From: a virus
Taxonomy: Duplodnaviria; Heunggongvirae; Uroviricota; Caudoviricetes
Reading direction: 5' to 3' (one strand)
DNA: 5,217 nt
IMG/VR virus record: IMGVR_UViG_2711768068_000009
Shown here: in pieces, positions 1 through 5,217 of the stretch
Layout of the letters: each line of letters starts with the position of its first letter
Numbering within the stretch: position 1 is the stretch's first letter
Program-made: the position numbers and the translations under genes
Notes under the pieces: generated by a model
What the model was told of the DNA's origin: nothing
Seen by the model: only the letters and a program-made list of their open reading frames with translations
The model's database searches: none

Positions 1-2
1 AT

Positions 3-593
3 AACGCCTATCGTTTCTGGCGTCGTTGCCGGAGTGACGGACTGGGCAACAGGGTGTTTCTGTTCAAGGGGGATGGACTTCGCCGTGACAGGCTGATTAA
101 CCGAACCTTCCCGGATAATACCGGCAGAAGTGCCCGCCGTGCCAGAGCCAGTGGCGATGTCGCGCTGTGGCTGGTTCAGACGGATGCGTTTAAGGATCGT
201 GTAAATAATGCCCTGTGGCGTGACACACCAGGGCCGAACTATATCCACTTTCCCGACTGGCTGGGGCGGTGGTTTTACGATGAGCTGACCTATGAAGAGC
301 GCGGCAGTGACGGAAAATGGCGAAAACCGGGCAGGGGCGCTAACGAAGCGTTTGACCTGCTGGTTTATGCGGATGCGCTTGCCGTTCTGCATGGTTACGA
401 AAAGATCCGCTGGCCCTCCGCACCGGACTGGGCACAGCGGGAAACGTGGCTCGTCTTCCCGCAGGAGCGTTCTGGTGAAACGGTATCCCCGGAACTGACG
501 GCCGGGGCAGAAAAACGCCGTCGCCGGAAGAAAAAACTGTGGACGGAGCGTGCGGAAGATAATCCATGGATAACATCAGGAGGCTGGTTGTGA
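3..593 (+). CDS. Terminase large subunit (lambda gpA-like), C-terminal part; 5' end lies outside the window
   Basis: Reading frame is open from the window edge (codons from nt 3) to TGA at 591-593. It sits immediately upstream of a gpW-like gene and a lambda-family portal gene, the conserved lambda order A-W-B. Its stop overlaps the next start (GTGA). The family call rests on synteny, not on a recognised motif. Confidence 0.55.
   Translation, partial: NAYRFWRRCRSDGLGNRVFLFKGDGLRRDRLINRTFPDNTGRSARRARASGDVALWLVQTDAFKDRVNNALWRDTPGPNYIHFPDWLGRWFYDELTYEERGSDGKWRKPGRGANEAFDLLVYADALAVLHGYEKIRWPSAPDWAQRETWLVFPQERSGETVSPELTAGAEKRRRRKKKLWTERAEDNPWITSGGWL
578..583 (+). promoter_or_regulatory. Shine-Dalgarno AGGAGG for the gpW-like gene
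   Basis: AGGAGG lies 6 nt upstream of GTG 590, which overlaps the terminase stop codon. Confidence 0.5.
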
Positions 594-802
594 TCACAGA
601 AGAAGCCAGAGAAATGATACAGCGGTACCGTGAAGCGGAAATGGCCGTACTGGAGGGAAAGTCTGTCACCTTCAACGGGCAGCAACTGACGCTGGAAAGC
701 CTTTCTCAGATCCGCGCCGGACGTCAGGAGTGGGAACGCAGGCTTGCCGCGATGGTGAGCCGCAGGCGGGGAAAACCGGGATTTAAACTGGCGAGGTTTT
801 AA
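590..802 (+). CDS. Head-tail joining / head completion protein, lambda gpW family (about 70 aa)
   Basis: The product resembles lambda gpW as I recall it: an L-x-G-K-x-V segment and a C-terminal RRRGKPGF (lambda has RRRGPAGF), at similar length. Preferred start is GTG 590-592, preceded by AGGAGG at 578-583 (6-nt spacer) and overlapping the terminase stop. The ORF track's ATG 566 is an in-frame alternative with a weaker ribosome-binding site. Stop TAA 800-802 overlaps the portal ATG. Confidence 0.7.
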   Translation: MITEEAREMIQRYREAEMAVLEGKSVTFNGQQLTLESLSQIRAGRQEWERRLAAMVSRRRGKPGFKLARF

Positions 803-2949
803 TGGCAATTATTGATGATGTGATCGGCGTGTTTTCCCCCGGGTGGAAAGCAGCCAGACTGCGTTCAAGGGCGTTAATCATGGCCTATGAGGCGGTGAAA
901 CCGACCCGGACACATAAAGCCCGGCGGGAAAATCGCTCTGCTGATCAGCTCAGTAAATACGGTGCGGTTTCCCTGCGGGAGCAGGCCCGTTTTCTGGATA
1001 TCAATCATGACCTGGTGATTGGTGTGTTTGACAAGCTGGAAGAGCGGGTGATTGGTGCCAGGGGAATTATTGTGGAGCCTCAGCCATTACGAAAAAACGG
1101 GGAAATGGCGGCTGAGCTGGCTGCGGATATCCGCCGTTTGTGGGCTGAATGGTCCGTGAGTCCGGATGTGACAGGGCAGTATACCCGTCCTGTGCTTGAA
1201 CGTTTACTGCTGCGGACCTGGCTGCGGGATGGTGAAGTGTTTGCGCAGATGGTCAGTGGTGCGGGAAACGGTCTGGAACGGACGGCAGGAGTGCCATTCT
1301 GGCTTGAGGCGATGGAGCCGGATTTTGTTCCCATGCGCACTGATGAATCCGCCGGACTGAATCAGGGGGTTTTTCTTGATGAGTGGGGAAGACCGAAAAA
1401 ATATCTGGTTTATAAAAATTATCCGGTCAGCGGCCGGCAGAGTGATACGAAAGAAATCGCTGCCGGAAAAATGATCCACCTGAAGTTCACTCGTCGTCTG
1501 CATCAGACGCGAGGCTCATCCATGTTATCGGGGGTGCTGATGCGGATCAGTGCCCTTAAGGAGTATGAGGATGCGGAACTGACAGCGGCGCGTATTGCTG
1601 CGGCGCTGGGACTGTATATCCGTAAAGGTGACGGACAGGACTATGAAGATCCGGGGAGCAAAGAGACCGAGCGGGAAGTCCATATCACCCCGGGTATTAT
1701 TTATGACGATTTGCGCAAGGGCGAGGATATCGGCATGGTCAAATCTGACCGTCCCAATCCCAACCTTGAAACTTTCCGCAACGGCCAGTTGCGTGCAGTG
1801 GCAGCAGGCAGTCGTCTGAGTTTTTCCAGTGCGGCGCGTAACTATAACGGCACCTACAGCGCCCAGCGGCAGGAGTTGGTCGAGTCCACGGATGGTTACC
1901 TGATCCTGCAGGACTGTTTTATTGGCGCGGTAACCCGCCCGGTGTACCGGACATGGCTGAATATGGTGGTTGCGGCAGGTCTGCTGAAAATTCCGGCGGA
2001 TTCATCAGTGCGCATGGGAACAAAATCCGGCTCCATCGCCTCAAGCCAGAATGGCACTCCAGGAGTGCCATTCTGGCTTGAGGCGATGGAGCCGGATTTT
2101 GTTCCCATGCGCACTGATGAATCCGCCGGACTGAATCAGGGGGTTTTTCTTGATGAGTGGGGAAGACCGAAAAAATATCTGGTTTATAAAAATTATCCGG
2201 TCAGCGGCCGGCAGAGTGATACGAAAGAAATCGCTGCCGGAAAAATGATCCACCTGAAGTTCACTCGTCGTCTGCATCAGACGCGAGGCTCATCCATGTT
2301 ATCAGGGGTGCTGATGCGGATCAGTGCCCTTAAGGAGTATGAGGATGCGGAACTGACTGCGGCGCGTATTGCTGCGGCGCTGGGACTGTATATCCGTAAA
2401 GGTGACGGGCAGGACTATGAAGATCCGGGGATCAAAGAAACCGAGCGGGAAGTCAATATCACCCCGGGTATTATTTATGACGATTTGCGCAAGGGCGAGG
2501 ATATCGGCATGGTCAAATCTGACCGTCCCAATCCCAACCTTGAAACTTTCCGCAACGGCCAGTTGCGTGCAGTGGCAGCAGGCAGTCGTCTGAGTTTTTC
2601 CAGTGCGGCGCGTAACTATAACGGCACCTACAGCGCCCAGCGGCAGGAGTTGGTCGAGTCCACGGATGGTTACCTGATCCTGCAGGACTGTTTTATTGGC
2701 GCGGTAACCCGCCCGGTGTACCGGACATGGCTGAATATGGTGGTTGCGGCAGGTCTGCTGAAAATTCCGGCGGATGTGGAGATGAAAACGCTATATAACG
2801 CGACGTATTCCGGTCCGGTGATGCCGTGGATCGACCCGGTTAAGGAAGCTGAAGCCTGGAGAATTCAGATCCGGGGTGGTGCAGCGACAGAATCTGACTG
2901 GGTGCGTGCCGGCGGGCGCAATCCGGATGAGGTCAAACGTACAGAGTGA
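802..2949 (+). CDS. Portal protein, lambda gpB family, aberrant: 715-aa ORF with an internal in-frame 258-codon duplication and a truncated C-terminus
   Basis: ATG 802 follows GAGG at 793-796. The N-terminal region and core show lambda gpB-like segments (RENRSADQLSKYGA...HDLVIGVF; MIHLKFTRRLHQTRG). Residues encoded by 1287..2001 are repeated at 2061..2775, joined by a 20-aa linker encoded by an inverted segment. The ORF ends at TGA 2947-2949, created by the second duplication junction, and lacks the native last 45 residues. Confidence 0.75.
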   Translation: MAIIDDVIGVFSPGWKAARLRSRALIMAYEAVKPTRTHKARRENRSADQLSKYGAVSLREQARFLDINHDLVIGVFDKLEERVIGARGIIVEPQPLRKNGEMAAELAADIRRLWAEWSVSPDVTGQYTRPVLERLLLRTWLRDGEVFAQMVSGAGNGLERTAGVPFWLEAMEPDFVPMRTDESAGLNQGVFLDEWGRPKKYLVYKNYPVSGRQSDTKEIAAGKMIHLKFTRRLHQTRGSSMLSGVLMRISALKEYEDAELTAARIAAALGLYIRKGDGQDYEDPGSKETEREVHITPGIIYDDLRKGEDIGMVKSDRPNPNLETFRNGQLRAVAAGSRLSFSSAARNYNGTYSAQRQELVESTDGYLILQDCFIGAVTRPVYRTWLNMVVAAGLLKIPADSSVRMGTKSGSIASSQNGTPGVPFWLEAMEPDFVPMRTDESAGLNQGVFLDEWGRPKKYLVYKNYPVSGRQSDTKEIAAGKMIHLKFTRRLHQTRGSSMLSGVLMRISALKEYEDAELTAARIAAALGLYIRKGDGQDYEDPGIKETEREVNITPGIIYDDLRKGEDIGMVKSDRPNPNLETFRNGQLRAVAAGSRLSFSSAARNYNGTYSAQRQELVESTDGYLILQDCFIGAVTRPVYRTWLNMVVAAGLLKIPADVEMKTLYNATYSGPVMPWIDPVKEAEAWRIQIRGGAATESDWVRAGGRNPDEVKRTE
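1287..2001. repeat. Direct repeat A, copy 1 (715 bp, portal core)
   Basis: Matches 2061..2775 at a 774-bp offset with 6 mismatches (1530, 1584, 1635, 1658, 1665, 1681), compared by eye. Confidence 0.9.
1992..2130. repeat. Perfect inverted repeat / palindrome, 69-bp arms (1992..2060 and 2062..2130) around a single central base at 2061
   Basis: 1992..2060 is the exact reverse complement of 2062..2130, checked base by base; symmetry breaks at 1991/2131. The left arm is an inverted copy of the start of repeat A. Confidence 0.9.
2061..2775. repeat. Direct repeat A, copy 2 (715 bp, portal core)
   Basis: Near-identical to 1287..2001. The match to the downstream copy continues to 2940. Confidence 0.9.
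2212..2940. repeat. Direct repeat B, copy 1 (729 bp, portal core plus C-terminal region)
   Basis: Matches 2942..3670 at a 730-bp offset with about 8 mismatches. A single unmatched A at 2941 separates the copies. Confidence 0.9.
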
Positions 2950-3670
2950 TACGAAAGAAATCGCTGCCGGAAAAATGATCCACCTGAAGTTCACTCGTCG
3001 TCTGCATCAGACGCGAGGCTCATCCATGTTATCGGGGGTGCTGATGCGGATCAGTGCCCTTAAGGAGTATGAGGATGCGGAACTGACTGCGGCGCGTATT
3101 GCTGCGGCGCTGGGACTGTATATCCGTAAAGGTGACGGACAGGACTATGAAGATCCGGGGAGCAAAGAGACCGAGCGGGAAGTCCATATCACCCCGGGTA
3201 TTATTTATGACGATTTGCGCAAGGGCGAGGATATCGGCATGGTCAAATCTGACCGTCCCAATCCCAACCTTGAAACTTTCCGCAACGGCCAGTTGCGTGC
3301 AGTGGCAGCTGGCAGTCGTCTGAGTTTTTCCAGTGCGGCGCGTAACTATAACGGCACCTACAGCGCCCAGAGGCAGGAGCTGGTCGAGTCCACGGATGGT
3401 TACCTGATCCTGCAGGACTGTTTTATTGGCGCGGTAACCCGCCCGGTGTACCGGACATGGCTGAATATGGTGGTTGCGGCAGGTCTGCTGAAAATTCCGG
3501 CGGATGTGGAGATGAAAACGCTATATAACGCGACGTATTCCGGTCCGGTGATGCCGTGGATCGACCCGGTTAAGGAAGCTGAAGCCTGGAGAATTCAGAT
3601 CCGGGGTGGTGCAGCGACAGAATCTGACTGGGTGCGTGCCGGCGGGCGCAATCCGGATGAGGTCAAACGT
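2942..3670. repeat. Direct repeat B, copy 2 (729 bp)
   Basis: Near-identical to 2212..2940. The 730-bp period is not a multiple of 3, so it shifts the frame. Confidence 0.9.
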
Positions 3671-3740
3671 CGCCGCAAGGCTGAAATTGATGAAAACAGC
3701 AGACTGGGGCTGGTCTTTGATACTGACCCCGTCAACGACA

Positions 3741-3747
3741 AAGGAGG
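3741..3747 (+). promoter_or_regulatory. Shine-Dalgarno AAGGAGG for the prohead protease gene
   Basis: AAGGAGG lies 5 nt upstream of in-frame GTG 3753, inside the 3' end of the portal reading frame. Confidence 0.5.
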
Positions 3748-3752
3748 CAACA

Positions 3753-5217
3753 GTGCCGGAACTGAACAACAGCGTCAGCAGGCCACCGACAGCCAGCATG
3801 AAGAATAAATCCTGGTTCAGGATGCAGGCGGGGGGGCAGGGTGAGGCGGATATTTATATTTATGACGAGATTGGTTTCTGGGGCGTCACCGCGAAGCAGT
3901 TTGTCAGCGATATGAATGCCCTGGGTGATATCACCCACATTAATCTCCACATCAACTCACCGGGTGGCGATGTTTTTGAAGGCATCGCCATTTTTAATGC
4001 CCTGAAAAATCACGGTGCGGCCATTACCGTGTATGTGGATGGCGTTGCCGCCTCGATGGCATCCCTGATTGCGATGGCCGGTGACACGGTCATTATGCCG
4101 GAAAATGCCTTCATGATGATCCATAAACCCTGGGGGATCAGCGGTGGTGATGCGGAGAAAATGCGCACTTATGCCGAACGTCTGGACAAACTTGAGTCGG
4201 TTATGGTGCCGGTATATGCGCAGAAAACCGGAAAAACTACCGATGAAATTGCCGCCATGCTGGAGGATGAGACCTGGATGTCCGGTGCCGAGTGTCTGGC
4301 ACACGGATTTGCAGACCAGGTGACGCCAGCCGTTAAGGCAATGGCATGTATTCAGTCAAAACGTACAGAGGAATTTAAAAAGATGCCGGAATCCATCCGA
4401 AATATGATCACGCAGCCACACAACTGTGCCCCGCATGATACCACAGTGACAATCCCTGCACCGACGGTAACAGAACCATCACCGGTACCGGCAGTGTCTG
4501 AGGAGGTGACCATTCGTGCCCGCGTTATGGCAGAACAGAAAGCCCGCATGTCAGGCATTAACGATCTGTTTGCCATGTTCGGCGGTCGCTATCAGACGCT
4601 TCAGGCACAGTGCGTGGCTGATCCTGACTGTTCGCTGGAAATGGCCCGCGAGCGCCTGCTGAATGAAATGGGTAAGGAATCTTCACCGACCAACAAAAAC
4701 ACACCGGCCCATATTTATGCCGGAAACGGCAATTTTGTGGGGGACGGGATCCGCCAGGCGATGCTGGCCCGTGCCGGATTTGAAAATGTCGAGAAGGATA
4801 ACGCCTATAACGGGATGACCCTGCGTGAATGGGCTCGCATGTCACTGACGGAGCGCGGTATTGGGGTGGCCAGTTATAACCCCATGCAGATGGTCGGGCT
4901 GGCGCTGACGCACAGCACCTCTGATTTTGGCAATATCCTGCTGGATGTGTCGAACAAGGGGCTGATCCAGGGCTGGGAGGAATCAGAAGAAACCTTCCAG
5001 AAGTGGACCCGTAAGGGCCGCCTGTCAGACTTCAAAACAGCGTATCGCGTGGGGATGGGCGGTTTTGGTTCTCTGCGTCAGGTTCGTGAGGGGGCGGAGT
5101 ATAAATACATCACCACCTCAGATCGCAAGGAGACCATTGCGCTGGCCACTTACGGGGAGATTTTCTCCATCACCCGCCAGGCCATTATCAATGATGATCT
5201 GAATATGCTGGTGGACG
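3753..5217 (+). CDS. ClpP-type (peptidase S14-like) prohead maturation protease continuous with a scaffold/major-capsid-like C-terminal region; 3' end lies outside the window
   Basis: One open frame runs from 3552 to the window end with no stop. ClpP-like motifs are present: INSPGGDVF, GVAASMAS (candidate catalytic Ser codon 4053-4055) and MMIHKPWG (candidate His codon 4122-4124). Preferred start is GTG 3753, 5 nt downstream of AAGGAGG (3741-3747); in-frame ATGs at 3798 and 3822 are alternatives. The capsid-like assignment of the part after about 4330 is inference from position and architecture. Confidence 0.75.
   Translation, partial: MPELNNSVSRPPTASMKNKSWFRMQAGGQGEADIYIYDEIGFWGVTAKQFVSDMNALGDITHINLHINSPGGDVFEGIAIFNALKNHGAAITVYVDGVAASMASLIAMAGDTVIMPENAFMMIHKPWGISGGDAEKMRTYAERLDKLESVMVPVYAQKTGKTTDEIAAMLEDETWMSGAECLAHGFADQVTPAVKAMACIQSKRTEEFKKMPESIRNMITQPHNCAPHDTTVTIPAPTVTEPSPVPAVSEEVTIRARVMAEQKARMSGINDLFAMFGGRYQTLQAQCVADPDCSLEMARERLLNEMGKESSPTNKNTPAHIYAGNGNFVGDGIRQAMLARAGFENVEKDNAYNGMTLREWARMSLTERGIGVASYNPMQMVGLALTHSTSDFGNILLDVSNKGLIQGWEESEETFQKWTRKGRLSDFKTAYRVGMGGFGSLRQVREGAEYKYITTSDRKETIALATYGEIFSITRQAIINDDLNMLVD

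What the first reader, a model, noticed from the sequence alone, without database searches (positions are those of the whole stretch)
1992..2130. Perfect 139-bp palindrome inside the portal gene, at the junction between repeat copies
1992..2060 is the exact reverse complement of 2062..2130. The left arm is an inverted copy of the first 69 bp of portal repeat copy 2, placed directly in front of it (a foldback). The join to copy 1 uses the near-palindromic microhomology TCCGGCGGA. Long perfect palindromes are unstable in enterobacteria because SbcCD cleaves hairpins, so this is unlikely to be a long-standing natural state. It is the classic signature of a foldback chimera from amplification or long-read library preparation, or of a very recent inverted-duplication event.
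Basis: partly seen in the sequence, partly recalled or inferred. Interest (0 to 1): 0.6.

Follow-up and report, generated by a model that had tools for sequence, protein, structure and literature searches.

The report
Foldback palindrome in scrambled portal gene
A perfect 139-base hairpin-forming palindrome really is in the sequence, but it is one breakpoint of a 1.5-kb scramble of a phage portal gene, stitched from several gene versions by a DNA polymerase jumping between templates; it is most likely a laboratory or assembly chimera, not a working genetic element.

Summary
Bases 1992-2060 are the exact reverse complement of 2062-2130, with a centre A at 2061, and the predicted DNA hairpin is -99.6 kcal/mol.

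The palindrome is not a stand-alone element. It is breakpoint 2 of 3 in a 1,504-bp extra block inside a lambda-family portal gene of an Stx-phage-like head module. About 740 natural copies in 5,426 complete E. coli genomes, 12 phage records and 17 fetched loci all have one intact 1,503-nt portal. None carries any of the junctions.

- **Junction 1** uses a natural 10-nt inverted repeat, TCCGGCGGAT (P about 1.5e-5 by chance).
- **Junction 2**, the palindrome centre, is a clean turn-around with 1 nt of homology.
- **Junction 3** carries an extra A that completes a 12-mer also found in the downstream protease gene.

The three portal copies differ only by substitutions, and 9 of the 10 differing sites are known natural polymorphisms. 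So the copies come from at least three gene versions, not from a fresh duplication in place.

Best reading (about 0.6): a serial template-switch chimera made in vitro and/or fixed by assembly of collapsed prophage repeats. A real recent in-vivo rearrangement (about 0.3) cannot be excluded without reads. Interest is low.

The parts
1..593 (+). 3' end of the terminase large subunit gene (gpA endonuclease domain)
   Evidence: Pfam PF20454 at 1.1e-34. Collinear with annotated terminase genes in L001 and L002. There are 0 mismatches over 1-801 to seven natural loci.
590..802 (+). Small gene in the head-tail joining (gpW) position, 70 aa
   Evidence: Annotated as a 213-nt CDS at this position in natural loci. 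The exact protein occurs in 160 blocks of the collection, always followed by one 500-aa portal in the 11 places shown.
802..2001 (+). Portal segment A: portal start to position 2001 of the normal locus. Includes repeat copy 1 (1286-2001).
   Evidence: Gap-free match to natural portals. 1288-2001 is 100% identical to many O157:H7 prophage alleles.
1347..1356 (+). Natural ATCCGCCGGA, the upstream partner of the 10-nt inverted repeat used at junction 1
   Evidence: It is one of only about 7 natural inverted pairs of 10 nt or more in the 3.7-kb normal locus.
1992..2001 (+). Junction 1 microhomology TCCGGCGGAT, shared by the end of segment A and the start of the inverted block
   Evidence: Microhomology of 10 nt or more at a random inversion junction has P about 1.5e-5.
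1992..2060 (-). Left palindrome arm: inverted copy of portal positions 1288-1356
   Evidence: the repeat finder I1 and I2, 100% complementary; verified.
2061..2061 (.). Palindrome centre (A) and junction 2, the turn-around point. Corresponds to normal-locus position 1287.
   Evidence: Only 1 nt (C at 2060) is shared by both sides. The natural sequence has no quasi-palindrome centred here. A at position 1287 is a rare natural allele, seen in L004 only.
2062..2130 (+). Right palindrome arm: first 69 nt of copy 2 after the centre base
2060..2940 (+). Portal copy 2 (normal-locus positions 1286-2166)
   Evidence: Register offset of 774 from copy 1. It has six substitutions against copy 1, and all six match the natural allele of L003/L006. 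The best natural match has 2 mismatches.
2935..2946 (+). Junction 3. Copy 2 ends at 2940 (AAACGT), an extra A sits at 2941, and copy 3 starts at 2942 (CAGAG). The 12-mer AAACGTACAGAG spans the join.
   Evidence: A spanning match of 12 nt or more was seen in 24 of 4,395 non-trivial simulated junctions, about 0.5%.
4359..4370 (+). Natural AAACGTACAGAG in the protease gene, the probable donor of the extra A at junction 3
   Evidence: Present once, at normal-locus position 2855, in each of the six natural loci checked, L001-L006.
2942..3808 (+). Portal copy 3 (normal-locus position 1438 to the portal stop)
   Evidence: Register offset of 730 from copy 2. Pfam PF05136, profile positions 180-354. 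Best natural match is 99.5%. The haplotype at 3060-3175 is absent from 740 natural copies.
802..2949 (+). Fused 715-aa ORF. The portal reads in frame through the palindrome into copy 2 and stops at a TGA created by the frameshift at junction 3.
   Evidence: the ORF listing. The 774 offset equals 3 x 258, so copy 2 stays in frame. PF05136 matches in two stretches. The natural protein is 500 aa.
3798..5217 (+). 5' part of the ClpP-like prohead protease / major capsid fusion gene, which runs off the window
   Evidence: Pfam CLP_protease and Phage_capsid_4; annotation in natural loci.

Best explanation
The palindrome is the turn-around point of a chimeric DNA strand built by serial template switching on a pool of near-identical prophage portal genes.

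The path, read 5' to 3', is as follows.

1. A growing strand copied the portal gene up to normal-locus position 2001.
2. Its freed 3' end (TCCGGCGGAT) re-annealed to the complementary 10-mer 645 nt upstream on a same-sense strand. It then copied 59 further nucleotides backwards, to position 1288.
3. It switched onto the complementary strand. This creates a perfect, spacer-less palindrome.
4. It ran forward 880 nt, to position 2166.
5. It jumped back to position 1438, probably touching down briefly on AAACGTACAGAG in the protease gene.

The templates were different alleles of the gene. The product was therefore assembled from several prophage copies or strains, not from one locus.

I judge it most likely that this happened outside the cell, during strand-displacement or whole-genome amplification or during end-repair synthesis in library preparation. 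Consensus or polishing over collapsed prophage repeats may then have mixed the alleles further. On this reading the palindrome has no biological function and is not a heritable state of the phage.

Shown: the architecture, the microhomologies, the allele mixture, and the absence from natural copies. Inferred: the order of events, the enzyme, and the in-vitro setting.
For: - **Normal state.** The normal locus is 3,713 bp against our 5,217 bp in every one of more than 530 full-length E. coli matches and 12 phage records, a difference of 1,504 bp.
- **Junctions are unique to this window.** No record holds the palindrome or junction 1 or 3 contiguously. This covers complete E. coli genomes, phages, plasmids, and the viral, genome and metagenome contig collections.
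- **Single portal elsewhere.** All 17 natural loci fetched have one 500-aa portal.
- **Junction 1 is annealing-driven.** It uses a natural 10-nt inverted repeat, with P about 1.5e-5 for a random junction.
- **Junction 3 looks templated.** It reproduces a natural 12-mer from 1.4 kb downstream, with P about 0.005.
- **The copies are different alleles.** They differ at 10 sites by substitution only. At 9 of these the bases are known natural polymorphisms. Copy 2 carries the whole L003/L006-type patch at positions 1530-1681.
- **Haplotypes of copies 2 and 3 are not seen in nature.** None of about 740 natural copies matches them exactly. A single-site switch at position 1584 in copy 3 is what mixed-template synthesis or mixed-read consensus would give.
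- **Published precedent.** In multiple displacement amplification (MDA), 85% of chimeras are inverted joins. Most are less than 10 kb apart, primed at 2-21 nt of complementarity (PMC1855051).
- **Gene function is lost.** The fused ORF is 715 aa and a frameshift follows at junction 3.
- **Assembly context.** In draft assemblies this region usually sits on 5-10 kb contigs, meaning it is a collapsed or fragmented repeat.
Against: - No reads, coverage or sample metadata are available, so an artefact is not demonstrated.
- Three or four switches within 2.3 kb is much denser than the roughly one chimera per 22 kb reported for MDA.
- Lasken and Stockwell found turn-around template switching to be a minor route in MDA.
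- The sequence has no indels against natural alleles, so it is not a raw long read.
- The right flank is a genuine, unsampled natural allele. Novel haplotypes in copies 2 and 3 could therefore partly reflect an unsampled phage lineage.
- A 139-bp palindrome is shorter than those shown to be harmful in E. coli, so persistence in a cell is not excluded.
Confidence: 0.6

Rival explanations
1. A real, very recent in-vivo rearrangement of a (now defective) prophage. A replication fork or a break-induced replication event switched templates several times, in the manner of microhomology-mediated break-induced replication (MMBIR), fork stalling and template switching (FoSTeS), or a tandem inversion duplication. 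It used the natural 10-bp inverted repeat and other prophage copies in the same chromosome. This left a duplication-inversion-duplication structure with one junction still palindromic.
For: The microhomology junctions and the short templated insertion are exactly what replicative template switching produces in cells. STEC (Shiga-toxin-producing E. coli) genomes carry up to 4 copies of this portal family, which could serve as ectopic templates. Palindromes of this size are not proven lethal in recombination-proficient E. coli. The sequence quality is high, and the flanks are collinear with natural prophages. Inverted duplications do form in the E. coli chromosome (PMC3315005).
Against: Sister-strand switching would give identical copies. 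Here three allele versions are joined within 2.3 kb, which would require jumps between prophages megabases apart. None of about 740 natural copies has any of the junctions. The palindrome centre is not at a natural quasi-palindrome, as snap-back models require. The arms are still 100% identical, and 716-bp direct repeats flank the inverted block. The structure could therefore survive only briefly (inference).
Confidence: 0.3
2. A purely computational misassembly. The assembler walked the collapsed graph of several near-identical prophages three times, once on the wrong strand, without any chimeric molecule existing.
For: The region is a multi-copy repeat that draft assemblies usually leave on 5-10 kb contigs. 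The site-wise mosaic of alleles in copies 2 and 3 is typical of consensus over collapsed repeats.
Against: The junction sequences do not exist in any natural copy. The shared sequences are only 10, 1 and 5-6 nt, far below any usual k-mer or overlap length, so a graph walk cannot create them without reads that contain them (inference). I considered a gap-closing step with a 10-nt minimum overlap. That idea rests only on my recollection of one assembler's settings. It would also need read pairs in the wrong orientation.
Confidence: 0.07
3. A functional hairpin element, such as a terminator, a regulatory stem-loop, a hairpin-telomere or resolvase site, or a recombination site.
For: A very stable predicted hairpin.
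Against: Both arms are ordinary portal coding sequence. The left arm is a copy of 1288-1356. The element is absent from all natural alleles. It lies inside an ORF and interrupts an essential gene.
Confidence: 0.01

Closest known systems
Inverted chimeras of multiple displacement amplification (Lasken & Stockwell 2007, PMC1855051)
   Same: An inverted join of two segments less than 1 kb apart in the same gene. The 3' end is primed at a short complementary stretch (10 nt here; 2-21 nt in the paper). The second segment lies upstream. Intermolecular jumps can bring in other templates.
   Different: There are three to four switches in 2.3 kb, against about one per 22 kb reported. The turn-around that makes the perfect palindrome was a minor route in that study. 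Nothing shows that this sample was amplified.
Foldback artefacts of long-read sequencing (Heinz, Meyerson & Li 2026, PMC12870357)
   Same: A sequence followed directly by its own reverse complement.
   Different: In those artefacts half the read is the reverse of the other half. Here only 69 nt are inverted, then the forward sequence resumes for 3 kb. The window also has none of the indels typical of raw long reads.
Tandem inversion duplication of Salmonella/E. coli (Kugelberg et al. 2010, Genetics 185:65). Cited from my own knowledge; the paper could not be opened.
   Same: The order is direct copy, inverted segment, direct copy. One junction uses a natural short inverted repeat. One junction is palindromic. 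The structure is expected to be unstable and remodelled by deletion.
   Different: The inverted middle copy is only 69 nt. The palindromic junction is not centred on a natural quasi-palindrome. The copies are different alleles. There is a third direct copy, and no selection for copy number is apparent.
Complex rearrangements from microhomology-mediated break-induced replication or fork stalling and template switching (MMBIR/FoSTeS; own knowledge of the eukaryotic and E. coli amplification literature)
   Same: Clustered breakpoints, microhomology of 1-10 nt, and a very short templated insertion from a third site nearby.
   Different: Those are heritable genomic events confirmed by reads or PCR. 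Here heritability is untested, and the allele mixture argues for a pool of templates.
Engineered long palindromes in the E. coli chromosome (PMC4245961, PMC3315005)
   Same: A perfect palindrome that would form hairpins during replication and be a substrate for SbcCD.
   Different: 139 bp here, against the 246-bp interrupted palindrome (tolerated) and the 460-bp perfect one (lethal) that were tested. The behaviour of this length in a chromosome is not documented in the papers read.

Membership tests
Lambda-family phage portal gene (Pfam PF05136) | Protein matches the Phage_portal_2 profile above the curated cut-off and sits between the terminase/gpW genes and the prohead protease gene | tested here: met
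   442 bits against a cut-off of 32.9, in two stretches in the 715-aa ORF. Copy 3 covers profile positions 180-354. Synteny matches annotated natural loci.
Lambda-family phage portal gene (Pfam PF05136) | A single intact reading frame of about 500 aa | tested here: not met
   The window has a 715-aa fused ORF and a separate C-terminal fragment. All 17 natural loci have 500 aa.
Strand-displacement amplification (MDA) chimera | Inverted join of segments less than 10 kb apart | tested here: met
   Junction 1 joins position 2001 forward to position 1356 reverse, 645 nt apart.
Strand-displacement amplification (MDA) chimera | 2-21 nt of complementarity at the priming site | tested here: inconclusive
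   Junction 1 has 10 nt. Junction 3 has 5-6 nt on each side if it is read as two hops. Junction 2 has only 1 nt.
Strand-displacement amplification (MDA) chimera | The DNA was amplified before sequencing, and the junctions are supported by few, non-reproducible reads | not testable with these tools
   No reads or sample metadata are available. The source record was not found in any collection.
Long-read foldback artefact | One half of the molecule maps to the same place as the other half on the opposite strand | tested here: not met
   The inverted part is 69 nt of 5,217, and forward sequence resumes after it.
Tandem inversion duplication (TID) | Three copies of a region with the middle one inverted | tested here: inconclusive
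   The order is direct, inverted, direct, but the inverted unit is 69 nt against 716-881 nt direct copies. A further direct copy follows.
Tandem inversion duplication (TID) | Junctions arise at natural short inverted repeats or quasi-palindromes | tested here: inconclusive
   Junction 1 does, using the natural 10-bp inverted repeat. Junction 2 does not: only one base pair (C-G) is symmetric around position 1287 in the natural sequence.
Tandem inversion duplication (TID) | Copies derive from one locus and are identical at birth | tested here: not met
   The copies differ at 10 sites, 9 of them known natural polymorphisms.
SbcCD-sensitive long palindrome | Perfect or near-perfect inverted repeat with little or no spacer | tested here: met
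   69-nt arms, 1-nt centre, 100% complementary.
SbcCD-sensitive long palindrome | Length in the range shown to cause breaks or death in E. coli | tested here: inconclusive
   139 bp here, against a 246-bp interrupted palindrome (tolerated if recombination-proficient) and a 460-bp perfect one (lethal) in PMC4245961. No data for this length were found in the papers read.

The most novel reading that the evidence does not exclude
The structure is real and heritable. On this reading, a wild enterobacterial prophage carries a fresh complex rearrangement made by replication that hopped between three different resident prophage copies of the same gene. It would still hold an unprocessed 139-bp perfect palindrome. 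That would be a natural snapshot of the unstable intermediate postulated for tandem inversion duplications and microhomology-mediated break-induced replication in bacteria.
Probability: 0.25. Interest if true: 0.45.

Novelty: not a real feature. Interest (0 to 1): 0.15.

Why it matters
If it is a chimera, the practical value is quality control. The record should not be annotated as a 715-aa portal or used as evidence for gene duplication in phages. The pattern is also a usable fingerprint for flagging such contigs: a short inverted block, microhomology at the joins, and repeat copies that carry different alleles.

If it were real, it would be a rare natural capture of a palindromic intermediate of template-switch rearrangement in a wild-type enterobacterium. 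It would also show ectopic template use among resident prophages.

Tried and rejected
- **Finding the source record or a second occurrence.** Exact scans for the palindrome centre, junction 1 and junction 3 in the viral, genome and metagenome contig collections found nothing. An exact look-up of the 715-aa product found nothing. BLAST of the junction regions against complete E. coli genomes, phages and plasmids gave no contiguous match. The one place with 99% coverage (H129) is two pieces spread over 714 bp of a normal portal, not a junction.
- **Snap-back at the natural mini-hairpin GGCA-GGAG-TGCC (1284-1295).** This would predict ...GGCACTCCTGCC..., not the observed ...GGCACTCC-A-GGAGTGCC.... 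Rejected from the sequence.
- **Centre A and extra A at 2941 as non-templated A-tails, followed by ligation or rolling-circle copying of a closed panhandle.** Rejected. Copy 2 runs past position 2001 without a second inverted block. A at position 1287 is also a natural allele, present in copy 1 and in L004.
- **Post-duplication point mutation as the source of differences between copies.** Rejected. At 9 of the 10 sites the bases are known polymorphisms.
- **Sequencing error as the source of the divergent right flank.** Rejected. The novel sites form a third-codon-position patch.
- **An assembler gap-closing step with a 10-nt minimum overlap as the origin of junction 1.** Recollection only, and it would need wrongly oriented read pairs. 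Not pursued.
- **The primary papers on tandem inversion duplication** could not be opened.
Full report
**1. The observation.** The palindrome is exactly as described. Bases 1992-2060 are the perfect reverse complement of 2062-2130, with a single centre base, A, at 2061. The symmetry ends at 1991/2131. As single-stranded DNA it folds into one uninterrupted 69-bp hairpin of -99.6 kcal/mol, against -25.9 +/- 3.1 for shuffled sequence. In 182 kb of natural homologous loci, the longest comparable palindrome has 13-nt arms. The left arm is also the exact inverse of 1288-1356.

**2. The setting.** The window is the head-module start of a lambdoid, Stx-phage-like prophage of E. coli. It holds four genes in order:
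- the end of the terminase large subunit gene (1-593, PF20454);
- a 70-aa gene in the gpW position (590-802);
- a lambda-family portal gene (from 802, PF05136);
- a ClpP-protease/major-capsid fusion gene (from 3798).

In more than 530 complete E. coli genomes and 12 phage records, the same stretch measures 3,713 bp instead of 5,217 bp. The natural portal is 1,503 nt, or 500 aa. The window therefore holds 1,504 extra bases, all of them portal sequence.

**3. Anatomy of the extra block.** Coordinates of the normal locus equal window coordinates up to 2001.
- Segment A is 1-2001, forward.
- Segment B is 1992-2060, the inverse of positions 1356-1288.
- Segment C is 2060/2061-2940, which is positions 1286/1287-2166, forward.
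- One extra A sits at 2941.
- Segment D is 2942-5217, which is positions 1438-3713, forward.

*Junction 1 (A to B)* shares 10 nt, TCCGGCGGAT. This is one arm of a natural 10-bp inverted repeat in the gene (1347-1356 and 1992-2001). Only about seven such pairs exist in the 3.7-kb locus. A random inversion junction would show 10 nt or more of homology with P about 1.5e-5.

*Junction 2 (B to C)* is the palindrome centre. It shares only 1 nt. It is not centred on any natural quasi-palindrome, so simple hairpin snap-back at the nearby GGCA-GGAG-TGCC motif does not produce it.

*Junction 3 (C to D)* reads AAACGT-A-CAGAG. The resulting 12-mer AAACGTACAGAG also occurs naturally in the protease gene at 4359-4370, and at the same place in each of the six natural loci checked. 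In simulations, a spanning match that long turned up in about 0.5% of random junctions. The extra A is therefore probably templated by a brief third touchdown, with 6 and 5 nt of homology on either side.

The 774-nt offset keeps copy 2 in frame, giving a 715-aa fused ORF (802-2949). The 730-nt offset shifts the frame and creates a stop just after junction 3. Such a portal locus cannot be expected to build a phage head (inference).

**4. The copies are different alleles.** The three overlapping copies differ at ten sites, all substitutions and no indels. I compared them with 17 natural loci, each with a single portal.
- At nine of the ten sites, the bases are known natural polymorphisms.
- Copy 1 is identical to common O157:H7 prophage alleles.
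- All six differences between copy 2 and copy 1 (positions 1530-1681) reproduce the allele found in strains OkiPb01678 (L003) and Res13-Lact-PEA12-26 (L006). The rest of copy 2 is of the copy-1 type.
- Copy 3 is a third combination, including a single-site switch at position 1584.

None of about 740 natural copies has the copy-2 haplotype (best is 2 mismatches). None has the copy-3 haplotype either (best is 4 mismatches in 867 nt, and no exact match even over 116 nt).

Random mutation after a duplication would not land on known polymorphic sites with the known bases. The block was therefore copied from at least three versions of the gene. One caveat applies. The right flank is a genuine unsampled allele, with 22 or more mismatches to every locus, including a patch of seven third-codon-position changes at 4649-4685. 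Some haplotype novelty may therefore be natural.

**5. Mechanism.** Microhomology at junctions 1 and 3, a 1-nt templated insertion, and a clean turn-around all point to a polymerase that repeatedly left its template and resumed elsewhere. They do not point to ligation of broken ends or to homologous recombination.

A strand switch from the template onto its complement is the simplest way to get a spacer-less perfect palindrome. The inverted, closely spaced, microhomology-primed join is the dominant chimera class of multiple displacement amplification. In that work 85% of chimeras were inverted, complementarity was 2-21 nt, and most joins were less than 10 kb apart (PMC1855051). Other in-vitro routes also exist. 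Chimeric reads built on natural inverted repeats arise during library preparation (PMC10908179).

The whole-molecule foldback of long-read platforms does not fit, because only 69 nt are inverted (PMC12870357). The use of several alleles fits a pool of templates in a tube. It also fits later consensus or polishing over collapsed prophage repeats. Draft assemblies usually leave this region on 5-10 kb contigs, and the window itself is 5.2 kb.

**6. The rival.** The same signatures are produced in cells by replication template switching, as in tandem inversion duplications and microhomology-mediated break-induced replication. STEC (Shiga-toxin-producing E. coli) genomes hold up to four copies of this portal family.

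The SbcCD argument alone does not exclude a real structure. A 246-bp interrupted palindrome is tolerated in recombination-proficient E. coli, and lethality was shown for a 460-bp perfect one (PMC4245961).

Four points argue against a heritable origin:
- three alleles are joined within 2.3 kb;
- all junctions are absent from every natural copy;
- the arms are perfectly identical;
- 716-bp direct repeats flank the inverted block and would delete it quickly (inference).

I put the in-vitro or assembly chimera at about 0.6, a real recent rearrangement at about 0.3, a purely computational misjoin at about 0.07, and any functional reading at about 0.01.

**7. Verdict.** The feature is real in the sequence and correctly described. 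It is most probably not a real feature of the phage. It has no plausible function and belongs to known kinds of template-switch products. Interest is low. Only the reads, or a locus-specific PCR anchored on the unique patch at 4649-4685, can settle tube versus cell.

Noticed in passing
window 2935-2946 and 4359-4370: The 12-mer AAACGTACAGAG created at the copy 2 / copy 3 junction also occurs naturally in the protease gene 1.4 kb downstream. This suggests a brief third template touchdown rather than a random inserted A.
   Followed up: yes
window 4649-4685: Seven substitutions, all spaced by multiples of three, in the protease/capsid fusion gene. None is seen in 16 natural loci. This is a short divergent recombination patch that marks this allele and could anchor a locus-specific primer.
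   Followed up: partly
window 1287 and 2061: Both copy 1 and the palindrome centre carry A, where 16 of 17 natural loci have G; only PNUSAE008512 (L004) has A. The start of copy 2 therefore shares the rare allele of copy 1, even though its interior carries a different allele patch.
   Followed up: partly
L013 about 1-5600 and L014 about 1-6000 (GCA_025040375.1, GCA_012760715.1): In two draft assemblies the terminase gene upstream of gpW/portal is truncated. It is preceded by SSB and a second ClpP/capsid fusion gene (630 aa), with a D5-type primase gene also called in L014. This could be a satellite-like element or a second prophage abutting the head module.
   Followed up: no
L011 8386-9599 (AP024475.1); phage VT1-Sakai AP000400.1: An IS element (HTH_Tnp_1 plus rve transposase genes) interrupts the protease/capsid fusion gene in one natural locus. 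VT1-Sakai is annotated with IS629 in the same region. Natural inactivation of this head module by insertion does occur.
   Followed up: no
L002 5007-6985, L004 1184-3308 and 5009-6987: Several natural prophage copies of this module are annotated with frameshifted terminase or protease/capsid genes. Many resident copies are already defective.
   Followed up: no

What the first reader, a model, noticed from the sequence alone, without database searches (positions are those of the whole stretch)
1287..2775. In-frame 774-bp tandem duplication of the portal core
1287..2001 and 2061..2775 are about 99% identical direct repeats. The 774-bp offset is a multiple of 3, so the portal frame reads through both copies and the 59-bp inverted spacer, which encodes a stop-free 20-aa linker (SSVRMGTKSGSIASSQNGTP). 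The result is a portal with its central 238 residues duplicated. Portal dodecamers have tightly constrained geometry, so such a protein is unlikely to assemble.
Basis: seen in the sequence. Interest (0 to 1): 0.5.

Follow-up and report, generated by a model that had tools for sequence, protein, structure and literature searches.

The report
Chimeric triplicated phage portal gene
The "duplicated portal" is one part of a three-breakpoint scramble of an ordinary single-copy portal gene from a Shiga-toxin-type E. coli prophage; it wrecks the gene and is most likely an amplification or assembly artefact, not biology.

Summary
The repeat is real in the sequence. 1287-2001 and 2061-2775 are 99.2% identical at an offset of 774, the frame stays open, and the 20-aa linker reads as reported. 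The finding describes only part of the structure. There is a third copy (2942-3670, offset 730, not a multiple of 3). The 59-nt spacer is half of a perfect 139-nt palindrome (1992-2130). The 715-aa ORF stops 9 nt after the second junction and lacks portal residues 456-500.

All public relatives (12 phage records, about 535 E. coli records) have one 1503-nt, 500-aa portal gene. The window equals that native 3713 bp plus 1504 bp (774+730). None of the three junction sequences occurs in the collections searched.

Junction 1 sits on the only spaced 10-nt inverted repeat in the gene, which is the signature of a polymerase strand switch. The palindrome centre has no natural inverted repeat. Junction 2 has no homology and one extra A.

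The three copies are different patchworks of natural prophage alleles, and 7 of their 9 differences are synonymous. They therefore did not diverge in place.

Most likely this is a template-switch chimera (in vitro) whose consensus was blended with reads from paralogous prophages. A real but dead in-vivo rearrangement is the main rival. A working portal with a duplicated core is very unlikely.

The parts
1..593 (+). 3' part of the terminase large-subunit gene (cut by the window start)
   Evidence: ORF 54-593. It is collinear with the annotated 'phage terminase large subunit' that ends at the equivalent base in L001 and L002.
590..802 (+). Small head-completion gene (70 aa; annotated 'hypothetical protein', or head-to-tail joining protein W in phage ASU11)
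   Evidence: Annotation of the collinear loci; ORF 566-802.
802..2001 (+). Portal gene, native codons 1-400, up to breakpoint 1
   Evidence: Collinear with native portal genes, 6 mismatches over 1-2001 against O157 strain 2571. TIGR01539 profile positions 2-378.
1287..2001 (+). Copy A of the repeated segment. Over 1438-2001 its allele is 100% identical to a common O157:H7 allele (TR01, 2014C-4423 and others).
1347..1356 (.). ATCCGCCGGA, left member of the only spaced exact 10-nt inverted repeat inside the native portal gene. It is the acceptor site of the strand switch.
   Evidence: pair 1347/1992.
1992..2001 (.). TCCGGCGGAT, right member of the 10-nt inverted repeat. This is junction 1 microhomology, shared by the forward copy and the inverted arm.
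2002..2060 (-). Inverted 59-nt segment, the reverse complement of 1288-1346. Read in the portal frame it gives the 20-aa 'linker'.
   Evidence: local BLAST 1992-2060 against native minus strand, 100%.
1992..2130 (.). Perfect 139-nt palindrome (69-nt arms, centre A at 2061), the U-turn junction. There is no natural inverted repeat at its centre in native genes.
   Evidence: I2; hairpin -98.3 kcal/mol, z = -23; native sequence at the centre.
2061..2940 (+). Copy B = native 1287-2166 (portal codons about 163-455). OkiPb01678-type allele at 1530-1681 (native coordinates), TR01-type at 1806-1876.
   Evidence: TIGR01539 positions 133-438.
2941..2941 (+). Junction 2: one extra A between native 2166 and native 1438. 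No microhomology. It shifts the frame by +1.
2947..2949 (+). TGA that ends the 715-aa ORF, created by the frameshift at junction 2
   Evidence...NPDEVKRTE*.
2942..3808 (+). Copy C = native 1438-2304: portal codons 213-500 and the native stop, in a different frame from ORF 802-2949. Patchwork allele with one private base (native 1867A, window 3371).
   Evidence: TIGR01539 positions 190-457.
3798..5217 (+). 5' part of the ClpP-like prohead protease / major capsid fusion gene (runs off the window). It overlaps the portal stop by 11 nt, as in native loci.
   Evidence: Annotation of L001, L003 and L009 mapped to the window (+1504). Its differences from natural alleles are mostly at third codon positions.

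Best explanation
The window is the head-gene module (terminase, gpW-like gene, portal, protease/capsid fusion) of a lambdoid, Shiga-toxin-phage-type E. coli prophage. Its normally single 1503-nt portal gene has been scrambled by three consecutive breakpoints.

(1) At native base 2001 the sequence switches to the opposite strand at 1356, across the gene's only spaced 10-nt inverted repeat.
(2) After 59 new inverted bases it makes a U-turn at 1288/1287 and runs forward again. This creates a perfect 139-nt palindrome and the 774-nt 'in-frame duplication'.
(3) At native 2166 it jumps back to 1438 with one extra A. This creates a third, out-of-frame copy.

The result encodes no functional portal.

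I infer that a polymerase made this structure by template switching on one DNA molecule, most probably in vitro (strand-displacement or whole-genome amplification, or library preparation). I also infer that the contig's bases are a consensus blended with reads from other, paralogous prophage portal alleles in the same sample. If so, the structure is an artefact and not a stable part of a genome.

Shown: the anatomy, the single-copy native state, the uniqueness of the junctions, and the allele patchwork. Inferred: the in-vitro origin and the consensus blending.
For: Native state. Every relative spans 3713 bp against the window's 5217, a difference of 1504 = 774 + 730. This holds for 12 phage records and 535 E. 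coli records covering at least 80% of the window. Annotated portal genes are 1503 nt. Removing the extra DNA from the window gives a 500-aa protein with 1 difference from WP_000974563.

Uniqueness. The sequences of J1 and J2 are absent from the viral, genome and metagenome contig collections, and the palindrome centre is absent from viral contigs. The ORF products are not on record. No complete E. coli or phage record aligns collinearly across the junctions.

Polymerase signature. J1 lies exactly on the only spaced exact 10-nt inverted repeat within the portal gene. Strand-displacing polymerases switch strands at such short inverted repeats and make hairpins (PMC9484634). Whole-genome amplification produces palindromic chimeras that map to one locus and show up in assemblies as artefactual inverted duplications (PMC6218980). 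The inverted arm, base 1287 and the first base of copy B all carry the same rare allele, 1287A, found in only one record of the E. coli collection. So the fold-back was intramolecular.

Composite consensus. The three copies differ at 9 sites, of which 7 are synonymous and 8 are known natural polymorphisms. Copy A equals the TR01 allele at 100%. Copy B is OkiPb01678-type at 1530-1681 and TR01-type afterwards. Copy C switches allele type several times. Up to 4 copies of this portal occur per E. coli genome.

Instability in vivo. A perfect 139-nt palindrome (-98 kcal/mol) and 560-730-nt direct repeats would be unstable in E. coli. SbcCD and slipped mispairing act on inverted repeats of this size (PMC11754738). 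That leaves no time for 4-5 later gene-conversion events.

No function. The second junction is out of frame, and the long ORF lacks profile positions 439-457.
Against: No reads, depth data or library information are available, so the in-vitro origin is an inference. The same junction types (microhomology strand switch, U-turn, back-jump) also arise in living cells (PMC4417113, PMC4689423). Intramolecular template switching alone does not explain the different alleles, so a second process (consensus blending or paralogue cross-talk) has to be assumed. The right flank is simply an unsampled natural allele and shows no sign of chimerism. Natural rearrangements of this same head module do exist, for example the truncated terminase next to a second capsid gene in strain 2014C-4423.
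Confidence: 0.66

Rival explanations
1. Real in-vivo rearrangement. A stalled replication fork in a prophage, or in replicating phage DNA, underwent serial template switching (U-turn / MMBIR-FoSTeS type, giving a tandem-inversion-duplication-like product). This left a dead portal gene in a defective prophage or in a dead-end phage molecule. The allele differences came from switching among, or gene conversion with, co-resident paralogous prophages.
For: J1 uses a 10-nt inverted microhomology, as in replication U-turns and TID or DUP-TRP/INV-DUP junctions. The segment 1288-1356 is present as forward, inverted, forward copies. STEC genomes carry up to 4 related portal genes that could donate alleles. 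Defective and rearranged versions of this module occur naturally.
Against: The palindrome centre has no natural inverted repeat, which snap-back models need. E. coli attacks perfect palindromes of this size, and long direct repeats recombine out, yet 4-5 separate allele patches would have had to accumulate afterwards. No other genome, phage or metagenome contig carries any of the junctions. Nothing would select for keeping a broken portal.
Confidence: 0.22
2. Purely computational misassembly. No chimeric molecule ever existed, and the assembler walked three times through a collapsed repeat formed by paralogous prophage portal genes.
For: Three different allele patchworks lie in one contig. Every site that is polymorphic among the seven natural alleles in 1500-1900 is also split among the three passes. 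This gene has several paralogues per genome.
Against: A graph or overlap assembler needs shared sequence of about k-1 bases to join segments. J1 shares only 10 nt, on opposite strands, and J2 shares none and has an inserted base. The 59-nt inverted insert and the exact palindrome are not predicted. The copies share exact runs of 221-320 nt, so the contig is not a simple unitig at k of 141 or less.
Confidence: 0.08
3. Functional novelty. The 715-aa protein with a duplicated portal core is expressed and used, either as a variant portal or as a dominant-negative assembly poison against superinfecting phages.
For: The frame is open across both copies, and the ORF keeps the native start and its upstream gene context.
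Against: The in-frame offset is a 1-in-3 chance event, and the next junction is out of frame. The linker is antisense sequence that is stop-free by chance (56% of such windows are). The ORF lacks the portal C-terminus. The product is not on record in the 153-billion-gene index or elsewhere. No intact portal gene remains in the module.
Confidence: 0.02

Closest known systems
Lambda-family portal protein (TIGR01539 portal_lambda / Pfam PF05136 Phage_portal_2) of Stx-converting lambdoid phages, e.g. CP-1639, Stx2_95, VT1-Sakai, O157:H7 prophages
   Same: 99% nucleotide identity and the same gene order: terminase, small gpW-like gene, portal, ClpP-protease/capsid fusion. After deduplication the window encodes a 500-aa portal with 1 substitution relative to WP_000974563.
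   Different: Native genes are single-copy, 1503 nt. The window carries three overlapping partial copies, an inverted 59-nt insert and a frameshift.
Palindromic or inverted chimeras from whole-genome (multiple-displacement) amplification and other strand-displacement reactions (PMC6218980, PMC9484634)
   Same: A strand switch at a short inverted repeat, hairpin or palindrome formation, all pieces mapping to one small locus, and several events in one molecule.
   Different: The inverted piece here is only 69 nt, whereas long-read WGA palindromes are usually kilobases long. The library type of this sample is unknown. Allele patchwork is not part of that artefact and needs a second cause.
Tandem inversion duplication (Salmonella; Kugelberg et al. 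2010, as cited in PMC4689423 and PMC4417113), human DUP-TRP/INV-DUP, replication U-turn inversions, MMBIR/FoSTeS
   Same: A forward-inverted-forward arrangement of 1288-1356 nested in a larger direct duplication. There is microhomology at one inversion junction, and the breakpoints are clustered.
   Different: One inversion junction has no underlying natural inverted repeat. The copies are not the same allele. The structure has not been shown in genomic DNA, and nothing would select for amplifying it.

Membership tests
Lambda-family portal protein (TIGR01539 / PF05136) | Sequence matches the family profile above the curated cut-off | tested here: met
   TIGR01539 640.5 bits (cut-off 172.7) and PF05136 442 bits (cut-off 32.9) for the 715-aa ORF.
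Lambda-family portal protein (TIGR01539 / PF05136) | One continuous pass through the whole profile (native protein: positions 2-457 once) | tested here: not met
   The 715-aa ORF covers 2-378 and then 133-438 and lacks 439-457. The third piece (190-457) is in another frame. The native 500-aa protein covers 2-457 once.
Lambda-family portal protein (TIGR01539 / PF05136) | Gene sits between the terminase/gpW-like genes and the prohead protease/capsid gene | tested here: met
   Collinear with annotated loci L001, L002, L003 and L009.
Amplification (MDA/WGA-type) template-switch chimera | Inverted junction at a short inverted repeat or microhomology of the template | tested here: met
   J1 lies on the only spaced exact 10-nt inverted repeat of the portal gene.
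Amplification (MDA/WGA-type) template-switch chimera | Palindromic segment whose arms map to the same locus | tested here: met
   Arms 1992-2060 and 2062-2130 are both copies of native 1288-1356.
Amplification (MDA/WGA-type) template-switch chimera | The sample was amplified, and junction reads are rare relative to flank depth | not testable with these tools
   No reads or metadata are available. The source contig was not found.
Tandem inversion duplication / DUP-TRP/INV-DUP (in vivo) | Central inverted copy flanked by direct copies | tested here: met
   1288-1356 forward, 1992-2060 inverted, 2062-2130 forward.
Tandem inversion duplication / DUP-TRP/INV-DUP (in vivo) | Both inversion junctions derive from short natural inverted repeats (snap-back sites) | tested here: not met
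   J1 does (10 nt). The palindrome centre at 2061 has no natural inverted repeat: native GGACGGC(A/G)GGAGTGCC.
Tandem inversion duplication / DUP-TRP/INV-DUP (in vivo) | The copies derive from one parental sequence | tested here: not met
   Copies A, B and C are different patchworks of natural alleles.
Collapsed-paralogue misassembly | More than one natural allele combined in one contig | tested here: met
   TR01-type and OkiPb01678-type bases are mixed within B and C.
Collapsed-paralogue misassembly | Joins occur through shared sequence of at least about k-1 bases | tested here: not met
   J1 has a 10-nt inverted overlap. J2 has no overlap and one inserted base.
Diversity-generating retroelement (template/variable repeat pair) | Differences between the repeats are confined to adenines of one copy, with a reverse transcriptase nearby | tested here: not met
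   The A/B differences are G>A, A>T, A>G, G>T, G>A and C>A. The window holds only terminase, gpW-like, portal and protease/capsid genes.

The most novel reading that the evidence does not exclude
The structure is a genuine in-vivo product. It would be a snapshot of serial replication template switching (strand switch at a 10-nt inverted repeat, U-turn, back-jump) inside the portal gene of a Shiga-toxin-type prophage, with sequence input from co-resident paralogous prophages. That would make it a bacterial or phage counterpart of DUP-TRP/INV-DUP complex rearrangements and a route by which such prophages become defective.
Probability: 0.2. Interest if true: 0.3.

Novelty: not a real feature. Interest (0 to 1): 0.1.

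Why it matters
Mostly as a caution. An apparently elegant "in-frame duplicated portal" disappears once the whole repeat structure, the native single-copy gene and the allele content of each copy are examined. Chimeras like this can inflate gene catalogues with oversized phage structural proteins.

Three simple checks flag them without access to reads:
- extra length equal to the sum of the repeat offsets when compared with relatives;
- a junction sitting on a short inverted repeat, followed by a perfect palindrome;
- repeat copies that carry different natural alleles.

If the structure did exist in a cell, it would only document one more way a prophage head module is inactivated. That kind of event is already known.

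Tried and rejected
1. Finding the source contig. Exact look-ups of the 715-aa, 310-aa and 294-aa ORF products found nothing. Exact scans for J1 and J2 in the viral, genome and metagenome contigs, and for the palindrome centre in viral contigs, found nothing. Sample type and sequencing method therefore stay unknown.

2. Copy differences as sequencing errors. Rejected: there are no indels, 7 of 9 differences are synonymous, and 8 of 9 are known natural polymorphisms.

3. PNUSAE008512 as the parent. It is the only record with the rare 1287A. Rejected: it differs at 84 sites in the right flank.

4. Right flank as a chimeric consensus. Not supported. It best matches the other lineage at only 98.6%, but its differences are mainly third-position and include a block absent from all four alleles compared. 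It looks like an ordinary unsampled allele and does not help decide between the explanations.

5. Extra A at the palindrome centre. I considered that the central A (2061), like the A at J2, was a non-templated addition. Since 1287A exists as a natural allele, the simpler reading is that it is templated.

6. DGR-type repeat. Rejected: the mismatches are not adenine-specific and there is no reverse transcriptase.

7. Read-through of a small circle or a SMRTbell. Rejected by inference from the anatomy: the periods differ (774 and 730) and the inverted piece is only 69 nt.

8. Structure prediction and large homology searches were not run, because the answer does not depend on them.
Full report
**Observation.** The repeat finder and a base-by-base offset comparison confirm the repeat. 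Window 1287-2001 and 2061-2775 are direct repeats of 715 nt with 6 mismatches (99.2%), at an offset of 774, which is a multiple of 3. ORF 802-2949 is 715 aa and reads ...KIPAD-SSVRMGTKSGSIASSQNGTP-GVPFWLEAM... across the spacer. The spacer 2002-2060 is the reverse complement of 1288-1346. What the finding describes is therefore in the sequence, and it is far beyond chance.

**What the finding left out.** Copy B continues past 2775 to 2940. At 2942 a third copy begins (2942-3670 matches 2212-2940 at offset 730, and 1438-2001 at offset 1504). Because 730 is not a multiple of 3, the long ORF hits a TGA at 2947-2949. The real C-terminal part of the portal (codons 213-500, TIGR01539 positions 190-457) lies in another frame at 2942-3808. 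The "spacer" is one arm of a perfect palindrome. 1992-2060 is the exact reverse complement of both 1288-1356 and 2062-2130, with a single central base at 2061. As single-stranded DNA it folds into a hairpin of -98 kcal/mol, z = -23.

**Native state.** The window is 98-99% identical to Stx-converting and related lambdoid phages (CP-1639, Stx2_95, VT1-Sakai and others) and to prophages in hundreds of E. coli genomes. In every one of them the matching stretch is 3713 bp. The window is 5217 bp, and the excess of 1504 equals 774 + 730. The annotated gene order is terminase large subunit, a 70-aa gene, a 1503-nt portal gene, then a ClpP-like prohead protease/major capsid fusion. Splicing window 802-2001 + 2776-2940 + 3671-3808 gives exactly 1503 nt. 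The product is a 500-aa protein with one substitution relative to the annotated portal WP_000974563.

**Junction anatomy.**
- *J1.* The forward sequence runs to native 2001, then continues as the reverse complement from 1356 downward. The 10 bases TCCGGCGGAT (1992-2001) are shared, because the native gene contains ATCCGCCGGA at 1347-1356. This is the only spaced exact 10-nt inverted repeat inside the portal gene. A random join would not land on it, so the switch was guided by base pairing.
- *Palindrome centre.* The inverted run stops at 1288 and forward sequence restarts at 1287. Native sequence has no inverted repeat there, so this is a blunt U-turn.
- *J2.* Native 2166 is followed by one extra A and then native 1438, with no microhomology.

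**Uniqueness.** Exact scans for J1 and J2 in the viral, genome and metagenome contig collections, and for the palindrome centre in viral contigs, returned nothing. The 715-aa product and two versions of the ORF spanning J2 are not on record. No complete E. coli genome or phage record aligns collinearly across the junctions.

**Allele content of the copies.** The three copies differ at 9 sites with no indels. Seven of the 9 are synonymous. Eight of the 9 are polymorphisms seen with the same bases in natural alleles.
- Copy A (1438-2001) is 100% identical to a common O157:H7 allele.
- Copy B carries the OkiPb01678/HCP4S3_I4-type bases at 1530, 1584, 1635, 1658, 1665 and 1681, then TR01-type bases at 1806 and 1876. 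Its best natural match is 99.6%.
- Copy C switches type several times and has one private synonymous base, native 1867A. Its best natural match is 99.5%.

These differences arose under purifying selection in separate, working portal genes. They are not errors and they did not diverge in place. In contrast, base 1287, the inverted arm and the first base of copy B share the rare 1287A allele, which is found in only one record of the E. coli collection. The fold-back itself therefore happened on a single molecule.

**Mechanism.** The J1 signature is that of a polymerase whose nascent 3' end re-anneals to a short inverted repeat on the other strand.
- *In vitro.* This is documented for strand-displacing polymerases, which then generate hairpins (PMC9484634). 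Whole-genome amplification produces palindromic chimeras that map to one locus and appear in assemblies as artefactual inverted duplications (PMC6218980).
- *In vivo.* Comparable products are known: replication U-turn inversions with microhomology (PMC4417113), and tandem inversion duplications, DUP-TRP/INV-DUP, ODIRA and MMBIR/FoSTeS (PMC4689423).

I favour an artefact for four reasons.
1. The copies carry different allele patchworks. For a real single event, that would need 4-5 later gene-conversion events.
2. The structure that would have to survive that long contains a perfect 139-nt palindrome and 560-730-nt direct repeats. Both are unstable in E. coli. SbcCD and slipped mispairing act on inverted repeats of about this size (PMC11754738), and the instability of long direct repeats is established knowledge. 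Nothing would select for keeping it.
3. The palindrome centre lacks the natural inverted repeat that in-vivo snap-back models need.
4. Nothing like it occurs in any other record.

The allele patchwork is best explained by consensus building or polishing with reads from the several paralogous prophage portal genes that such strains carry, up to 4 per genome.

A purely computational misassembly is less likely. An assembler cannot join segments through a 10-nt inverted overlap, or through no overlap plus an inserted base. The copies also share exact runs of 221-320 nt.

**Protein-level reading.** The open frame through copy A, the spacer and copy B is a 1-in-3 accident. The linker is antisense sequence, and 56% of 20-codon antisense windows of this gene are stop-free. 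The ORF lacks the portal C-terminus, and no intact portal gene remains.

**Flanks.** The left flank (1-1286) is 99.9% identical to common O157-type prophages. The right flank (3671-5217) has no close match: the best is 98.6%, to the other lineage. Its differences are mostly at third codon positions and include a block absent from the four alleles compared. It is an ordinary unsampled mosaic allele and does not bear on whether the structure is an artefact.

**Verdict.**
- Best explanation: a non-functional three-breakpoint template-switch chimera, most likely made in vitro and blended with paralogue reads (0.66).
- Main rival: a real in-vivo serial template switch in a defective prophage (0.22).
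- Pure misassembly: 0.08.
- Functional duplicated portal: 0.02.

Read mapping, junction depth and outward-facing PCR on unamplified DNA would decide between them. Interest is low.

Noticed in passing
L010:1-3193 (E. coli 2014C-4423, NZ_CP027454.1): In this natural genome the terminase gene of the same module is annotated as incomplete (N-terminus missing). It is preceded by a second ClpP-protease/major-capsid fusion gene. This looks like a natural prophage-prophage rearrangement in the head module.
   Followed up: no
L008:1-5438 (E. coli PNUSAE008512, NZ_CP104649.1): This is the only record in the E. coli collection carrying the rare 1287A allele. Both its terminase and its protease/capsid genes are annotated as frameshifted pseudogenes. 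The cause could be a decaying prophage or assembly indel errors.
   Followed up: partly
window 4649-4685: Seven consecutive variable sites in the protease/capsid fusion gene, all at third codon positions, carry bases absent from the four natural alleles compared. This is a short mosaic patch from an unsampled lineage.
   Followed up: partly
window 1-2001 versus 3671-5217: The left part is O157/TR01-type (99.9%). The right part is closest to the HCP4S3_I4/OkiPb lineage, at only 98.6%. Lineage affinity therefore changes across the rearranged region. This could be natural mosaicism or part of the chimerism.
   Followed up: partly
window 1080-1340 (-) and 1896-2114 (-): Two minus-strand ORFs begin with the same peptide, MRMGTKSGSIASSQNGTP. 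This is a by-product of the inverted copy, and the same peptide reappears in the plus-strand linker. It is not evidence of a gene.
   Followed up: yes
window 3798-3808: The portal stop and the start of the protease/capsid fusion gene overlap by 11 nt, as in all native loci. The third copy therefore preserves the native gene junction.
   Followed up: yes
window 3922-3937 (native 2418-2433): A local exact palindrome of about 16 nt in the native protease/capsid gene. It is the longest local inverted repeat in the module. No role was examined.
   Followed up: no

Follow-up and report, generated by a model that had tools for sequence, protein, structure and literature searches.

Does the portal gene of this prophage carry a heritable 730-bp repeat that has turned it into a pseudogene, or was the repeat introduced when the sequence was obtained? 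The question was raised by a window of 5,217 nt (the whole stretch of DNA analysed here, IMG/VR record IMGVR_UViG_2711768068_000009, with no Ns), in which the first-pass annotation had described a second tandem duplication that truncates the portal ORF and strands its native C-terminus. Our results indicated that the 730-bp repeat most probably reflects a chimera made during sequencing or assembly, or at most a one-off lesion, because its copies carry different natural variants, its junctions are of the template-switch type and the arrangement was seen nowhere else.

The head module and its portal ORF

Judged by its sequence, the window is the head module of an E. coli lambdoid prophage of the Stx-phage/CP-1639 type, which comprises terL, a small ORF, the portal gene and a protease-capsid gene:

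1..593, plus strand: 3' part of the terminase large subunit gene (terL), extending beyond the window start; collinear with the annotated terL of NZ_CP038425.1 and AJ304858.2
590..802, plus strand: small 70-aa ORF between terL and portal, at the lambda gpW position; 78 aa with start 566
802..2949, plus strand: chimeric portal ORF of 715 aa, composed of native residues 1-400, 20 foreign residues SSVRMGTKSGSIASSQNGTP, native residues 163-455, then TE and the stop
3671..3808, plus strand: native last 45 portal codons (3671-3805) and stop (3806-3808), in frame with copy C alone
3798..5217, plus strand: 5' part of the ClpP-like prohead protease/major capsid fusion gene (PF00574 and PF25209, reference annotation), extending beyond the window end

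This gene order, with the portal gene beside terL and the small ORF and before the prohead protease, is the setting of lambda-family portals. The references annotate the small ORF as a hypothetical protein; 87 contigs encode exactly this protein, and no Pfam match was found for it. Through its 70- and 78-aa proteins we reached 11 loci (L067-L077) that have the window's 594T variant, and all of them encode an intact portal of 500 aa; their homologous terL gene carries PF05876/PF20454. Every relative examined had an intact portal of about 500 aa, and the locus had its native size of 3713 nt, not 5217 nt, in 12 of 12 full-length phage records and in the best 25 genome records.

When 2002-3505 was removed in silico, the remaining 3713 nt aligned without gaps to O157:H7 strain 2571 and to phage CP-1639, with 33 and 34 substitutions, respectively. 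As had been claimed, this deletion restored an uninterrupted 500-aa portal, with one amino-acid difference from WP_000974563.1. In its repaired length and its gene order, the locus matched the lambda-family portals (PF05136) of E. coli Stx-/CP-1639-type prophages, for which one copy of the domain in about 490-505 aa is expected. Unlike these, the gene in the window is a truncated 715-aa chimera with a stranded C-terminal piece, a form seen in no other member.

Translation agreed with the first-pass annotation on the fate of the reading frame. The period of 730 (3 x 243 + 1) shifts the frame, so the ORF that starts at 802 ends with ...DEVKRTE and the TGA at 2947-2949, and the native last codons are readable only after the third copy. 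The repeat at offset 774 is in frame, and the inverted segment of the insert, from which the 20 foreign residues are read, has no stop codon in frame. The 715-aa ORF scored 442 bits against PF05136 (gathering cut-off 32.9) over two matched stretches, and the C-terminal 277 aa scored 121.7 bits. Among the best 120 relatives, the plain portals, those with no fusion, were about 480-520 aa long, and no homologue among the best 120 cluster representatives covered more than 60% of the 715-aa ORF. This ORF was absent from a collection of 15 billion proteins; for the 310-aa ORF, seven alternative starts were tried, and five of them were likewise missing. The collection does contain the 277-aa form, only because other draft contigs start at native 1432-1461, and the first bases of these contigs are native and not those of the junction. 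A search of solved structures with the portal gave only a weak sequence match (8vhx, E = 6e-7). For any origin of the insert, the consequence for the gene is identical: the ORF is cut at 715 aa, contains an internal duplication and leaves its last 45 codons out of frame.

Junctions and allele content of the three copies

The reported repeat coordinates held. The segment 2212-2940 recurs at 2942-3670 after a single A at 2941 (offset 730, 721 of 729 positions identical), and 1286-2001 recurs at 2060-2775 (offset 774), the two repeats together accounting for 1504 extra nt in the portal gene. Being hundreds of bases long and 98-99% identical, they are not due to chance. The repeat at offset 730 contains eight mismatches (2304, 2409, 2432, 2439, 2455, 2580, 2641 and 2650), which the earlier description did not mention. 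Tandem Repeats Finder reported nothing in the window, as its longest period is 500. The copies and junctions were located as follows:

1286..2001, plus strand: copy A, in native context, type-1 allele; 1438-2001 identical to the O157:H7 2571 prophage (L065) and seven other panel loci
1992..2001, plus strand: 10-nt inverted microhomology TCCGGCGGAT at the first switch; reverse complement at 1347-1356
1992..2060, minus strand: inverted 69-nt segment, exact reverse complement of 1288-1356
1992..2130, no strand: 139-nt perfect palindrome, two 69-nt arms around A2061; DNA hairpin of -98.3 kcal/mol, z = -23
2061..2940, plus strand: copy B (native 1287-2166), mosaic, with the type-2 allele at 1530-1681 and type 1 at 1806-1876
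2935..2946, plus strand: junction 2, with the single A at 2941, spanned by the 12-mer AAACGTACAGAG; second exact copy at 4359-4370
2942..3670, plus strand: copy C (native 1438-2166), mosaic, with type 1 at 1530 and 1635-1681 and type 2 at 1584, 1806, 1867 and 1876
4359..4370, plus strand: probable intermediate template of junction 2, within the native GTCAAAACGTACAGAGG of the protease gene

At the first junction, the direct repeat of period 774 was present as described, but the idea of a simple duplication failed on the 69-nt inverted segment and the 139-nt palindrome, which had gone unseen. The 10-nt match at the switch has a chance expectation of 0.01; its two sites are 636 nt apart, and both are native in the reference loci. 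The central A2061 equals the window's own 1287A. No other variant in the left 2 kb is private to the window; 1287A lies exactly at the breakpoint and is common to copy A and the palindrome centre.

At the second junction, the A at 2941 matched neither flank, as previously observed. It is nevertheless templated, as it lies in a 12-mer for which the protease gene was the probable template; none of 200 shuffles gave any match of this 12-mer. All 65 related loci that extend to that part of the protease gene have a single copy of the site within GTCAAAACGTACAGAGG, and the junction 2 string was absent from all 78 related loci. Further junctions use homologies of 5-6 nt.

The three partial copies differ at nine sites, of which seven are synonymous. 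It was observed that all nine variants are alleles of natural single-copy portals: eight occur in a panel of 77 loci (51 IMG/VR portals included), and the ninth (1867A) occurs in an IMG/VR contig (L078). The chance that eight of nine random substitutions would match panel alleles is about 4e-12. Copy A matches the common O157:H7 allele over 564 nt with no differences; copies B and C are near-reciprocal mosaics of O157:H7-type (type-1) and OkiPb01678/L078-type (type-2) alleles. The left variant cluster of copy B (window 2280-2480) is a rare allele, found at 100% identity in just three of 5426 complete E. coli genomes. These natural alleles and their mosaic pattern indicated that the copies came from different functional templates, not from copying in place followed by drift. 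The divergent right flank was also considered as an artificial mosaic, and this was rejected: a copying-model test left 16 sites without a panel match, of which 13 are at third codon positions, indicating a natural, more distant allele and no evidence of chimerism.

The 1504-nt chimeric insert belongs to no natural allele. No complete E. coli genome of the 5426 covered 80% or more of either junction-spanning query, and the junction strings had no match in IMG/VR, the GTDB representative genomes or the JGI metagenomes; this count covers relatives and the collections searched. The claim that the arrangement is not conserved was upheld, as the comparison with related genomes, set beforehand as the refuting test, gave no genome having the triplication.

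Explanations for the origin of the insert

Taken together, the allele mosaics, the protease 12-mer and the inverted segment suggested one multi-template, multi-switch chimera instead of two successive duplications. We consider it probable that the repeat arose by polymerase template switching, or by mis-assembly, on mixed related phage templates. In native (repaired) coordinates, synthesis would have proceeded up to 2001 and jumped to the opposite strand via the 10-nt inverted microhomology, copying 1356 back to 1288. It would then have turned round at 1287 and copied forward to 2166, slipped about 700 nt downstream onto the AAACGT of the protease gene, copied ACAGAG and finally re-annealed via CAGAG at 1438 and continued to the end. 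Along this path the template would have alternated between at least two allelic portal versions. The agent would be a DNA polymerase jumping between templates, most likely outside the cell, either while a sample with several related prophages or phages was being amplified, by strand displacement or PCR, or made into a library, or through an assembly or consensus step that placed allelic versions in series. Under this explanation, the repeat would not be a heritable genome feature.

Several lines of evidence support the chimera. Every junction base is templated through short homologies (the 10-nt inverted repeat, A2061 as a copy of 1287A, and the 12-mer), and the arrangement was unique across the collections searched. 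The portal gene is a known assembly trouble spot, being present in up to four places per genome in such strains, and draft assemblies habitually break within it. The ends of draft contigs were examined as a cause of the breakpoints and rejected, as native 1290 and 1432 lie near breakpoints 1288 and 1438 at a rate just marginally above chance.

The junctions also match known in vitro chimeras. For multiple displacement amplification (MDA), a previous study reported that 85% of chimeras are inverted, that the distance between the joined sites is mostly below 10 kb and that priming uses 2-21 complementary nucleotides (PMC1855051). The inverted junction of the window, whose sites lie 636 nt from each other and share 10 nt, agrees with this. 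Palindromic and fold-back artefacts are known from whole-genome amplification, library preparation and long reads (PMC6218980, PMC10908179, PMC12870357), and the perfect fold-back and the 5-6 nt homologies of the window resemble them. Such chimeras, however, normally stay confined to single reads and do not enter the consensus, whereas the window contains four switches in series together with switches between alleles. False duplications in which an assembly places divergent alleles one after another are also known (PMC9516828), and the window shares with heterotype false duplication the allele-specific k-mers on its copies and a multi-copy gene where drafts break. Typical scaffold-level cases have Ns between the copies, which the window lacks, and its junctions are non-homologous, one with an inverted segment; moreover, the concept comes from diploid eukaryotes.

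That the portal gene is a real pseudogene, produced by one complex MMBIR/FoSTeS event in vivo as a private lesion of a defective prophage, is possible but doubtful. The templates would be co-resident near-identical lambdoid prophages or co-replicating induced phage genomes, and with up to four portal copies per genome such strains could supply them. In vivo replicative template switching yields junction signatures identical to those of in vitro chimeras. A de Bruijn assembler is unable to invent junctions that overlap by just 5-12 nt, so the chimeric molecules must have been present, whether real or made in vitro. If only one such molecule lay behind the contig, low coverage or a permissive assembler would be needed. 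The high base-level quality, with no indels against the references over the 3713 nt, speaks against an in vitro chimera and for a lesion. Damaged head genes are, in addition, common in these prophages, such as a frameshifted protease-capsid gene (L065) and a transposase insertion (L072). Microhomology and templated insertion, found here at every junction, are the signature of MMBIR, and the mixture of direct and inverted duplicated segments also resembles MMBIR/FoSTeS products (PMC2621351); MMBIR-type switching between diverged repeats has been reported (PMC4215184).

Against such a lesion, the arrangement was absent from every related genome examined, including all 5426 complete genomes, and from the other collections searched. 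The event would need at least four non-homologous switches and several homologous ones between prophages hundreds of kb apart. A perfect palindrome is an SbcCD substrate in E. coli, and in a tested palindrome of 460 bp its lethality was due to central symmetry (PMC4245961). The near-perfect 139-bp palindrome should be an SbcCD target and unstable in the host, although it is shorter than those shown to be lethal and could be tolerated. The presence of 1287A at the breakpoint, in both copy A and the palindrome centre, is explained more easily by a consensus step than by biology.

The model of the first-pass annotation, two successive simple tandem duplications of adjacent DNA with later divergence by mutation or gene conversion, is very unlikely. 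The head-to-tail direct repeats with offsets of 774 and 730 are what it predicts, but copies that were identical at birth should differ by random mutation only. Instead, the differences are nine pre-existing natural alleles, mostly synonymous and in a mosaic pattern, which drift in a pseudogene would not give, and gene conversion would have had to generate reciprocal mosaics within 730 bp. The inverted segment in junction 1 and the templated insertion from the protease gene in junction 2 also disagree with it. The allele analysis thus largely refuted this model.

A functional or programmed feature, either a domain-duplicated portal or the TR/VR pair of a diversity-generating retroelement, has a negligible probability and was rejected for want of conservation and for frame disruption: the in-frame first repeat and the open inverted segment would allow it, but the second repeat costs the C-terminal 45 residues, no homologue among the best 120 cluster representatives has the 715-aa architecture, the differences are not adenine-specific (G/A, A/T, G/T, C/A, T/C), and the window has no reverse transcriptase, only terL, the small ORF, portal and protease-capsid.

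Meaning for prophage annotation and biology

The main value of the locus is as a warning. At face value it would receive the annotation of a portal pseudogene, of a "defective prophage" or of a gene duplication, and its allele content and junction anatomy indicate that the reads need to be checked before any such call. The approach, which asks whether the inter-copy differences are pre-existing natural alleles and whether every junction base is templated nearby, is reusable for flagging chimeric contigs in multi-prophage genomes and viromes. It is rather unlikely that the structure is real, as a snapshot of one multi-template replicative accident in which the polymerase made at least four hops on 5-12 nt homologies and several more between lambdoid prophage genomes, co-resident or co-induced. 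If it were real, it would be a modest but clean case of multi-template replicative rearrangement, and its sequence would directly document MMBIR-like, chromoanasynthesis-style events between prophages of enterohaemorrhagic-type E. coli.

Gene content of the window and the interrupted portal gene

The window was compared by megablast with phages and with 5426 complete E. coli genomes, and gene order was read from these matches together with the annotation of two matched records and Pfam. On this basis, its 5217 bases are assigned to part of the head module of a lambdoid E. coli prophage (Stx-phage/CP-1639 type), with the following features:

1-593, 3' end of the terminase large subunit gene (megablast and matched-record annotation)
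590-802, small ORF between terL and the portal gene
from 802, portal gene (PF05136)
from 3798, ClpP-like protease/major-capsid fusion gene (PF00574 and PF25209)

The small ORF (566-802), named "primosomal protein N''" or "PriB/PriC domain protein" in some sources, had no Pfam match; it overlaps the terL stop and adjoins the portal start. Among the 5426 complete genomes, the best identity was 99.9% for 802-2001 and 98.6% for the protease/capsid part (3833-5217). In the latter, a panel of 77 natural single-copy loci (51 IMG/VR contigs together with complete genomes and draft contigs) left 16 differences unexplained. Third codon positions accounted for 13 of these 16, which indicated that the protease/capsid part is a natural, more distant allele. 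A mosaic boundary lies close to the portal/protease border.

The first-pass annotation had described a 730-bp tandem duplication truncating the portal ORF. The repeat itself was confirmed: 2942-3670 equals 2212-2940 at 721 of 729 positions (offset 730), and base 2941, an A, agrees with neither flank. At offset 774, 2060-2775 matches 1286-2001. The window thereby holds three partial portal copies, A (1286-2001), B (2061-2940) and C (2942-3670), which meet at junction 1 (A/B, near 2001-2061) and junction 2 (B/C, at 2941). As proposed, the ORF from 802 is truncated to 715 aa by the stop at 2947-2949, and the 45 final native codons can be read in frame solely after the third copy. In-silico deletion of 2002-3505, which defines the native coordinates used below, yielded a 500-aa portal differing from WP_000974563.1 at one residue. 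The 3713-nt product showed 33-34 substitutions and zero gaps against two references, and the span was also 3713 nt, that is, a single copy, in each of the 12 full-length phage records and in the 25 top-ranking genome records. The HMM match and synteny placed the gene in the lambda portal family; the ORF as written in the window is not a single-domain portal of ~500 aa.

The same triplicated arrangement was looked for in related genomes and was not found. Junction-spanning queries had no place in the 5426 complete E. coli genomes covering at least 80% of the query, the exact junction strings gave 0 matches in IMG/VR, GTDB representative genomes and JGI metagenomes, and the chimeric ORFs were absent from a 15-billion-protein collection. 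Each of 11 loci with the window's 594T variant encoded a 500-aa portal. Of 1767 homologues, the 120 top-ranked cluster representatives were ~480-520 aa long, save a few neighbour-gene fusions and one partial sequence, and none covered more than 60% of the 715-aa ORF. The arrangement is not conserved and is not a functional feature. In other assemblies, the portal is fused with terminase or protease/capsid in ORFs of 668-1159 aa (homologues P0051, P0053, P0055, P0056, P0058 and P0059), presumably frameshift or assembly read-throughs of the same module.

Structure of the two junctions

Junction 1 had been read as a plain duplication, which missed an inverted segment and a palindrome. The reverse complement of 1288-1356 is exactly 1992-2060, and this segment is entered via a 10-nt inverted microhomology (TCCGGCGGAT at 1992-2001, its reverse complement at 1347-1356). 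With the forward copy at 2062-2130 as its right arm, it forms a perfect 139-nt palindrome (1992-2130) with 69-nt arms centred on A2061, and the folding energy of the DNA hairpin is -98 kcal/mol. The central base, also the start of copy B, corresponds to native 1287 of copy A. At this site the window carries A, which occurs in 0 of 78 related loci, G being present in 63. No other private variant occurs in the left 2 kb; 1287A therefore coincides exactly with a breakpoint and is shared by two copies. The minus-strand ORFs at 1896-2114, 2041-2277 and 1080-1340, starting MRMGTKSGSIASSQNGTP... or MQTTSELQVDHF..., result from the palindrome and repeats and are not genes.

At junction 2, the A at 2941, previously described as unmatched, proved to be templated. 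The 12-mer across the junction, AAACGTACAGAG (2935-2946), has one further exact occurrence, at 4359-4370 in the protease gene; 0 of 200 shuffles produced any match. There it sits inside native GTCAAAACGTACAGAGG, found in all 65 related loci covering the site, and the junction strings themselves occurred in 0 of 78. In the simplest reading, the 3' end ...GTCAAACGT (native 2166) would have mis-annealed at the protease-gene AAACGT, been extended by ACAGAG, and re-annealed via CAGAG at native 1438.

Allele content and proposed template switching

The three copies differ at nine native sites (1530, 1584, 1635, 1658, 1665, 1681, 1806, 1867 and 1876). Eight of the nine variant alleles are present in the 77-locus panel (chance for random substitutions ~4e-12), and the ninth, 1867A, was found in the IMG/VR contig L078. 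Seven of the nine variants are synonymous; the replacements, S/I at residue 286 and H/N at residue 294, are both natural alleles. Over 564 nt, copy A shows no differences from a common O157:H7 prophage allele ("type 1"). In copy B, the allele at 1530-1681 is a rare one (type 2), and 1806-1876 is type 1 again; the 201-nt type-2 stretch has 100% identity in only 3 of 5426 genomes, e.g., strain OkiPb01678. The left part of copy C is type 1 except for 1584T, and its right part is type 2 (L078 subtype). Judged by these alleles, copies B and C are near-reciprocal mosaics of two functional alleles, which duplication in place followed by pseudogene drift cannot yield, and that candidate was rejected. 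The three copies were read from different templates. The gene-level consequences and the absence of conservation in the first-pass annotation thus stand, but tandem duplication as the mechanism does not, the mosaic of different natural alleles having been missed.

Templates within the same 5-kb module can account for all bases of the 1504-nt insert, the two single-A "fillers" among them, and copying drew on two or more allelic templates. Template changes fall on 5-12 nt of homology in every case but one, the turn at the palindrome centre having just 1-2 shared nt. We infer that a DNA polymerase was responsible, switching template several times in series. Synthesis would have run forward to native 2001, copied backward from 1356 to 1288, turned round at 1287, gone forward again to 2166, made a 6-nt excursion into the protease gene and restarted at 1438, with homologous switches between alleles en route.

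Origin of the insert

We consider it reasonably likely that the insert is a chimera made outside the cell. Junction 1 is of the main class described for multiple displacement amplification (MDA), whose chimeras are predominantly inverted, link sites close to each other and prime on 2-21 nt (85% of 475 junctions; PMC1855051). Palindromic or fold-back artefacts are known from whole-genome amplification, library preparation and long reads (PMC6218980, PMC10908179, PMC12870357), and the placing of divergent alleles in series by assemblies is also documented (PMC9516828). A genome can hold as many as four copies of the portal gene, and breaks inside this gene are a regular occurrence in draft assemblies. 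The private 1287A in copy A and at the palindrome centre suggests cross-talk between copies during a consensus step. In addition, central symmetry makes a palindrome a lethal SbcCD target in E. coli (case shown, 460 bp; PMC4245961), and by extrapolation from 460 bp the 139-bp palindrome may be such a target. Draft contigs of other strains start repeatedly within a few bases of breakpoints 1438 and 1288 (six related loci, L056-L059, L062 and L063, at native 1432; L040 at native 1290), adjoining sites where prophage paralogues differ; this coincidence is only marginally above chance.

However, base quality is high and there are no indels. Chimeric molecules must have existed, as a graph assembler cannot create junctions of this kind, and microhomology-mediated or fork-stalling template switching (MMBIR/FoSTeS) produces identical signatures in vivo (PMC2621351, PMC4215184). 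A genuine lesion private to one defective prophage is therefore retained as a less likely explanation. In the closest prophage to the window's left part (O157:H7 strain 2571, L065 4493-6471), the protease/capsid gene is a frameshifted pseudogene, and in AP024475.1 (L072 7660-9599) a transposase pair is inserted in it; prophages of this kind often carry genuine head-gene damage.

In its behaviour the insert resembles a chimera of the MDA or fold-back type to which a heterotype false duplication is added; inside a cell, the counterpart would be a complex rearrangement of the MMBIR type. Three other identities were rejected: a simple tandem duplication, paired repeats of a diversity-generating retroelement, and a feature that is conserved or functional. 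The gene behind the 1504-nt insert is an ordinary lambda-family portal, and the insert structure itself is most probably no genuine feature of biology.

Follow-up and report, generated by a model that had tools for sequence, protein, structure and literature searches.

Gene content of the window

The window, by which we mean the whole 5,217-bp stretch of DNA analysed, is the head-gene module (terminase, small protein, portal, protease/capsid) of an Stx/Sakai-type lambdoid E. coli prophage. Features are on the plus strand unless stated otherwise. The 3′ part of a terminase large subunit gene of the gpA family (1–593; Pfam GpA_nuclease, E=1e-34) runs off the left window end and is so annotated in natural loci. 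The terminase-portal gap, at the lambda gpW position, is occupied by a 70-aa small protein annotated as hypothetical (590–802), in which T594 is present, corresponding to Ser2Ile. The collection contains the identical protein in 160 blocks, next to a called 500-aa portal at 9 of the 10 places listed (none is called at L094).

Portal codons 1–400 follow in their natural order (802–2001), with two mismatches to the natural loci L002, L036 and L087. The position of the gene is that of the lambda family, GpA_nuclease being encoded upstream and CLP_protease plus Phage_capsid_4 downstream, and annotated natural loci have the same order; the family assignment is clear-cut. Two ORFs score above the Phage_portal_2 (PF05136) gathering cut-off of 32.9 bits: a chimeric 715-aa ORF (802–2949; E=2e-132, 442 bits in two matched stretches) and an ORF at 2876–3808 (131 bits). 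The former passes from portal residues 1–400 through 20 codons of 2002–2061, which are an inverted piece plus one central base read in frame, into a second copy of portal sequence (copy B), and stops just past the last of three junctions (J3). No uninterrupted portal of about 500 codons is present in the window: the gene is split by an inverted piece of 69 nt and by two partial repeats, its frame shifts by +1 at 2941, and the portal reading frame is broken.

The 5′ part of a ClpP-like prohead protease/major capsid fusion gene (3798–5217; Pfam CLP_protease and Phage_capsid_4) runs off the right window end, with its frame open over 473 codons without a stop. This allele is divergent, being at most 98.4% identical to any complete E. 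coli genome, and its exact strings had no match in IMG/VR, JGI metagenomes or GTDB genomes. Fine-scale blending of alleles was considered for this right-hand part and is not favoured, given that several of its states occur in no close allele and that the differences are 3-nt spaced in an open frame, like those of a genuine unsampled allele.

Three copies of the portal middle and their joins

Repeats were mapped by self-BLAST, the repeat period being above the 500-nt limit of Tandem Repeats Finder. In the self-comparison, portal sequence occurs in three direct copies that overlap: copy A (1286–2001; haplotype GAAGGCACT), copy B (2060–2940, natural coordinates 1286–2166; haplotype ATGTAAACT) and copy C, which together with the natural portal 3′ end covers 2942–3808 (natural 1438–2304; haplotype GTAGGCTAC) and has its repeated part at 2942–3670. 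These direct repeats are 99% identical over 716–729 nt, align in register without indels in their shared parts and contain copy-to-copy identical stretches of up to 320 nt. Copy B is offset from copy A by 774 nt (3 x 258) and is therefore in frame with it; the offset of copy C from copy B is 730 nt, a +1 shift. The 277 aa that copy C with this 3′ end encodes are identical to natural portal C-termini, and its top match among complete genomes is 99.5%.

The triplication is not a clean tandem, as the 69-nt inverted piece and three non-homologous junctions lie within it; against a natural locus of about 3,713 bp, the window has a surplus of 1,504 bp acquired via three illegitimate joins. The first of them, J1, is an inverted join on a 10-nt microhomology, TCCGGCGGAT (1992–2001), whose partner is found on the opposite strand 645 nt upstream. 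Across the 3.7 kb of natural sequence there are only 10 pairs of inverted 10-mers, and this pair (1347, 1992) is one of them. The inverted fragment (1992–2060, minus strand) is the reverse complement of 1288–1356 and belongs to a perfect 139-nt palindrome (1992–2130), the fold-back junction J2, in which 69-nt arms flank a single central base, A2061, without a spacer. Complementarity at J2 is 1 nt, and as single-stranded DNA the palindrome has a folding energy of -98.3 kcal/mol (z = -23). A rare base, A1287, perfects a local mini-hairpin (GGCA-GGAG-TGCC) exactly at the fold-back point. Snap-back at this hairpin was nevertheless rejected as the origin of J2, since the junction is symmetric through the would-be loop and the 4-nt loop is not kept. 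At J3 a single untemplated A (2941) connects natural position 2166 to natural position 1438 in a blunt join without microhomology (junction string GGTCAAACGTACAGAGTGATACG); draft contigs frequently end at natural 1432–1461, adjoining the right side of J3.

A de Bruijn-graph hairpin or k-mer artefact was ruled out as the sole cause of this arrangement, considering the odd length of the palindrome with its central base, the 10-nt overlap at J1, the extra base at J3 and identity runs between copies that exceed usual k values. The types of join at J1–J3 are beyond what a collapsed-repeat assembly error alone would produce. Given that a de Bruijn assembler by itself can make neither a 10-nt join nor a blunt join with an extra base, some real molecule, formed in vivo or in vitro, carried them.

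Differences between the copies are standing portal alleles

The sequence-only reading had counted nine variable sites, seven synonymous and two not; there are exactly nine, and all of its codon and amino-acid calls are right. In copy-A coordinates (1530–1876; add 774 for copy B, 2304–2650, and 1504 for copy C, 3034–3380), the states in copies A/B/C are 1530 G/A/G, 1584 A/T/T, 1635 A/G/A, 1658 G/T/G, 1665 G/A/G, 1681 C/A/C, 1806 A/A/T, 1867 C/C/A and 1876 T/T/C, all within 347 nt. Five private states belong to copy B, three to copy C and one to copy A. Both non-synonymous changes, S286I and H294N, are in copy B, and the synonymous ones include two first-position changes, CGG/AGG (Arg) and TTG/CTG (Leu).

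Among random single-base changes in 1438–2001, 24–30% are expected to be synonymous, and seven or more out of nine would then occur with P 0.001–0.004. Each of the nine alternative bases is already present in a set of 49 close natural portal alleles, a set that shows just 48 of the 1,692 possible alternative states (2.8%), so that a 9/9 overlap has P ~1e-14. The nine differences are standing natural alleles of the portal gene, present as short patches from at least three allele types (a common A type, a rare L003 type and an L027-like type).

These same counts uphold the earlier view that sequencing error or fresh mutation is unlikely, and they refute both, along with post-duplication mutation in general and adenine-directed diversification of the DGR type; we regard this whole class of explanation as next to impossible. 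At 8 of the 9 sites an A is present in one copy or another, a weak hint at best of adenine mutagenesis, but all three copies show the A state at some sites and none holds it consistently as a template repeat would. Nor does the window encode a reverse transcriptase, its Pfam domains being those of terminase, portal, ClpP and capsid only.

The synonymous excess had also been read as purifying selection on diverged functional copies. Natural polymorphism across the variable stretch is 83% synonymous, which predicts the observed 7/9; the bias was thus inherited, having arisen through purifying selection on portal genes that are intact and lie elsewhere. Selection did shape the pre-existing alleles, and the excess is no evidence that it acted on the copies in the window.

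Haplotypes and natural loci

Copy A carries a common natural haplotype (L002, L087, L097 and others). Copy B has its closest natural match in L003, with three mismatches (2061, 2580 and 2650), and is a mosaic, L003-type up to 2455 and L097-type thereafter; in copy-A coordinates it is L003-type at 1530–1681 and A-type from 1806 on. Copy C is A-type with a lone T1584, flanked by A-type states 51–54 nt to either side, plus an L027-like TAC at 1806–1876. Copies A and B have in common the minority T1876 and the rare A1287, the latter present in 1 of 5,426 complete genomes, and allele type switches across each junction. Neither IMG/VR nor the ~740 copies of the portal from 5,426 complete E. coli genomes gave an exact match to the local combinations of copies B and C (114-nt and 134-nt). 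The expectation that each copy's combination would match a distinct prophage locus is thus borne out for copy A and fails for copies B and C, which are patchworks without an exact match.

The B-type patch was found in only four of the 5,426 complete genomes, each with one copy of this portal. A source in three prophages of one genome, as previously suggested, is therefore without a known example, and a mixed population would serve equally well. In STEC genomes the near-identical module is present in several copies, this portal occurring as many as 4 times and the whole window matching at as many as 9 places.

Listed natural loci comprise 12 phage records, 533 of the 5,426 complete E. coli genomes and 2 plasmid records, all with a locus of about 3,713 bp; none of the phage, complete-genome or plasmid loci listed or fetched has the extra 1,504 bp or the joins. 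Exact junction strings had no match in IMG/VR, GTDB representative genomes or JGI metagenomes. Products of the two chimeric ORFs (715 aa and 293 aa) have no counterpart on record, and the 277-aa and 70-aa proteins are recorded only in normal loci or in contigs that start inside the portal gene. The absence of the extra 1,504 bp and of the junctions from the natural loci fits the earlier proposal that the copies were joined by misassembly or recombination.

Origin of the rearranged portal

The portal middle is present three times through three illegitimate joins, and a stable genomic locus is less likely to account for it than a chimeric or mis-assembled product. Reading from the sequence, we consider it somewhat probable, and the likeliest of the explanations, that the window is a chimeric or assembly artefact in which co-occurring alleles were mixed; it is a mix of existing portal variants, probably a chimeric or mis-assembled one, and not new biology. 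The sample would have held several closely related portal alleles, either from lambdoid prophages of one strain or from several strains or phages. A chimera of the polymerase template-switch type may have made the joins: synthesis would have gone forward to 2001, switched to the opposite strand on the 10-nt microhomology, turned back on itself 69 nt later and started yet again past natural position 2166. The states could then have been scattered over the three copies by consensus building or polishing that drew on reads of other alleles, or by further switching between alleles; a per-site consensus of mixed reads would yield just such a lone T1584 amid A-type states.

Several observations favour such an artefact: the joins and added 1,504 bp are in no listed natural locus, copies B and C are mosaics without a database match, and the portal frame is broken. 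A spacer-less 139-nt palindrome together with direct repeats of 716–729 nt should also be unstable in E. coli, where a 460-bp perfect palindrome kills cells that have SbcCD, symmetry at the centre being decisive (PMC4245961). In O157, assembly problems arising from the high similarity of lambdoid prophages are documented (PMC4587872), and this, along with the draft contigs that break at natural 1432–1461, argues in the same direction. Inverted chimeras from multiple displacement amplification (MDA) have 2–21 bp of complementarity between sites <10 kb apart (PMC1855051), ranges that J1 matches (10 nt, 645 nt), which supports a template-switch chimera. Against an artefact, three switches within 2.3 kb are dense compared with the MDA rate of roughly one chimeric junction per 10–22 kb (PMC1855051), the clean and open flanking genes indicate a sequence not of generally poor quality, and living cells too make microhomology-guided inverted joins (PMC4417113). 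Since intramolecular amplification chimeras give identical copies, allele mixing must moreover be assumed as a second step. The right-hand allele is also missing from databases and yet looks natural, so that the absence of the copy B and C haplotypes weighs little.

A real rearrangement, formed in a defective lambdoid prophage or a replicating phage genome by a replication-based complex event, seems to us a tentative alternative, less likely than an artefact. The template switch would have been of the U-turn or fold-back kind, resembling a tandem inversion duplication that has lost most of its inverted copy, and a further direct duplication would have been added. The allele differences would stem from related prophages in the same cell, by template switching or gene conversion, or from the mixing of reads when a real structure was assembled. 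J1 is homology-guided like microhomology-mediated U-turn inversions, and the forward, inverted, forward order is the topology of tandem inversion duplications (PMC4417113). A1287, shared by copies A and B, fits a common parent besides perfecting the mini-hairpin at the fold-back point; STEC genomes have several near-identical modules, such prophages recombine (PMC4587872), and the flanking genes are intact. However, a duplication in one prophage begins with identical copies, and nine natural-allele differences in three patches would need several later conversions, on repeats that RecA should quickly delete and beside a perfect palindrome that SbcCD attacks (PMC4245961). With the portal broken there is no apparent selection to retain it, the fold-back is symmetric to its centre and lacks the 4-nt loop expected from a GGCA/TGCC snap-back, nothing similar occurs in IMG/VR or in the listed phage, complete-genome and plasmid loci, and the donor patch of copy B is known from only four complete genomes, each with a single portal copy. 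It is improbable, in our judgement, that everything arose in one in vivo event, in which break-induced or fork-restart replication would have switched template repeatedly among co-resident, co-replicating lambdoid prophages, employing the 10-nt inverted microhomology, the fold-back and a blunt restart. A shade less probable again is pure collapsed-paralogue misassembly, with each copy the faithful portal sequence of a different prophage and the assembler stringing them together. The natural alleles of copy A, the nine natural variant states, the change of allele type across each junction and the contig breaks clustering near natural 1432–1461 in draft assemblies all agree with it. Yet the local haplotypes of copies B and C match no natural portal copy in IMG/VR or the 5,426 complete genomes (a comparison outside which the source genome lies), copy B has A1287 and T1876 in common with copy A, and overlap or k-mer joining yields no 1-nt insertion, opposite-strand 10-nt overlap or perfect fold-back.

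The main value of the case is in quality control: neither a novel portal architecture nor an expanded gene family nor a diversification system should be read into the window. It serves as a worked example of the way in which surplus assembly copies soak up the allele states of related prophages and display a convincing but inherited signature of purifying selection. If reads showed it to be real, the structure would amount to a modest, well-resolved instance of template switching in replication between prophages of one host and to no new kind of system; as a single in vivo event, one broken portal gene would record three prophage alleles, a natural footprint of multi-template MMBIR-like replication between E. 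coli prophages.

Comparison with known systems

Pieces of the window are 99–99.9% identical in nucleotide sequence to the lambda-family portal (Phage_portal_2, gpB-like) of phage CP-1639, Stx2a phages, VT1-Sakai and O157:H7 prophages, and the gene order terminase, 70-aa protein, portal and ClpP/capsid fusion is shared with Stx/Sakai-type lambdoid prophages. The natural portal is a single 1,503-bp ORF of 500 codons, whereas the window has 1,504 bp more, an inverted piece and a frameshift, which leave ORFs of 715 aa and ~277–310 aa.

J1 lies within the 2–21 bp and <10 kb reported for inverted MDA chimeras (Lasken & Stockwell 2007, PMC1855051), from which the window differs in its three switches in 2.3 kb, a higher density than reported, and in its blunt join with an extra base. 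Intramolecular chimeras of this kind would also share allele content, which the copies in the window do not.

Replication-based rearrangements of the DUP-TRP/INV-DUP type are comparable in the forward, inverted, forward order of their copies. Tandem inversion duplication (Kugelberg et al. 2010, cited in PMC4417113) and U-turn-like inversion can be compared with the window in this order and in having a microhomology at one inverted junction and a palindrome at the other, but the inverted part of the window is only 69 nt long and an additional direct copy follows. Copies identical at formation contrast with nine differences, all of them natural alleles from at least three allele types, and the window has no selectable gene dosage benefit.

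Lambdoid prophages are documented to recombine with one another (PMC4587872). Although its local combinations occur in no sampled natural copy and its alleles lie next to one another within one broken gene and not at loci of their own, the window resembles recombinant lambdoid mosaics in that its copies likewise share variant states patchwise, most of them synonymous.

Head module and its natural relatives

Pfam assignment of the gene content places the 3′ end of a gpA-type terminase large-subunit gene (GpA_nuclease) at 1-593, a 70-codon gene at 590-802, a lambda-family portal gene starting at 802 (Phage_portal_2, 442 bits) and, from 3798 past the right end of the window, a gene fusing a ClpP-like prohead protease to the major capsid protein. 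This is the head module of E. coli Stx/Sakai-type lambdoid prophages: taken in pieces, the window matches phage CP-1639, Stx2a-converting phages, VT1-Sakai and prophages of strains including O157:H7, O111 and O145 at 98-99.9% identity. Where natural loci are annotated, the portal is a single 1,503-bp ORF. The locus spans about 3,713 bp, 1,504 bp less than the window, in all those listed, which are 12 records of phages, 2 of plasmids and the 533 complete E. coli genomes, out of 5,426, that have it.

T594, which changes residue 2 of the 70-aa protein from Ser to Ile, was not found in the first 84 loci collected; the exact 70-aa protein is recorded in 160 collection blocks and adjoins a called 500-aa portal in 9 of the 10 places shown (none is called in locus L094). 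Rather than an error, T594 is a minor allele that occurs in nature. One collected locus in a complete genome (L087; AP024475.1, 3176093-3196305) carries the same head module inside an Stx-encoding prophage, with RIP and SLT_beta domains upstream and its protease/capsid gene interrupted by an IS element (HTH_Tnp_1 and rve genes). L088, a second copy of the module elsewhere in that genome, has an identical portal haplotype.

Three joins build the repeated portal

The repeat path was traced by self-comparison of the window and reading of the junctions. Natural order, that of the ordinary unrepeated locus, holds over 1-2001, where copy A ends. At J1 the sequence passes into the reverse complement of 1288-1356 (1992-2060), the first 10 nt of which (TCCGGCGGAT) are common to the forward sequence. 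It turns back at J2 on a single central base, A2061, giving a perfect 139-nt palindrome (1992-2130; -98 kcal/mol as a hairpin), and continues forward as copy B (2060-2940, natural 1286-2166). At J3 one untemplated A (2941) leads, without microhomology, to copy C, which begins at 2942 with natural 1438 and is followed by natural order to the window end. Homology guides J1, which uses one of just ten inverted 10-mer pairs that the 3.7-kb natural sequence contains; J2 folds back without a spacer, and J3 is blunt but for its one added base.

Copy B is offset by 774 nt, in frame, and copy C by a further 730 nt, a +1 frameshift; the portal gene thereby falls into two ORFs, one chimeric and 715 aa long (802-2949), the other C-terminal and ending at 3808. 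The former frame stays open across J1, the inverted 69-nt piece and J2 (774 = 3 × 258; the 20 codons of 2002-2061 are stop-free), and its product has two portal-domain stretches before the +1 shift at J3. Since the chance of staying open is roughly 0.1, we do not count this as evidence of selection.

Exact strings spanning J2 and J3 had no match in IMG/VR, nor had that of J2 in GTDB representative genomes or that of J3 in JGI metagenomes. No record of the chimeric ORFs was found, and no collection searched held a similar structure. The palindrome centre A2061 equals A1287 of copy A, in a four-fold degenerate Ala codon (GCN) where the nearest relatives have G; A1287 perfects a local mini-hairpin, GGCA-GGAG-TGCC. 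That a rare base sits at the breakpoint may be coincidence or otherwise. Short extra repeat members at 4137-4156 and 5191-5215 (20-25 nt, 72-90% similarity to portal or protease segments) look like chance matches.

Differences between copies are natural polymorphisms

In register, the three copies differ at nine sites without indels, and all nine had been read correctly, with their bases and codons, from the sequence. Five are private to copy B (1530, 1635, 1658, 1665 and 1681), three to copy C (1806, 1867 and 1876) and one to copy A (1584). Seven are synonymous; the other two, S286I and H294N, are both in copy B. Random substitution here would give a synonymous share of 24-30%, so the bias noticed in the sequence-only reading is not due to chance (P = 0.001-0.004 for at least 7 of 9).

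We collected 105 natural loci (5 from complete genomes, 80 from IMG/VR and 20 from NCBI assemblies that were found via exact proteins), among which 49 close alleles are at least 97% identical across the portal gene. Over 1438-2001, 1,692 alternative states are possible, and these 49 alleles show just 48 of them (2.8%). That natural set includes every one of the window's nine alternative states, an outcome with P of about 1e-14 under random change; sequencing error and fresh mutation, discounted in the sequence-only reading on the grounds of synonymous bias, are excluded on this count as well. Mutagenesis of adenines by a diversity-generating retroelement (DGR) is likewise excluded, as the nine states are natural, the A states are scattered among the copies, all three of which have some, and no reverse transcriptase is encoded in the window.

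Natural polymorphism in 1438-2001 is synonymous in 40 of 48 states (83%), a share at which 7-8 of 9 would be expected. The excess of synonymous changes is thus real and was inherited: it stems from purifying selection acting on intact portals elsewhere. The earlier claim of purifying selection holds for those genes; the bias carries no information on selection at the three copies here.

Haplotypes of the copies

The copies had been proposed to be paralogues from distinct prophage loci, and each haplotype was compared with natural loci. Copy A agrees with the proposal: its haplotype, GAAGGCACT, is a common natural one (loci L002, L035, L036, L040, L054, L087 and L088), and 1432-2001 is matched exactly in several draft contigs. 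Copies B and C do not. Over 1530-1681, copy B (ATGTAAACT) agrees at all six sites with a rare allele type (L003, L004, L017 and L018), and at 1806-1876 it has A-type states, including the minority T1876. Copy C (GTAGGCTAC) has A-type states at 1530 and across 1635-1682, between which T1584 stands alone; T1806, A1867 and C1876 follow, a combination seen in L027 only. Neither the 134-nt stretch of copy B joining A1681 to A1806 nor the 114-nt stretch of copy C (G1530-T1584-A1635) is matched exactly in about 740 portal copies of complete genomes or in IMG/VR, the best hits having one mismatch.

The rare B-type patch occurs in four complete genomes only, each with one copy of this portal, so no known genome could supply all three types. 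Copies A and B share A at natural 1287. Among 5,426 complete genomes a single one has this base (PNUSAE008512, in whose record several genes are frameshifted), and among the collected loci only the one fetched through it.

Some caution is due, as the right-hand part is unmatched too, yet looks genuine. The protease/capsid part at 3809-5217 is at most 98.4% identical to any complete E. coli genome (96.1% for 4440-4720), and exact 41-46-nt strings from it found no match in IMG/VR, JGI metagenomes or GTDB genomes. With its frame open and its differences spaced at 3 nt, it has the look of a true allele that has not been sampled; the source of the window is evidently poorly represented in databases. 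Since 1-2001 is a common O157-type allele, the window is also a left/right mosaic.

Possible origin of the joins

An overlap or k-mer assembler by itself does not make joins like J1-J3; these must have existed in some molecule. Strand-displacing amplification typically yields chimeras with an inverted join to a nearby site, over 2-21 bp of complementarity (PMC1855051), and STEC assemblies suffer from likeness among their own lambdoid prophages (PMC4587872). Many NCBI draft contigs (L095-L104) begin within the portal at natural 1432, 1453, 1459 or 1461, adjoining the right side of J3 (1438; window 2942-2965); at natural 1432-1461, related prophages cause a branch point that recurs in assembly graphs. 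The best explanation, which we hold to be somewhat better than an even bet, is that a sample with several co-occurring portal alleles gave rise to a chimeric molecule, an assembly artefact or both. Consensus building would then distribute reads of several alleles over the surplus copies and could leave patches such as those seen, namely a block of 152-518 nt in B and, in C, one isolated site plus a block from about 1806 on.

Three faithful paralogues joined end to end, the clean version of the original proposal, would account for copy A and fail the haplotype comparison at B and C, which makes them improbable; error, new mutation or DGR activity we give next to no weight. A real complex rearrangement in a defective prophage, with co-resident prophages or the assembly supplying the mixture of alleles, is a serious though distinctly weaker contender than a chimera or artefact, given that similar joins, in microhomology-guided U-turn inversions and tandem inversion duplications, are known in vivo (PMC4417113). 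Against a stable locus, duplication within one prophage would begin with identical copies rather than three allele mixtures, the portal is broken with no visible benefit and no searched collection holds a counterpart. In E. coli, instability is to be expected of direct repeats that are 716-729 nt long and 99% identical, and also of the perfect 139-nt palindrome: a 460-bp perfect palindrome is lethal with SbcCD, central symmetry being the decisive feature (PMC4245961). Artefact or real, the window holds ordinary genes of a well-known prophage module and, in the nine differences, ordinary standing variation.
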